A stretch of DNA of 64,000 bases from a virus: IMG/VR virus record IMGVR_UViG_3300046455_000489, positions 5,909 to 69,908 of that record; one strand, 5' to 3'. The notes below the pieces were generated by a model. That model had not been told where the DNA came from, ran no database searches, and saw nothing but the letters and a program-made list of their open reading frames with translations. The number at the start of each line of letters is the position of its first letter. Position 1 is the first letter of the stretch. A program made the translations under genes and the position numbers. Shown here one piece after another: positions 1-64,000 of the stretch.

Positions 1-707
1 GCCTGGCCCATCCACGAGCCCAGCGCAGCCAGCGCCCGCTTCCCGGACTTCGGCATGAAGTGCACGTAAGTCCTCAGCGTGAACGCCGGATCCGAGTGAC
101 CGAGCCACGCAGCCAGCTGAGTGATTGTCTCACCCGCGGCCAGCACCACGCTAGCGAACGTATGCCGCAGAACGTGGAAGCCGTCTTCCCGCGGCATCCT
201 CCAGCTCACCCGCCGCCACGGCTTCTTGCCCGCGCCCTGGACGTACTCGACCTCTGGTTCAGGGATGACGCCGGCTCGGGCCAGGGCGGGCTTCCACTGC
301 TTGTCGTCGAACGTGACCCGGTTGACCGCCCCGCCGCTCACACCGTTCGTTCTCGGAGTGGTCACAAGGAGACGTACTGTCCGCAAGGGCCGCTTCTCCC
401 ACTCAAGGCTGGGGCGGTCCGGGTCGACCCACGGCAGCGTCACCTCGACGGTCGGGAAGACGTTGGCATACTCCTTGACGGCCCGCGCCAACTCCGGCGG
501 ACAGGGCGCCGTCCGGAGCTTGTTTCCCTTCGGCGGGGCGAACCCGAGACGGCTGTTGATCCTCACGATCTGCCGCGTCACATTGATCTCGTCCCCGGCG
601 ATGTCGTCCGGTGAGAAGCCGAGGCACTCCCCCTGCCGCATGCCCGAGCCGGTAGAGAGGTCCACGAGAATCGCGTAGCGGGCGTCCAACTCGGCCCGGA
701 CCGCGGC
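1..707. repeat. Direct repeat copy 1 (= 63294-64000)
   Basis: Sequence and ORF track match at offset 63,293 (e.g. 121..678 vs 63414..63971). Confidence 0.97.
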
Positions 708-1283
708 AGCGGTCTCCTTCGGCCAGGCCTTCGCTTTGGAAGGCGGCGACGCGGGCGGCGACAGGTCTTCGTCCCGGAACGGATTCTCAGGGATCCTCTT
801 CGCCTTGTGGGCCGCCTGCATGATCGACGAGAAGTGGCGCCACGTCGTGCGCACCGTATTGACGTCGATGTCCTGCTCGACCCGGGTCAGCCACGCCTTG
901 ATCTCATCCGGGCCGATCCGGTTCAGAGGCAGGGCGCCGGCGTGCGGGAGGATGTGCAGGAAGACGCGGGGCTTCATGGACTGCTTGGTGCCGGGCGGCT
1001 TGCGCAGGTTGGGCCACCAGGTCTTCTCGACGTACTCCCGCAGGGTCATGTCGCCGTTGCGGGGGTCGTAGAACTGGCCGCGGCTGGTGTCCGTCTGGGC
1101 TTTCGCCAGCCACTCCTCGGCGCTCCCGGGACCTTTCTGGTTCTTGAAGGAGCGGTCTCGCACGCCGGGGATACCGGCGACCCGCCAGCGCTTCCCCTTG
1201 CCCCAGCGTTCGGTCCGGCGCCGCTTCCCCGTCGTCGGATCAGGCTTCTTCGTCAGCCAGCGATCCTCGATGTAACCGGCCAC
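1..1283 (-). CDS. int: Tyrosine integrase, 5' part (full gene ~459 aa, last codons at 63197-63293)
   Basis: GTG at 1283 with GAGGGGG RBS; MAGYIEDRW arm-binding N-terminus; catalytic GMRQGE, HVLRH, LGH and TLRTY motifs. Confidence 0.93.
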   Translation of the reverse strand, partial: MAGYIEDRWLTKKPDPTTGKRRRTERWGKGKRWRVAGIPGVRDRSFKNQKGPGSAEEWLAKAQTDTSRGQFYDPRNGDMTLREYVEKTWWPNLRKPPGTKQSMKPRVFLHILPHAGALPLNRIGPDEIKAWLTRVEQDIDVNTVRTTWRHFSSIMQAAHKAKRIPENPFRDEDLSPPASPPSKAKAWPKETAAAVRAELDARYAILVDLSTGSGMRQGECLGFSPDDIAGDEINVTRQIVRINSRLGFAPPKGNKLRTAPCPPELARAVKEYANVFPTVEVTLPWVDPDRPSLEWEKRPLRTVRLLVTTPRTNGVSGGAVNRVTFDDKQWKPALARAGVIPEPEVEYVQGAGKKPWRRVSWRMPREDGFHVLRHTFASVVLAAGETITQLAAWLGHSDPAFTLRTYVHFMPKSGKRALAALGSWMGQ

Positions 1284-1304
1284 GTGTGACCCCCTCGTCG
1301 TCGT

Positions 1305-1748
1305 TCAGGCTGCGTTGGCCTCGGGGGAGTCCATCGTGACGATCTCCCCATGCCACAGCTGGAACCACTGTCCCCCAGCAAGAAGCTCCACGATGGAACG
1401 GTTGAGCATTCCGATGAACATGCCCGTCGACGTGAGGGGGTGAACGAGCAGAGCAACGTGCCCCTTGTGCTCACGGATCTCGACCGGGGCTTCCAGCGTG
1501 GGCGAGGAGAGTTCGAACGTGACACGCAGAGGGCTACCAGGAGAGGCCGCCGAGACGACCTCACCTTCCCAGATCTGGTACCACTGCGCCGTGGTGACGA
1601 AGTCCAGGAGTGTCTCGTTGAGCGAGGGGATGAAGTCGGCTGGCTCCAGGCCGCGGGCGACCCGGATTTCGACGAGCCCTCTGTCCTCTCTCCAGTCGGA
1701 GAGGATTCCGGGGGCCAGGTTGGCGATCTTGTACACAACACGCAGCAT
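1305..1748 (-). CDS. Hypothetical protein made of two tandem ~70-aa repeats
   Basis: ATG with GGAGGG RBS; QWYQIWEGEVV and QWFQLWHGEIV end each half. Confidence 0.75.
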   Translation of the reverse strand: MLRVVYKIANLAPGILSDWREDRGLVEIRVARGLEPADFIPSLNETLLDFVTTAQWYQIWEGEVVSAASPGSPLRVTFELSSPTLEAPVEIREHKGHVALLVHPLTSTGMFIGMLNRSIVELLAGGQWFQLWHGEIVTMDSPEANAA

Positions 1749-1907
1749 GACGCGCCCTCCCGTTAGAGCGGTGCGCTCGTGACGCAATGGCCTGAAGCGC
1801 ACGGTTGTGGAAGGGTACGACCAGTGAGTGTGTGACCACAATCCGTTGAAAGAATGTCTACTTAGGGACTTCGGCGATCAATGCCGGTCTGGTAGCGCGC
1901 GGCTGTG

Positions 1908-2342
1908 CTACCGCTCCTCGCGGCGTGCACGCTCGTCGGCTTCGATCATCGCCCGCCAGCGGCGCAGCTCCGCCTCGGGCATCCCCGCCAAGTGGCCCAC
2001 GATGATGCGGACTTCATTGCCGTAGCCCGCCAGCTCGGTCGCCTCGTACTCCAGCCACTGCTCGGCCGCCGCTTCCTTGATGGCGCGCAGAGACCGGCCC
2101 GTCCCTGCTGCCAGGGCTTTCATCTGGGCTGGGGTGGGCGGATTGGTGGGGGGGTTCTTCACGAGCCTCTGGAGCGACTGCTTGTAGTAGCGCACGCCAG
2201 ACTCGGAGTCGACGGCGCGGTCCGCCATCTCCTGGTAGGAGAGGCCCGCGTCCTTCGCTTCCTGGATGAGCTTGGACAGCGCACCGATGGTGCCGGGTTC
2301 CGTAGCCGTGCCGTGGTCCGGGGCATTGGCCGGAACCGTCAT
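1908..2342 (-). CDS. Immunity repressor (XRE-like HTH)
   Basis: GLSYQEMADRA...KQSLQRLV HTH; upstream of int and divergent from a Cro-like gene. Confidence 0.75.
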   Translation of the reverse strand: MTVPANAPDHGTATEPGTIGALSKLIQEAKDAGLSYQEMADRAVDSESGVRYYKQSLQRLVKNPPTNPPTPAQMKALAAGTGRSLRAIKEAAAEQWLEYEATELAGYGNEVRIIVGHLAGMPEAELRRWRAMIEADERARREER

Positions 2343-2504
2343 GTCCTCGTCCTCTCGTGGCACTTCAACACCGATTGTCTCTGTGTGTTTGGGGTAGTGC
2401 CGGAAAAATAGCAGGTCACGCCGTACAACCATCTTGGATCTGGGACGGATCGTCCATGGATCAATGCTATCTGGCCACAACTTTGGCCGACACTCGGGAT
2501 CCAG

Positions 2505-2550
2505 TCGTCATTGAGTCATTGACGAACCATCCTCAATAGTGTTGACTCAA
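2505..2550. promoter_or_regulatory. Putative immunity operator region
   Basis: Near-palindrome TCGTCATTGAGTCATTGACGA (2505-2525), TTGACTCAA (2542-2550), half-site copy ACTCAATGACGA at 2825-2836. Confidence 0.55.
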
Positions 2551-2590
2551 GGGCAGTGAAAGGCACCTCTGCAACGGGGGAGATCCATAC

Positions 2591-2833
2591 ATGGTGCGCT
2601 ATGCCCTGCGGGACCTGGACTACTTCAAGAAGACCATGAAACACCCAGGTCGGGGCGCCCCCTTCGAACCGGAAGAGCTCGCGAAGAAGGTCGGCATCTC
2701 CCGGTCGCAGATGTATCGAATCCTGGCCGGTCAGGTATGCGACCTGCCCGTCAATGAAGCGCATGCCGTATCGGAGGCACTCGGTGTCGCCGTGCTGGTT
2801 CTTTTCGTGCCCCCAGTGTCACCAACTCAATGA
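2591..2833 (+). CDS. Cro-like XRE HTH protein
   Basis: EELAKKVGISRSQMYRILAG HTH; divergent from repressor. Confidence 0.8.
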   Translation: MVRYALRDLDYFKKTMKHPGRGAPFEPEELAKKVGISRSQMYRILAGQVCDLPVNEAHAVSEALGVAVLVLFVPPVSPTQ

Positions 2834-2873
2834 CGAATCGTCCCTCAGGTTCACCCCCACAGGAAGGAAGGAC

Positions 2874-3116
2874 ATGCCCCGGCTCGCAAAGGTCCCCACG
2901 CCGGCCCCGCCCGGCTTCGTCTGGATCCAGGAGCTCTCCCGAATGACGGGACTGAGCGTGAAGACGCTCTACAACTACCGCTACCTCGGCAAGGGTCCGC
3001 AGCCCGTCCCCATCGGACGGAAGCTCGCCTACCGCCTGGCCGAAGCCAAGGCCTACGCCGCCGAGCTCCACTCGCCCGAGCCGCTCGACAGCGAGCCGGC
3101 CCGCGCCGCCGCTTAG
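2874..3116 (+). CDS. Excisionase/AlpA-like DNA-binding protein
   Basis: ELSRMTGLSVKTLYNYRYLGKGP...IGRKLAY winged-helix motif; AGGAAGG RBS. Confidence 0.8.
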   Translation: MPRLAKVPTPAPPGFVWIQELSRMTGLSVKTLYNYRYLGKGPQPVPIGRKLAYRLAEAKAYAAELHSPEPLDSEPARAAA

Positions 3117-3201
3117 AGCGGCAAAGAGGCCGCCCCGTAACTCGCCAGTCCGGGACGACCTCCGATCCACCCACAGATCCCGTAGAGAACAGGAGTGGAC
3201 C

Positions 3202-3558
3202 TTGTCCACATCATCCTCCCAGACCCCCGGCCGCGACGACTACATCGCTGGCCTCCGTCAGTTCGCTGACTTCCTGGAGCAGCACCCGGCCGTACAGGCA
3301 CCCGACGGCGAGCGACTGCTCCTCCCCCTCCTCACGAACGCCGCCGTGGACGAGTTCGCCGCCACGCACGAGTTGACGGTCACGACGGACCAGGACGGCA
3401 ACAAGTCCGCGGACCTCGTCTTCGGTCCCGTCGTCTTCCACGCCTACGGCTACGTGGACTTCGTCGACCACCTGAAGCGAGGCCAGGAGAAGCAGGCTCG
3501 CACCTGGGCCGACGCGAACGGCATGGTCATCGAGCCCGCGAACGAGGTGGCCGCGTGA
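3202..3558 (+). CDS. Hypothetical phage protein
   Basis: AGGAG RBS, GC3-rich, overlaps next gene. Confidence 0.7.
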   Translation: MSTSSSQTPGRDDYIAGLRQFADFLEQHPAVQAPDGERLLLPLLTNAAVDEFAATHELTVTTDQDGNKSADLVFGPVVFHAYGYVDFVDHLKRGQEKQARTWADANGMVIEPANEVAA

Positions 3559-3983
3559 ACGCCGAGACGTTCAACTCCCGCTTCCCGGTAGGCACTCCGG
3601 TCTTCGCCTACCCGGGCGCCCGACCGGAGGACATCCCGAGCGCGCGTCGCCTTGTGACCCGCACCCGCACGGAAGCGCGGACGTCGGCGAGCGGCGACCC
3701 GGTCGTCTGGGTCGACGGCGAAGGCGCCTACATCTGCCTCACGCACGTCGACCCCGTATCGATGGACGAGTGGGAGGCCGCGAAGGCGACCGAGGTTGCG
3801 GCTGCCGAGCAGGCCCCCAGGGACACGCTCGCCCCGTGGCTGGCTCAGCGGTTCGATCCGCAGGGCGCCCCGTGGGACGGCATGTCCGACGATGACCGCT
3901 CCTACTGGGAGCACCAGGCCCGAGCGGTCCGTCGTGCGGTCGCCCGGGATGGCTTCAAGGCCGAAGAGGCGGTGACCTCATGA
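3555..3983 (+). CDS. Hypothetical phage protein
   Basis: Coupled GTGA/ATGA overlaps; FNSRFPVGTPV start. Confidence 0.7.
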   Translation: MNAETFNSRFPVGTPVFAYPGARPEDIPSARRLVTRTRTEARTSASGDPVVWVDGEGAYICLTHVDPVSMDEWEAAKATEVAAAEQAPRDTLAPWLAQRFDPQGAPWDGMSDDDRSYWEHQARAVRRAVARDGFKAEEAVTS

Positions 3984-4255
3984 CCGCCGTCAACCGCCGC
4001 CTCGCTGCCGCGATCGCCGAGCAGGGCATCCCGCTGACCGCCGACCTGGTGGCTGCAGGGCCGGAGCGCCGGTACCCGATCAGCCCGCGCCCGGCCGAGG
4101 ACCCGCGGTTCACCCTCGGGCTCGCGCTCGACGTCGCGAAGGTGCTGCACGAGCACGGCTACCCGAATGTCACCAGCGGCCGCGACTTCCTGGAGTTGCA
4201 GCAGGCGCTGTTCGGCTTCCTGTACGTCGGCCCGGACGAGGGAGACGCGTCATGA
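3980..4255 (+). CDS. Hypothetical phage protein
   Basis: Translationally coupled ORF. Confidence 0.7.
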   Translation: MTAVNRRLAAAIAEQGIPLTADLVAAGPERRYPISPRPAEDPRFTLGLALDVAKVLHEHGYPNVTSGRDFLELQQALFGFLYVGPDEGDAS

Positions 4256-4554
4256 CCTTCACCCCGAAGCGCTTCCAGACCGTCGCCCCGCCCATCACCC
4301 GCGCGGACGTGCCGCTGTCGACGCTGGCCGCCGACATGAAGCAGCTGGTCGCCCGACAGCGGGCTTGCCGGCTCCTCGCCGACGCGGCCAACCGCAGCAA
4401 GTCCCCGTCGGATCGCATCGCCTATGCCCTCGACGCCTGGCTGGTCACCCACCCCGACGCGAAGGTCACCCAGCTCGCCGACTACCCGGCCTGGGCTGCC
4501 GAGATGGCCGCCCGCGAAACCGCCAACCGTGCCGTCCGCAAGGAGACGACGTGA
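4252..4554 (+). CDS. Hypothetical phage protein
   Basis: Translationally coupled ORF. Confidence 0.7.
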   Translation: MTFTPKRFQTVAPPITRADVPLSTLAADMKQLVARQRACRLLADAANRSKSPSDRIAYALDAWLVTHPDAKVTQLADYPAWAAEMAARETANRAVRKETT

Positions 4555-4916
4555 AGCCCGTTGAGATCTACCTGAAGGCCGCCGAGGTCATCCGCGTCAA
4601 CGGCCACTACAAGGGCGCCTACTTCGAGCCGTCGCCCGAGTCGGGAGTCGGCATCACGCCCAACCCGTCCGAGTGCCGGGTGTGCGCCGGTGGCGCCCTG
4701 AGTATCGCGATGTTCGGGAATCCGATCCCGCCGAGCGACGGGTCGGACCGCGAGGAGTTCGACGAGATCACAGAGGTGGTCGCGAACAGGATCGACCCCG
4801 AAGGCGGCTGGGCCGACTCCCCGGTTACCCGCCTCGCAGGCTGGAACGACACCGACCTGGTCACCGCCGCCGACGTGATCAACGTGTTCGAGCAGGCTGC
4901 GAAGGCGGTGGCCTGA
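4551..4916 (+). CDS. Hypothetical protein (DUF6197-like)
   Basis: AAEVIRVNGHYKG...CAGGAL...WND pattern; GTG with AAGGAG RBS. Confidence 0.65.
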   Translation: MKPVEIYLKAAEVIRVNGHYKGAYFEPSPESGVGITPNPSECRVCAGGALSIAMFGNPIPPSDGSDREEFDEITEVVANRIDPEGGWADSPVTRLAGWNDTDLVTAADVINVFEQAAKAVA

Positions 4917-4917
4917 C

Positions 4918-5109
4918 ATGGCGACCGTGATCGAGTCCCGCCCGCTGGCGGACCTGGAGTTGGAGTCGCTGGCTGCGGTCGAGCTGGAGTGGGCTCGGCG
5001 CGCGAAGGGCGCCAAGCCGTGGACGACGACCGAATACCTCGACCGTATCGACGCCGTCCACGCCCGCTACCGCAACTTCCGCCGCTGGCAGGAAAGGCGG
5101 GCCGCCTGA
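4918..5109 (+). CDS. Hypothetical phage protein
   Basis: Tightly packed ORF. Confidence 0.65.
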   Translation: MATVIESRPLADLELESLAAVELEWARRAKGAKPWTTTEYLDRIDAVHARYRNFRRWQERRAA

Positions 5110-5264
5110 TGGTCGCCGTCATCGACCTCCGCGCCCTCCCCGACAAGGGCCTCGTCGTCCCCGGTATCGCGGCCTGGCTCGGCTACCCGCCCGTCGAGGA
5201 CGCCGAGCCGGAGGAGAGCTACGAGGCCCTGTGCGCCCGACTCAGCCGGGAGCCGGCCCCGTGA
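5109..5264 (+). CDS. Small hypothetical protein
   Basis: TGATG overlap, coupled to next gene. Confidence 0.5.
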   Translation: MVAVIDLRALPDKGLVVPGIAAWLGYPPVEDAEPEESYEALCARLSREPAP

Positions 5265-5422
5265 CCGCCCCGCTGCCGTCGCGCATGTCGCCGATGGCTG
5301 GCTTCGCCAACGCCCTCTACCTGCTCTTCATCCGCCGCGCCGCTCCCGTCGTCGCCGAACTCGAAGTCCGCCTCGCACTCGCCACCGCCAAGAACGAGCA
5401 CCTGAAAGGAGACCGGCCGTGA
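5261..5422 (+). CDS. Small hypothetical protein
   Basis: GTGA overlaps both sides. Confidence 0.5.
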   Translation: MTAPLPSRMSPMAGFANALYLLFIRRAAPVVAELEVRLALATAKNEHLKGDRP

Positions 5423-5853
5423 GCATCGCCAACCTGATCCCCGCCCTGAAGGGCAGCGGCAGCCGCCGCGCCGTCGACGAGGTGGAACGCCTTCGCGAGG
5501 AGAGCCGCAAGCTCCTCGACCGGCAGCTCGCCGCCGACGACTTCTTCGCCCTCCTCATGCACGACGTCGTCACCACCAATGCCGCGCTGGAGCAGGAGCA
5601 GCGCCTCCGCGGGGAAGCCAAAGAGGCCGCCGCTCAGATGCGGATGGAACGCGACGACTGGATCGAGGAAGCCGAGCGCCTCGCCGCCGAACTGGCCCCG
5701 TACAAGGCGGCCGAGGCCAACGCCAACCGGGTCGACGTCCCGCCGATGCACAGGGACACCGAGCACCCGGCCGACCAGGCGACCACGCCGATCGACGTCC
5801 GCCCCCTGTGGGTGGCACTCGGCATCGGACCGACCGTCGCAGCCACCCCCTGA
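5419..5853 (+). CDS. Coiled-coil hypothetical protein
   Basis: AAAGGAG RBS; E/R/L/A heptad-rich. Confidence 0.7.
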   Translation: MSIANLIPALKGSGSRRAVDEVERLREESRKLLDRQLAADDFFALLMHDVVTTNAALEQEQRLRGEAKEAAAQMRMERDDWIEEAERLAAELAPYKAAEANANRVDVPPMHRDTEHPADQATTPIDVRPLWVALGIGPTVAATP

Positions 5854-5964
5854 TCGTCCGGCCGGGCGGTGGACCGTCCCGCCCGGCCGGCGCCCAACGC
5901 AGAAACCCCGCCCGGGGTTAGCGGGCGGGATTCACCAACCAGCATCCCACGGAAGGGAAACCCA

Positions 5965-6492
5965 ATGTCCGTCGACACCATCGCCTACACGATGCGCGGC
6001 CGGAAAGGCCAGTCCTACGAGGTCACCGGCGCAGTGCAGGTAGCGCCCGGCCTGGTCGTGTTCCGCGTCCCCGGCGACCTCGACCTGAACAACCCGGCCC
6101 GCTGGAACATCGGCCACCACTCCGGCCTCGTCGTCGCCGAAGCGATGACCCGCGAGTTCGCGATGGCCGGAGCCGCGGCGATCGCCCCGCTCTACGACTG
6201 GACCCGCGACGTTGACGACCTCAACGGGGAGATCGACCACAGCCGGGTGCTGTCGGCCCTCGGCAGCAAGCACTGCGGCCCGGTCCACAGCCACGACTAC
6301 CTGCGCGGCGACGTCTCCCACAACGGCACGTACACCGACGCGGACATCGAGAAGGCTGCCGCCGAATCGGACGGCATGAGCGCCTACGACATCTTGCTCG
6401 GCATGGTGCACACCGTCCCGTGGATGGGCCTCGACACGAACGACTTCAACGAGGCCCACGACCGGATCGTCGCTCTCGCCGACGCCGCCTGA
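5965..6492 (+). CDS. Hypothetical phage protein
   Basis: GGAAGGG RBS; GC3-rich frame. Confidence 0.7.
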   Translation: MSVDTIAYTMRGRKGQSYEVTGAVQVAPGLVVFRVPGDLDLNNPARWNIGHHSGLVVAEAMTREFAMAGAAAIAPLYDWTRDVDDLNGEIDHSRVLSALGSKHCGPVHSHDYLRGDVSHNGTYTDADIEKAAAESDGMSAYDILLGMVHTVPWMGLDTNDFNEAHDRIVALADAA

Positions 6493-6619
6493 CCAACCCC
6501 GAGACGCGGCGTAGAGCGCTTCCCCCAGCCGCTCCGCCGCAGCCGAGGCCTCGCCGCCCCACCAACCCCCCGGTCACGGGCGGTGAGGCCCGGCACCCCA
6601 CACCTTGAAACGAGGATTC

Positions 6620-7360
6620 ATGAGCACCAACGGCCCCAAGAGCGGCCCTCGGCCTCTCGCCTTCATCGACACCGAGACCACCGGCCTGGACTCGCGAAAG
6701 CACGACGTGTGGGAGATCGCCGTCATCCTGCGCCGCCCCGGCTACGCAGATCACGAGCACCTCTTCCAGATCCGCACGAGCCTCGTCGGCGCCGACCCGA
6801 AGGCGCTGGAGATCAACCAGTACGAGCAGCGATTCGTTGTCCCTGACGGCGAGTTCGCTGTCGAGATCTCCACCGCCACACCGGCAAAGGTCACGCCCCT
6901 TACCGAGGCGGACCTTATGCACGACCTGATGACCATCCTCGATGGCGCCATGCTCGTCGGATCTAACCCCGCCTTCGACGACCGGTTCCTGTCGAAGATC
7001 TTCCATGAGGCGGGCGTCACTCCTCGCTGGCACTACCGCACCATCGACATCGCCACCCTCGCCGTCGGCCACCTCTACGGGCAGGCCTACACGCTCACCA
7101 AGCAGAACTGCGACGACGAGTTCTACGCCCGTGCCGACCGTCTCCTTGCAGACGGCTGGAAGTCCTACGAGTTGTCCCGCCTCATGGGCATCGAGCCCCC
7201 GGCCAAGGACGTCGCCCACACCGCCCTCGGTGACGCCCGCTGGGCACGCGACGTATACGACGCGATCACCAAGGCTGACGCCTTCTACACCGCTTCCGAC
7301 GAGCAACTTGTCGGCATGGTCCGCGAGGCCAGCCACAACAGCTTCGGTGGCCAGCAGTGA
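6620..7360 (+). CDS. DEDDh 3'-5' exonuclease (DnaQ-like)
   Basis: FIDTETTGL, SNPAFD, HTALGDA motifs. Confidence 0.88.
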   Translation: MSTNGPKSGPRPLAFIDTETTGLDSRKHDVWEIAVILRRPGYADHEHLFQIRTSLVGADPKALEINQYEQRFVVPDGEFAVEISTATPAKVTPLTEADLMHDLMTILDGAMLVGSNPAFDDRFLSKIFHEAGVTPRWHYRTIDIATLAVGHLYGQAYTLTKQNCDDEFYARADRLLADGWKSYELSRLMGIEPPAKDVAHTALGDARWARDVYDAITKADAFYTASDEQLVGMVREASHNSFGGQQ

Positions 7361-8202
7361 CTGCCGCGGTGGAGGTCGAGGCGCCGGCCGAGGTCGAGCC
7401 TGGCGTGTACGACGACGTCGCCGCCGAGGTCTACCACGCCGACCCCGTCCCCGGCGGCAGCCTCTCCTCGACCGGCGCCCGCAAGCTCGCCACGGAATGC
7501 CCGGCCGCCTTCAAGCACTGGCTCGACAACCCCGAGCCCGCCAAGAAGGAGTTCGACTTCGGCACGGCCGCCCACAAGGTCGTGCTCGGCGACGGGCCCG
7601 AACTCGTCCTCGTCGAGCGGGACATCTGGAACACCAACGAGGTCAAGGAGGAGATCAAGAAGATCCGTGCCGCAGGGAACATCCCGCTCAAGAAGCGTGA
7701 CCTCGACAAGGTCCACGCCATGGCGGACGTACTCCGTGCTCACCCCGAAGCCGCGGAACTTCTGGAGCCGGGCAGCGGCGTCGCCGAACGCACGATCATC
7801 TGGAACGACCGCGGAGTCTGGCGCCGCATCCGCATCGACTGGGCCCGCCACGACGGCACCCTCGTCGACTACAAGTCCTGCCGCTCCGCCAACCCTTCGA
7901 AGCTGGCCAACCACCTCTTCGAATACGGCTATCACCAGCAGCAGGAGTACTACCGCGACGGCGCCCTGGAGTTCGAGCTGACCGAGCTGGTCTGCCCGTT
8001 CAAGTTCATCTTCCAGGAGAAGGAACCGCCGTACCTGGTCTCGGTGATCGAGCTCGACGCCGCCGCCACAGCCATCGGCCGACACCTCAACGAGGTCGCG
8101 CTGAACACCTACGCCCTCTGCCGCGAAGCCGGCGAATGGCACGGCTACCTCCAGACCCCGCTCATCTCGCCCCCTGCCTGGCTTGAGCGCCAGTACCGCT
8201 AG
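7357..8202 (+). CDS. RecE-like PD-(D/E)XK exonuclease
   Basis: YHAD...LSSTG, FGTAAH, RIDW..LVDYKS, YGYHQQQEYY. Confidence 0.85.
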   Translation: MTAAVEVEAPAEVEPGVYDDVAAEVYHADPVPGGSLSSTGARKLATECPAAFKHWLDNPEPAKKEFDFGTAAHKVVLGDGPELVLVERDIWNTNEVKEEIKKIRAAGNIPLKKRDLDKVHAMADVLRAHPEAAELLEPGSGVAERTIIWNDRGVWRRIRIDWARHDGTLVDYKSCRSANPSKLANHLFEYGYHQQQEYYRDGALEFELTELVCPFKFIFQEKEPPYLVSVIELDAAATAIGRHLNEVALNTYALCREAGEWHGYLQTPLISPPAWLERQYR

Positions 8203-8213
8203 GAGAGATCTCT

Positions 8214-9179
8214 ATGTCCCAGCTCGGCAAGCCCGTCCAGACCAGCCGCCAACGGTCACAGCCCGACGAGTACGACGACGGCCCGGTCGTCTTCCGGCCG
8301 GCCAGCAAGGACGGGCACAAGGCCCGCCTTTCCCTCCAGGGCCCCTCCGGATGCGGCAAGACCTGGACCGGGCTGTCCATCGCGGGCGGCCTCGCAGAGG
8401 GGGAGCGGTTCGCCGTCATCGACACCGAACGCAACGCCGCCACGCTCTACGTCAACGACCTCCCGGTTGAGTTCGACCACTTTCCGATGCGCCGCTACAA
8501 CCCGCGCGGTCTCATCAAGGCCCTCGCGGCGGCAGCTCAGGCCGGCTACCCGGTCGTCATGATCGACTCCCTGACCCACTTCTGGAAGGGCGCCGAAGGC
8601 ACCCTGGACCAGGTCTCGCAGGTCGCCGACAGCAAGTACAGCGGCAACAAGTTCGCCGCCTGGAAGGACGGCGGCGAGATCCAGGACGACATGATCGACG
8701 CCCTCATGTCGTACCCCGGACACGTCGTGACGACGATGCGGGCGTCGGAAAAGTGGGTCCTCGAAAAGGGCAACAAGACCCCCGTCAGCAAGGGCCTGCT
8801 CGCCGAGCAGCGCAAGGGCATCGAGTTCGAGTTCGGCGTGGCCGCAGAGATGGACGAAGCCAACCGGCTCCGCTTCATCAAGTCCCGCTGCCCCTCTTTC
8901 CGCGGCCTGGTCCTCAACCAGCCCGACGGGGCCCGCGACATCGCCAAGCCCTACCTGGACTGGCTGCGCGACGGCGGCAAGGAGATCGACGCCGCCGTCT
9001 GGATCGACGCCGCTGGCAGCGACGAGGCGACGCCGGACAGCCTGCTCGCCCTCTACCGCGAGGTCGAAGCGTCCAGCGCGCTCGCGACGCCGCTGATGCA
9101 CCCGCAGACCGGCCAGCCCACCAGCCTCGGCGCCTACATCAAGGAGCGCGGTCTCGCACTGAAGGCCGCCCAGAAGTAG
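8214..9179 (+). CDS. AAA_24/Sak4-like recombination ATPase
   Basis: Walker A GPSGCGKT, VIDTE, MIDSLTHFW; adjacent to RecE-like gene. Confidence 0.82.
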   Translation: MSQLGKPVQTSRQRSQPDEYDDGPVVFRPASKDGHKARLSLQGPSGCGKTWTGLSIAGGLAEGERFAVIDTERNAATLYVNDLPVEFDHFPMRRYNPRGLIKALAAAAQAGYPVVMIDSLTHFWKGAEGTLDQVSQVADSKYSGNKFAAWKDGGEIQDDMIDALMSYPGHVVTTMRASEKWVLEKGNKTPVSKGLLAEQRKGIEFEFGVAAEMDEANRLRFIKSRCPSFRGLVLNQPDGARDIAKPYLDWLRDGGKEIDAAVWIDAAGSDEATPDSLLALYREVEASSALATPLMHPQTGQPTSLGAYIKERGLALKAAQK

Positions 9180-9255
9180 CCCGCACACCGGAGGCCGGCC
9201 CGCGGGAATCGGGCCGGCCCCACCTCCAGAACACCACAGCCTCAAGGAGCCCGCC

Positions 9256-9639
9256 ATGGCCCGCAATCTGACACCCGCCGAACGTCTCGCCTCCGCCGAC
9301 AAGGATCTCCTGCTGGAGGAGATCGCCGACCAGTCCTCGTGGGACCAGTTCATCGTCGAGCGCGCCGTCTTCCACTACGGCCAGCGCCACGACGAATGGA
9401 GTTGCAACGACCTCCGTGACGTACTGCCCGAGCTCGGCCACGGGTTCCTCGGCGCCGCGATCAACTCGCTGCGCACCGGCGGGGTCATCGAGCACACCGA
9501 CCGCATGGTGCCGTCCACACAGCCGAGCACGCACGCCCACCGGATCGCAGTCTGGCGGCTGACGGCCAAGGGACGAGGCATCGCAGCCGCCCGCCGGGCC
9601 GCCGCCCAGACCGCCAGCGACCAGCGGAGCGCGGCATGA
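9256..9639 (+). CDS. Hypothetical (winged-helix-like) protein
   Basis: AAGGAG RBS; WSCNDLRD...GAAINSL...STHAHRIAVW. Confidence 0.7.
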   Translation: MARNLTPAERLASADKDLLLEEIADQSSWDQFIVERAVFHYGQRHDEWSCNDLRDVLPELGHGFLGAAINSLRTGGVIEHTDRMVPSTQPSTHAHRIAVWRLTAKGRGIAAARRAAAQTASDQRSAA

Positions 9640-9755
9640 AGCGCCTCACCTTCACCCAGGCGTACCTGGCCCTGATCGCCGCGGGTGCCGTCGTCGGCGC
9701 CCTGACCGCAGCCTTGACCGTCGTCGTCGAGCAGCTGACCGGGAGGCGGACGTGA
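9636..9755 (+). CDS. Small membrane protein (39 aa)
   Basis: MKRLTFTQAYLALIAAGAVVGAL; overlaps both neighbours. Confidence 0.5.
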   Translation: MKRLTFTQAYLALIAAGAVVGALTAALTVVVEQLTGRRT

Positions 9756-9991
9756 GCCCCGACCCGAGCCTGCCGCCGGTCGTCGACTGGTTCGTCAACC
9801 TCGTCGCCACCTACGGAGTCCTCCCCGTGATCTTCGTCGGGAGCGGGCTGATCCTCACCGTCTGGACTGGCCTCGGCACCCTCCTCGACCAGGCCGAACG
9901 CCGACGCGAAGAACGCCGCATCCCCCACGCCATCCACCAACTCGAACTCTTCGCCAACGACCCCGACAACCAGCGGAAGGAGAAGCCGTGA
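9752..9991 (+). CDS. Small membrane protein
   Basis: Hydrophobic segment; GGGAGG RBS. Confidence 0.6.
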   Translation: MSPDPSLPPVVDWFVNLVATYGVLPVIFVGSGLILTVWTGLGTLLDQAERRREERRIPHAIHQLELFANDPDNQRKEKP

Positions 9992-10860
9992 CCAGGTCCG
10001 CCATTCCCGCCGAAGCCTTCGAGCACGGCGACCCGCGCCGCTACCGCCGCGGATGCAAGTGCCGCGCCTGCACGGACGGAATCAGCACCGAAGTCCGTCG
10101 GGGCCGCTTCCTGCGCGCAACCGGACGCGGACGATCAACCACGCCCGAGCGCGCCGCACGTCACGTCACCCACCTTCGCAACGCCGGCATGCCCGACAGG
10201 GAGATCATGACCGACGCGCTCATCGGCCAAGACGTGCTGTACCGGATCGTTCGACAGGAAGGAACCATCCACCGCAGCACCGAGATCCGCGTCCTCGCCG
10301 TCAGGCCGCGCGCCACCGAACTCGCAGGCTCCGGCCACCGCATTCCAGGCATCGGAACCGTCCGACGCCTACGCGCACTGGCCGCCGACGGATGGACCGC
10401 CGCCGAGCTCGGCCAACGCTGCGGCAAGCACAAGCAGTTCATCGTCCACCTGCAGAACCAGACCGGCGAGATCACTGTCCGCCGCTGGGTCGCCACCTAC
10501 GTCAACAAGCTCTACACGGAGCTCGCTCACCTCAAGCCGGAGGACAACGGCGTAGCCGCCCACTTCGCGCAGAGGACACGCGACCGGGCCGCCGCAAAGG
10601 GCTGGATGGGCACCGCCTGGTGGGACGACGAGAGCCTCGACGACCCGGACTTCGACCCGGCCGCCGCCCTCGCGGAACCCAGCTTCCTTGACCGGGCGGC
10701 CCTCCGCCGCGAGGAGATCATCCACCTGGCCTGGCACGGCGAGACCCCCGACCAGATCGTCGCTCGACTGGGCGGCGAAATGTCGATCTCCACCGTCCGG
10801 CAGATCGTCCAGGACTGGCGCACCGGCCAGAAGCGCGACCGGAAGCAGGTGGCGGCATGA
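9988..10860 (+). CDS. Phage DNA-binding protein (HG..RY..GCxCxxC plus HTH-like segments)
   Basis: Zn motif; RRLRALAADGWTAAELG; AWWDDESLDDP. Confidence 0.75.
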   Translation: MTRSAIPAEAFEHGDPRRYRRGCKCRACTDGISTEVRRGRFLRATGRGRSTTPERAARHVTHLRNAGMPDREIMTDALIGQDVLYRIVRQEGTIHRSTEIRVLAVRPRATELAGSGHRIPGIGTVRRLRALAADGWTAAELGQRCGKHKQFIVHLQNQTGEITVRRWVATYVNKLYTELAHLKPEDNGVAAHFAQRTRDRAAAKGWMGTAWWDDESLDDPDFDPAAALAEPSFLDRAALRREEIIHLAWHGETPDQIVARLGGEMSISTVRQIVQDWRTGQKRDRKQVAA

Positions 10861-11885
10861 TCCGCCGCCCGCATCTGACGGTTCACGGTTTCGCCGGCAT
10901 CGGCTGGTCCGAGGCGGGCCTGTCCGACGAGGTCGGTCTGGAGCTGGACGCCGCGGCGTGCCTGACCCGCATCAACGCCGGGCACAGCACGATCCGCTGC
11001 GACGTCACCCGGTACCCGACGGCGCCGTTCAAGGGCTACGACGTCGACAAGATCGACTCCCCGCCGTGCCCCGGCTTCGGCAAGTCCGGCAAGAAGCTCG
11101 GACTCCAGGATCTGCCCCGCGTCCACCAGGCCATCGAAGACCTCTCCCGCGGCAAGGACACCCGGACGGCGATCGGCGCCAACTGCTTGGACTGGCGGTC
11201 GGTCCTCACCGCCGAACCCATGCGCTGGCACTACGACCTCCAGCCCCACCGCATCGCCATGGAACAAGTCCCCAGCGTCCTGCCCGTCTGGGAGCAGTAC
11301 GCCGACATCCTCCGCCGGTGGGGCTACAGCACCGCCACCGGAGTCCTCGACGCCGCCGACTACGGGCTCGGCCAGACCCGCAAGCGGGCCGTCCTCATCG
11401 CCAGCCGCGTCGACGACGTCGCCCTCCCGGCACCCACCCACGGCGGCCTCGGCCAGCCCGCACAGACCGCCATGGCCGACGTCATCAGCTGGGGCTACAC
11501 CCAGCGGCCCGCACCGTCCGTCACCGGCGGCGGCACCTACACCGGAGGCGCCGAACCCTTCGGCAACGGCACCCGGCAGGCGATGGCCAAGACCATCGGC
11601 ACCGTCGACGAACGCGGCCGACAGCTGTGGACGGACCGGGGCGTGCCGCTGCGTGAGCCCACCCCGAAGGAAGCCGCCGAGGGCAAGACGCCCCGGCCCA
11701 ACCTCCGCCCCACCGTCGCCGAGTGCGCGAAGCTCCAGGGTTTCCAGCCCGGCCTCGTCTTCTACGGCACCGCCGGCCAGCAGCACCTCATCGTCGGCAA
11801 CGCCGTGCCGGTGCCGCTCGCCGCAGTGGTGCTCGAAGCCGCCGGGATCATCCGGCAGTCGGCGCGACTGGCGGTGGCGGCATGA
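10857..11885 (+). CDS. Orphan DNA cytosine-5 methyltransferase
   Basis: FAGIG (I), SPPC (IV), EQV (VI), QTRKR (VIII), ECAKLQGF (IX), GNAVP (X). Confidence 0.88.
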   Translation: MIRRPHLTVHGFAGIGWSEAGLSDEVGLELDAAACLTRINAGHSTIRCDVTRYPTAPFKGYDVDKIDSPPCPGFGKSGKKLGLQDLPRVHQAIEDLSRGKDTRTAIGANCLDWRSVLTAEPMRWHYDLQPHRIAMEQVPSVLPVWEQYADILRRWGYSTATGVLDAADYGLGQTRKRAVLIASRVDDVALPAPTHGGLGQPAQTAMADVISWGYTQRPAPSVTGGGTYTGGAEPFGNGTRQAMAKTIGTVDERGRQLWTDRGVPLREPTPKEAAEGKTPRPNLRPTVAECAKLQGFQPGLVFYGTAGQQHLIVGNAVPVPLAAVVLEAAGIIRQSARLAVAA

Positions 11886-12073
11886 CCTACAGCTACCGCG
11901 ACGCCGAAGGCGACCGCCTCCAGATCGAGGCCATTCGCAAAGACGGGGAGGCGTTCCTCAGCGTCGACGCCTTTGAACGAAACGGCGCCTGGACCACCGT
12001 CCACATCGCTGTCGAGGACGTCGAGGAACTCATCGCCGGCATCCGCGAGCAAGCGCGTCAGGCCAGCAGCTAG
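11882..12073 (+). CDS. Small hypothetical protein
   Basis: ATGA overlap; MTYSYRDAEGDRLQI. Confidence 0.6.
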   Translation: MTYSYRDAEGDRLQIEAIRKDGEAFLSVDAFERNGAWTTVHIAVEDVEELIAGIREQARQASS

Positions 12074-12088
12074 CCCACGCATGACGAA

Positions 12089-12106
12089 GCCCCGCCGAGG
12101 CGGGGC
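12089..12106. terminator. Hairpin between convergent genes
   Basis: GCCCCGCC-GA-GGCGGGGC. Confidence 0.55.
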
Positions 12107-12128
12107 CGGAGGAGGAGGGGACGTGACG

Positions 12129-12449
12129 TCAGTCGTCGACAGCCAGAGCCGCGGAGTGCAGCGCATCGCGGATGGTGCGGGACTTGGCCTTGTCGTGCGG
12201 CTTGGCGTCGTCTCCCCGGTCCTCGGTCGCCCGGTGGAGCTCGTCGATGATCGCGCGGTCGCGGATGGCCTGCTCGTAGAAGGCCGGCGTCACGACGTAG
12301 ACGCGTCGCTCGCCGCGGTCGGTGAAGGCAGCAGACCGGCCGTCTTCGCGAACGGCGCGGATCAGCCTCGTCAGCGCCGCGCGGGCGCCGGTCATGGAGA
12401 CCTCAGCGGTTCCGTCGTCAGCGATCCGAATGTCCTGGTCAGCAGCCAT
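12129..12449 (-). CDS. Orphan Phd/YefM-like DNA-binding protein, probably leaderless
   Basis: VSMTGARAALTRLIRAVREDGRSAAFTDRGERRVYVV fits the Phd fold pattern; TACACT 6 nt before ATG. Confidence 0.65.
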   Translation of the reverse strand: MAADQDIRIADDGTAEVSMTGARAALTRLIRAVREDGRSAAFTDRGERRVYVVTPAFYEQAIRDRAIIDELHRATEDRGDDAKPHDKAKSRTIRDALHSAALAVDD

Positions 12450-12573
12450 GAACAGAGTGTAAGTCATTTCCAATCCTTCCATTCTTTCCAATCTTTAAAG
12501 TAGTATGGCAGTGGAGGACCGGCCCTGCCAACAAGCCAGCCCTGCAGAGCAGTTGCGACCGAGAGAAGACACC

Positions 12574-13473
12574 GTGGGAATCCGCCTGTTCGTCGAGGTT
12601 CTGGACTACGCGCCAGACACGCTGACCTGGCGCGAGCGGCACGCCCTGAGCGTCCTGGCCGAGAACGCCAACGACGCCACCAGGGAGTGCTGGCCCGGCA
12701 TCGAAGACGATCCGGTCATCGCCCACCGCATGCGCCTGCCCGGTCGGTCGAGCCGGTACGAAGTCATGAAGGCACTGCGCGAGAAGAAGGCCCTCGAAGG
12801 TGTCAGCGCGGGACGCCGAGGCCACCGCGCGGTCTACCGAATCCCCGTCCTCGGCCCCGCAAAGGGTCCGGGAATCCCGGACGCTAACGGCGAGACAGGG
12901 TCCGGGAACCCCGGACATGGCGTCCAGGAAGCCCGGACCCAAACGAACGGACAGCGTCCGGGAACTCCGGACCCTAACCCCGAGAAAGGGTCCGGGAACG
13001 ACAGCGATTGGGTCCGGGAACCACATGGAAAGGGTCCGGGTTTCCCGGACCCCTCCCCCTCAGACTCCTCAGACCCCTCAGCTAGCAAGCAAGAGGGCGA
13101 GGCGGATCAGACCTTCGGCATCCCCGAAGCAGCACGCCCCCTCGTGGACGGCCTCACCGCAGCAGGCGTCATCGTCCGCTGGCCGTTCAAGGACAACGCC
13201 TGGTTCCCGGTCCTGGCCATGATCAGCAAGAGCGGCGTCCCCGCCATGGTCGACCACGCCATGAAGGCCGCCGCACGGACGGACGTTGAGTCCGCGAACT
13301 ATTTCCTCAAGGGCTGGCGCGAACTTCCGCCCATGCCCGGCCCCGACGTCGAGCGCCCCAAGCTCCGCCCGGTCGGCGGCAAGAAGCACACGCCGTACCA
13401 GCCACCCACAGATCACTCCGTCTACGAGAGCGGGTTCCACAGTCATGCCCGACCCCAAGCCTCTGGCGAGTGA
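12574..13473 (+). CDS. Phage replication initiator (lambda-O-like replisome organiser)
   Basis: N-terminal wHTH (LSVLAENANDATRECWPG), central iteron-coded linker, followed by DnaC-like loader. Confidence 0.8.
   Translation: MGIRLFVEVLDYAPDTLTWRERHALSVLAENANDATRECWPGIEDDPVIAHRMRLPGRSSRYEVMKALREKKALEGVSAGRRGHRAVYRIPVLGPAKGPGIPDANGETGSGNPGHGVQEARTQTNGQRPGTPDPNPEKGSGNDSDWVREPHGKGPGFPDPSPSDSSDPSASKQEGEADQTFGIPEAARPLVDGLTAAGVIVRWPFKDNAWFPVLAMISKSGVPAMVDHAMKAAARTDVESANYFLKGWRELPPMPGPDVERPKLRPVGGKKHTPYQPPTDHSVYESGFHSHARPQASGE
12866..13050. repeat. Iteron array (putative lytic ori) inside initiator gene
   Basis: Seven GTCC(G/A)GG units, five as palindromic GTCCRGG-N3-YCCGGAC (12866, 12900, 12922, 12956, 13034; half sites 12990, 13012). 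Confidence 0.75.
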
Positions 13474-14182
13474 GGCCGTCATGCAGCGCATGCAGCAGAT
13501 GCTCGAAGCGCGCGGCCTCGGCCACGTCACCGCCGGCCCCATCGACGACCAGCCCACCCCCGACGAACCCGGCCACCCCGAATACCACCGCCGCCAGCGC
13601 ATCGGTATCGCCGTCAACCGCTGGAAGACAGCCACCCCCTACCGCTATCAGGACGCCACGGCCTCCCACCCCCAGGTGATCGCCTGGGCGGACCGGGCCG
13701 TCGAAGACCCGCGCACCGCCGGGATCCTCTTCCTCACCGGCCCGTTCGGAACCGGGAAGACGCACGAGGCCTACGGCGCACTCCGCCGCATCGCCGAAGC
13801 CGGACCCGACCGCTTCGAACTTGTCGCCCTCACCGCCCCCGACATGTACGCCCTGATGCGCCCCGGCGGCAGCGAGAAGGGGCCCGAGTACGAAGTCAAG
13901 CGGCTCATGCGGATCCCGCTACTCCTCGTCGACGACCTCGGCACCGAGAAGATCAGTGAGTTCACCGAGGAAGCCACCTACCGGCTCCTCAACGAGCGCT
14001 ACAACGAATGCCGCCCGCTGATCATCACCAGCAACCTGCCCGTCGACTCGCGGGACAGGGACGGCGTGAAGCACGGCACCGACCTCCACGACCAGCTCGG
14101 CGCCCGCATCACCTCCCGGCTCGCCCAGACGACCACCGTCGTCGCCATCGGCGGCAACGACCGCCGGCTCGGGGCCGCCTGA
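13445..14182 (+). CDS. DnaC/IstB-like helicase loader ATPase
   Basis: GPFGTGKT, LLVDDLG, IITSN, LGARITSRL. Confidence 0.9.
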   Translation: MPDPKPLASEAVMQRMQQMLEARGLGHVTAGPIDDQPTPDEPGHPEYHRRQRIGIAVNRWKTATPYRYQDATASHPQVIAWADRAVEDPRTAGILFLTGPFGTGKTHEAYGALRRIAEAGPDRFELVALTAPDMYALMRPGGSEKGPEYEVKRLMRIPLLLVDDLGTEKISEFTEEATYRLLNERYNECRPLIITSNLPVDSRDRDGVKHGTDLHDQLGARITSRLAQTTTVVAIGGNDRRLGAA

Positions 14183-14475
14183 TGGACGCCAACGACCCCC
14201 GCATGGCAAGCGTCGACTGCGCCATCGCCCGCGTCGGATACGCCCACGGCCAAACCGGCATCGAGATCGCCGAACAGTGGATCGTCTCCCACGTCGACGC
14301 GATCATCGCCGTCCGCGAAGGCCGAGCCGAGAACCCGATGGCGTTCCCCGGCTACGGCGACGGCACCTCCCAGGAGACCGCCCGCCGAATCGTGGCCCGC
14401 CTTCTTGACGCCGGCTGGCGCCCGCCGGACAGCGAGTGTCTCGACCTTCCGGACACCCCGGAGGCCGCGTCATGA
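14182..14475 (+). CDS. Hypothetical phage protein
   Basis: TGATG overlap; LLDAGWRPP. Confidence 0.7.
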   Translation: MDANDPRMASVDCAIARVGYAHGQTGIEIAEQWIVSHVDAIIAVREGRAENPMAFPGYGDGTSQETARRIVARLLDAGWRPPDSECLDLPDTPEAAS

Positions 14476-14804
14476 GTGATCACCCGATCCCCGACGACGG
14501 CATCCAGATCGATGACGTGAAGGCGGTCCGGCGAGAGGGCCGTGACGAGTTGCGGTCGCTGATGCGGGCGCAGATCGCGATCGGCAAGGCCAGGCGCGAG
14601 CCGGCCGCCAAGCCGGCCCCGTCAAAGCCGCCCGGTCACCGCCCCGGCGCCTGGCCGGTGGGGACCAGCCCGCCGGGACCGCCGCCGGAGTGGCGGATAC
14701 CGAAGCCGATCTGGGACGCGGCCGTCCGCCACTACAGCAACGAAGAACACCGACCCGACGAACCCTGCGACTGCGGCAACTGCCCACCCGAGGGGGCCCG
14801 ATGA
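14472..14804 (+). CDS. Hypothetical phage protein
   Basis: Coupled; PGHRPGAWP and C-terminal CxCxxC. Confidence 0.65.
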   Translation: MSDHPIPDDGIQIDDVKAVRREGRDELRSLMRAQIAIGKARREPAAKPAPSKPPGHRPGAWPVGTSPPGPPPEWRIPKPIWDAAVRHYSNEEHRPDEPCDCGNCPPEGAR

Positions 14805-15073
14805 CGTACCGCCCGTCGGACTACGGCACGGACCGGGCCGCCCGAATGATCGCCCTCGTCCGTAAGCAGCTCACTCCCGCAGAGATCAGCGACCTGATCG
14901 GCACCCGGCATGAGCCGTGGGAGCACGACTGGTACGCGGCCTACGCCCACAACAACCCGCGGCTGATCTCCGGCTCGCTTCTGCGTGACGCCATCGAGGC
15001 CTACATCGACCCCGGCCCCGATCCGCGCGGCAAGTCCGCCTGTACCGAAGACCTCACCAAGGAGACCCGATGA
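14801..15073 (+). CDS. Hypothetical phage protein
   Basis: Coupled ORF. Confidence 0.55.
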   Translation: MTYRPSDYGTDRAARMIALVRKQLTPAEISDLIGTRHEPWEHDWYAAYAHNNPRLISGSLLRDAIEAYIDPGPDPRGKSACTEDLTKETR

Positions 15074-15375
15074 CGATTCACGCCGGTGCCCCGATGCCCG
15101 CCGAGCTCCGCCACTGGATGCGCGCCAAGCAGGACCCCGCCCGCGCCGTCCCGTGCAGCCACTGCGGGGCCGCCGCCCACAAGCCCTGCCGCCTCCGCAC
15201 CACCGGCCGCGTGCTGACCGAGCCGCACCCGCAGCGCCGCTCCGACTGGGCGAAGACCACCGCCTGCTGCCCCGACTGCCAGGTCACCCCCGAAGTCTCC
15301 TGCCACGACGAAGGCCGCGCCCGCAACACCGTCCACGCCCGCCGCTACCAGGAAGCCGAGGCAACCGCCGCATGA
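15070..15375 (+). CDS. Phage zinc-finger protein (two CxxC...C...H units)
   Basis: CSHC..PC..HPQR; CPDC..SC..HARR. Confidence 0.75.
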   Translation: MTIHAGAPMPAELRHWMRAKQDPARAVPCSHCGAAAHKPCRLRTTGRVLTEPHPQRRSDWAKTTACCPDCQVTPEVSCHDEGRARNTVHARRYQEAEATAA

Positions 15376-15707
15376 ACGCCACCCCGATCGAAGCCCGCTG
15401 CGACCACTGCAAGCAGCCCCGCCCGCTGTTCCTGTTCGAGCCGGACCATGGCCACCTCGGCGCCGGAATGTTCACCTGCCGCTGGTGCACGCGCGACAAG
15501 CAGCCGCTGCTCTGCGTCCGCTGCTGGGGCGCCGAGAAGGAGCTCGAAGAGAACGACTCGGCGATCAACGAGGACGCCGCGACGATGGAGAAGATCTGCG
15601 CGACCAACGCCCGCATCGCGGAGCGCGAGGACGCCGAACGCGCACGGCTCCAGCAGGAGTGCGACGGCATCGCGGCTGCCACCGATCGCACGGAGGTCAC
15701 GCCGTGA
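15372..15707 (+). CDS. Cys-rich hypothetical protein
   Basis: Three CxxC motifs; coupled. Confidence 0.65.
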   Translation: MNATPIEARCDHCKQPRPLFLFEPDHGHLGAGMFTCRWCTRDKQPLLCVRCWGAEKELEENDSAINEDAATMEKICATNARIAEREDAERARLQQECDGIAAATDRTEVTP

Positions 15708-15979
15708 AGGTCCGCGCCGACGTCGCCGCCCTGATCCGCCGGGGCCACACCGACTCGTACATCGCCAGCCAGGTCGGCTGTCACCGCACCACCGTTGCCC
15801 GAGCTCGCCGCGCCATGCGGATCCCGCCCGCGCAGATCCTCGGCCACGTGTACGCGGAAGCCGCCCCCACCGGCCGCGTCAAGGACTACCGGCCGGCGCA
15901 CGGCCTCATGCCGCTGGCCCCCGCGCGACAGGCCGCCAACCGGGCCCGGCTGCTCGCCGCGCTCAAGAACGCCGCTTGA
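15704..15979 (+). CDS. HTH protein
   Basis: GHTDSYIASQVGCHRTTVARAR. Confidence 0.7.
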   Translation: MKVRADVAALIRRGHTDSYIASQVGCHRTTVARARRAMRIPPAQILGHVYAEAAPTGRVKDYRPAHGLMPLAPARQAANRARLLAALKNAA

Positions 15980-16081
15980 CCTCGCCCGTTGACCCGCGCC
16001 CGACCCCCGCCGCCTGACCCCCGTCCCGCCACACCCCCGCCACCCACCCACCCCGACACACCGAAAGACGCAGGTCACACC

Positions 16082-16642
16082 ATGACTGCCACCGCCCCAG
16101 CCCCCATCACCGAGGACGAACTCCGCACCTGGCTCACCCAGAAGGTCGGCCCGATCATCAGCGACGACGACCAGGCCGCCCGCCTCCTGATCGCCACATT
16201 CGATCTTGCGGCGAGGGAGGGCGCCAGCCTCAACAACCCGCACCACATCGCGAACTGCATCGCCTCCACGCCTGCTGGAGCCGACAACCCGCCCTGGTCG
16301 CCCGTCGACACCGTTCGGGCCGCGGCCGTGCTGCACGACGCGTACTGGATCACCCGCAAGCCCGCCGACCTGGACCGCCTGTTCGTCGACCTGCCCATGC
16401 CTGTCGTCGTCAGCCGCCACCAGTGCCCGTTCTGCCGCCGTTTCACCCGAGCCGACGCCGCACAGGTCCGCGACCACATGACCCGCTGCTGGCAGAACCC
16501 GGTCCTGCGCTGCTGCAAGACATGCGTCCACCACCAGGACGGCAGCGGCTTCGAGGACGTCGAGTCGTGCACCAACCCGGACGGGCCCGACGAGGACTAC
16601 CGGTTCCCCGTCCTGCACTGCCCGCTGTACGCCGCGCCCTGA
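16082..16642 (+). CDS. Hypothetical protein with C-terminal Zn fingers
   Basis: CPFC...H...C, CKTC. Confidence 0.65.
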   Translation: MTATAPAPITEDELRTWLTQKVGPIISDDDQAARLLIATFDLAAREGASLNNPHHIANCIASTPAGADNPPWSPVDTVRAAAVLHDAYWITRKPADLDRLFVDLPMPVVVSRHQCPFCRRFTRADAAQVRDHMTRCWQNPVLRCCKTCVHHQDGSGFEDVESCTNPDGPDEDYRFPVLHCPLYAAP

Positions 16643-16775
16643 CTGTCTGCCGCGGCTACCCGGACACGGGACACCCGACAGACCCCGCCCACACCACCAC
16701 GCAGGACGGGCCGGCCTCGGTGAAGGAGGCCGGCCCGCACCTCGAACCCTACCGACACCCCGACTTGGAGTCCGC

Positions 16776-17660
16776 ATGACCGACACCACCAACCCGCCCG
16801 CCGACGAGCTGCTGCGCCGTGCCGAGGCGTACCTGTCCGCCCTGCACGGCAGCGTCGCCCGACACGACAACCTCGCCGCGAACTACGGCTGCGCGGGCTG
16901 CGAGTTGCGGGACCAGATCCGTGCCGCCGCCTCGGCCCCGGAGCCTGAGACCACCGGCCCCACCGCGGCGTTGAGCGAGGCCGAGCAGACGATGCTGGCC
17001 TACGCCCTCGACCAAGCGCAGGAACGGATCTGGTCGGAGGGCGGGTTCACGGAGGAGGACCAGGCCGCGGTCGACTCGCTGCGCCACCGCGCTGTGCTGC
17101 CCGCCGACCGGGCCGCGATTGAGCGCGTCCGTTCCGTGCTGGAGTCGGAGGCCGTCGTAGGCCGGAGCGCTCTCGACTACCGGGGGCTGATCACCTCGGC
17201 CCTCATGGCCGACGCCGTGCCCGTGTCCGGCCCGGGTGGTGCGGCCGACGAGACACAGGCCGAGCCCGAGTCCGGCTGTGCGCACTGCGGCGGCCCGCAC
17301 GCCTGGGACGACTGCGAGACGTACACCGCGCTCGTAGCCAGCGAGCGGCAGCCTGAGACGCAGGGCGCGTTGAAGCGCGCGCACGTCGCCCTCGCCGCAC
17401 AGGCAGGCCGCCAGCAGGCCGCGCTCGCCCGCATCGGGCAGATGACCGACCACTGGGAGCAGCACCTGCCCGAGGTGATCCGGACCCCTGCCGTCGTGTC
17501 CGCGATCCGCGCTGCACTGGGGCCCGCCGTCGTGTCCCAGCCCGAGCCTGCCCCGCCCGTCGAGCACTGCATCCACGACCGGGCCGTCCACCGCACCCAC
17601 CACACGACGCCCGTCACCGGATGCCCCTGGTGCACCACAGCGGCCGGCAAGGAGGCCTGA
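16776..17660 (+). CDS. Mosaic hypothetical phage protein
   Basis: GGAG RBS; GC3-rich; several CxxC modules. Confidence 0.65.
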   Translation: MTDTTNPPADELLRRAEAYLSALHGSVARHDNLAANYGCAGCELRDQIRAAASAPEPETTGPTAALSEAEQTMLAYALDQAQERIWSEGGFTEEDQAAVDSLRHRAVLPADRAAIERVRSVLESEAVVGRSALDYRGLITSALMADAVPVSGPGGAADETQAEPESGCAHCGGPHAWDDCETYTALVASERQPETQGALKRAHVALAAQAGRQQAALARIGQMTDHWEQHLPEVIRTPAVVSAIRAALGPAVVSQPEPAPPVEHCIHDRAVHRTHHTTPVTGCPWCTTAAGKEA

Positions 17661-17663
17661 CCC

Positions 17664-17858
17664 ATGGCCGCCGACGCCTACCTGATCATCCTCTGCGACC
17701 ACCCCGACTGCCCGACCCCTGAAGGCCACTACCCGGTGCGGTTCGAGCCCCACACCCACCGCGAACTCCGCCGGCTCCTCAAGCGGGACCGCGGCTGGCG
17801 ACGTACCCGCGACGGCCGCGACCTCTGCCCGCAGCACGCGGCCGGGGCCCCGTCGTGA
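17664..17858 (+). CDS. Small Zn-binding hypothetical protein
   Basis: CDHPDC...GW...DLCPQH. Confidence 0.7.
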   Translation: MAADAYLIILCDHPDCPTPEGHYPVRFEPHTHRELRRLLKRDRGWRRTRDGRDLCPQHAAGAPS

Positions 17859-18124
17859 CCGGCCCCCTGTTCGGTGAGGCGCTCACCGCCTTGTTCGTCA
17901 CCTGCCGCGCCCTCGCCTACTGGATCGCGGCGGGTGCGTTCGCCGCGACGGTGGTGTGCGTCGTCGGGGTGGCGGGCGCGGCGTGGGCGTGGCGACGGGC
18001 GAGAAGGGGCCTGTGCGCCCGTCTGCGGCCCGAAGTCCCGGCGGAGGCCCCTCGCTTGCTCCCGGCCCCGGAGAGGCCCGCAGGCGCCCGCTCCGCCAAC
18101 CCGAGCCCGCACAACGCCGCCTGA
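17855..18124 (+). CDS. Small membrane protein
   Basis: Hydrophobic N-half; coupled. Confidence 0.5.
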   Translation: MTGPLFGEALTALFVTCRALAYWIAAGAFAATVVCVVGVAGAAWAWRRARRGLCARLRPEVPAEAPRLLPAPERPAGARSANPSPHNAA

Positions 18125-18209
18125 GGCGACGGCAGGGGCTCGGACCACCCGAGCCCCACCCGCGCCATCCCGACCCCGCACACGCCCACACAGACCCCAA
18201 GGAGCAGCC

Positions 18210-18617
18210 GTGACCGCCCGCCCCTACCGAATCCTCGTCACCGGAAGCCGCGACTGGCAGGGCATCGGCGTCGTCCGCCGCGCCCTCGCCGAAGTTCTCG
18301 CCATCCTCCCGAACGATCAGCCCCTGGTCGTCGTCCACGGGGACTGCCCGACCGGCGCCGACATCATGGCCAAGGCGTGGGCGCTCACGACCTTCACCCC
18401 GGTCTGCACGGACGACTTCGAGCGCGTCACCGAGGAACCGCATCCCGCCGCCTGGCACGTCCACGGCAACAAGGCCGGTCCGATCCGCAACAAGGCCATG
18501 GTCGACAAGGGCGCCGACGTCTGCCTCGCCTTCATCCGCGGCGGCAGCCGAGGCGCCTCCCACACCGCAGCCCTCGCCGAGCAGGCCGGGATCCCGACAC
18601 GGCGGTGGACCGCATGA
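18210..18617 (+). CDS. SLOG/YspA-like (DUF2493) protein
   Basis: ILVTGSRDW, VVHGDCPTGAD, AGPIRNKAMV, SRGASHT. Confidence 0.85.
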   Translation: MTARPYRILVTGSRDWQGIGVVRRALAEVLAILPNDQPLVVVHGDCPTGADIMAKAWALTTFTPVCTDDFERVTEEPHPAAWHVHGNKAGPIRNKAMVDKGADVCLAFIRGGSRGASHTAALAEQAGIPTRRWTA

Positions 18618-18802
18618 CCGCCCCGCAGACCCCGGTGTACCTGGACCGGGACATCGCCGAGATCCTCGCCCGCTGCTACCCCGGCGAACGCAAACGCGCC
18701 GTCATCGCACGGGCCGTCCGGCTACTCGCCGCAGCCGACGGGCACCTCCGGCCCGACGGGAAACCGAAACTGCCCGGACGGCCGGCGGGGAGGCGGATGT
18801 GA
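18614..18802 (+). CDS. Small hypothetical protein
   Basis: Coupled ORF. Confidence 0.55.
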   Translation: MTAPQTPVYLDRDIAEILARCYPGERKRAVIARAVRLLAAADGHLRPDGKPKLPGRPAGRRM

Positions 18803-19131
18803 CCGGCCGGGACCTCAGCGAGAGGGAGGCCGAAGTGCTGCGCCGGGCCGCGAACGGCGAGACGTACCGGCAGATAGCCAGCGACTGGGGCGTCGAAGAG
18901 ATCACCGTCCGCACGACCGGCGCCCGCGTCCTGCGGAAGCTCGGCGCCAACAACATCGCCCACGCCGTCCACCTCGCCCACCTCGACGGCCTGCTGCGTC
19001 GTGAACGCCACGGCGACCACGCCGGCTACGCCGCCCACATCTACCGAGGCGAGAAAGCCTGCGACGCATGCAAGGCGGGCGAGCGCGACTACCGCAACGA
19101 CCTGCGCCAGCAACGAGGGAAAGCCGCATGA
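18799..19131 (+). CDS. LuxR-type HTH regulator with C-terminal Zn motif
   Basis: LSEREAEVLRRAANGETYRQIA...VLRKLGA; HGDHAGY..H..CDAC. Confidence 0.85.
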   Translation: MTGRDLSEREAEVLRRAANGETYRQIASDWGVEEITVRTTGARVLRKLGANNIAHAVHLAHLDGLLRRERHGDHAGYAAHIYRGEKACDACKAGERDYRNDLRQQRGKAA

Positions 19132-19191
19132 CCGGCCAGACCAAGTACGACCGCCCCTAGCCCAGCCCGCACGCCGCAAGGAGCCACCGCC

Positions 19192-19845
19192 GTGACCGAC
19201 GCCCACGTCTGCGCCAGCTGCCACGCCAACCTCTGGGACACCGAACTCGCCGCCGGCCGCCACGCCTGCTACCGCTGCGAGGACCAGGCCGCCGAACAAC
19301 TCCACGCCATCCGCGGCATCTTCAAGCGCCTCGACAGCCTCGACGCCCTCACCAAGGTCACCGCAGGCAGCGACGGCCCCCGCGGCGCCAGCCGGGAAGC
19401 GCCCGCCCCGCTGCGCATCGCGATCCTCAACCAGACCGGACCCGGCGGCGTCGTCACCCAACTCCAGTCCGGCATCGAAGACTCCTGGCGTAAGGCTCTC
19501 GGCTGGACCGTCGCCCCCACCCGCCGCCACAGCGACATCGACGGCATCACCGTCTTCCTGATCAACAACTTGCCGTGGGCCTGCGAGCGCTACGACGAAA
19601 TCGCCGACGACCTCAAGACCATCGCCACCATCCACAGCACCCTCAACGGACTGGAGACAGGCGAACGACGGCCCCGCAGCTTCGCCGCCTACTGCGAGAC
19701 CCCCGACTGCGAAGGCCAACTTCGGATCACCCTCTGGACCAGCCGGGCCACCTGCCCCATCTGCGGAACCCGCTACGAGAAGGCCGACATCGGCGGACTG
19801 CGAACCGAACTCGACCCCGACCCCGTCCAGCAGCCCGCAGCATGA
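19192..19845 (+). CDS. Zn-binding protein at end of early operon (candidate late-gene regulator)
   Basis: CxxC pairs at both termini; last early gene before a terminator. Confidence 0.7.
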   Translation: MTDAHVCASCHANLWDTELAAGRHACYRCEDQAAEQLHAIRGIFKRLDSLDALTKVTAGSDGPRGASREAPAPLRIAILNQTGPGGVVTQLQSGIEDSWRKALGWTVAPTRRHSDIDGITVFLINNLPWACERYDEIADDLKTIATIHSTLNGLETGERRPRSFAAYCETPDCEGQLRITLWTSRATCPICGTRYEKADIGGLRTELDPDPVQQPAA

Positions 19846-19882
19846 CGAACGCCCCCGTAGCCAACCCGGCCGCGGGGGCGTT
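19846..19882. terminator. GC hairpin terminator
   Basis: AACGCCCCCG...CGGGGGCGTT between convergent genes. Confidence 0.7.
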
Positions 19883-19891
19883 CTGCTGCGC

Positions 19892-20206
19892 CTAGAAACG
19901 GCCCGTGCAGGCGAGGCAGATCCGAGCCACGCTCCAGTCCGCGAGCGACGCCTGATACCGCTGAACCCCGGCATGCATTGCCGCACCCGAGACCAGACCG
20001 GCCACCGCCACCAGCAACCCGAGCAGGACCGCGCCCGACACCACGAATGCGATCCCCGCCCCGACCGCCAGCAATGCCATCCACGCCTTCACCTCAGGCT
20101 CTGACGGCGGCGCGTACTTCACCCGCAACGGCGACTCCGCCGGCAACGACTGCCAGTAGTGCGACAGCCTCTCGACGTTCGTCGACGAACACGCCTTGCA
20201 CTCCAT
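19892..20206 (-). CDS. Membrane protein with terminal CxxC motifs
   Basis: MECKAC...two TM segments...CLAC; GGAGG RBS. Confidence 0.7.
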   Translation of the reverse strand: MECKACSSTNVERLSHYWQSLPAESPLRVKYAPPSEPEVKAWMALLAVGAGIAFVVSGAVLLGLLVAVAGLVSGAAMHAGVQRYQASLADWSVARICLACTGRF

Positions 20207-20411
20207 GCCAACCTCCGACGCCCACGCCACAGTTGACGGCAGGTTGGCCAGCGCAGAAGACGGCGGCAAGAGCTACTGACGGGTCCGTGAGCGGAGCCAC
20301 AACCCAAACGGCGCGAGGGCCCCACCCGACACAGGCGGAGCCCTCGCGTAGCAGTGCGACTACAGCGCGCTGAGCTCGTACATCCCCGGCAGCCGGCCCA
20401 GTGGCACCCGC

Positions 20412-20555
20412 CTACTGGGCGGGCTGGCCGCTCCCCGGGCACATCTCCCGACTGCCCTGCGGCTGATGCGGCGCCGTCGGATCACCCGGCTCCGCACCCC
20501 CATACGCCCCGCACACCGGGCAGCAGGCCGAGCACTCGACAGGATCGACGCGCAT
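20412..20555 (-). CDS. Small Zn-finger protein (47 aa)
   Basis: Hand translation MRVDPVECSACCPVCG...H...MCPGSGQPAQ; GAGGGAG RBS. Confidence 0.55.
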   Translation of the reverse strand: MRVDPVECSACCPVCGAYGGAEPGDPTAPHQPQGSREMCPGSGQPAQ

Positions 20556-20632
20556 GAGCAGCTCCCTCAAACGACGGAACAGTGCATCGTGCGCAACCCA
20601 CAGTGAGGCAGCCGGCCAGCCGCGGGAAGGGC

Positions 20633-21022
20633 TCAGACCAGGCGCACGAAGGCGCGCTCGCCGTTATGGAAGAACGCTGTCAGGCCGTGGCTAGCCTTGT
20701 CCCCGGCGGCCGACCACACCTCGATGCGCTCCGTATCCACAGGCTCCGCCGCACCGATCAACCCAGCCAGCCAAGCATCAGCCGGACCATCCACCGGCGC
20801 CGCCGAAAACGCGGGCGGACCGGCCTGAACCGCAGCCGTCGGCGAGTCATGCTTCGCACCATCCGCCAACTGCCCGATCACCTGCCAACGCAGCTCCCGG
20901 CCACCCACAGAAACAGCCAGAGCACACGGCTGCTTACCGCCCTCCAACACCTCCACACGCTGCACACCAGGAGTGTTTTTCAGCAGGTCAACCAGGTAGT
21001 CGCGGTAATTCCTCGGGCGCAT
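20633..21022 (-). CDS. Hypothetical protein
   Basis: GAGAGGA RBS; 129-aa ORF. Confidence 0.7.
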   Translation of the reverse strand: MRPRNYRDYLVDLLKNTPGVQRVEVLEGGKQPCALAVSVGGRELRWQVIGQLADGAKHDSPTAAVQAGPPAFSAAPVDGPADAWLAGLIGAAEPVDTERIEVWSAAGDKASHGLTAFFHNGERAFVRLV

Positions 21023-21135
21023 AAGGAGAGTCCTCTCGTGGTGGCCTAGGTCAGCCTAGGGGTGGATGAGCGGGCAGGAGACGGAAGGGCAGGTGATGCG
21101 GGCGAGCCGCCAGCGGAGCCGGTATAGGGGGCCGG

Positions 21136-21906
21136 CTAACGCGGGAATCTGGTCAGCCAGGCAGGCAGCGGCTTGTCGTCCTGGCTGTAGTGCTGCAGCG
21201 CGTACTTGAAGCTGAGTAGGTCGACCTCGCGGACCGACTGCAGGGCCTCGGGATCCTCGCGGCCGAGCTGCGCGAGCGTCTTCTGCCGCTGCTGCCGGTA
21301 TACCTGCGGGCGCTTCCTCTCGAACTGCAGCAGCAGGCGGCGGAGTCGGTCGTCGGGGAGCTTGTCGGCCGCGTCGTACAGCCGCTTCAAATCCGGCGCC
21401 AACTTGCTCTCGCGCGCGACCTCGCCCGCACGAGCGGCAGCGAGCGCGGAGGAATGTTGGTCGCCGGCATCTTCTTCATCCGTACTTCGTCGGTCAGTAC
21501 TTCCTGAAGAGGTACCGCCCGCCGACGTCGCGCTGGCCGACGTGCCGCCCGCCGACGTACCGCGAGCGGTACCCCGGTCCTGTGGGACGTCATAGATCTC
21601 CAGCACGGTCACGAACCGGCCCTTCGCCGCCTTCTCCTTCCGTCGGATGATGTAGCCGGCCACTTCCAATTCGGCGAATGCGGAGCGCAGTCCGCGCCTG
21701 CCCTCGCCGACGACGTCCCCGCGGTGCCGACGGGCCCGGTCCGACAAGGCGTCGGCGTTCGTCTCCCAGCCCTCGGGGCGGGTGAGCAGCTCGGCCAGTA
21801 CGCCCCGCGCGCAGTACGTCAGCCGGTCGTCCCGCAGGGTCGCGTTGGGAAGGATCGTGAAGTTGTCGGCCGGACGCGACCGACGGATCTTCAGCATTCG
21901 CTGCAC
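21136..21906 (-). CDS. Second replication initiator-like wHTH protein
   Basis: NFTILPNATLRDDRLTYCARGVL..RPEGW...ELEVAGYI replisome-organiser N-terminus; internal 15-bp-period repeats. Confidence 0.72.
   Translation of the reverse strand: MQRMLKIRRSRPADNFTILPNATLRDDRLTYCARGVLAELLTRPEGWETNADALSDRARRHRGDVVGEGRRGLRSAFAELEVAGYIIRRKEKAAKGRFVTVLEIYDVPQDRGTARGTSAGGTSASATSAGGTSSGSTDRRSTDEEDAGDQHSSALAAARAGEVARESKLAPDLKRLYDAADKLPDDRLRRLLLQFERKRPQVYRQQRQKTLAQLGREDPEALQSVREVDLLSFKYALQHYSQDDKPLPAWLTRFPR
21511..21574. repeat. 15-bp-period repeats (candidate second ori iterons)
   Basis: GCCGACGT at 21521, 21536, 21551, flanked by GGTACC. Confidence 0.55.
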
Positions 21907-22039
21907 CTCGCGGCGTGAGCGCGCGCCAAAAGAATCATGGGAGTCCTAGGTGTTGCGCGGGCTGCAACGCCCGCTGATCTGCGAAGCGGCCGGACGATGA
22001 TCCGTCCGGCCGCTGTTGTTGCCGTGGGCTGCCAGGTGG

Positions 22040-22357
22040 CTACGCCGCTGCGGCGAGGTCCGTTAGCTCGAACGGCGCAGGGAGGGGCGGCATGGGCACG
22101 CTGTACGCGCTGCCGATCATCGAGCGCGCCACCATCTCTCGCTCCCAACGGTTCTGGCCGGTCGGCATCCGGAGCGCCATACGGCCCTCGTGTACAACGG
22201 CGTAGCCGCACGCAGGCAGCCGCTCTGCGGGGCGCTCTTCCAGTTCCACCCCAAGTTCCGCGAGCAGCTGGGGGAGTGGAGTGTCGAGCAGGTAGTCGGC
22301 GGAGAGAGCCGAGACGGGGGACACAGAGACGGCGGCCTCAGGGGTTGCTAAGGTCAT
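22040..22357 (-). CDS. Hypothetical protein
   Basis: GGAG RBS; LLDTPLPQLLAELGVEL...EREMVARSMIG. Confidence 0.7.
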   Translation of the reverse strand: MTLATPEAAVSVSPVSALSADYLLDTPLPQLLAELGVELEERPAERLPACGYAVVHEGRMALRMPTGQNRWEREMVARSMIGSAYSVPMPPLPAPFELTDLAAAA

Positions 22358-22604
22358 GGGAAGAGCTCCGATCTCAACGGGTTGGGTTCTTGATCAGCGA
22401 GTGGCGACTCGCTTTGATCTTCAGGCCGGGTGGTGGCGACCACCCGGCCTTCTCGTGTTCGAGGGCCTCCCATCTGGCGTTCCACGTGGAAGCTGTGCGT
22501 ACAGTGGTCCGTGGGCACGTGGACATGACCTGGCGGCGGGCGCAGCCCTTCTTGCCGCAGGTCAAGCCTCTGCGTACTTGTGGAACTACTGGACTACGGT
22601 CCGC

Positions 22605-22622
22605 GACCTAGACGTGTAAGTC
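22605..22622. promoter_or_regulatory. Kor operator box 1
   Basis: Imperfect palindrome GACCTAGACGTGTAAGTC overlapping a leftward TTGACT. Confidence 0.7.
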
Positions 22623-22675
22623 AAGCGGGTCGTAAGAACTGCCCTCAAAGGGGCCCGAATGGTGGAGGGAACGGC

Positions 22676-23422
22676 TTGGCTGGGAGCAAGCTCGGGTACA
22701 AGGAGATCGCCGACGAACTGCGCGCACGCATCGAGCGCGGCCAGTACCGTCCCGGCGATCCAATCCCCAGCGAGTCTGAAGTGATGGCGGAGTTCACCGC
22801 CGGGCGTGAGACCGTCACCAAGGCGCTCCGTCTCCTCCGCGACCAGGGCCTCACCGTCGGCGGGCAGGGCAAGCCGGCCACCGTTCGGGACTTCAAGCCG
22901 ATCCGCCGCTACGCCAACGAGCGCCTCTCGCGCGACGTTTGGGGCGGCGGCACCTCCATGTGGGCGGTCGACGTCCGCAACGCGAAGCCCAAGGTGGCCG
23001 GGCTGGAGGTCGACACCTTTGAGGCCTCCGCTCGCGTGGCGGAATCCCTTGGCCTGCGACGCGGGGAGTCTGTAGTCCGCCGCCGCCGCCACTACCTGCT
23101 CGACGGGCGGCCCGTCCTCATGTCCGACTCGTACATCCCGCTCGACCTTGCCGAGGGCACGCCGATCATGGAGCGTGACACCGGCGAGGGCGGGATCTAC
23201 AACCGCCTCAAGGACGCAGGGCACGGGCCAGTGCGCTTCAAAGAGGAAGTCCGCGTGCGCATGCCCAACGCTCGGGAGCTCGCGGTGATGGAGCTCGCGC
23301 CCGGCACTCCCGTCGCCTGCGTCGTGCGCACCGCTTTCGAGGAAGGCGGCCGGGCTGTCGAGGTCAACGAGATGACCCTGGACGGCGGCTCGTACATCCT
23401 GGACTACGTGATCGAGGCGTAG
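22676..23422 (+). CDS. GntR/HutC-family repressor with UTRA domain (KorA/KorSA/TraR-like)
   Basis: YKEIADELRARIERG.Y.PGD.IPSE HTH; UTRA C-domain; TTG with GGAGG RBS; next to tra/spd genes. Confidence 0.88.
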   Translation: MAGSKLGYKEIADELRARIERGQYRPGDPIPSESEVMAEFTAGRETVTKALRLLRDQGLTVGGQGKPATVRDFKPIRRYANERLSRDVWGGGTSMWAVDVRNAKPKVAGLEVDTFEASARVAESLGLRRGESVVRRRRHYLLDGRPVLMSDSYIPLDLAEGTPIMERDTGEGGIYNRLKDAGHGPVRFKEEVRVRMPNARELAVMELAPGTPVACVVRTAFEEGGRAVEVNEMTLDGGSYILDYVIEA

Positions 23423-23439
23423 CGACAGCTGCCTCATCT

Positions 23440-23470
23440 GGGCTCCCACCTAGCGGTGGGGGCCCTTTTT
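23440..23470 (+). terminator. Intrinsic terminator after kor
   Basis: GGGCTCCCACC-TAGC-GGTGGGGGCCC-TTTTT. Confidence 0.8.
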
Positions 23471-23501
23471 CATGCCCGCTTCGACGTGGAACTCGAAGGG
23501 C

Positions 23502-23560
23502 TTGACTTAGACGTGTAGGTCGGCGCACTCTTGGAACACGCCGACCTACACGTCTAAGTG
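23502..23560 (+). promoter_or_regulatory. Transfer-operon promoter with Kor boxes 2 and 3
   Basis: TTGACT-N18-CACTCT; GACTTAGACGTGTAGGTC (23504-21) and inverted GACCTACACGTCTAAGT (23543-59). Confidence 0.7.
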
Positions 23561-23600
23561 GGGAAGGCGGAGCCCATTCCTGCCTACTCCGGGAGCTCCC

Positions 23601-23843
23601 TTGAGCCACGACGCCCCGGCCGCGGACACCGTGGCCGAAGCCCCCCAGTTCTTGAACGCGGCCGAAGTTGCCATTCGGCTCCGCGTCTCCCGTTCCACCG
23701 TCTACAACCTGATCGCCTCCGGCCGGCTCACCGCCCACCGCAACGGAGGCGGCAAGATCCGCCCCCGCGGAGTGCGGGTCCCCGAGGTCGCCGTGACGGC
23801 GTACCTGGCCGACTCCCTCATCGCACCCTCGGAGGTGGCGTAG
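23601..23843 (+). CDS. Excisionase-family (HTH_17) DNA-binding protein
   Basis: FLNAAEVAIRLRVSRSTVYNLIASGRLTAHR. Confidence 0.8.
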   Translation: MSHDAPAADTVAEAPQFLNAAEVAIRLRVSRSTVYNLIASGRLTAHRNGGGKIRPRGVRVPEVAVTAYLADSLIAPSEVA

Positions 23844-23845
23844 CC

Positions 23846-24070
23846 ATGAGCACCGCAACCCCGTCCCTGTCGCTCGCCCCGGCCATCGTCCGTGCCGTGA
23901 CCGTGCATGAGACGGCCGCCCTCCACCGTTCCGCTCTGGCCGAGCTCGCCGAAGCCGGTCAGTTGTCGGACCTGGACGCGGAGGGCTTCGCCGTCGCCGA
24001 GGAACTGATCGCCGGCTCCCGCGCCACCCTCGCCGCGGCCGGGATGCTGTACCTGATCGAGGTGGCCTGA
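23846..24070 (+). CDS. Small hypothetical protein
   Basis: GGAGG RBS. Confidence 0.65.
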   Translation: MSTATPSLSLAPAIVRAVTVHETAALHRSALAELAEAGQLSDLDAEGFAVAEELIAGSRATLAAAGMLYLIEVA

Positions 24071-24282
24071 TGACCGCCTACACCCCGCTGCGTTCCTCGG
24101 GTGAGCCGCAGGCGATGCACGCCCTCCTGGAGTCGGAACTCCAGTGGGCCGGCACGGCTCTTGCCAGGGTGGCCGACGCGAACCTTCACGACCATGACGC
24201 GATGCTCGATGCCGCGGTCGACCTCTATCTCAGGCTGCGGTCGCTCGTTGCCGCGGTCGAGGCTGAGCGAGGCGGTGCGTGA
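24070..24282 (+). CDS. Small hypothetical protein
   Basis: TGATG coupling. Confidence 0.65.
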   Translation: MTAYTPLRSSGEPQAMHALLESELQWAGTALARVADANLHDHDAMLDAAVDLYLRLRSLVAAVEAERGGA

Positions 24283-24437
24283 TGGCGACCGTGACTGAGC
24301 CGCGGATGCCGGCCGAGTTCTCCGACGACCTGGACCAGGCCCTGTACCGGGAGACCCGCACCCAGGTTCCCGCCGAGCAGCGGACGACGTGCCCCGTGCA
24401 CCTCGACTGGACCGACCGCTGCCGCAGCTGGCACTAG
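24282..24437 (+). CDS. Small hypothetical protein (CPVH..W..RC)
   Basis: TGATG coupling; hand-translated 51 aa. Confidence 0.55.
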   Translation: MATVTEPRMPAEFSDDLDQALYRETRTQVPAEQRTTCPVHLDWTDRCRSWH

Positions 24438-24554
24438 CCGGCCCCTGATCGGCCGCGCTGGCGGGGATGACGTTCCCCCGCGGCCCCCGTCAGCGCGGCT
24501 CTCCACCCCGCACCACCCCTTCCCATTCCGTTGATCCACGTGAAAGGCACCCCC

Positions 24555-24779
24555 ATGTCTGTTCTGACCCTCGTCCCGGCCGCCAGTGACCCGTTCGACG
24601 CCGCTGAGGCCGACGTGCGAGCCCGCTACGTATCCGCCTACCTGGCCGACGACCGGGCCGGTGACGTGATCGCCCGCGACTGGACGCTCTACGAGATCGA
24701 GATGTACGACGCCGCGAACCCCGGCCAGCCGCCGCTCATGGACGAGATTCGCAGCCTCGACTACCCGGCCGCCGCCTGA
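24555..24779 (+). CDS. Small acidic hypothetical protein
   Basis: GAAAGG RBS. Confidence 0.65.
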   Translation: MSVLTLVPAASDPFDAAEADVRARYVSAYLADDRAGDVIARDWTLYEIEMYDAANPGQPPLMDEIRSLDYPAAA

Positions 24780-24872
24780 CCGCAACCCCAGCCCCGGCCC
24801 GGCCAGTACGGGCGTCCGCAGCAAAGCAGGCCGGGGCACGCACCACACCCGAACCCGACCCGAGAGGACTCC

Positions 24873-25040
24873 ATGAAGAGGCACTTCACCGCCACCGTCC
24901 GCGATCACCGCACCGGCGAGGTCACCACCGCGACCGGCACCACCACCGTTCCGGACGACAGGCAGGCCAAGGCCGCGATCCAGGACGAGGTCCGCAAGCT
25001 GCCCGGCCGCAAGACCGCCACCGACATCGACCTGTACTGA
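24873..25040 (+). CDS. Small hypothetical protein (55 aa)
   Basis: GAGAGGA RBS; MKRHFTATVRD. Confidence 0.6.
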   Translation: MKRHFTATVRDHRTGEVTTATGTTTVPDDRQAKAAIQDEVRKLPGRKTATDIDLY

Positions 25041-25068
25041 CCTTCAACTCCCGCTAGGAGAGCCCGTC

Positions 25069-25275
25069 ATGCGCCGTCATCCCATTCTCTGGTCGCTGCT
25101 TGTGGCGTTCCTGATGCTCGTCGGCGCATGGCCGGCCGCCGCAGCCCCGATCGGTCTGGCCGGCGCCGGCCTCGGTGTCGTCATCGGTGCGATCCCCCTG
25201 CCGATCCTCGCCCTGGCCGCCGTCGTCGTCTGGGAGTGGCGGCACCGGCACACCCCCAAGCCCGCCACCGCCTGA
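25069..25275 (+). CDS. Small two-TM Spd-like membrane protein
   Basis: AGGAG RBS; hydrophobic; precedes spdB-like gene and traB. Confidence 0.65.
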   Translation: MRRHPILWSLLVAFLMLVGAWPAAAAPIGLAGAGLGVVIGAIPLPILALAAVVVWEWRHRHTPKPATA

Positions 25276-25313
25276 CCACCCACTGACCCTTGAAGGGAGC
25301 GGTTGTGACCGCC

Positions 25314-26609
25314 ATGTCCGTCGAGAAGCAGGTCAACGGCACGTCCGTGGCCTCGCCCGAGCTGCGGTTCGACCCGCGCGCGCTGGCCGAGGCGGAGGCG
25401 ATCCGTACCCGAGCCGCCGCCGAAGCCGACGCGGTGCGCACCAAGGCCGAGGCCGAGGCTGAAGCAGAGAAGATCCTCGCTGTCGAGAAGGCGGAGAAGG
25501 AGCGCATCGCCAACGAGCGTGCGGCGATGCGCCTGGAGAAGGACAAGGCCGACCACCGGGCGCACCTCGCCAAGAAGGCCGCCGAGACGGCCAAGGCGAA
25601 CGCGGAGGAGGAGAAGGGCAAGAAGGCCGCCGCCGAGAAGGAGGCAGCCGAGTCGAAGCATGTCGCTGAGCAGCAGCGCTCCGAGCAGTGGTGGAAGTGG
25701 GGCGCCCGCAGTATCTACGCGGTCGGCCTGGTGATCGCCGCACCGGTGCAGCTGATCCACTTCTGGGACCCGGCGCGCAAGTTCCTCATCGCGGCCCCCG
25801 TCCTCCTGGAAGGCCTGGCCCTCGTCCTGGCGTTCGGTGCCACATGGGCGGTCGCCCATCGCCGGGACGTCGCCCCGTACCGGGTCGGCATCATGCTCGG
25901 CGCCGCCATCGCCGCCGGCATCAACATGTACGGCGGCCTGTCCGACGACCGGATCGGCTTCAACGCCGGCCTCATCGGCGCCATCGCCTCACTCGGCGGG
26001 CCGATCGTTCTCATGGCCTACGAGCACGGCATCGCCCAGAAGGCCGACGGCATCCCGTCCTGGCGAGAGCGACGCAGCGCCGACAAGGCCGCGGAGGCGG
26101 AGGCCGCTGCCGTCGAGCGGGCGCGCCTGGAGAAAGAGGCGGCCGAAGCTGCTGCGGCGGCCGAGAAGAAGGCCGCGCAGGAGCGTGCCGAGGAGGAGCA
26201 GCGTCGCCGCGACGACGACCGGCGCGAGGGTCACCCGGAGGTTTGGAAGACCGCCGAGGCGATGCGTTCGGCGCGCGGCTCGCAGTACGTCACAGAGCAG
26301 ATCTGGGCCGAGGCCTGGTACCGCAAAACCGGCTCGAAGCTCGTCGGTGTGACCGCCGAAATTGAGGCCGAGTCGCGCGCCGCGCAGGCCCGCATGCAGA
26401 ACGTCACCAGCACACCGATTATCGGTGAGTTTTCCCTGATCGAATCCCAAAAGGGTCCCCGCGAGAAGCGTGACCCCAACGCCCCCGACGGGCGCCGCAA
26501 CAACGGCGGCACCCCGCCCGTCCGCCGGGCTGGCGAAAGCGCCCCGCACCACCCCCTCGCACGCAAGCAGGCGTCCGTCGAGCAGACCACCGAGAAGGAC
26601 TCGAAGTGA
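25314..26609 (+). CDS. SpdB2/DUF2637-like multi-pass membrane spread protein
   Basis: Coiled coil, four TM segments, coiled coil and basic C-tail; overlaps traB start. Confidence 0.7.
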   Translation: MSVEKQVNGTSVASPELRFDPRALAEAEAIRTRAAAEADAVRTKAEAEAEAEKILAVEKAEKERIANERAAMRLEKDKADHRAHLAKKAAETAKANAEEEKGKKAAAEKEAAESKHVAEQQRSEQWWKWGARSIYAVGLVIAAPVQLIHFWDPARKFLIAAPVLLEGLALVLAFGATWAVAHRRDVAPYRVGIMLGAAIAAGINMYGGLSDDRIGFNAGLIGAIASLGGPIVLMAYEHGIAQKADGIPSWRERRSADKAAEAEAAAVERARLEKEAAEAAAAAEKKAAQERAEEEQRRRDDDRREGHPEVWKTAEAMRSARGSQYVTEQIWAEAWYRKTGSKLVGVTAEIEAESRAAQARMQNVTSTPIIGEFSLIESQKGPREKRDPNAPDGRRNNGGTPPVRRAGESAPHHPLARKQASVEQTTEKDSK

Positions 26610-28741
26610 GCATCGAAAGGATCCCCAGCGGCACACCCGACCCCGAGTGGGAGCAGCTCGTCGCCGGCTACCTCAATACCCCCGTGCCCGAGCCGGCCCT
26701 GCAGTCCGCCGGCCCGGCCGCCGCGACGCCGACACTCCCCGCCGACCCGATGGGCGACACCCCCCTCGTTCCCGAATGGACGCGCACCACCGGCGGATGG
26801 AAGAGCCGCACCACCGTCGGCCGCGTCAACTCCACCCGTACCTTCCGCAAGTGGATCCGCCGCCAGAAGACCCAGCACGGGCACGGCGCCCAGACGTTCC
26901 GCGGCCTGCGCCGCACCTTCCACTGGATCCAGGGCACCGAAGGCGCACAGATCACCGCCGCCCGACACGAACTGCAGCAGACGCAGCGCGACTACAAGAC
27001 CGCCAAGTGGGCCCACGACCGGCGCCTCGTCCCCGGCAAGGAGAAGGAGAAGCGCCGCAAGGACATGGAGAAGTCGTTCGCCGAGTCCGCGTCGGCGATG
27101 AACAAGTACAAGTCGGCCCAGCGGGATGCGCGCCTGCGCCGCCTCGGTCGCGGTGCCGTCGCTCTCGGGCCGATCGCTGCCGCCGAAGGAGCCGGCCTGT
27201 CCCTCCTCGGCGGGCCCGGCGGACTCCTCGCCACCGGGGCAACCCTCCTCACCTTCGCGCTCCTCGGCCGCCGCACCGACGCGGGGGAGCTGTACACCGA
27301 CCGCGACGCGAAGATCGGCGACGGTGACCGGATGACCGACGAGATGGTCAACCGCGTCTACCGGGACGCCCGCGTCATCGCCGCCGACGACATGCTCAGC
27401 CTCGTCACCCCCTGCACGCTCACCGCCGACGGAACCGCCTGGGCCGTCGTGTTCGACCTGCCGTCCGGGGTGCCGTCCAAGAAGGCGTTCGGGGCGGCCG
27501 ACGGGATTGCGGGAGCGTTCGGTGTGTCCGTCCAGCAGATCAGCCAGCGCCGCGGCGACCGCGAAGGCCGCATCCGCCTGCGGGTCGCCCTGCGGATGCC
27601 GTTCTCCGGCGTGACTCCGCAGGGCCCGCTTCTGACCGCCGAACGGATCAACCTGTGGCGCGAGATCCCCATGGGCGTCGACCAGCGGGGCGAAGGCGTC
27701 GAGGTGTCCTGGGTCGAACGGTCTGGGCTGTTCGGTGGCGAGCCCGGATCGGGCAAGTCCGCGGCAGCCAACGACCTGCTCCTTGCCGCGGCCCTCGACC
27801 CGACCGTGTCCCTGTACCTCGCGGACGGCAAAGCCGGCGCCGACATCACCCCGTTCGAACCCATCGCCGCCATGTACGACACCGACGGCGACCCCCTCCA
27901 GATGCTCGCCATCCTCGAACACATCTGGAACGTCGAGATCCCGGAGCGGCGCGCCCTGGCCAAGGAGCACGGCTCCAGGAAGTTGACCGAGGCCATGGCC
28001 GCCGTGGATTCCCGCGTGCGCCTGGCGGTGCTCCTCGTCGACGAATGGTCGTCCTACGGTGCCGCCGCACCGCCGAAGATCCGCGAAGAGATGGAACGCC
28101 TGCTCCGCCTGATCGTCCAGCAGGGCCGAGCGCTCGGCATCATCACCCTCGCCGCCACGCAAAAGCCCGACGGCGACTCCGTCCCGACCGGCATCCGCGA
28201 CATCCTGTCGATCCGCTGGGCGATGCGCTGCCTCACCCCACAGGCCTCCGACACGATCCTCGGCCAGGGCTACGCGGCCACCGGGCACAACGCCCAGACG
28301 ATCCTCAAGTCGCAGCGCGGCGTGGGCATCCTCATGTCCGGCGAGGCCGCCGAACCGGACCTCGTCATCAGCCACTACTACGACGACGACGAGGTCGCGG
28401 CCATCCTGCGTCGGGCCCACGCCCTGCGGCAGGAGGCGGGCACCCTGCCCGTCACCGTCGAGCCCGAGATCACCATCCTCGACCACCTGATCAAGGCGGC
28501 ATCCGCGACCGGCCGCGGCGTGGTCACCCGGGCCGAACTGTTCGCCTACCTCGCCGGCGTCGACGAGCAGTACGCACGGACCGAGGGGGAGAGCGACGCC
28601 GCCTACAACGCGCGCGCCGGCCGAGCCCTCGCCGCCGCCCTCGACGCGCAAGGCGTGAGCGTCGACGCGGTGAAGGTGCCCACCGAGGACGGCGGCCGGT
28701 CCATGGGCTACCGCCTCGAAGACCTCAACGCCACCCGATAA
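26606..28741 (+). CDS. traB: TraB-type FtsK/SpoIIIE conjugal DNA translocase
   Basis: N-terminal TM pair; Walker A GEPGSGKS, LADGK, Walker B LLVDE, GRALG, ATQKP; C-terminal wHTH-like domain ending GYRLEDL. Confidence 0.88.
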   Translation: MSIERIPSGTPDPEWEQLVAGYLNTPVPEPALQSAGPAAATPTLPADPMGDTPLVPEWTRTTGGWKSRTTVGRVNSTRTFRKWIRRQKTQHGHGAQTFRGLRRTFHWIQGTEGAQITAARHELQQTQRDYKTAKWAHDRRLVPGKEKEKRRKDMEKSFAESASAMNKYKSAQRDARLRRLGRGAVALGPIAAAEGAGLSLLGGPGGLLATGATLLTFALLGRRTDAGELYTDRDAKIGDGDRMTDEMVNRVYRDARVIAADDMLSLVTPCTLTADGTAWAVVFDLPSGVPSKKAFGAADGIAGAFGVSVQQISQRRGDREGRIRLRVALRMPFSGVTPQGPLLTAERINLWREIPMGVDQRGEGVEVSWVERSGLFGGEPGSGKSAAANDLLLAAALDPTVSLYLADGKAGADITPFEPIAAMYDTDGDPLQMLAILEHIWNVEIPERRALAKEHGSRKLTEAMAAVDSRVRLAVLLVDEWSSYGAAAPPKIREEMERLLRLIVQQGRALGIITLAATQKPDGDSVPTGIRDILSIRWAMRCLTPQASDTILGQGYAATGHNAQTILKSQRGVGILMSGEAAEPDLVISHYYDDDEVAAILRRAHALRQEAGTLPVTVEPEITILDHLIKAASATGRGVVTRAELFAYLAGVDEQYARTEGESDAAYNARAGRALAAALDAQGVSVDAVKVPTEDGGRSMGYRLEDLNATR

Positions 28742-28751
28742 CAACTGGTTT

Positions 28752-28891
28752 GACCCTGGACAGTGCCTGGACGGCACGCCGTCCACCCTGGACACCCGCG
28801 CTCGACCCTGGACATCCCCGTCCAGGGTCGAACCCCCCAAGTCCAGGCACTGTCCAGGCTCCCACCTGCACAAACGCCAGCCAGTCCAGGT
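28752..28891. repeat. clt-like locus (TraB recognition repeats)
   Basis: Four CCTGGAC copies followed by four inverted GTCCAGG copies immediately downstream of traB. Confidence 0.75.
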
Positions 28892-28938
28892 CGTGTCCAC
28901 GCTCCACCCGCCCAGCCAACCCTCGCCAGGAGCCCCCA

Positions 28939-29391
28939 GTGCCCACCGAGACCAACCCCGCCATGACCGACGCGGAAGCCGCCATCGAGGCCCGCCGCAT
29001 CATCACCGACTTCGCCACCGCCTACCGAGACCACACCCCCGTCCCGCACGTCGGTGCCACCCCGCCGGTCCCGCAGCCCGGCCGCCCGCCGATGAGTCAG
29101 GGCGCTGTCGACGCGAGCACGGTGATGCTGTCCGCCGGCGTCGCCTCGCTGCCTGTCGGCGCCGTTGCCATCGGCGTGCTGCTCGCCTCCGGGCACGCAG
29201 ACCCGACCGTCATCGGCATGATCTGCGCCGCCCCCGCCGCGCTCGCCGTCCCGATCCTCGCGATCGCCCGGCTCGTCCGCGGGGCCAAGCCCGAGCCCGA
29301 CGTCCACCACCACTACAGCGGGCCCGTCGACCAGCGGCACGTCCACACGACGACCAGGGGCGTGTGGGCCAAGACCAACAACCAGCAGTAG
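28939..29391 (+). CDS. SpdD-like membrane spread protein
   Basis: AGGAG RBS; PPVPQPGRPPMSQ, two TM segments, HHHYSGPV. Confidence 0.7.
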   Translation: MPTETNPAMTDAEAAIEARRIITDFATAYRDHTPVPHVGATPPVPQPGRPPMSQGAVDASTVMLSAGVASLPVGAVAIGVLLASGHADPTVIGMICAAPAALAVPILAIARLVRGAKPEPDVHHHYSGPVDQRHVHTTTRGVWAKTNNQQ

Positions 29392-29402
29392 AAGGAGCGC
29401 AC

Positions 29403-29573
29403 GTGATCTATTACGACAAGACCGGAAGCCGGATCTACCGGCCCCTCCAGCACCGCACCCCACGGCCCGACAGCCCACCCGGCAACGAGCAACCGAACTG
29501 CGGGGCACCCGGCGGCCACCCCGAGGACCACCCGACCATCGGCCGAACGCCCGGCGACGGCACCCGCGAGTAG
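29403..29573 (+). CDS. Small hypothetical protein
   Basis: AAGGAG RBS; MIYYDKTGSRIYRP. Confidence 0.45.
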   Translation: MIYYDKTGSRIYRPLQHRTPRPDSPPGNEQPNCGAPGGHPEDHPTIGRTPGDGTRE

Positions 29574-29598
29574 GCATGCGACCTGAACCGCTCCCTGG

Positions 29599-29620
29599 CA
29601 CCCCCGGCCAGCCGGGGGTG
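29599..29620 (+). terminator. Hairpin terminator of transfer operon
   Basis: CACCCCCGGC-CA-GCCGGGGGTG. Confidence 0.6.
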
Positions 29621-29710
29621 TTCTCGTTCCGGTGGAACCTCGCCCCGACCCGTCCGTAACCTGCCCGTCCGCCGCTAGCATCCCGACTCCGTACCGTCCT
29701 TGGGGGGACC

Positions 29711-30058
29711 ATGACCAACCTGCCGCCAATGCCCACCGCGCCGCCCACGCCGCCGGCAGCGAGGAGACGCACCGGCTGGATCATCGCCGCGTCCATCGCC
29801 GCCGTGCTGGCCATCATCACGACCGTCGTGTGGATGAACGGAAGGTCCTACGACGACACCGTCGCAGCCTGCGAGAAGGCGCTCGCCGTACAGACGAAGG
29901 CAGGCGGGCAAGGGAAACCGGACGCCTGCGACGAGGTGAAGCAGGACGACTACGACGCGCTGGTCGTGGGCGCGGTCCTGAAGTACGGCATGACGCAGAA
30001 GGACCGGGACACGCTCGACTACTACGACAACGGGACGATCGACGGCAGCATTGGTTGA
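29711..30058 (+). CDS. Membrane-anchored exported protein
   Basis: Pro-rich N-terminus, one TM, Cys pair. Confidence 0.7.
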   Translation: MTNLPPMPTAPPTPPAARRRTGWIIAASIAAVLAIITTVVWMNGRSYDDTVAACEKALAVQTKAGGQGKPDACDEVKQDDYDALVVGAVLKYGMTQKDRDTLDYYDNGTIDGSIG

Positions 30059-30089
30059 GGTCAGCAGGAACGGAACCCTCAACCACAAC

Positions 30090-30119
30090 TTGACACTTCA
30101 GCCCCACCGAAGCCATGAT
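30090..30119 (+). promoter_or_regulatory. Putative late promoter
   Basis: TTGACA-N18-CATGAT. Confidence 0.7.
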
Positions 30120-30144
30120 CTGCTCAGATAGCCTTCGTGCGCTT

Positions 30145-30172
30145 TGAGGCCCACCCCAACCGGTGGGCCTCA
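30145..30172 (+). terminator. Leader hairpin after late promoter
   Basis: TGAGGCCCACC-N6-GGTGGGCCTCA perfect 11-bp stem. Confidence 0.65.
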
Positions 30173-30196
30173 GCCAATTCCCGGGGGAGGTGCACG

Positions 30197-30424
30197 ATGC
30201 CCTCAGGGCTCGTAACAGCCGCCGACGCCGCCTACTACGCCGGCGTCCCCGTCGGCACCATCTGGCGCTGGGCATCCGAAGGGCGCATCAGCCGGCACGG
30301 CCACGGCAAAGCCACCCGGTACAGCGTGTTCGAGCTCAACAAAGCCCACCGCGACGAGTGGACGCGCCAGCTCATCGAGCCCGGCAAGCCGCCACCGCTG
30401 CCCGCGGGAGCGAAGGCGGCCTGA
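30197..30424 (+). CDS. MerR/excisionase-like HTH protein
   Basis: TAADAAYYAGVPVGTIWRWASEGRI; GGAGG RBS. Confidence 0.75.
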   Translation: MPSGLVTAADAAYYAGVPVGTIWRWASEGRISRHGHGKATRYSVFELNKAHRDEWTRQLIEPGKPPPLPAGAKAA

Positions 30425-30434
30425 AAGGGGAGTC

Positions 30435-30791
30435 GTGCCCCACGTGGACCTGCTCGTAGCTGACGAGCTCCTGGATGAACTCCCCACGGCGCTGACGCTG
30501 CTGAACGCCAGCGAGGTAAGCAGGACGCCCGGCGACGACGGCATGACGGTCGTCACGCTCGATATGGTCTACGTGCCCGAGGGTGCAGAGGCCATCGAGC
30601 CCACCTTCCAGCGCACGCCCGATGGGATCCGAGTGCAGTCGATCGTCTGGCAGTTCACCGGACCCGACGCCGAAGACAACGTGCAGTGCTGGCATATCGA
30701 GCCCACCACCACCTGTGACTGGAACATCTGCCGTCAACCTGAACGCCTGGTCGCTGGCGACTACGGGAGAGACCCCAGCCGTCACCACTAG
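30435..30791 (+). CDS. Hypothetical protein
   Basis: GGGGAG RBS. Confidence 0.6.
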   Translation: MPHVDLLVADELLDELPTALTLLNASEVSRTPGDDGMTVVTLDMVYVPEGAEAIEPTFQRTPDGIRVQSIVWQFTGPDAEDNVQCWHIEPTTTCDWNICRQPERLVAGDYGRDPSRHH

Positions 30792-30802
30792 GGAGTCGTC
30801 GA

Positions 30803-31147
30803 GTGATCCGCGCCCACGTCAGCGAACCGTTCTTCGGACTCTCCAGCCTCGAAGTCGTCATCGCCGATCACCGACAAGAAGGCCGCGTCGTCGTGATGCA
30901 CCTCGACGATGACGGCCGTGTGCGCTGGGACGAACACGATCCGCAGACCCAGCCAAAGCCCACCCTGACCCTGCCCATGGACACCGGGCGTGCCCTACTG
31001 GACGCCCTCACCCAGCACTACCAGGGTGCTGAGGACAGTAGGCAGCTACGCCAGGACTATGAGCGGGAGCGCAGCCGGGTGGACGAGCAGGCCAAGGTGC
31101 TGGCCGACATCGCCCGCACCCTCGCAGCCAAGGTGCCGCAGCAGTAG
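30803..31147 (+). CDS. Hypothetical protein
   Basis: GGGAG RBS; C-terminal coiled coil. Confidence 0.65.
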   Translation: MIRAHVSEPFFGLSSLEVVIADHRQEGRVVVMHLDDDGRVRWDEHDPQTQPKPTLTLPMDTGRALLDALTQHYQGAEDSRQLRQDYERERSRVDEQAKVLADIARTLAAKVPQQ

Positions 31148-31158
31148 CGGGGGTGGCC

Positions 31159-31449
31159 ATGGCCTACAGCAAGGGTCGTGCAGGCACGGCATGGAACAGA
31201 CTGCGCGCTCAAGTCTTCGTCGAAGAAGCGGACTGCTGGATCTGCGGCAAGTGGGTCGATCAAGAGTTGCCGCGCACGCATCCCATGTCCCGCACTGTGG
31301 ACCACCTCGTGCAGCTGTCGCATGGCGGGCCGCCGCTGGATCGGGCGAACTGCCGGCTGGCGCACCGCCGGTGCAACGGCCGGAGGGCCGTGCGGCCTGG
31401 CGGGAGGTCGCCTCGGAGGTGGGTGGCAGTCGATTCGAGGGCCTTGTAG
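31159..31449 (+). CDS. Terminase-associated HNH endonuclease
   Basis: CWIC...VDHLV...GG...NCRLAHRRCN; immediately before terS. Confidence 0.85.
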   Translation: MAYSKGRAGTAWNRLRAQVFVEEADCWICGKWVDQELPRTHPMSRTVDHLVQLSHGGPPLDRANCRLAHRRCNGRRAVRPGGRSPRRWVAVDSRAL

Positions 31450-31494
31450 GTGCGATCAAGCCTATGACCTGCACAAACGTGCATGGGTATCCAG

Positions 31495-31570
31495 AATGTC
31501 CGTTTTTTAATTTGATCTTGCTTTGACCCCGCACACCCCTGAAAAATATCTCCCCCCGCAGTTTTTGCAG
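31495..31570. other. Candidate cos/packaging site
   Basis: AT-rich tracts flanking GACCCCGCACACCCC between HNH and terS, the usual position in cos phages. Confidence 0.5.
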
Positions 31571-31599
31571 AGGGCTCGATGATCTTGGGGGGAGGGGCT

Positions 31600-31995
31600 T
31601 TGAGTGAAATTCCTGCCGGTCTCGGTTCCCGTGGCTCTCGGCTCTGGCGGGATGAGACGGCCTCTGGCTCTCTGACTCCTGCGCATTCGCTGCTGCTGGA
31701 GGAGGCTTGCCGTCTCGCTGACCGGCTTGATTGGCTCAACTCGATTCTCCTGCGGGCCTGTTCGCCGGTCAAGGCGAATGACGAAGACGATGAGGGTGAA
31801 TCTCCGGCAATCGGGCCCCTTCTCGCGGAAGCCCGGCAGCAGCAGACGGCTCTTCGAGGACTTGTGGCGGAGATTCGGCAGGGCTTGAAGGGTTCGGCGA
31901 CGTCTTCGCCGTCACCGGCGGAGAGTTCGGGGGGTTCTGGTGTCTCGGACCTCACGGCGCGCATCAATGACAGGCGCGCGCAAGCCAAGGGTTGA
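31600..31995 (+). CDS. Terminase small subunit
   Basis: GSRLWR...LLEEACRLADRLD...PLLAEARQQ; upstream of TerL. Confidence 0.8.
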   Translation: MSEIPAGLGSRGSRLWRDETASGSLTPAHSLLLEEACRLADRLDWLNSILLRACSPVKANDEDDEGESPAIGPLLAEARQQQTALRGLVAEIRQGLKGSATSSPSPAESSGGSGVSDLTARINDRRAQAKG

Positions 31996-33472
31996 GCTGG
32001 CACCGCCCTACGAATACACGCTCGGGCCGGAGGCGTGCGAGCTCGCCAAGCGGGCCGGCCTGGTCCCGGATCCCTGGCAGGCGGACGCGGTCAACCTGAT
32101 GCTGGCATGCCGGGACGACGGCAAATGGGCGTGCTACGAATTCGGCGAAATCGTGGCCAGGCAGAACGGCAAGGGCTCGATCCTGGAGATCCGCGCTCTG
32201 GCTGGCCTTCTGCTGCTAGGCGAGCAGTTGATCATGTGGTCCGCTCACGAGTACAAGACCAGCATGGAGGCGTACCGGCGTTGCCGGACGCTTCTGCGGC
32301 GGCTCGGCAAGCAGGTCAATCCGAACAACGAGAACCTGTGGGACGTCGACGGCGTTCTCATCAAGTTCGTCAATACGAACGGCGAGGAAGGCTTCGAGCG
32401 CCTCGACACCGAGGCCCGCATCAAGTTCGTGGCTCGCAGCAAAGGTTCGGGCCGCGGGTTCTCCGGCGACCTCGTCATTATCGACGAGTCTTTCGCCTTT
32501 ACGGCGGAGCAGCAGGACGCGCTGATGCCCGCGATGGCGGCCCGCCCGAACGCGCAGATCATCTACACGTCGTCGCCGCCTTTGAATGGCGAGTCCGGCG
32601 AGGTCATGTTCAATCTGAAGCGCCGGGCGGATGCGGGCGGCGACGACAGTCTGGGCTGGCGGGACTGGGGGATCGAGGGCGACCTCGACCACCTCGACGA
32701 CATCGACCTGGATGACCGCCGGTTGTGGGCAGCCTCGAACCCAGCGCTCGGGATGCGACTGACGGAGGAGACGATCCTTCGCGAACGCCGCTCGATGGGA
32801 AACGCTGGCTTCGCGCGGGAACGGCTGTGTATCTGGCCGAAGATCTCGCAGGGCAACACGGTCATCGACACGGCGGCCTGGGCGCGGCTGGCGGATCCGG
32901 GCTCGCAGCGCGACCGAGAAGCAGGCGTGGCGGTCGGCGTCGACATCAGTCCCCTGCGGGACTACGCGGCGGTGTGCGTGTACGGGCTGCGCGAGGACGG
33001 TCTGGGGCATACGCAGGTCGCGGACTACCGGCCGGGCACGAAGTGGCTGGTACCGCGGCTGGTCGAGCTGCGGGAGGCGCTCGGTCCGGTGTCGGTGGCG
33101 ATGGGGCGGGGCACGTTCGCGTTCCTGGACACCGACCTGGACAAGGCTGGATTCCAGCGGCCGGACGATCTGGAGGTTCCGGAGTCTGGCGATCTGGCGG
33201 TGACGAACGCGGTCGATATGGCTGCCGCGGCTGGCCAGCTGCTGGAGGCGGTGCGCGAGGAGTCGTTCCGTGTCGTTCCGAACCGGCATCTGGATGTGGC
33301 GGTCGCGTCGGCGAAGACGCGGCAGACCGGCGACACGATCGCGTGGACGGTGAAGGGCGTTGAGGGCGACATCAGCCTGCTTGTGGCGATGACGCTGGCC
33401 CGCTGGTCCTACGTGACCCGGTCGCATCTGCTTGAGGGCAGCCAGTACGACGTTCTGCAGTCGATCTGTTAG
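31967..33472 (+). CDS. Terminase large subunit
   Basis: PWQ, VARQNGKG, VIIDE, YTSS, ASNPALG, VGVD. Confidence 0.93.
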   Translation: MTGARKPRVELAPPYEYTLGPEACELAKRAGLVPDPWQADAVNLMLACRDDGKWACYEFGEIVARQNGKGSILEIRALAGLLLLGEQLIMWSAHEYKTSMEAYRRCRTLLRRLGKQVNPNNENLWDVDGVLIKFVNTNGEEGFERLDTEARIKFVARSKGSGRGFSGDLVIIDESFAFTAEQQDALMPAMAARPNAQIIYTSSPPLNGESGEVMFNLKRRADAGGDDSLGWRDWGIEGDLDHLDDIDLDDRRLWAASNPALGMRLTEETILRERRSMGNAGFARERLCIWPKISQGNTVIDTAAWARLADPGSQRDREAGVAVGVDISPLRDYAAVCVYGLREDGLGHTQVADYRPGTKWLVPRLVELREALGPVSVAMGRGTFAFLDTDLDKAGFQRPDDLEVPESGDLAVTNAVDMAAAAGQLLEAVREESFRVVPNRHLDVAVASAKTRQTGDTIAWTVKGVEGDISLLVAMTLARWSYVTRSHLLEGSQYDVLQSIC

Positions 33473-33477
33473 GGGGC

Positions 33478-34908
33478 GTGATGGCGTTCGGACGGTGGTT
33501 CCGTCGCGCTCCGCATAGGGCTGCAGCGGATGACGCCGGGCCAGTTCTGGTCGGCGATATCTGGATGGATGGGCGGGGTCACACGGCGAGTAGTTGGCGG
33601 GCGACCGCGCGCGCGACGTGGGGCCGACGGCTCGGCCTCGTGGCGCGCGGATTCCGTCAGACCGGTGCGTGGCTCGTCGGGGTCGAGACTCGGTCGGGAG
33701 TGGAGAAGCGCTCGATCGACTCGGTGCCGTGGGGGCACGGCGGTGGCGTCACTGGCGGATCTGTCAGTGTCGACCGCGTGCTGCGACTGGCTCCTGTGTA
33801 CGCGGCTGGACGGCTCCTGGCGTCCAACATTGCGGCGGCCCCGCTGCGGCAGTTCCGGGACTCGGGCGGCACGGTCCAGCCGTTGCCGCTGTCCAGCCTC
33901 TTCGCGAATCCGTCAGTGCAGGGCAACTTCAACGACTGGATCTGGCGAGCGGTCCTGTCGATGGTGTACCGGGGCAATGCCGTCGGCTACGTCACCGCGA
34001 GGGACTACTACGGCTACCCGACAATGATCGAGTGGCTGCCCCTGGACTGGGTTCAGGTCATCGACTCGATGCCGTCCGGGCCCGGCTCGTTCGTCAACCC
34101 GATCTGGTACATCCGCGGCAACCAGGTCGACGCCACGGACATCGTGCACATCCCGTGGTTCCCGCTGCCGGGCAGGGTGCTCGGGCTCAGCCCGATCGGT
34201 GCGTTCGCCTCGATGGCGACGACGAACCTGGCCGCGCAGGAGTACATGGAGGCGTGGCATGCCACCGGGGGTGTTCCGCCCGGCACCTTCAAGAACGTTA
34301 CGCAGACGGTGGACCAGGCGGATGCTGCGGTCATCAAGGCGCGGCTGATGGATGCGATCCGCACCCGCCAGCCGATCGTGTACGGCAAGGACTGGGACTA
34401 CAGCCCGATCACCGTGCCCGCCTACGAGGCGCAGTTCATTGCGACACTGAAGCTCGGTGCGACGCAACTGGCGGCGATCTACGGGGTTCCGCCCGAACTG
34501 ATCGGCGGCGAGACCGGCGGGTCGATGTCCTACAGCAGCCCGGAGCAGCGAGAGATCGAACTGATCCAGCTGACGCTGCTGCCGTGGATGAGCAAGCTGG
34601 AGTCGCACCTGTCGATGCTGACCCCCCGCGGGCAGTGCGTGCAGTTCGACGCGGACAAGCTGATCCGACTGGACCCGCTGACCCGCTGGACGATCTACGA
34701 GAAGCAGCGGCTCATCGGTGGCGCGAACATCGACGAGATTCGCAACAGGGAGAGCATGCCGCCACTGCCGGACAGCCAGGGGCAGGACTACACGCCGCTG
34801 CCCATCGCGGCCGGCGTGAACATCACCCCGCCGGCGATCCGCGGCCACAGCGATCAGGACCTGGACCGGCTGAGGCTGGTCCGCAGGGAAGGCAGCGGAA
34901 ATGGCTGA
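33478..34908 (+). CDS. HK97-family portal protein
   Basis: RGNAVG, IVHI, GLSPI, AAIYGVPPELIG, IDEIRNRESMPP. Confidence 0.92.
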   Translation: MMAFGRWFRRAPHRAAADDAGPVLVGDIWMDGRGHTASSWRATARATWGRRLGLVARGFRQTGAWLVGVETRSGVEKRSIDSVPWGHGGGVTGGSVSVDRVLRLAPVYAAGRLLASNIAAAPLRQFRDSGGTVQPLPLSSLFANPSVQGNFNDWIWRAVLSMVYRGNAVGYVTARDYYGYPTMIEWLPLDWVQVIDSMPSGPGSFVNPIWYIRGNQVDATDIVHIPWFPLPGRVLGLSPIGAFASMATTNLAAQEYMEAWHATGGVPPGTFKNVTQTVDQADAAVIKARLMDAIRTRQPIVYGKDWDYSPITVPAYEAQFIATLKLGATQLAAIYGVPPELIGGETGGSMSYSSPEQREIELIQLTLLPWMSKLESHLSMLTPRGQCVQFDADKLIRLDPLTRWTIYEKQRLIGGANIDEIRNRESMPPLPDSQGQDYTPLPIAAGVNITPPAIRGHSDQDLDRLRLVRREGSGNG

Positions 34909-35620
34909 CCAGCGCACCAACCCACCAAGCGCCGTTGGAGGCACCGTGGAGATCGAACGCCGGTACACCTCCGGCGACACAGGCAAGGCCGAACTGCGCG
35001 CCGACGGCGAGAAGCGCCGCATCGGCGGCTACGCGGCCGTGTTCAACCGGCAGTCCCGCAACCTGGGCGGCTTCATCGAGGTCGTTGACCCGGTGGCCTT
35101 CAACCAGGCCCGCGGCGACGGCTGGCCGGACGTCATCGCCCGCTACAACCACGACGACAACCAGCTCCTGGGCACGACTGCGGCTGGGACACTTCGGATG
35201 GGCCTGGACAGCTACGGCCTCACCTACGAGGTGGACCCGCCCACGTCGATGGCGCACGTGACGGAGCTGGTGCAGCGCGGCGACGTCCGCAAGAGCTCGT
35301 TCGCGTTCCGCACAGTGAGCGACGACTGGGCCACCACCGATCAGGGCTATCCACTGCGCCGCCTGACGGGCGTCCAGCTCGTCGACGTCGCACCGGTGAA
35401 CGTGCCCGCCTATCCGGACAGCACGGCGGGACTTCGCTCGCTGGCGAACCGGTTCGAGGCGGACTTCGAGGAGGTCCGCTCGATGGCGCGGGAGGACGAG
35501 CTGCGGAAGTTCTTCGTCCGCACCGACGGGCCGCAGCCCAAGAAGCCTGCCCGCAGGGGCATGTTCGGCCCGGCCGCTGCTGCGGCGCTTCTGGCCCGCA
35601 GGGAAGACCCCTACGTCTGA
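34901..35620 (+). CDS. HK97-family prohead protease
   Basis: IGGYAAVFN, YNHD, SSFAF, PAY. Confidence 0.92.
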   Translation: MADQRTNPPSAVGGTVEIERRYTSGDTGKAELRADGEKRRIGGYAAVFNRQSRNLGGFIEVVDPVAFNQARGDGWPDVIARYNHDDNQLLGTTAAGTLRMGLDSYGLTYEVDPPTSMAHVTELVQRGDVRKSSFAFRTVSDDWATTDQGYPLRRLTGVQLVDVAPVNVPAYPDSTAGLRSLANRFEADFEEVRSMAREDELRKFFVRTDGPQPKKPARRGMFGPAAAAALLARREDPYV

Positions 35621-35895
35621 GGCTGAGGCCTCCTGCAAGACAAGACCCCCGTCATGCGGGGGCGGTACGCCGTCCTTGGACCGCGTAGCCGTACTGCCAC
35701 GGCGTCGACTTGGGCTCTCCCGGTCGGTGTCCGCTCTGGGTGCGGTGAAGCACACAACGGGCCAGCGTGCGACACGAGGAAGTGATCAGCGGACCGCCGG
35801 TTGCGCAAAGGCGCCGGCCACCGGCACCCCACGGGGTGTGGGACCGCGTGGGCTCCGCGTTCGAGATCGATTTCGAGCGGACGAGGAGTCCATCC

Positions 35896-37167
35896 ATGTC
35901 GGACATGGTTCAGAGGCTGCGCGAGCGGCGTGCCAACGTGTGGGAGCAGATGAAGGGGCTCGCCGACAAGGCGGCCGACGAGAACCGTGCCTTCGAGCCC
36001 AGCGAGCAGGGCTCGTGGGACGCGATGAACGACGAGCTGGACAAGCTCGACGAGCGCATCAAGTCGGCGCTGGACACGGAGGCCCGCGCCAAGGAGGCCG
36101 ACGACGCTTTCGAGCGGCTGCACGGCCAGGGCGGTCAGGGCGGTCAGCGCGGGGGTGCTGCGGCCGGCGGGCAGGCGGCCACTCGGGGAGAGCAGCAGGG
36201 TGGCGGGGACCGTGGCGAGGAGCTGCGCTCCTTCCTGCGTGGTGAGCGCGGCCGGTTCTACGACGTCAACCCGAACGGCCCGGTCGACTACCGGTCGCTG
36301 ACGAAGGGTTCGGCGACGGCGGGCGGTAACACGGTCCCGACGTCGTTCTACGACCGGCTGATCGCGCATCTCATCGAGGTGTCCGCGATCATGCAGGCCG
36401 GGGCGACGGTCCTGAACACCAACTCGGGCGAGGTTATCCAGGTCCCGAAGACGACCGCGCACTCCAGCGCGTCCATCGTCACCGAGGGCAACACGATCGG
36501 TGCGTCGGACCCGGCGTTCGGTCAGATCCCGCTGGGCGCCTACAAGTACGGCACCATGATCCAGGTGTCGCGCGAGCTCCTGGACGACACGGGTGTCGAC
36601 CTGGAGGGCTACCTCGCCATGCAGGCGGGCCGCGCGCTGGGCAATGCCTTCGGCGCGCACGCCATGACCGGCACCGGCACCTCGCAGCCGCGCGGCGTCA
36701 TCACCGACGCCACGCTCGGCGTGACGGGCGGCACGGGCGTCACGGGCGCGTTCTCCGGGGACAACCTGATCGACCTGTTCTTCAGCGTGATCGCCCCTTA
36801 CCGGGCGTCCGCATCCTGCAAGTGGATCATGAAGGACTCGACGGTCGCCAACGCCCGCAAGCTCAAGGACACGACCGGTCAGTACATCTGGCAGCCGGGT
36901 CTGCAGGCCGGATCCCCGGACATGATCCTCGGCAAGCCGGTTCTCACCGACCCGAACGTGCCCGCGACCGCCCTGTCGGCGAAGTCCCTCGTCTTCGGCG
37001 ACTTCAGCCAGTTCTTCGTCCGCTTCGCCGGCGGCGTCCGCTTCGAGCGGTCCGATGACTACGCGTTCAACACGGACCTGGTGACTTTCCGGGCCCTGCT
37101 CCGCGCGGACTGCTCCCTCGTCGACCTCACCGGGGCGGTCAAGTTCTTCCAGGGGAATGCCGCCTGA
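35896..37167 (+). CDS. Major capsid protein (HK97 fold with delta domain)
   Basis: Coiled-coil N-terminus, GGNTVP, VSRELLDD, KLKDTTGQYIW, FGDFS. Confidence 0.95.
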   Translation: MSDMVQRLRERRANVWEQMKGLADKAADENRAFEPSEQGSWDAMNDELDKLDERIKSALDTEARAKEADDAFERLHGQGGQGGQRGGAAAGGQAATRGEQQGGGDRGEELRSFLRGERGRFYDVNPNGPVDYRSLTKGSATAGGNTVPTSFYDRLIAHLIEVSAIMQAGATVLNTNSGEVIQVPKTTAHSSASIVTEGNTIGASDPAFGQIPLGAYKYGTMIQVSRELLDDTGVDLEGYLAMQAGRALGNAFGAHAMTGTGTSQPRGVITDATLGVTGGTGVTGAFSGDNLIDLFFSVIAPYRASASCKWIMKDSTVANARKLKDTTGQYIWQPGLQAGSPDMILGKPVLTDPNVPATALSAKSLVFGDFSQFFVRFAGGVRFERSDDYAFNTDLVTFRALLRADCSLVDLTGAVKFFQGNAA

Positions 37168-37180
37168 CCTGCAAGTTTCC

Positions 37181-37215
37181 GACGCGGGGGCGGACTTCGT
37201 GCCCGCCCCCGCGTC
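37181..37215 (+). terminator. Hairpin after capsid gene
   Basis: GACGCGGGGGCGG...CCGCCCCCGCGTC. Confidence 0.7.
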
Positions 37216-37239
37216 ACCCCTCACCATCAGGAGAACCTC

Positions 37240-37458
37240 ATGGCCAAGGGCCAGCAGAGCCTCGGAAGCGACCTGGCGTGGGCGACTCGCTCCGCGCTCA
37301 CGGATCTGACCAGTGCTGTGGGTACGCCCGCGGGCGGCACGGTCGACGTGACGGGTACGCCCACCCAGACCACGGTCAACAACAACTTCGCGACGCTCGT
37401 GTCGCGCCTCAACGCCCTGACGGCCGCCCTGCGCGACGCCGGAATCATCGCCAGCTGA
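37240..37458 (+). CDS. Head fibre/decoration-like protein
   Basis: NNNFATLVSRLNALTAALRDAGIIAS C-terminus. Confidence 0.65.
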   Translation: MAKGQQSLGSDLAWATRSALTDLTSAVGTPAGGTVDVTGTPTQTTVNNNFATLVSRLNALTAALRDAGIIAS

Positions 37459-37471
37459 GGAGGGAAGATCC

Positions 37472-37780
37472 ATGCGTGTTCGCATGAAGATGGAAGTGTC
37501 GGGGGCTCGGAACGGCGTGGCATGGCCGAAGCGCGGGGAGACCTTCGACGTCTCGGACTCCGAGGGTGCCGATCTGTGCGCCTCCGGGCTCGCCGAGCCG
37601 GTCGCGGATTCCGACGGCGACGTCGAGAAGGCCGTACCCGCCGAGGACGCCGAAGAGCGGGCCTTGACGACGGAGAACTCCGCCGCCGTGACCCCCGGCG
37701 CCTCGGAGGAGAAGCCGTCCGCCTCCGCGAAGAAGACCGCCGCGAAGCGCGCCCCGGCCAAGCCCGCGGAGGGCAAGTAG
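37472..37780 (+). CDS. Virion-associated hypothetical protein
   Basis: GAGGAGG RBS; SGARNG..W..RGE..D. Confidence 0.7.
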   Translation: MRVRMKMEVSGARNGVAWPKRGETFDVSDSEGADLCASGLAEPVADSDGDVEKAVPAEDAEERALTTENSAAVTPGASEEKPSASAKKTAAKRAPAKPAEGK

Positions 37781-37782
37781 CC

Positions 37783-37890
37783 GTGGAAGAGCACGTGTTC
37801 ATCGTGACGTTGGAAGCCTCTGGCGAGGTCACTCGCGCGCAGCCTGCCGATGACGCCGCTGAGCCGGATCCCGAGGAGGTCGAGCAGTGA
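37783..37890 (+). CDS. Small protein (35 aa)
   Basis: MEEHVFIVTLEASGEVT; coupled. Confidence 0.45.
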   Translation: MEEHVFIVTLEASGEVTRAQPADDAAEPDPEEVEQ

Positions 37891-38294
37891 CCGCAGGACT
37901 CGCCCCCAGCCTCGTCTCCGGCTGGCTCAATACGCAGCGCACCACCGGCAACGGCGGCGCCGCATACAGCGCGGTCGTCGGCACGTTCGTGCAGCTGCAC
38001 ACTGGCGACCCGGGTGCGGCCGGCACCTCCAATGTCAGCGTCGGCTCCACCACGCGGAACTCGTTCGTGTTCTCCAGCTCGTCGTCGGGGTCGGCGCTGT
38101 CGCTGGGCACTCCGCCATCGGCGTGGACGAACGGCGGCACGTCGGAGACGCTCACCCACATCTCCGTGTGGACAGCGTCGACGTCCGGGACCTTCCTGTT
38201 CTCCGTGGCGCTGACAGTCAGCAAAGCTTGGGCCTCGGCAGACACGTTCACTTTGCAGTCTTTGTCTGCAAGCCTGTCGCCGCAAGCCGCTTGA
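37887..38294 (+). CDS. Minor structural protein
   Basis: VQLHTGDPGAAGT...THISVW..STSGTFL. Confidence 0.75.
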   Translation: MTAGLAPSLVSGWLNTQRTTGNGGAAYSAVVGTFVQLHTGDPGAAGTSNVSVGSTTRNSFVFSSSSSGSALSLGTPPSAWTNGGTSETLTHISVWTASTSGTFLFSVALTVSKAWASADTFTLQSLSASLSPQAA

Positions 38295-38309
38295 TTTAGA
38301 CTTAGAGGT

Positions 38310-39410
38310 ATGGCGGAAGAGCGACGGCAACGAGGAACTCCATTCAGTGCAGAGCAAGTTGCGGACATGGTCCGCCGGTACGAGGCGGGCGAGACGAATC
38401 GCGCGATCGGCAAGGTGTACGCATGCGGCAAAGACCGCGTGGCGAAAGTCATCAAAGCTGAGGGCGTATACCAAGGCCGGGCCCGCTTTCGCGCTCTGAA
38501 TGAAACGCAGAAGCAAGAGGCTCTGCAGCGGTATGAGGCTGGCGAGTCGGCCCGTTCGATCAGTCTCTCGATGGGCTGCAAGAGCGCGAAGCCCGTGGAG
38601 GCACTGCTCAAGGCTGAAGGCGTGTACCGCCCTAGGCTCTTCGAGGGCTTCACTTCCGGGGAAGAAGACGACCTCGTCACACGATACGAAGCTCGTGAGT
38701 CAGTCGAGAGCTTGGCCCGAAGTTACGACTGTGGGCGTGGGCCGGTGGTGACCATCCTCAGACGCCGCGGCGTCTACAAGGCTCAGCGCTACCAAGGATT
38801 CACCCCAGAAGAGAGGGACCGTATCGTTGCGGGCTATCGCGACGGCGTAACCCCCGCAGCTCTCGCCCGTGAGTTTAAATGTGCTCACGAAACGATTGAT
38901 CGAATGCTTCAGCGGCTGGGTGAGTGGAAGACCCCGACGGCGCTTGAGCGGGTCGGGTCGCGCTTCACGATGGATCAGAAGCGCGAGATGGTCGCCCTCT
39001 ACGAGGCTGGGGATAGCATCTATAAGATCGGTAAGAGCTTCGGTGCGATCCCCCAGTCGATCTGGAGCATCCTTCGGGCCGCCGACGTTCAGTTCCGTGA
39101 CAAAGCGTGGCGCGGTGGCCGAGTTGGGGCGTCGGGTGGATACATCGCGGTAGCGGCTGACCCCGATGATCCGATCGCGTCATCCATGGCCACCGTCACG
39201 GGCTACGTACTTGAACACAGGCTCGTGATGGCGAAGTCGCTCGGACGACCCCTGACCCGCCACGAGACGGTGCATCACATCAACGGTGACAAGCGGGATA
39301 ACCGCCTGGAGAACCTCCAGCTTCGTAACGGCAATCACGGCAAGGGCGTTCGGCTCGCCTGCTTGGACTGCGGATCGCACAACGTGGCTGCCGCTCCTCT
39401 GACTCCGTAG
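38310..39410 (+). CDS. Free-standing HNH homing endonuclease with five tandem HTH repeats
   Basis: EHRLVM...VHHINGDKRDNRLENL; 5x (F/L)..E/Q....RYEAG-type HTH; lower GC3. Confidence 0.85.
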   Translation: MAEERRQRGTPFSAEQVADMVRRYEAGETNRAIGKVYACGKDRVAKVIKAEGVYQGRARFRALNETQKQEALQRYEAGESARSISLSMGCKSAKPVEALLKAEGVYRPRLFEGFTSGEEDDLVTRYEARESVESLARSYDCGRGPVVTILRRRGVYKAQRYQGFTPEERDRIVAGYRDGVTPAALAREFKCAHETIDRMLQRLGEWKTPTALERVGSRFTMDQKREMVALYEAGDSIYKIGKSFGAIPQSIWSILRAADVQFRDKAWRGGRVGASGGYIAVAADPDDPIASSMATVTGYVLEHRLVMAKSLGRPLTRHETVHHINGDKRDNRLENLQLRNGNHGKGVRLACLDCGSHNVAAAPLTP

Positions 39411-39435
39411 ACGCGGCCCTGGCAGGGAGGCCGTC

Positions 39436-40632
39436 ATGACGACCTTCACCGACGACTTCAACCGGTCCAACGGCGCCCCTGGAGCCAACTGGGTTGACGC
39501 GACCGGCCTCTGGGCCATCGTCTCCAATCAGCTCTCGTCGGGGACCGTGGGCGGCACGATCGTCATCCGTGCCGCCACCACGATGGCCACGAACGACAAC
39601 TCGGCGCAGGTCACGATCGCCGCCACCGCAGCCGTCAGCCACGGCATCTGGTGCCGCGGCAATACGGGCTTCACGCAGGGCTATCTCTGGCGCAACGACG
39701 GCAGTAGCTGGACGTTGTTCTCGGTCGTCGGCGGGTCGTTCACCTCGATCGGCTCCTTCGCGGCAGCAGCCGTCGCGGGCGACGTCGTGAAAGTCCAGGC
39801 AGTCGGCTCTACGATCAAGGGTTTCGTCAACGGAGTCGCCCGCGTCACCGTCACCGACACCGCCGTGACTACCGGCACCAGCGTCGGACTCAGGGCCGAA
39901 TCCACCAACTCGCTCCGTTTTGACGACTTCACCGCGGCGGACGTCACCTCCGGCGCCACAGGCGACGCCGCACTCGCGGGTACGGCCTCCCTGTCTGCCA
40001 GCGGCGTGCGGGCCACCAGCGGCGCCTCTTCGCTGGCCGCGACAGCAGGCCTGACGGCCTCGGGCCAGCGGGCTACGACGGGCGATGCCGCTCTGGCGGC
40101 CTCGGTCGGACTTACTGCGAGCGGCCAGCGGGCCACTACCGGCAACGCGGGACTGACCGCCACGGCGGGCCTGACAGCCGACGGTGTGCGCGCCGCAGCG
40201 GGAGCCGCGAGCCTGTCGGCCACCGCAGGCCTGACGGCAGACGGTGTTCGAGGTGCGTCCGGAGTGGCCGCCCTCGCCGTGTCGGCGTCGCTGTCAGCCG
40301 CCGGTGTGGTGGTCACCAGCGGTACGGGCGACGCGGCGATAACCGCAACCGCGACCCTCGCCGCAGCGGGCTCGGTCGCCCGCCGCCTCGACGCATCACT
40401 CACCGGCACGGCCGCCCTGGTGGCCGCCGGAGCGATCGGGGCCGCATCCGGAGGCAGCCTGGCCGTCATTGCAGGCCTCCACGCCTCCGGGCAGGTCGCC
40501 GGCGCGATCGTCCGTGGCAGTGCGCGGCGAGCAGCAGGGGTCCAACCCGGCGCCCGTCGTGGAGAGCCGGTCGGACCCCAGACGCGGCGCGCAAAGCCGA
40601 CCGTACCGACAGCGAGGGGAGGAGCCCAGTGA
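39436..40632 (+). CDS. Structural protein with beta-sandwich N-domain and 20-aa Ala/Thr/Gly repeats
   Basis: FTDDFNR...FDDF; repeats like ATTGDAALAASVGLTASGQR. Confidence 0.75.
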   Translation: MTTFTDDFNRSNGAPGANWVDATGLWAIVSNQLSSGTVGGTIVIRAATTMATNDNSAQVTIAATAAVSHGIWCRGNTGFTQGYLWRNDGSSWTLFSVVGGSFTSIGSFAAAAVAGDVVKVQAVGSTIKGFVNGVARVTVTDTAVTTGTSVGLRAESTNSLRFDDFTAADVTSGATGDAALAGTASLSASGVRATSGASSLAATAGLTASGQRATTGDAALAASVGLTASGQRATTGNAGLTATAGLTADGVRAAAGAASLSATAGLTADGVRGASGVAALAVSASLSAAGVVVTSGTGDAAITATATLAAAGSVARRLDASLTGTAALVAAGAIGAASGGSLAVIAGLHASGQVAGAIVRGSARRAAGVQPGARRGEPVGPQTRRAKPTVPTARGGAQ

Positions 40633-41432
40633 TCGACCTCGGAGCCGTCTATCAAGTGGCCGTCGACGTTGCCGACGCTTCGGGAGCTCCCGCGGACCCG
40701 TCCTCTGCTGACCTCACGATCATCCTGCCGGACGGGACCACGGTCAGCCCCGGCGTCCCGGCACCGTCGACCACCGGGCAGGTCCGCGTCGACTACGTGA
40801 CCGTCCAGGCGGGCCGTCACGTGTGGCGGCTCGTCACCAGCGGGCCCACCACCGCGTTCGCGGATGTCTTCGATGTGCAGCCTGCGATGCCGGTCGGCAT
40901 CGTGTCGCTGGCGGACGCGCGTGCCCAGCTGAACATGGGGGCGTCGGAGATCGCTGACGACGATGAGCTCCGCGGCTTCATCGCGGCGGCGACGGGGGCG
41001 GTCGAGCGGGCGCTCGGCCGAGTCGTGGTGCGGCGCACGATTGTCGAGCGGCATCAGATCGGCCGGGCCAGCGAGGTTCTGCTTCGCGAGGTGCCGGTGC
41101 TGTCGCTGACGTCGGCGGCGACAGCGGACGGATCGACGACGTGGAACACGGCGAACCTGCGAGTCGACGGCGAGACGGGCCTATTGAAGGTCACCTCCGG
41201 CGAACTGCTCGCGGGCGACGTGGACTTTACGTACCAGGCGGGCGAGGTCGTCATCCCGGATGACTACCGGCTCGCAGCCCTGATCATCATCGAACATCTG
41301 TGGGAGACGCAGCGCGGCACGATGGGTGTGCAGCTGGGCGGCGACAGTGAGGCGTACACGCCGGGCCGCGGCTTCGCGATCCCACGCCGGGCCCTTGAGC
41401 TCCTCGATCCGCCTTTGCCGGGGGTGGCGTAG
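40629..41432 (+). CDS. Head-tail connector with N-terminal Ig/BppU-like domain
   Basis: IVSLADARAQLN...DDDELRGFIAAAT...HLWETQRG. Confidence 0.8.
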   Translation: MIDLGAVYQVAVDVADASGAPADPSSADLTIILPDGTTVSPGVPAPSTTGQVRVDYVTVQAGRHVWRLVTSGPTTAFADVFDVQPAMPVGIVSLADARAQLNMGASEIADDDELRGFIAAATGAVERALGRVVVRRTIVERHQIGRASEVLLREVPVLSLTSAATADGSTTWNTANLRVDGETGLLKVTSGELLAGDVDFTYQAGEVVIPDDYRLAALIIIEHLWETQRGTMGVQLGGDSEAYTPGRGFAIPRRALELLDPPLPGVA

Positions 41433-41621
41433 ATGGGCCGTGAGATCCGTCGGGTCGAGGTAGCGGCGGTCTGCTTCGTCTCGCGCCACAACTCCAAGCA
41501 GGATGACATTGACGACGCCTTGGTTGAGGAGATGCGGCAGCGACTGCAGGAAGTAGCCCGCCCCATCTTCGATGACCCCCGCTACAAGGGAGTCATCGGC
41601 TACACGGAGGGGATCGAGTAA
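41433..41621 (+). CDS. Small inserted hypothetical protein
   Basis: Abuts both neighbours. Confidence 0.55.
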   Translation: MGREIRRVEVAAVCFVSRHNSKQDDIDDALVEEMRQRLQEVARPIFDDPRYKGVIGYTEGIE

Positions 41622-42082
41622 TGGCCTGGTCGTCCAAGCTCCCGGCCGCGATGGATGCTCTCGTGGCAGCTTTCGTCGCCTGGCCGGGCCTGGAAGGCGT
41701 GACGGTGCGGGACGGGCCGTCGACCTCACAGGCGTCCGTGCAGGAGATCGTGTCCGTCGGCTACACAGGCGGCGAGAATGAGACCGACGCCGAGTCCACG
41801 CTGATGACCGAGGGCCTCGGCGGAACCGTGGACCGCGAGCAGTTCATCATCCGCTGCGCCACCGCAGTCCTGGTCGGCGGGGACGGCGTTGCTGGCGCCC
41901 GGCGACGCGCGTATGAGCTGCTCACCGAGGCCGGGGCCGCCATCGCGGCGAACCGGCAGCTCGGCGGCAGCGTCATGCGGGCGATGATCGCAGCGCACGC
42001 CCTGACGATGGACCAGACGGCCAAGGGTGCGCAGGCCGTCGTCGTGTTCGAGGTGTCCTGCGACGCCTACAGCGGCGCCTAG
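41621..42082 (+). CDS. Tail terminator/completion-like protein
   Basis: Position in morphogenesis operon; VTVRDGP. Confidence 0.65.
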   Translation: MAWSSKLPAAMDALVAAFVAWPGLEGVTVRDGPSTSQASVQEIVSVGYTGGENETDAESTLMTEGLGGTVDREQFIIRCATAVLVGGDGVAGARRRAYELLTEAGAAIAANRQLGGSVMRAMIAAHALTMDQTAKGAQAVVVFEVSCDAYSGA

Positions 42083-42318
42083 GAATCCTCCTCCTTGGCC
42101 CGCGCATTCCGGGCCCCCTGGATGACGCCGAGGCCGATGTTCTTCGCCAGCCACGCCACGACCCGGTATATGCAGGCGACCGTCGTCAGCGTCACCGCCG
42201 CATAGCCGATGCCCAGCAGGACGAGAAGCACCAGCCCGCCCCAGCTCTTCCAGTGCGGCTCCATCAGGTGCCAGCCCCATTCGGGCACGTCCACGAACCA
42301 CCAACGCAGGACAGTCAT
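42079..42318 (-). CDS. Antisense small Trp-rich membrane protein
   Basis: MTVLRWWFVDVPEWGWH...TM segment; fills the gap between two + genes. Confidence 0.55.
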   Translation of the reverse strand: MTVLRWWFVDVPEWGWHLMEPHWKSWGGLVLLVLLGIGYAAVTLTTVACIYRVVAWLAKNIGLGVIQGARNARAKEEDS

Positions 42319-42372
42319 GCGCGGATCGTCCTCGCGTGCTGATGACACGTCAATCAGAACAGGAGTACGCGG

Positions 42373-42714
42373 ATGACCGCGCTCGTCACCCAAGTCGTCC
42401 CGAATGTGGGCGTCGACATCTCCACCTCGCTCGTCGCGGCCACCAACGGCGATACGGCCGCATGCGGATCCGGCACGTTCCTGCTCGTCAAGAACGCCAG
42501 CGGCGCCGGTATCACCGTCACGATCGCCACGCCCGGCGTCGTCGACGGCCGGCTCGCCATCGCGGACAGCACGTCGCCGTCCATCGCGCTGACGAGCGGG
42601 CTGGGTCTCATCCCGCTGATCTCCAGCCTGTACGCGGACCCGACGACGGGCCTGGCGACGATCACCTACTCGGCCACCTCCTCGGTGACCGTCGCGGTGG
42701 TGAGGGTCCCGTGA
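42373..42714 (+). CDS. Structural protein
   Basis: AGGAG RBS; FLLVKNASG..ITVTI.TPG. Confidence 0.75.
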   Translation: MTALVTQVVPNVGVDISTSLVAATNGDTAACGSGTFLLVKNASGAGITVTIATPGVVDGRLAIADSTSPSIALTSGLGLIPLISSLYADPTTGLATITYSATSSVTVAVVRVP

Positions 42715-43004
42715 GCACCGTCGTACTGCGTCACCCCACCCTGCCGCCCGCGCAGGAAATCGAAGTCGACGCCGCCGCCCTGCCGCACTACACGGGCGCT
42801 GGCTGGCAGCAGGTGCCCGCCGAGGAGCTGCAGCAGCGGGCCGAGTTGAAGGCGCAGGCCGACGCGGAGGCCGCCGCAACTGCCGCGGGCGAGGTCTCCG
42901 AGCCCGTCGACGAGCCGGAGCAGTCGGAGCCGGCTGAAGTCCCCACCGAGAAGCCGGCGCGATCGCGCGTCAAGGCGTCCGAGAAGAAGACCGAGGAGAG
43001 CTGA
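42711..43004 (+). CDS. Hypothetical virion-associated protein
   Basis: LRHPTLP...HYTGAGW; coupled. Confidence 0.65.
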   Translation: MSTVVLRHPTLPPAQEIEVDAAALPHYTGAGWQQVPAEELQQRAELKAQADAEAAATAAGEVSEPVDEPEQSEPAEVPTEKPARSRVKASEKKTEES

Positions 43005-43006
43005 CC

Positions 43007-43486
43007 ATGGTCGCCACGCCGATCGCTGCTACGTCCCGCTACATCCCGCCGGGTACGACCCGCTACTACTGGGTCGCGACCATCGCGAACAAGAACTCAC
43101 CGACCAGGTCGGAGCTGAACGCCGGTTCGGACCTCACGGCTGAAGTCGCCGCCGTGAGCGGCTTCGCGACCAACTCGGACCAGCAGGACACCCCGGACCT
43201 GGGCTCCCGGTTCGTCTCGAAGATCCCGGGCCGCATCACGGCCGACGACTCCAGCATCACGCTGTACATGTCGTCGACGTCGTCGGACGTGCGGACGCTG
43301 CTGACGCGCGATACGGCTGGGTTCATCTGCATCTTCCCCGAGGGTGACACCGCGGGCCTCAAGTACGACGTGTTCCCCGTCAAGGTCACCGGTCAGCCGA
43401 AGGCGCGTGACGTCGAGAACCCGGCGCAGATCACCATCCAGTTCTCGGTGACCAGCATCCCCGTCGAGAACATCACGGTGCCGTAA
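43007..43486 (+). CDS. Major tail (tube) protein
   Basis: PTRSELNAGSDLT...TPDLGSRF..KIPGR...DVFPV. Confidence 0.85.
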   Translation: MVATPIAATSRYIPPGTTRYYWVATIANKNSPTRSELNAGSDLTAEVAAVSGFATNSDQQDTPDLGSRFVSKIPGRITADDSSITLYMSSTSSDVRTLLTRDTAGFICIFPEGDTAGLKYDVFPVKVTGQPKARDVENPAQITIQFSVTSIPVENITVP

Positions 43487-43965
43487 TGCCCGGGGAGTGG
43501 GGGCTGCGCCACGGGGATGACCTGCGGCGCGTCTCTCGCGAGCTGCGCGGGATGGACAACAAGGAGATCAAGAAGCGGTTCACCAAGGAATTGCGGGCAG
43601 CCGCCAAGCCGCTCGTCCCCGTGGTCCGCAACTCGATCCGCTCGATCCCGTCAAAGCGCGCCTACAGCCCGACCGGGCTGCGGGGGAACCTGGCCCGCGC
43701 CACGAAGCTCGAAGTCCGCACCGTCGGACGCCAGGCCGGTATCGCGATCCGTGTCGACGGCCGCAAAATGCCCAGCCACATGAAGGGCCTCCCGAAGGCA
43801 GTGGAGGGCACCAAGCGGTGGCGCCACCCTGTCTTCGGCAACCGCGACGTGTGGGTCACCCAGCCGAAACAGCCCTACTTCTTCCACGTCGTGCGACCCC
43901 TCGGCCCGGCCTCCCGCAGGGCCGTCAACCGCGTCCTCGACGGCATCACCAAAGACATCCGCTAG
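43486..43965 (+). CDS. HK97 gp10-like basic tail protein
   Basis: LRAAAKP...RHPVFGNR..WVTQ..PYF. Confidence 0.75.
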   Translation: MPGEWGLRHGDDLRRVSRELRGMDNKEIKKRFTKELRAAAKPLVPVVRNSIRSIPSKRAYSPTGLRGNLARATKLEVRTVGRQAGIAIRVDGRKMPSHMKGLPKAVEGTKRWRHPVFGNRDVWVTQPKQPYFFHVVRPLGPASRRAVNRVLDGITKDIR

Positions 43966-43973
43966 GAGAAACC

Positions 43974-44438
43974 ATGGCCCTGTCCGACGACATCCTCGCC
44001 GAAGACGACATCGAGGTCGAAGCCGTCGACATCCCCGAGTGGCACCGCAAGCTGTGGATGCGAGGCCTGACCGGTGAGGAGCGCGACGCCTACGAGTCGT
44101 CGCGACGCCAGGTCCGCAACATGGGCACCCCGCAGCAGGAACTGATCCTGATCAACGACAACATGCGCGCCAACCTGATCGTGAAGTGCCTGGTCGACGA
44201 GAACCGGGAGCGCATCTTCACCGACCGGCAGGCGCCGGCCCTGGGGCAGAAGAACGGCAAGGTGCTTGACCGCCTCTTCGATGTCGCTGCCCGGCTGTCC
44301 GGTCTTACCGACGAAGAGGCCGAGCAGATCGAGGGAAACTCCGAAGCCGTCCAGAGCGACGGCTCTACTTCGTCCTCGCCCGAGACCTCGGATGCACCGT
44401 CCGGGAACTCCTACGGCGGGTCAGTTCCCGCGAACTGA
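43974..44438 (+). CDS. Tail assembly chaperone (G)
   Basis: VDIPEW...RGLTG.ERD.YE...LSG; precedes tape measure. Confidence 0.85.
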   Translation: MALSDDILAEDDIEVEAVDIPEWHRKLWMRGLTGEERDAYESSRRQVRNMGTPQQELILINDNMRANLIVKCLVDENRERIFTDRQAPALGQKNGKVLDRLFDVAARLSGLTDEEAEQIEGNSEAVQSDGSTSSSPETSDAPSGNSYGGSVPAN

Positions 44439-44539
44439 CCGAGTGGGAAGCGTTCTACCGCATCGAGAACGAGGAACGCGAAGCCGCCGACAACGAGGCA
44501 ATCGAAGGCGACAAGCGCAGCAACCGCAACTGGCCCTGA
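44333..44539 (+). CDS. -1 frameshift extension of tail chaperone (G-T)
   Basis: Slippery GGGAAAC at 44333-39; -1 frame LRSRPERRLYFVLARDLGCTVRELL...ELTEWEAFY to TGA 44539. Confidence 0.8.
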   Translation, partial: GKLRSRPERRLYFVLARDLGCTVRELLRRVSSRELTEWEAFYRIENEEREAADNEAIEGDKRSNRNWP

Positions 44540-44568
44540 CCGACCACCCGTGAGTGAGGGGAGGCGTC

Positions 44569-47500
44569 ATGACCAGCTCCAGCATCGTCTACCGGCTCAT
44601 CGCCCACGACTCGGCGTCGCGGACGTTCCACAACATTGCCAAGGCGGCCAAGGGCGCAGACACGACGCTCGGCAAGCTCGGCAAGGTCGCGGCGGTGGCC
44701 GGGAAGGCGGTCGCTGGCGGACTGGCCCTCGGTCTGGCCAAGGGCGCCAAGGACGCGAGCCGCTTCCAGGCGGAGATGACCCGCATCTCCACGCAGGCCG
44801 GCGGCACCGCGAAGGACGTGAAAGTCCTCAGTGACGCGGTCCTGAAGCTCGGCACGAGTACCCAACAGGGCCCGCAGCACCTCGCCGAGTCGCTGTACCA
44901 CCTGAAGAGCGTTGGCATGGACAACGTTCAGGCGATGAAGGCGCTGAAGGAGTCCAGCGACCTCGCGGCGGTCGGTCACGCCAATTTGGAAGAAACCACA
45001 AATGCATTGGCGGGCGCCTGGCGTACAGGAATTAAGGGCGCCACGAGTTTCCATGAGGCAGTCAGCACCGTAAATGCAATTATCGGCGCTGGAAATATGA
45101 GCATGGACCAATTTAACGCTGCAATTGGTACCGGCATCCTGCCTTCTGCAAAAACCTTCGGCCTGTCGATGAAGCAGGTCGGTGCCGCCCTCGCGCTGAT
45201 GACAGACGAGGGCATCGACTCGGCCAGCGCAGCGACCCGGCTGCGCATGAGCTTCTCGCTGCTCGGAGCTCCGTCCAAGGCGGCCGAGAAGCAGCTGGGG
45301 AGAATTCACCTGACCGGCCTTCAGCTCGCGGAGGCGATGCGCGGCCCCAAGGGGCTGATCGGCGCCATCAGTCTGTTGAAGGAGCATCTCGACAAGTCGG
45401 GGATGTCCGCGTCGAAGCAGTCCCAGCTGCTGTCCCGTGCGTTCGGTGGCGGCCGGTCGAGTTCCGGCATTCTCCTCATGCTCAATAACCTCGACGTGCT
45501 GGAGAAGAAGCAGGAGCAGATCAACCACAGCACCGGGAAATTCGACGACGCCATCAAGATGCAGCGCAAGACCGCCGAGGCCCAATGGCACCTCCTCGTC
45601 TCGAATCTCGAAGTGATGGGTATCCGGGTCGGCACGAAGGTGCTGCCCCCGGTGACCTCGTTCGTCCACTTCCTGGCCGCCGAGGCCATGCCCGCGGCCG
45701 CCCATTTCGGCAGCGTCATGAAGAACCTGATCCCCGTAGGTGCGATCAAGACTGGCGTCGGCGAGGCCAAGTCGGTGATCAGTAGCTTCTTCTCGGGCCT
45801 GACCGGCGGCAAGTCGCCGCTCGCCATGGTCGACGACTTCGTGGACGGGCTGACGGGCGGGTCGAAGAAGAAGGGGCCGAGCAAGAAGTCCACGGGTCCG
45901 TCGGTGGCGTTGACCAACCCGCAGGCGCCCCGGCTGCTGGCGAAGCCGCAGAAGGCTGTCACTCCCATGCTCAAGGCACCCTCGGTGCCTCGGCTTTTGG
46001 CGCGCCCGAAGTCCCTTGCGGCCCCTTCGATCTTCAAGCAGAAGTCGGACCCCGGGCTGCTGGCCATGCCGAAGGCGGTCAAGCCTCCGAAGTCGGCTGC
46101 CGAGAAACTCGGCGACACGATCCACGACGCCATCGCCGGCGGATTCAAAGACATCGACTGGGGCAACCTGGGCTCGATCCTCGGCAAGGGGCTCAGCGAC
46201 GCGATCGGCTGGGTCGCCAAGCACACCGCCGATTTCACCAAGAAGATCGCATCGATTCTCGGCGGAATGGACTTCGTCTCCATCGGCAAGGGCTTCGGGG
46301 CGCAGGCGATCCCGATGGCCGTCGGTTTCCTCTCCAGCCTATTTGACCCGCTGTTCAGCCTCGATTTCTGGAAGAAGCACTGGCTCGACACGATCATCGC
46401 GGTAGTCTCGGTCATTCCGATCGGGCGCCTCGCGGGGATTTTCGGGAAGGTTTTCTCGCACGTCCCTGTCCTGAAAATGTTCGAGCCGATGCTCAAGGGC
46501 ATCAGCAAACTCGGCGGGCTGGTCGAGAAGGGTTTCGGGAAACTCCTCAAGCCCATCGGTCGGGGCATTGTCGATGGCTTCAAGAAGGCTTTCCCTGCGG
46601 CCGAGGGTGTCCTGAGGAGTGCGATCGACCGGTTCATCCTTCGGCCGTTCGGCAAGTTCCGCGAGATCGGACGACTGGCGCCGCGCTGGCTCTCCGACGG
46701 CATCCAGCGTGGTACGGCCTGGGTCACCGAGAAGATCCTCACCCTCGGAAAGCTGATCGTGAAGCCGTTCGCCAGGGCTGGCAGCTGGCTGCTCGGCAAG
46801 GGCTCAGAGCTGGTTCGCGGCTTCACCCGCGGTGTCACCACCGCAGCCAAGGGGGTCGGGTCCTTCCTGTGGCGCTGGGTGGGCAAGCCCGTCATCGACG
46901 CATTCAAGGGCGCAGGCTCCTGGCTGTGGTCGAAGGGCAAGTCAGTTGCATCCGGCTTCAAGTCGGGCGCCGTCTCGGGCGCGAAGGGGATTGGGTCCTT
47001 CTTCTGGCGTTGGGTCGGCAAGCCCGTCGTGGACGCATTCAAGGGCGCTGGATCGTGGCTGTGGTCCAAAGGCAAGTCGGCGGTCAGCGGCTTCAGGTCC
47101 GGGTCTGTATCGGCGGCCAAGGGGATCGCTGGCTGGATCAACCGCATCGTGATCAAGCCTGTGACCGGCGCGTTCAGGAAGGCCGGGTCGTGGCTCGTGA
47201 GCGCGGGCGGCCACCTGCTGTCGGGCCTGAAGGACGGCATTGTCGGCGCGATCAAAGGCATCGGCGGCTGGCTCTGGAAGAACCTGGTCAGTCCGATCAT
47301 CAGCGCCGTGAAGCACTTCTTCGGCATCCACTCGCCCAGCCGCGTCTTCATGGGCATCGGCGGCCACCTGGTCGGCGGCCTCATGAAGGGCATGGCCACG
47401 ACCAGCGGCACAGCCATCGCGAAGAAGATCTTCGGTGACCTGCCGCACGCGCTCAGCCGCATCGTCCACAAGGGCCTGATCTCCGTCAAGAAGCTCCCCG

Positions 47501-49251
47501 GAAAGGCGCTCGACGCGCTCAGCAGCATCGGCGACTCGATCGGTCTCGGCGACAACTCGACCTCTGGCAGTGCCCAGCAGTTCGCGCAGGCGGCCCTCAA
47601 GTCGTATGGCTGGGGGCCGTCCCAGTGGCCTGCCCTCAAGGCGCTGTGGAACGGCGAGTCGGGCTGGAACTACCGGGCTGAGAACGCCTCCTCCGGCGCC
47701 TATGGCATCCCGCAGGCGCTGCCGGCCAGCAAGATGGCCTCGGCTGGCTCGGACTGGAAGACCAACGCGGCCACCCAGATCAAGTGGGGCCTCGGCTACA
47801 TCAAGGACCGGTACGGCAGCCCCGCCAACGCCTGGTCGCAATGGCAGGCGCGCAGTCCGCACTGGTACGCCAAGGGAGGCTTCGCACAGTTCGGGGAAAC
47901 GGCATGGGTTGGCGAGAAGGGCGCCGAGCTGATGCAGGTGACGAAGCAGGGCACCCGCATCTTCAATCATGAGGACTCGGTGGCCATGGCCAAGACTCAC
48001 GGCATCAAGCTGCCCGGGTACGCGTCAGGCACCATCACCAATGCCGCTGACCGGGTTGCGCGCGACCACCGGCGCGTCCAGGAGGCGAAGGACGATGTTG
48101 CGCGGGCCAAGCGGCGCCACAAGGGCGTTGCCGCGGCCGAGAAGCGGCTCAAGGCCGCAGAGAAGGAACTCCAGGCCGCCGAGATCTCCCTGAAGAACGC
48201 TAAGCGCTCGGCGAAGACGTCGATCGCCAACACGATCTCGACCGGCTTGCTGAAGAAGTTGCAGACCGGCACGTCGGCGGCTATCGCGTCGGCCGTCAAG
48301 TCCTTGGCGACGAAGTTGTTGAACGCTGGCTACAACAAGACCGCCGCCAGCATCCAGAAGAAGGCGACCAAGCTGGAGGGGCTCGCCGACAAGCGCGCCT
48401 CGGTGCAGAAGACGATCGCCACCGCCAAGACCTACGCGACCGATCAGGCCAGCAACATCCGCGACTTCCTGAGCATTTCCGGGACGTCGGCGATGAACGT
48501 CCAGGATCTGATCTCGCAGGCCGGCGCCCAGCAGAAGACCGCATCCGACTTCGTCGCTCTGTCCAAGTCGCTGAAGGAGCGCGGCGCGTCGAAGGATCTG
48601 CTTCAGCAGCTCAGCGACGCCGGTCCGGGCAGCCAGCTCGCGACGATCCTCAGCGCGAAGGACGTCACCACGACGGACATCGCAAAGCTCAACAAGCTGA
48701 TGACGTCCGGCGGGAAGCTGGCCACGAGCTTCGGCAACTCGATGGCCGACATGATGTACGACACCGGCAAGCACGCCGGGGAAGGTTTCCTGGCCGGCTT
48801 GAAGGCGACCGAGAAGGATCTCCAGAAGCAGATCGACAAGCTGGCCAAGGACTTGGTCTCGGCGATCAAGAAGGCGCTGAAGATCAAGAGCCCGTCCGGC
48901 GTCTTCCGCGACGAGGTCGGCAAGCAGGTGGTTCTCGGCTGGGTTGCCGGAATGGACATGCACGGCCACCTCGTCGGCGGTGCCGCCCAGCGCCTCGCCG
49001 ACACCGCGACCGGCGTATCCCTGCGCCGCCGCTACGTCCCCACGGCAGCCAGCCAGGTAGGCGCTCGCCAGGACGCGCTGTGGGACCGACTCGCCACCGC
49101 CCTGGAGAACCGCGACGACGCAACGGAGGTGCACGTCCACTTCAACGACGACCGGCTCCGCGACCTCATCGACGTCACAGTCAAACCGAAGATCAAGGCG
49201 TCTGCGGCGGCGCAGGCTCACCGGGCCAAGGTGGGGAGGCGCAGTCCATGA
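44569..49251 (+). CDS. Tape measure protein with lytic transglycosylase domain
   Basis: 1,560 aa; TP901-type core, 40-aa Trp repeats, GIHSPS, ESGWN...SSGAYGIPQALP. Confidence 0.93.
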   Translation: MTSSSIVYRLIAHDSASRTFHNIAKAAKGADTTLGKLGKVAAVAGKAVAGGLALGLAKGAKDASRFQAEMTRISTQAGGTAKDVKVLSDAVLKLGTSTQQGPQHLAESLYHLKSVGMDNVQAMKALKESSDLAAVGHANLEETTNALAGAWRTGIKGATSFHEAVSTVNAIIGAGNMSMDQFNAAIGTGILPSAKTFGLSMKQVGAALALMTDEGIDSASAATRLRMSFSLLGAPSKAAEKQLGRIHLTGLQLAEAMRGPKGLIGAISLLKEHLDKSGMSASKQSQLLSRAFGGGRSSSGILLMLNNLDVLEKKQEQINHSTGKFDDAIKMQRKTAEAQWHLLVSNLEVMGIRVGTKVLPPVTSFVHFLAAEAMPAAAHFGSVMKNLIPVGAIKTGVGEAKSVISSFFSGLTGGKSPLAMVDDFVDGLTGGSKKKGPSKKSTGPSVALTNPQAPRLLAKPQKAVTPMLKAPSVPRLLARPKSLAAPSIFKQKSDPGLLAMPKAVKPPKSAAEKLGDTIHDAIAGGFKDIDWGNLGSILGKGLSDAIGWVAKHTADFTKKIASILGGMDFVSIGKGFGAQAIPMAVGFLSSLFDPLFSLDFWKKHWLDTIIAVVSVIPIGRLAGIFGKVFSHVPVLKMFEPMLKGISKLGGLVEKGFGKLLKPIGRGIVDGFKKAFPAAEGVLRSAIDRFILRPFGKFREIGRLAPRWLSDGIQRGTAWVTEKILTLGKLIVKPFARAGSWLLGKGSELVRGFTRGVTTAAKGVGSFLWRWVGKPVIDAFKGAGSWLWSKGKSVASGFKSGAVSGAKGIGSFFWRWVGKPVVDAFKGAGSWLWSKGKSAVSGFRSGSVSAAKGIAGWINRIVIKPVTGAFRKAGSWLVSAGGHLLSGLKDGIVGAIKGIGGWLWKNLVSPIISAVKHFFGIHSPSRVFMGIGGHLVGGLMKGMATTSGTAIAKKIFGDLPHALSRIVHKGLISVKKLPGKALDALSSIGDSIGLGDNSTSGSAQQFAQAALKSYGWGPSQWPALKALWNGESGWNYRAENASSGAYGIPQALPASKMASAGSDWKTNAATQIKWGLGYIKDRYGSPANAWSQWQARSPHWYAKGGFAQFGETAWVGEKGAELMQVTKQGTRIFNHEDSVAMAKTHGIKLPGYASGTITNAADRVARDHRRVQEAKDDVARAKRRHKGVAAAEKRLKAAEKELQAAEISLKNAKRSAKTSIANTISTGLLKKLQTGTSAAIASAVKSLATKLLNAGYNKTAASIQKKATKLEGLADKRASVQKTIATAKTYATDQASNIRDFLSISGTSAMNVQDLISQAGAQQKTASDFVALSKSLKERGASKDLLQQLSDAGPGSQLATILSAKDVTTTDIAKLNKLMTSGGKLATSFGNSMADMMYDTGKHAGEGFLAGLKATEKDLQKQIDKLAKDLVSAIKKALKIKSPSGVFRDEVGKQVVLGWVAGMDMHGHLVGGAAQRLADTATGVSLRRRYVPTAASQVGARQDALWDRLATALENRDDATEVHVHFNDDRLRDLIDVTVKPKIKASAAAQAHRAKVGRRSP

Positions 49252-50711
49252 CGATCTCGTTCGGTTCGACGGGCACGCAGGCGACGCACACCGACACGGT
49301 CACGCCGACGGTCGTCGGGTCAGCGGGGAACCTCGCCGTCCTCCAGGTTGTGTCCGGGCACCCCCTCGACTCGGTGCCGTCCACGCCGTCCGGATGGACG
49401 CTGGTCGGTAGCGCGTCGGGAGGCGGCGGGTCCTTCGGGGCGTCCGCCGGCCCGCGACGGCTGACGTACTTCGCCCGCGTCCTTCTGGGCGGCGACGCGA
49501 ACCCGACCACCGCCATCCCGTCGGGCTCGTCGGGATCGCTCATCATCGGACGGATAGTCAGCCTGTCGAAGACGGCTGGCACCGGCTGGCGATGGGCCGC
49601 ATCCTTTGGAGACGACCAGACGAGCGGAACCGGCTTTTCGGCCGCGGGCACCAGTGCCCTGACCTGGAAGGCGGGCGACTTCGCGCTGATCGGCTACGGC
49701 GTGGCGTCCAACGCTGACAGCTACACCGTCGAAGCCATCACCGCGGCAGGCATCACCTTCGGCAGCGTCACCGAACGGGCTGATGCGGCGGTGACGACCG
49801 GCAACGGGGCGACCGTGGCTCTGGCCTCGTGCTCGGTGTCCTCCGGCACCGCCACTGTGACACCCACTGTGACCACGACGCTGGCCAGCGCCTCAATCGG
49901 CATCGCTGGCGTGATGCGCGTCCGCGAGGCCAGCTCCGACATCGCCGTCACCGCGCAGTCCGTGTTCCCACCCCGCAACTTGGTCTCGGCGACCGGCCTC
50001 ACGGGGGATGACATCGTCACGGTCAGCCTGCTCCGGCAGGCAGGTTCGGACCTCGACCCGGTGCGCGCCGCGACCGAAATCGACGTCACCGGGCAGGCGT
50101 CCCTCCTCCGCGTGGATGCCGAGCAGCCGTTCGGCATCAGCCTCACCTACTCGGCTGTCCTCACCGACGTCAACGGCGCCCAGTGGACGATCACCTCGGC
50201 GTCCATCACCTCGACCGTCACCTCGGACGTGATCTCCGACGCGATCCGCGGCGTCGGCGCCGCCGTGAAAATCGAGTCGCCGTTGGAGTGGAAGCGGGAC
50301 CGGGACGCCACCCAGTTCAACGTCAACGGGCGGATCATCGTGGTCGGGAAGCCGCGCTCGTCCCGCTCCGGCACCCTCACCGTTCGCACGGAGACCGATG
50401 ACGACGGCGACGCGATGAACGAACTCCTCGACAACGCGACCGAGGGCGTGGTCCTCGTGCGCAAGCAGACGTCCCTGCCCCGCCTCGACGGCACATACGC
50501 ACTGCTTGACGACACCGAATCGCCGAACTGGTACGACGAATACCGCTGGTTCGCCCTCAACGCGGTCAGGGCTGACGACTGGCCGGACGTCATGGAAGCC
50601 GCGGGTTTCGACTTGCAGGACATCGCAGACAACTTCACCACGCTCCAGGACATCGCCAACGCCTTCCCCGGCACGCTCCTGGACATCGCCCTCTACGATT
50701 TCGGGCCCTGA
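49248..50711 (+). CDS. Minor tail protein (distal tail-like with N-terminal extension)
   Basis: Directly after tape measure; beta-rich. Confidence 0.75.
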   Translation: MTISFGSTGTQATHTDTVTPTVVGSAGNLAVLQVVSGHPLDSVPSTPSGWTLVGSASGGGGSFGASAGPRRLTYFARVLLGGDANPTTAIPSGSSGSLIIGRIVSLSKTAGTGWRWAASFGDDQTSGTGFSAAGTSALTWKAGDFALIGYGVASNADSYTVEAITAAGITFGSVTERADAAVTTGNGATVALASCSVSSGTATVTPTVTTTLASASIGIAGVMRVREASSDIAVTAQSVFPPRNLVSATGLTGDDIVTVSLLRQAGSDLDPVRAATEIDVTGQASLLRVDAEQPFGISLTYSAVLTDVNGAQWTITSASITSTVTSDVISDAIRGVGAAVKIESPLEWKRDRDATQFNVNGRIIVVGKPRSSRSGTLTVRTETDDDGDAMNELLDNATEGVVLVRKQTSLPRLDGTYALLDDTESPNWYDEYRWFALNAVRADDWPDVMEAAGFDLQDIADNFTTLQDIANAFPGTLLDIALYDFGP

Positions 50712-50712
50712 C

Positions 50713-51798
50713 ATGCTCGACATGTCCGCCACCGCGCTCACCGTCGTCCAGGGCAGCTACACCATGAACATCCGCGCCGAGTCCTGGCTCGGCGAGACCC
50801 TCCTCGCAGACAGCATCCCCATCTCCGACGGCAGCGAGAGCCGCGACCGCTCCCTGGCCGTCCCCGAGCAGATCAGTCTCACCGTGCCCCGCCGAGACCG
50901 CGGCTTCGACTGGGATCCGGGCACCGACCCCGCCCATCCGCTCGCCGCATTCGGGCAGATGCTGCGCATCGATTACGGCGTCGACGTCGGCGGCAGCTTC
51001 GAATGGGTCAACAGGGGCTGGTTCCTGATCACGGAATCCAGCACCGACGGCGACACCGTGTCCGTCAACTGCCAGGGCCTGCTCACGCTCATCGACGAGG
51101 CGTCCCTGATCGCGCCCTTCCAGCCGAGCTCCACCGACACCCTCGCCTCCGTGGTCCGCGGTCTCGTCGAGCCTGCCCTGACCGTCAGCTTCGACGGGGC
51201 GCTCATCGACCGGGCCGTCCCGCTCGGCATGCAGTGGGACTCCGACCGCCTCGGCGCCGTCACTGAAGTCCTCACCGCCTGGGGGGCTGCCGAGAGGGTC
51301 ACCGAGGACGGCTTCCTGCTCATCGAGCCGGTCAGTGACGCCGGGGCATCCGTCCTGTCCATCAGCGACGACCGGGCAACCGGCACCGTTGTCCGCTGGC
51401 AGGGCGCCACTACCCGGGACGGCGCGTTCAACTGCGTTGTCGCCCAGGGCGAGGACTCGGCCGGCAATCAGATCCAGGGCATCGTCTACGACGAGGACGG
51501 CAACAGCCCCTACCAGTTCGGCGGGAACTTCAACCCGCTGCCGGTCCCCTTCCCCTACCAGTCGTCACTGCTCACCACCGTCGCCCAGTGCCGGACCGCT
51601 GCCGCCGCCCAGCTGGATCTTCTGCGCAGGCAGGCATTCCGGCGCCTCGACGTCACCATGGTCCCGCACCCGGGCCTCGTAACCGGCGACATCGTCACCG
51701 TCACCGGCGCCGGCCTGACGAACGCGCGCTGCGCGATCGAGTCACTGAGCCTGCCCTACTCGCCGGGCGAGCAGAGCCTGACCGTTCGAGTGCTGTAG
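50713..51798 (+). CDS. Baseplate hub/Tal-like tail protein (DUF5047-like)
   Basis: HPLAAFGQ.LRI..G...FNCVVAQGE...VPHPGL..GD. Confidence 0.8.
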   Translation: MLDMSATALTVVQGSYTMNIRAESWLGETLLADSIPISDGSESRDRSLAVPEQISLTVPRRDRGFDWDPGTDPAHPLAAFGQMLRIDYGVDVGGSFEWVNRGWFLITESSTDGDTVSVNCQGLLTLIDEASLIAPFQPSSTDTLASVVRGLVEPALTVSFDGALIDRAVPLGMQWDSDRLGAVTEVLTAWGAAERVTEDGFLLIEPVSDAGASVLSISDDRATGTVVRWQGATTRDGAFNCVVAQGEDSAGNQIQGIVYDEDGNSPYQFGGNFNPLPVPFPYQSSLLTTVAQCRTAAAAQLDLLRRQAFRRLDVTMVPHPGLVTGDIVTVTGAGLTNARCAIESLSLPYSPGEQSLTVRVL

Positions 51799-51806
51799 GA
51801 GGTGCA

Positions 51807-52613
51807 GTGGCCGACTTCGCCGACACCCGGGTCTCCCTCGCCGGGAAGGGCATGGTGCGCGGCACCGCGCTGACCGCAGCCGCCTCTAACTGCTGCCTCG
51901 TGACTGTCGGCGGGATCACGGTCACCGCCCGGGTTGCGGTCGGGCTCACCGTGGCCGCGGGCAATATCGTGCTGATGGCCCGGCTCGGCAGCCTCTACTA
52001 CGTGGTCATCGTCGTCCCGGTCGCGCCGACGTCGACCCCGGCTACACCGCCGCCACCAGACGCGCCGCCAGTGGACACGGGCGACAAGCCGCCCACGCCG
52101 CGGCCGTCAACGACAACCGGCACGCTGACCTGCGTGCCGGTGGCGACAGCCTGCTACCGGAATAGCTCCTGGCGCTCCGACGGCAACCCGGCCAACTCAT
52201 TCGACCTTTACCAAGGCCGCTACAGCGGCAGCAGTTACGGCCGCAACACCGGCGCCGCGTTCTACGGCTCCAAACCGCACACCCTCTCCGGGGCCACCTG
52301 CACCAAGGTGACGGTGAAGATCAAGCGCCTGTCCGCCGGTGACTTCGCAGCCCGCTCCGCGACCCTGCGGCTCGTCTCCCAGACCAGCCGCCCCGGCGGA
52401 GCCCCCACCCTCAACGAGACCACGTCCGGCCCCAGCCTGGCGATCAACACCTCGACGACGTTCACCCTCCCGACCTCCTGGGGCCAGGCCCTCATCGACG
52501 GCACCCGCGGAGGCATCGCCATCGCCATATCCAGCGACGACCCGTACATCCGCTTCGCGGGCCGCAACTCCTGGTCCGCGGCCATGACCCTGACGCTCTC
52601 CTGGAGGCGATGA
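51807..52613 (+). CDS. Minor tail protein
   Basis: AGGAGG RBS; tail gene cluster. Confidence 0.75.
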   Translation: MADFADTRVSLAGKGMVRGTALTAAASNCCLVTVGGITVTARVAVGLTVAAGNIVLMARLGSLYYVVIVVPVAPTSTPATPPPPDAPPVDTGDKPPTPRPSTTTGTLTCVPVATACYRNSSWRSDGNPANSFDLYQGRYSGSSYGRNTGAAFYGSKPHTLSGATCTKVTVKIKRLSAGDFAARSATLRLVSQTSRPGGAPTLNETTSGPSLAINTSTTFTLPTSWGQALIDGTRGGIAIAISSDDPYIRFAGRNSWSAAMTLTLSWRR

Positions 52614-53375
52614 ATGACCGCGAACACCTCCAAGGGCATCACCTATCCGCAGAACACAGACAACACGCGCATCTGGGAGCTGATGCAGTCCCTCGCGACG
52701 ACCGCCGACGCGATCATTATCGGCAACAAGGACGTGCAGACCTTCACCGCGAGCGGCACCTGGACCAAGCCGAGCGGGGCGATCCTGGTCATCGTCGAGG
52801 TCGTCGGAGCAGGAGGCGGCTCAGGGGGAGTGGCAACCACCGGCGCCAGCCAAGGATCATGCTCGGCCGGCGGCGGGGGCGGCGAGTACGCGCGCGGCAC
52901 GTACAAGGCATCCACTCTCGGTGCAAGCGTCGCCGTCACCATCGGGGCAGGCGGAACCGCGGCGACGGCGGGCAACAACACTGGCGGAACTGGCGGTACC
53001 AGCTCTTTCGGGGCCACGATCACGGCGCTGGGCGGCACCGGCGGGGGCGGCATGGCTGCGACATCGACAACCGACGTGGCCGCCGGAGGAAGCGGCGGCA
53101 CGGGCGGCACCGGCGGCGACATCCGCATCGTCGGCGGCGCCGGCGGCCACGGGGCGGTGCTCACTGGAACCGCGATCAAGATGAACACCGGCGGTGGCTC
53201 CCAGCTCAGCACCCCGGTCCAGCCGAGCGCCTCCATCTCCGGCCAGCGCGTGGGCACCACCGGCCACGCCTACGGCGGCGGCGCCTCCGGATCCTCCAAC
53301 GGACAGTCAGTGTCCGCGACCGCCGGCGCGGCAGGCGCCGACGGCGTCGTCGTTGTCACCACCTACACGGCCTGA
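52614..53375 (+). CDS. Glycine-rich tail fibre protein
   Basis: FTASGTWTKP...VGAGGG...YGGG..G.VVV. Confidence 0.8.
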   Translation: MTANTSKGITYPQNTDNTRIWELMQSLATTADAIIIGNKDVQTFTASGTWTKPSGAILVIVEVVGAGGGSGGVATTGASQGSCSAGGGGGEYARGTYKASTLGASVAVTIGAGGTAATAGNNTGGTGGTSSFGATITALGGTGGGGMAATSTTDVAAGGSGGTGGTGGDIRIVGGAGGHGAVLTGTAIKMNTGGGSQLSTPVQPSASISGQRVGTTGHAYGGGASGSSNGQSVSATAGAAGADGVVVVTTYTA

Positions 53376-53386
53376 GAGGCAGTCAC

Positions 53387-53878
53387 GTGATCACATCCGC
53401 TTCCGACCTGACCCTCGCCGGCCTGTACGCCACGACCGAGGTCCCGGCCAAGACCCTGCCCATCGGCACCGGGCCTGGGCAGGGGTACCGGACGCTGCTG
53501 CGCGTCGTCGTGCCGGTCGCGGCGGGAGACGTGCTGGACATCGTGGGCCGTGCGCGAGTCACCAATGACACGTCTCCGGCGTACACCGTGGGGGTCGGCT
53601 ACCACCTGTGGATGTACGACGCCGATGACGGCCTCGGCAGCAGTGGCCCCTGGACGCAGATCAGCAGCCTCTGCGGCGACAACGTCGACCACGTCAGACA
53701 CCACATGCCGCTGCTCACCGACACCGTCTACACGGTCCCCGCCGACTGGCCGACCGGACATCGCATGACGGTCGTTCTCCGCGGTGACGCCATGTCCACC
53801 GCCGCCGACGGGCAGTCCATCACCGTCGACCAGGCCTACGGGCAGCTCACCGTCCGGCGGTACCAGCCCGCCGCCTGA
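53387..53878 (+). CDS. Hypothetical tail-region protein
   Basis: GAGAGG RBS; beta-rich. Confidence 0.65.
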   Translation: MITSASDLTLAGLYATTEVPAKTLPIGTGPGQGYRTLLRVVVPVAAGDVLDIVGRARVTNDTSPAYTVGVGYHLWMYDADDGLGSSGPWTQISSLCGDNVDHVRHHMPLLTDTVYTVPADWPTGHRMTVVLRGDAMSTAADGQSITVDQAYGQLTVRRYQPAA

Positions 53879-53944
53879 CCGGCACCTCAACCCGCCGCCC
53901 GAGCCGTCGGCCGGGGACTTCTCCATGCACGAAAAGGGGGCCTC

Positions 53945-54910
53945 ATGGCCAAGACGGGCCCGCAGCGTTACCCGGGCGCCTCGACCGCGTACTGGTACCA
54001 GACGCAGTACGGCGGCGACTCCATGGAGTCGAACGTGGTGTGCTGGCACACCACCGAAGGAACGTCTCTCCCCAGCTATGCGGGTGGGGCGGAGGCGCCG
54101 AACTTCACGGCCAAGCCGGACTTCGCAGCCGAGCGGCTCGTCTGGTACCAGCACTTCGACTTCGACACCTCCAGCCGGGCCCTGGTGAATCTGGCGGGCG
54201 GCGTGGAGACGAACACGCTGAACGTGTGCCAGGTCGAGATCGTCGGCACCTGCGACCCGGGCACGCACGAGAAGTGGAGGGCGGCCGGGTACGCGCACCT
54301 CTTCACGCCGGAGCTGCCGGACTGGGCGATCCGCGACCTGGCCGCCTTCGCGGAGTGGGCCCACGACAACCACGGGGTGCCCCTCACGAGCGACGTCACG
54401 TTCAAGGCGTACCCGGGTAGCTACGGCACCAGCAACGGCGTGCGCATGTCCGCCACCAAGTGGCAGTCCTTCACCGGGCACTGCGGCCATCAGCACGTCC
54501 CCGAAAACCTCCACGGCGATCCGGGCCTGCTTCCGATGGCCGCCATCCTCACCGCCGCCACGGGCGGCACGACCCCGTCCCAGGAGGACGACGTGGCCCT
54601 GACCGCCGACGACATCGCCAAGGTCGCGGCAGCCGTGTACGCGAAGCTGCTGAAGACCGACGACATGCTCACCGCTCCCGCGGACGCCTCCGACTACGCG
54701 ACGAACAAGTACTGGACGTGGCAGACCCACATCCAGGACGTCACCACCCGTGTGCGCGACCTCGGCAAGAAGGTCGACGGGCTGCCCAAGGTCGAGCTGA
54801 CGGACTCGCAGGTCGCCACTCTGGCCGCCGCGGTCGCCGCGAACCCGGCGCTCGCCGAGCGGATCGCGGAACTGGTCGCCAGCAAGCTCGCCGCACGGCT
54901 CGCCCAGTGA
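53945..54910 (+). CDS. Endolysin (Zn amidase-like)
   Basis: CWHTTEG, QVEIVG, GHQHVPENLHGDPG. Confidence 0.88.
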   Translation: MAKTGPQRYPGASTAYWYQTQYGGDSMESNVVCWHTTEGTSLPSYAGGAEAPNFTAKPDFAAERLVWYQHFDFDTSSRALVNLAGGVETNTLNVCQVEIVGTCDPGTHEKWRAAGYAHLFTPELPDWAIRDLAAFAEWAHDNHGVPLTSDVTFKAYPGSYGTSNGVRMSATKWQSFTGHCGHQHVPENLHGDPGLLPMAAILTAATGGTTPSQEDDVALTADDIAKVAAAVYAKLLKTDDMLTAPADASDYATNKYWTWQTHIQDVTTRVRDLGKKVDGLPKVELTDSQVATLAAAVAANPALAERIAELVASKLAARLAQ

Positions 54911-55203
54911 GCCACGGCGACGCCCTCAACGCCGCCTACCGGGAACGCGCGCACCTGGTAGCGCACCTCGCTGCTTCGTTCCCGTCAACGATCGGCCACC
55001 ACGACCGGGACGAGCCTGACTGGGCGGTCGTCACCATCGACCTCCCGACCGGCCAGGTCTCCTGGCACGTCTCCCCGCACGACATGGACCTCTTCGAGCA
55101 GACGCCTCGCTCCGAGATCAACACCTGGGACGGGCACAGCACGGAAGAGAAGTACGCGCGTCTGGACGCGCACACCCGCGCACTCGCGCAGAAGGAAGGC
55201 TGA
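54907..55203 (+). CDS. WDGH-domain protein
   Basis: YRERAHLV...LPTGQVSWH...WDGHSTEEKYARL. Confidence 0.7.
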   Translation: MSHGDALNAAYRERAHLVAHLAASFPSTIGHHDRDEPDWAVVTIDLPTGQVSWHVSPHDMDLFEQTPRSEINTWDGHSTEEKYARLDAHTRALAQKEG

Positions 55204-55205
55204 CC

Positions 55206-55529
55206 ATGCACCCCACCGATGCACAGCTGTGGGCCGCGGCCCTCGGCTACCTGCTGCCGCTCGCCATCGCGATCGTTGCGCAGCCCCGCTGGACCGGAGC
55301 GGTAAAGGGCCTCCTCATGCTCGCCGTCGCCGTCCTCGACGGTGTCGGCACCGCCTACTTCAACGGCGAGTTCAGCGGCAAGTCCATCGTCACCTGCATG
55401 CTCGTCGCAGCAGTCGCCATCGGCGCCGCATACCACCTGCTGTGGAGGCCGTCCGGGATCGCGCCTGGCATCGAGCGGGCCACCTCGACTGGCGGAACCG
55501 CGCCGGCGAGTACCCCTCAGGGCGTGTAG
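55206..55529 (+). CDS. Holin
   Basis: Three TM segments; lysis cassette. Confidence 0.75.
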   Translation: MHPTDAQLWAAALGYLLPLAIAIVAQPRWTGAVKGLLMLAVAVLDGVGTAYFNGEFSGKSIVTCMLVAAVAIGAAYHLLWRPSGIAPGIERATSTGGTAPASTPQGV

Positions 55530-55955
55530 GTGCCGCGCCGTATCGTCCGGCGGCTGGGCAGGCTGCTCGGCCGCCGCGGCGCGATCCTCCTCAGCTACGG
55601 GACGGTCTGGGCCTTGTACGGATACGGCCAGCTCATCTCCCCGCAGCCCGACCAACGCGGCCTCGAACCACTCCTACACACGGTGCCCCTCGAAGTGTGG
55701 GCCTGGCTGTGGGTGGCGACAGGCTTAGTCGCCATCGCCTCGGCATGGCTACCGCAGGGCCGCGACTGGGTCGGCTTCCTCGCACTCCCCGCCATCGTCC
55801 TTCCCTGGATGGGCTCCTACCTCATCTCATGGATCCTGGGCGACTTCCCCAGGGGGTGGATAGCGGCCCTGGTCTGGGGAGTGATCGCCGTGCCGGTGAG
55901 TGTGGTTGCCGGATGGCAGGAGCCTCCCCGGGTGAAGAGAGTGAGCTCGGTATGA
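55530..55955 (+). CDS. Four-TM membrane protein (lysis cassette)
   Basis: LGRRGAIL...four hydrophobic segments. Confidence 0.75.
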   Translation: MPRRIVRRLGRLLGRRGAILLSYGTVWALYGYGQLISPQPDQRGLEPLLHTVPLEVWAWLWVATGLVAIASAWLPQGRDWVGFLALPAIVLPWMGSYLISWILGDFPRGWIAALVWGVIAVPVSVVAGWQEPPRVKRVSSV

Positions 55956-56305
55956 CGGTGGACACCTGGGTACAGGCCGGGCTGGCACTGGTCGGCGCGG
56001 GCGGCGGGATCGTCGCCGCCCGGTCGGCGCGGAGAACGAAGCGCCAAGAGAGCCGGGACGACTTCCTGGCCGTCACCGAGCAGCAGGGCAAGGCGATCGA
56101 ACGCCTGGAGACCCGCGTTCAACGCCAGGAGAACGAAGCAGAGAAACAGCGACAGAGGATCGGCGACCAGGACGAAGCCATCAGCTGGCTGCTACATCGG
56201 GTCCGCTCGCTCGTGTCCCACATCAAGAAGGCCGGCATGGAACCGCCGCAGGCTGAGCCGATGTCCGAGCCGGCCGCCCGCTACATCCGCAACATCGACG
56301 CGTGA
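55952..56305 (+). CDS. TM plus coiled-coil protein (lysis cassette)
   Basis: N-terminal TM, coiled coil, G.EPP tail. Confidence 0.7.
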   Translation: MTVDTWVQAGLALVGAGGGIVAARSARRTKRQESRDDFLAVTEQQGKAIERLETRVQRQENEAEKQRQRIGDQDEAISWLLHRVRSLVSHIKKAGMEPPQAEPMSEPAARYIRNIDA

Positions 56306-56406
56306 GAACTGGAGTACGGCCGATGGACGAAGACCCGCCGCCGTTCTGGTTGTCGCCGCGCCCGTTCCTCGAACCCGACTGGCCGCCCGACGACGAAGAC
56401 TGACAA

Positions 56407-56446
56407 CGCCCCCGCCCTGCTGCCAACTGGCAGCGGGCGGGGGCGC
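56407..56446 (+). terminator. Late-operon terminator
   Basis: CGCCCCCGCCCTGCTGCCA-AC-TGGCAGCGGGCGGGGGCG. Confidence 0.7.
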
Positions 56447-56531
56447 CTCGTCGTCTGCTCGGCCGTCGTCCACGTGGCTGCTGGCAGACTGGACAACCTG
56501 CCCATTACCTGCCAAGCCCCGAGGAGGGGCA

Positions 56532-56684
56532 ATGCCCTCACTGGACATCACGAAACTCGCTCAAGCATTGCAGCGGCTCCTCGACGAACACTACGGCGGC
56601 AACCCGCTGGGAGATGACGTGGAGGATCTCGCAGCGGAACTGATGGGCTACTACGAGGAGGAGGGAGGAACTGTCGCCGAGTGA
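56532..56684 (+). CDS. Small acidic protein (50 aa)
   Basis: GAGGAGG RBS; MPSLDITKLAQAL. Confidence 0.5.
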   Translation: MPSLDITKLAQALQRLLDEHYGGNPLGDDVEDLAAELMGYYEEEGGTVAE

Positions 56685-56838
56685 CCCCAGGTGGGCGCCA
56701 CTTGGGCTGGCGTTCTCAGGAGTGCTAGCGCTCAACGTCGGGTGACTTCGAGCGCGCTCTAACCCTCGATAACCCACACATATCAAGGCTCTGTTGGCGT
56801 ATGCTAGTTCGACCCAAACGCCCACAAAGGAGCCACAG

Positions 56839-57882
56839 TTGGCAAGTGAACTCGTACCGGCAACAGAGGTAGAAATCGTCTCCGAAGGCTTAGCGCCAGA
56901 GGATCGCGACTACACAATCTCGGACGAGACTGCCGCAGACCTCAAGCGCGCCACGGCCGCCAACACGGATCGCGCCTATGCGCGTTGGTGGCGCATGGCT
57001 CTCCACTGGTGCGAGCAGGAGGAACGTACTCCTCTGCCCATGACCGCACAGACCGTTGCCGAGTTCATTGGCTACCTCAAGCGAGCCACGTCGCCGACGA
57101 CCGGGAAGCCGTACTCTCCCGCCAGCCTGGACCAGGCCCTCGCCGCGATCCGCACCGCGCACTTCCGCGCCGGCTTCGAAGGTCAACCGCAGTCCCGAGC
57201 AGCCCGCGACATCATCAAGGTCCACCGGCAAGACCGTGCACGGGAGGGGTGGCGCCCGCGTCGGGCCAAGCCCATCACCCTCGATGTCCTGCGCCTGCTG
57301 CTCGCCCAATGCGACAGAGACTCCCTGAGCGGGCGGCGTGACGCAGCCACGCTCATCCTGGGCTACGGACTCATGGGTCGCCGCTCCGAACTGGCCGCCG
57401 TCACCATCGACCAGGTGACCGTGACGGACGACTGGGTGACCGTCTTCATCCCGCTCTCGAAGACTGACACCAATGCCCAAGGTGAAGACGTCGACATCCC
57501 CCGAGGCGTGGCCCCAGACATCGACGCTGGGGCCATCGTGACCTCGTACCTCGATGGACTGGCGGAGCATGGATGCACCAGCGGCCATTTCCTCCGGCGC
57601 ATCGACAAGTGGGGAAACGTCGGCTCCAGCATGACGGCGGGCTCAGTGAACGACATCGTGAAGAAGCTCGCCAAGGATGCCAAGCTCACCGACGCCGAAC
57701 GGACAACGGCCCACGGCCTCCGGGCGGGAGCTCCAACCGACGCGGCCGAGCGCGGAGTGCCCGTCCCGTTCATCGCCGAGCACGGGCGCTGGAGCAAGAA
57801 CTCCACCCAGGTGCTCACCTACGTCCGCCCCGCAGACCGCCGCCGGAACAACCCGCTCCTGCCCCGCGACAATCGCTCTTGA
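56839..57882 (+). CDS. Cre-like tyrosine recombinase (resolvase)
   Basis: NTDRAY, GRRSE, SKTD, HGLR, GRW, LTY; no arm-binding domain; AAGGAG RBS. Confidence 0.88.
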   Translation: MASELVPATEVEIVSEGLAPEDRDYTISDETAADLKRATAANTDRAYARWWRMALHWCEQEERTPLPMTAQTVAEFIGYLKRATSPTTGKPYSPASLDQALAAIRTAHFRAGFEGQPQSRAARDIIKVHRQDRAREGWRPRRAKPITLDVLRLLLAQCDRDSLSGRRDAATLILGYGLMGRRSELAAVTIDQVTVTDDWVTVFIPLSKTDTNAQGEDVDIPRGVAPDIDAGAIVTSYLDGLAEHGCTSGHFLRRIDKWGNVGSSMTAGSVNDIVKKLAKDAKLTDAERTTAHGLRAGAPTDAAERGVPVPFIAEHGRWSKNSTQVLTYVRPADRRRNNPLLPRDNRS

Positions 57883-57887
57883 ACGCG

Positions 57888-57923
57888 CGAACGCCCCCGT
57901 AGCCGTCTTGGCTGCGGGGGCGT
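57888..57923 (+). terminator. Hairpin terminator
   Basis: ACGCCCCCGTAGCC...GGCTGCGGGGGCGT. Confidence 0.7.
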
Positions 57924-58287
57924 CGCGCTGTCCGGTTCATCCCCAGGCGGTGTCGCTCATAGCCCCTCCAAGTTTGAGTGCGGCCTGCCAGCGGGGTAGT
58001 CCCCACGCCCCGAAGGGTCGCTGCGAACGAGGCAGGCCGCCTGGCCACGGTAGGCGCATCCTGCCCTGCCTGTCAGCCCCTCGCGACGAGCGGATATTTC
58101 CAGTCACGGATCTATCCCCGTGGCTTGTTCTGGTGCATCGTTGATCACGCGGGATCGTCTAGCCCCCCGGCGAAGCTCCCGCTCGGGCCCCGCCTGCGCT
58201 GCCTCGCGGCGGGGCCCGCCGCTCCTCCCGTCCCTCCCCACGGGAGGTCATGCGGCTGCCTGCGGCCGGCCGTGGCAGGCTGACCCC

Positions 58288-58482
58288 GTGGACGACCGCT
58301 ATCACCTCTGCCTGACCCTCGACGGCCAGCCCGCGATGCAGGGCTGGTGGCCGCGGGAGTCGACGGCCCGCCGCCAGTTCTCGGCGTGGGTCGGCGAGCG
58401 CGGCAGCATGCCCGGCGTCCGCATCGTCCTCGTCGACGAGGAGACAGGCGAGACGTTGACGACCTGGCCCGACGAGTCGTAG
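58288..58482 (+). CDS. Small hypothetical protein
   Basis: RYHLCLTLDGQPAMQGWW...LTTWP. Confidence 0.65.
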   Translation: MDDRYHLCLTLDGQPAMQGWWPRESTARRQFSAWVGERGSMPGVRIVLVDEETGETLTTWPDES

Positions 58483-58516
58483 GCGTCTGCCATCCTGGAC
58501 CGGACTAGGAGGGGTC

Positions 58517-58741
58517 ATGGCTGCCGCCAAGCTCACAGCGTCTGACGCCGTCATGCGCGTCGTCGCCGTCGGCCTCGCGCTCACGGGGATCACGATGTTC
58601 GTCTGCGGGATCGCGATGTTCTGGGGCCCGCTCCGACAGGTACTGGCCGCGCCGGTCGTCATGGCGCTGGGCGTAGCGGTGTACGTCGGAGGCCGTGCCG
58701 GGTGGTGGATCGTCGAGGAGGACAGGCGAACCCGCCCGTGA
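58517..58741 (+). CDS. Small two-TM protein
   Basis: AGGAGG RBS. Confidence 0.65.
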   Translation: MAAAKLTASDAVMRVVAVGLALTGITMFVCGIAMFWGPLRQVLAAPVVMALGVAVYVGGRAGWWIVEEDRRTRP

Positions 58742-58751
58742 CCTCACCTCG

Positions 58752-58774
58752 TTGTCAGTGGCCGCCGTTAAGCT
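58752..58774 (+). promoter_or_regulatory. RecA-NDp/PafBC-type DNA-damage promoter
   Basis: TTGTCAGTG-N8-TAAGCT matches tTGTCRgtg-N8-TAnnnT exactly. Confidence 0.75.
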
Positions 58775-58780
58775 GATCCC

Positions 58781-58865
58781 GTCAAGCATTCAACGACTAG
58801 CTAGTCGGGGATGCTGCTGAAGCCCCGCCCCTGGCGTGATGCACCGGGAGCGGGGCTCGCTGCTG
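58781..58865 (+). ncRNA. Candidate damage-inducible small RNA
   Basis: Two hairpins downstream of the promoter; only a 9-codon ORF. Confidence 0.4.
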
Positions 58866-58866
58866 T

Positions 58867-59073
58867 CTAGGCCGCCTCGGCCGCCGGGTGCCGGACGGCC
58901 CGCTTGAGCCCCATCTCGACGTCGTACCGCCCGACCCCGGCCTGCTTGGCGAAGGCGGCGACCGCCTCGTGCACGGCCCGCGCCGTGTCCAGGGTCAGTG
59001 CTCCGGCCTGAATCTCAGCCCAGGCGGAACGTTCCAGCTCGATCAGATCGTCGGGGAATTCGATGTCAGCCAC
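58867..59073 (-). CDS. Small hypothetical protein, probably leaderless
   Basis: TAGGAT 6 nt before GTG; FPDDLIELER.AW. Confidence 0.7.
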   Translation of the reverse strand: MADIEFPDDLIELERSAWAEIQAGALTLDTARAVHEAVAAFAKQAGVGRYDVEMGLKRAVRHPAAEAA

Positions 59074-59082
59074 CGCAGGATC

Positions 59083-59307
59083 CTACGACGTGGCGCCCTG
59101 CTGGCTTGCCTTGAGGATGGCGACGGCCGAGTCGACTCCGCCAACTTCCTGGATCAGCTCGCCGAGGTCAACGGGTACGACGGCGGCTTCGCGGGTGCCC
59201 CTGCTGGTGAGGAAGTAGACGCGCCGGAGTAGCTGCACGGCGTTGTGCAGCTTGCTGATGTTGGCGCGGGCTACCGCGATCGGCTGATCCTCAACAGTCG
59301 GGTCCAT
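59083..59307 (-). CDS. Orphan Phd/YefM-like DNA-binding protein, probably leaderless
   Basis: PIAVARANISKLHNAV...FLTSRGTREAAVVPV; TAATCT 7 nt before ATG. Confidence 0.7.
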   Translation of the reverse strand: MDPTVEDQPIAVARANISKLHNAVQLLRRVYFLTSRGTREAAVVPVDLGELIQEVGGVDSAVAILKASQQGATS

Positions 59308-59330
59308 GGAGACGAGATTACCATCGCGGC

Positions 59331-59359
59331 TTGATGTACATAACGGCGCGATGTACATT
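59331..59359 (+). promoter_or_regulatory. Sigma70-type promoter overlapped by two ATGTACAT palindromes
   Basis: TTGATG-N17-TACATT; ATGTACAT at 59334 and 59351. Confidence 0.7.
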
Positions 59360-59386
59360 GGAAACATGTCAGAGCAAGGAGCACCG

Positions 59387-59881
59387 ATGAACCACCCGCA
59401 CCACCTGACCGTCACCGAGATCGACGGCGAGCGCACCATCGACTGGACCCACCCCGCCGACTGTCCGGACGGCGAACGCTGCGACATCGCCCGCCGCACC
59501 CACCGCATGCACAGCGAGGAGCTGAGCGAACTCGCCGACGGCCGCAAGCCTGGCCGCTACCTCCTCGGCCGCTTCGGCTTCCACGGCCTGGTCCTCGTCG
59601 ACGAGAACGGCGTCGTCCTCCCCGACGTGGTGGAGGCCCTGAGCCCAGCAGCGCAGGCCGCCCGCGAGATCGCCGTGCAGATGATCCGGGATCTCGCGGA
59701 GGGCATCTGCGAGGACACCGAACGCCTCCAGGAACTCGGCGAGATCATCCGGCGCGCGGAAGTCCTCGACCACTGGGAGGGCGCGGCCAACGACGCCATC
59801 ACCGCAGTCATCGACGAGAACCTCGGCTCCATGCGCGGCTACACCGGCCCCATCGACCGGCTCCTCGGAGACGCGGCGTGA
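59387..59881 (+). CDS. Hypothetical protein
   Basis: AAGGAG RBS. Confidence 0.7.
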   Translation: MNHPHHLTVTEIDGERTIDWTHPADCPDGERCDIARRTHRMHSEELSELADGRKPGRYLLGRFGFHGLVLVDENGVVLPDVVEALSPAAQAAREIAVQMIRDLAEGICEDTERLQELGEIIRRAEVLDHWEGAANDAITAVIDENLGSMRGYTGPIDRLLGDAA

Positions 59882-60249
59882 GCGTCAACCTGGAATTGGC
59901 CGCCGCAGCCCGGACGCTACGCGACATCGCGCCCGAACTGCGGGGGCCACTGGCCGGTTTGGCGGACCCATTCGCCGAACTGCTTGAAGAGCGTGCCGCC
60001 GTCGCTGCTGGCAACCCGCACGCGTTTGGGGTCGTCATCGACCAGGTTGCGCTCACCGCCGCCCGCCGAATCAACAACAACGGAGGGCCCGCAACGGCCA
60101 ACCCGAACAGTTGCGGACTGTGCGGCATTGATCAACGCGGCCATGGGAGCCAGTGGCGGTGGCCCGTCGGCTGGCACTCATGGACCTCGCCCACCCAGCA
60201 GCAGACCAGAGACCGCATGCTCGCCCGTCGAGCCGAAAGGAAGCCATGA
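59878..60249 (+). CDS. Hypothetical protein (C..CGI...H..W..GWH.W..P)
   Basis: Coupled ORF. Confidence 0.7.
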   Translation: MSVNLELAAAARTLRDIAPELRGPLAGLADPFAELLEERAAVAAGNPHAFGVVIDQVALTAARRINNNGGPATANPNSCGLCGIDQRGHGSQWRWPVGWHSWTSPTQQQTRDRMLARRAERKP

Positions 60250-60413
60250 CTCACGAAGCCCCTGACCCGGAGCCGGAGTACGGCGACGATGAACCCGGAT
60301 GCCGGGCAGGCCAGTACTCCTCCGTCCCTGACAGCTACAACGGCCGTGCTCTGTGCGGCTGCCTCGACTGCATCGAGTACGTCGCCGACAGGGAAAGCGA
60401 GGACCAGGCATGA
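60246..60413 (+). CDS. Small Cys-containing protein
   Basis: Coupled; CGCLDC. Confidence 0.55.
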   Translation: MTHEAPDPEPEYGDDEPGCRAGQYSSVPDSYNGRALCGCLDCIEYVADRESEDQA

Positions 60414-60697
60414 ACAGCCAGCCTGACCTCGAAGCCTTGTACGTCGCACCGTCCGCCGACATCGGGCCTACTAGTCCGCGTGACGAACTGCTTGCCGCCG
60501 CCCGGGTCTTGCAGAAGCGCGACGGATGGCTCTCCAGCGAACTGTGCACGTTGCTCGTCGACGTCGCGACCATGCACGGCCCCGACGAGGAGGGATACTG
60601 CTTCCGTGACCAAGACCGGTGGCCATGCTCCGACGTCCAAGCGGCGCAGAAGGTCGCCTTCGCCGTCGGCTACCAGATCCCAGGGGGCGCGCCGTGA
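60410..60697 (+). CDS. Hypothetical protein
   Basis: Coupled; H...C...WPC. Confidence 0.65.
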   Translation: MNSQPDLEALYVAPSADIGPTSPRDELLAAARVLQKRDGWLSSELCTLLVDVATMHGPDEEGYCFRDQDRWPCSDVQAAQKVAFAVGYQIPGGAP

Positions 60698-60945
60698 CGA
60701 ACAAGTGCGAGGACGAGGTGACGTGCACGGACTACGACCCGTGTCCCACCTGCCTGGCTGAAGCCCGAGCCGCCGGACTGTTCCCGGTTGCCGAGCTGGC
60801 TGAACAAGCGGCAACCCAAGGATCCTCCGGACCGCCATGCGGCAACAATCCGAACTACCGCCTCAGCCCCGGAGACCGGGAAGCCGTCGACGAGTTCAAG
60901 GCGTACCTGCAACGTCGTCGGGCTGGCGGACCACCGGAACGGTAA
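60694..60945 (+). CDS. Hypothetical protein
   Basis: Coupled; PCGNNP..LSPGDREAV.EF. Confidence 0.6.
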   Translation: MTNKCEDEVTCTDYDPCPTCLAEARAAGLFPVAELAEQAATQGSSGPPCGNNPNYRLSPGDREAVDEFKAYLQRRRAGGPPER

Positions 60946-60967
60946 CCAGTAGCAGCCTGCGCACGAA

Positions 60968-61002
60968 CGACGCCCCGCCTGGAGAAAGCAGGCGGGGCGT
61001 CG
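60968..61002. terminator. Bidirectional hairpin terminator
   Basis: CGACGCCCCGCCTG...CAGGCGGGGCGTCG. Confidence 0.7.
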
Positions 61003-61018
61003 CCGTGCCAGCCTAGCG

Positions 61019-61213
61019 TCACGCCGCTTTCACGATGTCCTCGCGCAGCCGTTCCGCCGCGACCGCGACCGTCCACTCGGCGACGAGCACCTCGTACCGG
61101 TCCCTCGACGGCCCGTACAGCCAGCCGCCCGCGCGCACGACCAGGGCGCGGATCTCCTCGTTCACCACGGCAGCAGGCCGCACGGGGCCCGGGGGCGGGG
61201 GAGTGGGAGGCAT
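61019..61213 (-). CDS. Small hypothetical protein, leaderless from PafBC-type promoter
   Basis: CTGTCCGAC-N8-TAGGCT-N7-ATG; VNEEIRALV...YEVLVAEW. Confidence 0.65.
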   Translation of the reverse strand: MPPTPPPPGPVRPAAVVNEEIRALVVRAGGWLYGPSRDRYEVLVAEWTVAVAAERLREDIVKAA

Positions 61214-61246
61214 GGATCAAAGCCTAGCCCTCCGGTCGGACAGTGG

Positions 61247-61510
61247 TCAGCCCTCGATCGGAGGCGGCTCGCTGATGTAGGTGCCCTTACTGGGCAGCGT
61301 CACGGCCAGCCCCCGGTCCCGCAGCTCCTCGACGACCCGTCGCGCGGTCCCGCGGGCGATGCCGTACTGCTCCGCCAGATCCTGCTCGCCGGCCAGGCGG
61401 GCGCCGACAGGTAGGCGGCCGGAGCGGATGTCTCGCTCGATCGCGTCGGCGACCTGCACGTACACGTACACCGGCAGGTTCGGATCGACGACAGGTTCTT
61501 GATCACCCAT
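61247..61510 (-). CDS. GntR-family HTH regulator (stand-alone)
   Basis: YVQVADAIERDIRSG.LP.GARL.GE.DLA..YGIARGT.RR. Confidence 0.88.
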   Translation of the reverse strand: MGDQEPVVDPNLPVYVYVQVADAIERDIRSGRLPVGARLAGEQDLAEQYGIARGTARRVVEELRDRGLAVTLPSKGTYISEPPPIEG

Positions 61511-61672
61511 GCCTCAATCCTGGGGCGGCCTGATCCCCCATACGCAGGCAGAGAGCCCCGTGGTGCTCCATGCGGCGGTATAGAGCGGTATGGAGCGGTA
61601 GCCTGCAATTGCAAGAGCCTCCGAGACCGCGGCCCAGCAGTCCCGGAGGCAGCCGACGAACGGAGCGTCGAC

Positions 61673-62005
61673 ATGAAGCAGCCTACGGACCAGCCAGCCA
61701 CAGACCAGACCCTCGCCAGCCTCATCGACGAGGCGATCGGCGCCCGGCAGATGCTGCCGCGGCGGGAGCGCTGCGAGGAACTCGACCGGGCTTTACGGGA
61801 TCGCGTCGCCCAGCTGCTGCCCTCGGTTGAGGAGCGGGCCGGCGCGGCCGTGGAGCGGACCCGGGAGTGGTACCGGCTGCGGGCCATCGTCGACGACTCC
61901 CGCGAGATCCTGAATGCCGGTCTCGGCCACGGTCTGCTGTCCGCGGCGATACAGGTCGGCCGGCTCGCCGAGCAGTGCCAGGCGCTGGCGGCGGAGGCTT
62001 CCTGA
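61673..62005 (+). CDS. DUF6415-like helical protein
   Basis: GGAG RBS; LRDRVAQLLP.V...GLG.GL.SA...LA..C.AL. Confidence 0.65.
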   Translation: MKQPTDQPATDQTLASLIDEAIGARQMLPRRERCEELDRALRDRVAQLLPSVEERAGAAVERTREWYRLRAIVDDSREILNAGLGHGLLSAAIQVGRLAEQCQALAAEAS

Positions 62006-62226
62006 CTCCCGGGTCAGGTTGCTGTGGAGGTTCTGTGCGCCGCCTATGGGTGTGGGTGTCATGGACTGCCGGGGTATGTGCAGGCCACGGCTTCCACCGA
62101 AGGTGAATGCCAGGTTGCGAATGTGTGGGCAGCGTGAAGAGATGTGCTGTGCATGCTCTTCCGTAACCGATTACGGTGCGCTTGAATCTTGTTCAGCTTG
62201 TGGCACGAAACAGCGGTTGAGGCAGG

Positions 62227-62466
62227 TCAGCCGTGGAGGAGGTCGGCGATGCGCACACCTAAGACGCGGGCGATCCGCAGCAGCGTGTTGAGGGACGGGT
62301 TAGCGACACCGCTCTCGATCTGCTGGTAGTAGGCCCGGTTGAGCGGAATCGCTAGGAACACCTTCTCCTGGGTGAGGTTGGCGTCCATGCGGGCGTTGCG
62401 GATGGACCTGCCGATGCGTTGCCGTTCCTCGCGGAGGGCGTCGTCGTCTGGCGGGTCGGATGTCAC
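62227..62466 (-). CDS. XRE-family HTH regulator
   Basis: IGRSIRNARMDANLTQE...YQQIESGVANPSLNTLLRIA. Confidence 0.85.
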   Translation of the reverse strand: MTSDPPDDDALREERQRIGRSIRNARMDANLTQEKVFLAIPLNRAYYQQIESGVANPSLNTLLRIARVLGVRIADLLHG

Positions 62467-62588
62467 TCGACAAACGCTCAACCCAAGACGATCATGAGTC
62501 AGCCTGGCGGCAGCAGGCTTTCTGTGATCTTGATCGCCCAGCCCTGCGCTATGGCAGATGACGCAGGGCTACAGGTAGTGTCCCTAAA

Positions 62589-62604
62589 TCGAATACATGT
62601 TCGC
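62589..62604. promoter_or_regulatory. Imperfect actinobacterial LexA (SOS) box
   Basis: TCGAATACATGTTCGC vs TCGAAC-N4-GTTCGA, just downstream of a TAGTGT -10. Confidence 0.55.
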
Positions 62605-62706
62605 CCGATCGGGTGAACACCCCCTCCCACCTGCATTCGGTTGAACAGGTCGGGCAGTAGCGAACCACCCCCCACCTCAACATCCGCACCGCCAACGGGA
62701 GCCGGC

Positions 62707-62946
62707 ATGGAACGACAGCAGATCCTCGACCTCTACGAATGGGCGCCCGGGAGCTGCTTCCGACATCCCTCCAAAGGCGAGGTGGCGACGGCCCACGTGA
62801 AGACCGTGCACCCGCGCTCCAACCACGACGAGGAACTGCGGGCCTGCAAGGAGTGCATCCTCCAGATGGAGCAGGAGCGCTGGGCGGCGGCAAGCAGCGA
62901 GGGCGTCGAGTACACGCCGGGCCGGGTCGGTGAACCCCTGCCTTAG
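62707..62946 (+). CDS. Small Zn-binding hypothetical protein
   Basis: GGGAG RBS; LYEWAPGSCFRHP...ACKEC. Confidence 0.7.
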   Translation: MERQQILDLYEWAPGSCFRHPSKGEVATAHVKTVHPRSNHDEELRACKECILQMEQERWAAASSEGVEYTPGRVGEPLP

Positions 62947-62981
62947 CTGCACTCCAGAGGCCTGATCAGCCCCTCATTCGT

Positions 62982-63280
62982 GGGGAGAATCTGGGGAGTG
63001 AGGGCGTCCGGGGAGCGCCCGGGGGGCGTCAGTTCTTAAACTGAAAGGCACCCCCGGGCACTCGCGGGAACTCAAAGGAACTCCAGGTCAGAGGAGTCCC
63101 AGAGCCGAAAGCCCAGGCCGCGAGGCGACCGGGCGACAGAACCCGGCGTACAGCCCGACTCGTCTGCCGCTTAACCCACTGACCAGCAACAACCCGTCAC
63201 TTCTCATGATCCAAAGGGGTCCCGGGGAGAATCTGGGGAGAATCAGCAGCGGGAGAGATCGCGGGGAGTTCCTGGGGGGA
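62982..63280. other. attP with arm-type repeats
   Basis: GGGGAGAATCTGGGGAG at 62982-98 and 63224-40 flank the core; immediately downstream of int. Confidence 0.75.
63111..63166 (+). ncRNA. rnpB: 3' fragment of RNase P RNA (rnpB) forming the attP core; not a complete gene
   Basis: GACAGAACCCGGCGTACAGCCCGACTCGTCTG matches CR-V, the P4 3' strand and the P1 3' strand of bacterial type A RNase P RNA; preceded by a P19-like GCC-GCGA-GGC hairpin. Confidence 0.8.
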
Positions 63281-64000
63281 AGCACCACCCCCGGCCTGGC
63301 CCATCCACGAGCCCAGCGCAGCCAGCGCCCGCTTCCCGGACTTCGGCATGAAGTGCACGTAAGTCCTCAGCGTGAACGCCGGATCCGAGTGACCGAGCCA
63401 CGCAGCCAGCTGAGTGATTGTCTCACCCGCGGCCAGCACCACGCTAGCGAACGTATGCCGCAGAACGTGGAAGCCGTCTTCCCGCGGCATCCTCCAGCTC
63501 ACCCGCCGCCACGGCTTCTTGCCCGCGCCCTGGACGTACTCGACCTCTGGTTCAGGGATGACGCCGGCTCGGGCCAGGGCGGGCTTCCACTGCTTGTCGT
63601 CGAACGTGACCCGGTTGACCGCCCCGCCGCTCACACCGTTCGTTCTCGGAGTGGTCACAAGGAGACGTACTGTCCGCAAGGGCCGCTTCTCCCACTCAAG
63701 GCTGGGGCGGTCCGGGTCGACCCACGGCAGCGTCACCTCGACGGTCGGGAAGACGTTGGCATACTCCTTGACGGCCCGCGCCAACTCCGGCGGACAGGGC
63801 GCCGTCCGGAGCTTGTTTCCCTTCGGCGGGGCGAACCCGAGACGGCTGTTGATCCTCACGATCTGCCGCGTCACATTGATCTCGTCCCCGGCGATGTCGT
63901 CCGGTGAGAAGCCGAGGCACTCCCCCTGCCGCATGCCCGAGCCGGTAGAGAGGTCCACGAGAATCGCGTAGCGGGCGTCCAACTCGGCCCGGACCGCGGC
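63197..64000 (-). CDS. int: Tyrosine integrase, 3' part (second copy, truncated by window end)
   Basis: GMRQGE...HVLRHTFAS...LGHSDPAFTLRTYVH; stop at 63197. Confidence 0.93.
   Translation of the reverse strand, partial: AAVRAELDARYAILVDLSTGSGMRQGECLGFSPDDIAGDEINVTRQIVRINSRLGFAPPKGNKLRTAPCPPELARAVKEYANVFPTVEVTLPWVDPDRPSLEWEKRPLRTVRLLVTTPRTNGVSGGAVNRVTFDDKQWKPALARAGVIPEPEVEYVQGAGKKPWRRVSWRMPREDGFHVLRHTFASVVLAAGETITQLAAWLGHSDPAFTLRTYVHFMPKSGKRALAALGSWMGQAGGGASPQELPAISPAADSPQILPGTPLDHEK
63294..64000. repeat. Direct repeat copy 2 (= 1-707)
   Basis: Matches window start. Confidence 0.97.

Follow-up and report, generated by a model that had tools for sequence, protein, structure and literature searches.

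The attachment site (attP) of a temperate Streptomyces phage is described here, the core of which coincides with the 3′ end of rnpB, the host gene for RNase P RNA. Within the window, as we call the whole stretch of 64,000 nucleotides that was analysed, positions 62982 to 63268 very probably make up attP, and the integrase encoded beside it would act on a 52-nt block, recombining it with its exact counterpart at the 3′ terminus of this single-copy host gene. The central proposal of the original prediction, that the attP core is the end of RNase P RNA, is borne out by the 52-nt identity and by a relative of the phage that lies integrated at exactly this place in a Streptomyces genome (G001); that the phage itself integrates into rnpB we infer from these comparisons.

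In the mechanism that we propose, the sites bound by the integrase are most likely of two sorts, namely the arm-type repeats GGGGAG(AATC) on both sides and the core between them. Integration would then generate an attL composed of the 5′ part of rnpB, the block and the int arm, and an attR composed of the left phage arm, the block and the downstream host sequence. The rnpB gene of the lysogen would stay full length, its 3′ end now being phage DNA.

The phage genome and its integrase

The window represents bases 5909 to 69908 of a virus record that is 69,908 bp long and has direct repeats at its termini. Positions 1–707 of the window are identical to 63294–64000, so that the unit genome is a closed one of 63,293 bp. 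Its products include a terminase large subunit, a portal, a head protease, a major head protein, a tape measure of 1,565 aa and an endolysin; the element is a tailed, temperate siphophage of Streptomyces. The idea that this site would suit conjugative spread finds no backing in a genome with a full head, tail and lysis module and no match at the level of TraB. An FtsK/SpoIIIE-like protein of 711 aa (26606–28741, plus strand; phrog_1358, E 5e-107) may have prompted the word "conjugative"; its likeness to the plasmid protein TraB is only distant, at 24.9 bits against a cut-off of 800. The genes that concern integration and its likely control are the following.

63197–64000 (3′ part) and 708–1283 (5′ part), minus strand: tyrosine integrase gene (int), 459 aa; open reading frame, PF00589, phrog_1
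2754–3116, plus strand: candidate excisionase or small HTH protein, 120 aa, 1.5 kb from the int start; HTH_17 E 1.3e-3 and MerR E 4.9e-4, both under the Pfam cut-offs
62227–62481, minus strand: HTH_3 (Cro/CI-type) regulator, likely part of the lysogeny switch; PF01381, 47.4 bits
61247–61510, minus strand: GntR-type HTH protein, a small regulator near attP
61673–62005, plus strand: DUF6415 protein near attP
62641–62946, plus strand: open reading frame of 101 aa near attP

The 5′ part of int appears at 708–1283 because window positions 1–707 repeat 63294–64000. The assignment of the product as an integrase is based on PF00589 (40.2 bits against a cut-off of 27.1) and on a match to the phrog_1 integrases with an E value of 2.9e-41 across integrase residues 26–435, together with weak matches of the C-terminal part to chains of Tn1549-type Int and of the HP1 integrase. 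Inspection of the protein sequence by eye shows the R, HxxR, H and Y motifs. For the candidate excisionase at 2754–3116, a search of NCBIfam returned no match.

Layout of the attachment site

The elements of attP are arranged as follows.

62982–63015, plus strand: P-arm arm-type repeats, GGGGAG at 62982, 62993 and 63010, the first two 11 bp apart; seen in the sequence and conserved in relatives
63030–63048, unstranded: A+T-rich segment CAGTTCTTAAACTGAAAGG between the arm repeats and the core; putative DNA-bending site
63077–63100, minus strand: terminator-like hairpin on the int strand, past the core as seen from int, with an 8-pair stem and a T-rich tail; contains CAGGTCAGAG (63084–63093)
63117–63168, plus strand: attP identity block of 52 nt, equal to the rnpB 3′ end; RF00010 scan and host matches
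63136–63168, plus strand: minimal block common to all rnpB-linked relatives, ACAGAAC...CTGCC; comparison of relatives
63142–63148, plus strand: CCCGGCG, the 3′ strand of the catalytic helix P4, complementary to a CG(U)CCGGG of host rnpB that lies close to the 5′ end; alignment of locus L059
63179–63186, plus strand: CTGACCAG, the inverted counterpart of CAGGTCAG; kept at about +44 in relatives
63224–63268, plus strand: P′-arm arm-type repeats, GGGGAG at 63224, 63235 and 63263, within the int 3′ end

The 10-mer GGGGAGAATC occurs three times in the 64 kb (at 62982, 63224 and 63235), always flanking the block, while shuffled sequence contains it 0.2 times on average and none of 100 shuffles reaches three. 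The strings on which the original prediction was built are located as it stated: GACAGAACCCGGCGTACAGCCCGACTCGTCTG at 63135–63166, the GCC-GCGA-GGC element at 63117–63126, and GGGGAGAATCTGGGGAG twice, at 62982–62998 and at 63224–63240. Its placing of the block directly downstream of int is also correct, but the right-hand repeat sits inside the 3′ end of the int reading frame, the stop codon of which (63197–63199, minus strand) is 28 nt from the rnpB-like block. A+T-rich stretches are found in the same place as the putative bending site in L137–L140, L145, L146 and L148. A terminator on the rnpB (plus) strand after the block was not found in the window, and folds there are no better than those of shuffled sequence.

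The core block and rnpB

A search with RF00010, which had been suggested for the region around 63100–63180, gave a match at 63121–63166 with 24 bits and an E value of 1.8e-5 (permissive cmscan of the 901 nt from 62600 to 63500), aligned to the last 29 positions of the model plus a spurious pairing partner. Full rnpB is absent from the window, where no RF00010 match reaches the gathering score of 100 bits and only a 46-nt fragment of the 3′ end is present, and it was not found in the whole virus record. Across the window no RNA family was detected at its gathering score, and tRNA and tmRNA genes are absent.

In host genomes the 32-mer GACAGAACCCGGCGTACAGCCCGACTCGTCTG is present exactly in at least 120 genome stretches; among the matches listed nearly all are from Streptomyces, with one Actinacidiphila and some metagenome bins as the others. 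RF00010 matches end exactly at this 32-mer, at model position 367, in 15 of the 18 loci scanned, and they are full length in 14 of these (277–299 bits) and cut by the locus edge in L079 (205 bits); the remaining three loci (L081, L077 and L053) hold partial copies or copies at the locus edge. As 54 of the 121 matches listed (from 120 loci) are identical to the phage over a further 18 nt upstream (GCCGCGAGGCGACCGGGC) and 2–6 nt downstream, the block shared by attP and attB extends from 63117 to 63168, which is 52 nt. The identification of this block as the 3′ end of Streptomyces rnpB is thus upheld both by the RF00010 match and by the 52-nt identity to hosts.

Within the block lie part of P19, J19/4, the 3′ strands of P4 and P1, the tail and 2 nt past the gene, the helices, P4 for CCCGGCG among them, being named as in the RNase P literature. 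In the RF00010 alignments of host genes it corresponds to part of an inserted hairpin between the 3′ strands of P2 and P4, which we take to be the P19 of the original prediction, then to the junction at ACAGAA, to CCCGGCG, and to the 3′ strand of P1 together with its tail. The complementarity of CCCGGCG to CG(U)CCGGG identifies it as the 3′ strand of P4, and the RF00010 alignments agree with the original prediction that the quoted sequence represents this strand and that rnpB ends in it. An rnpB 29-mer, with up to two mismatches allowed, is found in 373 of 401 Streptomyces species genomes and a reversed control pattern in none of them; the host target is single-copy, essential and nearly invariant.

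Integrated relatives

Duplications of the rnpB 3′ end flanking a homologous prophage, which the original prediction had proposed to look for, were found in G001, where two copies of the block on one contig, 75,674 bp apart, delimit a 75.7-kb prophage in rnpB. Its Int is 96–97% identical to that of the phage. The int-side end of this prophage is 93% identical to window positions 63117–63293 continued by 1–3221, and the other end is 88% identical to 62222–63168, with mosaic homology between the ends. Its attL consists of host rnpB, the block and the int arm, and the rnpB there is full length (290.8 bits); its attR consists of the left phage arm, the block and downstream host sequence, the last of which resembles the unoccupied loci L023 and L096. 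Locus L050 of this genome has the left arm of the window itself before the block and host-type sequence after it. A second attL is provided by the provirus record L142, in which rnpB model positions 292–367 lie beside an Int 82% identical to that of the phage. Full rnpB lies directly beside int in G278 and G127, and the junctions are precise.

Conservation of the site among integrase relatives

The rnpB end is carried by 16 of the 27 IMG/VR loci with Int relatives (59–97% identity), and its distance to the int stop is 31–55 nt in 15 of the 16 and 131 nt in L145. All 15 attP sequences compared have a GGGG-type repeat at exactly +88 and +99 from ACAGAA, and all have two to five repeat copies in the P arm at −175 to −110. 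The exact hexamer GGGGAG occupies both +88 and +99 in 12 of the 15, as it does in two reconstructed prophage attPs; the exceptions are L139 and L140, with GGGGGG at +88, and L145, with GGGGAC at both positions. The repeats co-vary across the arms, with GGGGACA on both in L145 and GGGGAGTC on both in L153, as is characteristic of arm-type sites that a protein binds.

A quick maximum-likelihood tree was built from 58 Int sequences, with L078 dropped for the shortness of its match and L163 left out; rnpB-linked members are found in both deep clades, and the rnpB-site labels require 8 changes against 26 when the labels are shuffled. One subclade of 11–12 Int relatives, plus others, has no rnpB end nearby, so the family is not uniformly rnpB-specific. 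None of the 26 Int-relative loci without an rnpB end was found to contain a tRNA or tmRNA gene. The subclade without the site comprises L152, L154, L156–L162 and L169–L171, with Int 59–70% identical to that of the phage and no tRNA gene nearby.

These data bear on other readings of the fragment. It might be a passive relic of imprecise excision, carried by a phage that integrates elsewhere or never, and the greater length of the rnpB piece here (52 nt) than in many relatives, together with the comparative nature of the case for integration, speaks for such an origin. The position of the piece relative to int and the arm repeats is, however, constant across Int identities from 59 to 97%, and the attL and attR junctions in G001, G127, G278 and L142 are precise, so that we consider a relic very improbable. 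Alternatively the fragment could work not as a DNA site but as RNA, for instance as a decoy, an antisense transcript or a mini-ribozyme that stems from RNase P RNA. cmscan does align 63121–63166 from end to end, with a deletion of 324 model positions and with CGAGGCGACCG paired with the P1 3′ strand, but the score of 24 bits compares with a gathering score of 100 and three of the pairs are non-standard; shuffles fold at least as well (z +0.45), a promoter-like site was looked for and none was found, and a DNA site accounts for every feature. A function as RNA accordingly seems extremely unlikely.

Hardly any weight can be given either to the view that the window joins host DNA to a prophage, in which case the block would be attL or attR and not attP. 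IMG/VR records can be excised proviruses, as L142 is, but here neither the window nor the record contains a full rnpB and the record closes on itself, while both arms are phage-like and common to L137–L140, and in G001 the two arms are separated by a whole prophage.

Position of the strand exchange

With 62982–63268 taken as attP, the extent of identity to rnpB limits where within the block the strands could be exchanged. This identity measures 52 nt in the clade of the window and 46 nt in L141 and L163, and it comprises only ACAGAAC...CTGCC in L146, L150 and L153. Its left boundary also falls exactly at ACAGAA in the G278 prophage, in the type-B elements described below and in L045, and in two genomes of the class-level sample with a different rnpB sequence the repeats, of 30 and 41 nt and lying 7.9 and 14.6 kb downstream of rnpB, start at (G)ACAGAA. 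Because the overlap must be identical in both partners, the crossover should lie inside ACAGAAC...CTGCC (63136–63168), and because identity 3′ of the crossover rebuilds the gene, the exchange would be expected at the 5′ edge of this minimal block. In attB, ACAGAAC is flanked by the inverted pentamers CCGGG (63129–63133) and CCCGG (63142–63146). Integration sites in tRNA and tmRNA genes were reportedly divided by Williams in 2002 into anticodon-loop, T-loop and 3′-end sublocation classes (cited in PMC12884075). An exchange at the 5′ edge, in ACAGAAC (63136–63142), would resemble the anticodon-loop class and would have the phage supply the 3′ strands of both P4 and P1; we consider this position about as likely as not.

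The original prediction had put the crossover in or near the P19 hairpin (63117–63133), by way of the symmetry of GCC-GCGA-GGC. The phage and its closest kin (L137–L140) do carry 18 nt of P19, and this short palindrome is present, yet in relatives with 67–80% Int identity the shared sequence starts at ACAGAA, and both these relatives and independent families keep the site without P19 identity. The overlaps of tyrosine recombinases are usually 6–8 bp, and the GCGA loop, as a spacer of only 4 nt, is short by comparison. Strand exchange in or beside P19 is therefore disfavoured, and we think it improbable. Polymorphisms between junctions were also compared: attL and attR of G278 differ at the equivalents of window positions 63158 and 63167, and G191 differs at two sites. 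If the phage alleles are those of its relatives, these differences could place the crossover in the last 8 nt; since host and phage alleles are indistinguishable and the displaced copy may have decayed, they do not fix it.

Relation to known integration systems

The system is of a known kind, in which a tyrosine integrase rebuilds the 3′ end of a stable-RNA gene; what appear to be new are the choice of an essential ribozyme gene as the target and the wide use of this target in Streptomyces. The integrases that target tRNA and tmRNA genes likewise have int beside attP, arm-type repeats on both sides, direct repeats flanking the prophage, and a block that reaches or just passes the 3′ end of the stable-RNA gene, through which the gene is rebuilt. 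They differ in that the target here is rnpB, a single-copy gene of about 400 nt for an essential ribozyme RNA, and in that the block represents the 3′ strands of P4 and P1 and not a tRNA arm. Among actinobacterial elements, pSAM2, SLP1 and mycobacteriophage L5 have tyrosine integrases with arm-type sites that use tRNA gene 3′ ends; they share with the phage the arm-type sites and the use of the 3′ end of an RNA gene, and are unlike it in targeting tRNA genes in place of rnpB. The hairpin on the int strand (63100–63077), which lies beyond the attP core, recalls the sib retroregulation of phage lambda in layout only; this resemblance is read from the layout, and the hairpin would part from int on integration.

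A parallel outside the tRNA and tmRNA genes is found in the Enterococcus phage phiEf11, for which integration into ffs, the gene for the 4.5S/SRP RNA, was described in 2025 as a novel attachment site, with lysogenisation reported and a core of 27 nt located 74 nt from int (PMC12540744). That report names tRNA/tmRNA and csRNA as non-coding-RNA targets and does not mention rnpB as one (PMC12540744). phiEf11 resembles the present phage in having attB in an essential stable-RNA gene other than a tRNA gene and a short identical core near the int terminus; it differs in the gene, the host phylum and the integrase, and the evidence here is comparative only, as against lysogenisation there.

A full-text literature search, with subscription journals, supplements and the 2020 TIGER paper outside its scope, returned no instance of rnpB as attB, and large island databases may already hold such rnpB islands unlabelled. 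Neither an attP-type rnpB site nor a homologue of this Int (E limit 1e-20) was found among 50,697 deposited phage records, in which the sole rnpB match, MT836823.1, is to the full gene. That record (L164) is an unverified "Bacteriophage sp." contig from human faeces with a complete RNase P RNA gene at 3656–4032 (294 bits), and may be bacterial DNA or the end of a provirus.

rnpB-linked elements in Streptomyces

The description of this attB as unusual is correct for what is in print and does not hold for genomes, where the rnpB site is common. About 51 of 401 Streptomyces genomes have at least two copies of the rnpB 3′ end, by a hand count accurate to within one or two and made on a set that includes the unpublished genome G135 (single copy). 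A member of the Int family (E at most 1e-100) is likewise present in 51 of the 401, of which 19 are multi-copy by hand count. In 12 of the best 30 Int loci from these 401 genomes the rnpB end lies beside int, and does so in two layouts. In type A (five loci, G001 among them) block and int converge, and full rnpB directly adjoins int, as confirmed in G278 and G127. In type B (seven loci) the block is co-directional with int, which lies at the far end of the element, and the distance to full rnpB, which lies upstream, is 75 kb in G140 and 102 kb in G191. The type-B elements carry the arm repeat AAGTCCC on both arms, at about −87/−76 and +122 to +166, and bring a strong hairpin-plus-T-run terminator directly after rnpB; at least two AAGTCCC copies occur within 300 nt downstream in 9 of 115 full rnpB loci. 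Type-B elements such as L195/L200 (G140), L196/L201 (G191) and L081/L018 (G005) measure 55–102 kb and have an Int about 50% identical to that of the phage. When RF00010 was run class-wide to look for partial copies, 4 of 151 genomes were flagged, including the unpublished G411 and G439; the scan missed the known partial copy in G001, and so yields no prevalence figure.

RNase P RNA joins the short list of stable RNAs whose genes serve as docking sites, namely tRNA, tmRNA, csRNA and, since 2025, ffs, and annotators and island finders limited to tRNA and tmRNA genes will miss the rnpB elements. Since the target is single-copy, essential and nearly invariant, an int-attP cassette is a plausible broad-range integration vector for Streptomyces. 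A more far-reaching reading would see in rnpB a major integration hot-spot of Actinomycetes that has been overlooked and that a dedicated integrase family uses in both orientations, with exchange in the universally conserved ACAGAA/P4 catalytic core producing a chimeric host–phage ribozyme gene. As the phage supplies no terminator, strong rnpB transcription would then run antisense into int, the int hairpin would be left at the other end of the prophage, and the stability of the prophage would be coupled to an essential gene. We put this forward as a speculation that is rather unlikely to hold in full.

Several further elements and assemblies were noted beside these. A third family (L053, L077 and L078) combines an unrelated left arm, the rnpB 32-mer and a type-B-like right arm, with a distant Int (28–29% identical) near the 32-mer in L077 and L078, and may be a tandem or free form; in G003 a copy of this family lies inverted, 4.3 Mb from the other match. 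Locus L028 (G314:C29:642655 and 645992) has two full rnpB genes of 290.4 bits each, inverted and about 3.3 kb apart, which is either a duplication or an assembly artefact. G064 has three copies of the rnpB end (C19:1-33, C19:56239 and C30:152777) and no full-length RF00010 match in the assembly; one contig begins exactly at the rnpB repeat, and the assembly was probably broken by the repeat. Sequence like the rnpB 3′ end is also found on three Streptomyces replicons of 1.0–1.6 Mb filed as plasmids (H2–H4), with matches over 44–82% of a 66-nt query at 87.5–100% identity.

The hairpin motif CAGGTCAGAG is found again in the P arms of most relatives and of other rnpB-linked elements. In the form CAGGTCAG(A/G)G it stands 12–55 nt upstream of ACAGAA in nearly every family of rnpB-linked elements, the sites including window 63084–63093, L081, L045, L218, L219 and many host loci, and the families extending to two genomes whose rnpB is not of the usual Streptomyces type. 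An inverted form, CTGACC(A/T)G, lies about 13 nt past the rnpB end in the P′ arms of the phages and in many host terminator loops, and motifs of this type could be either putative binding sites or a shared feature of terminators.
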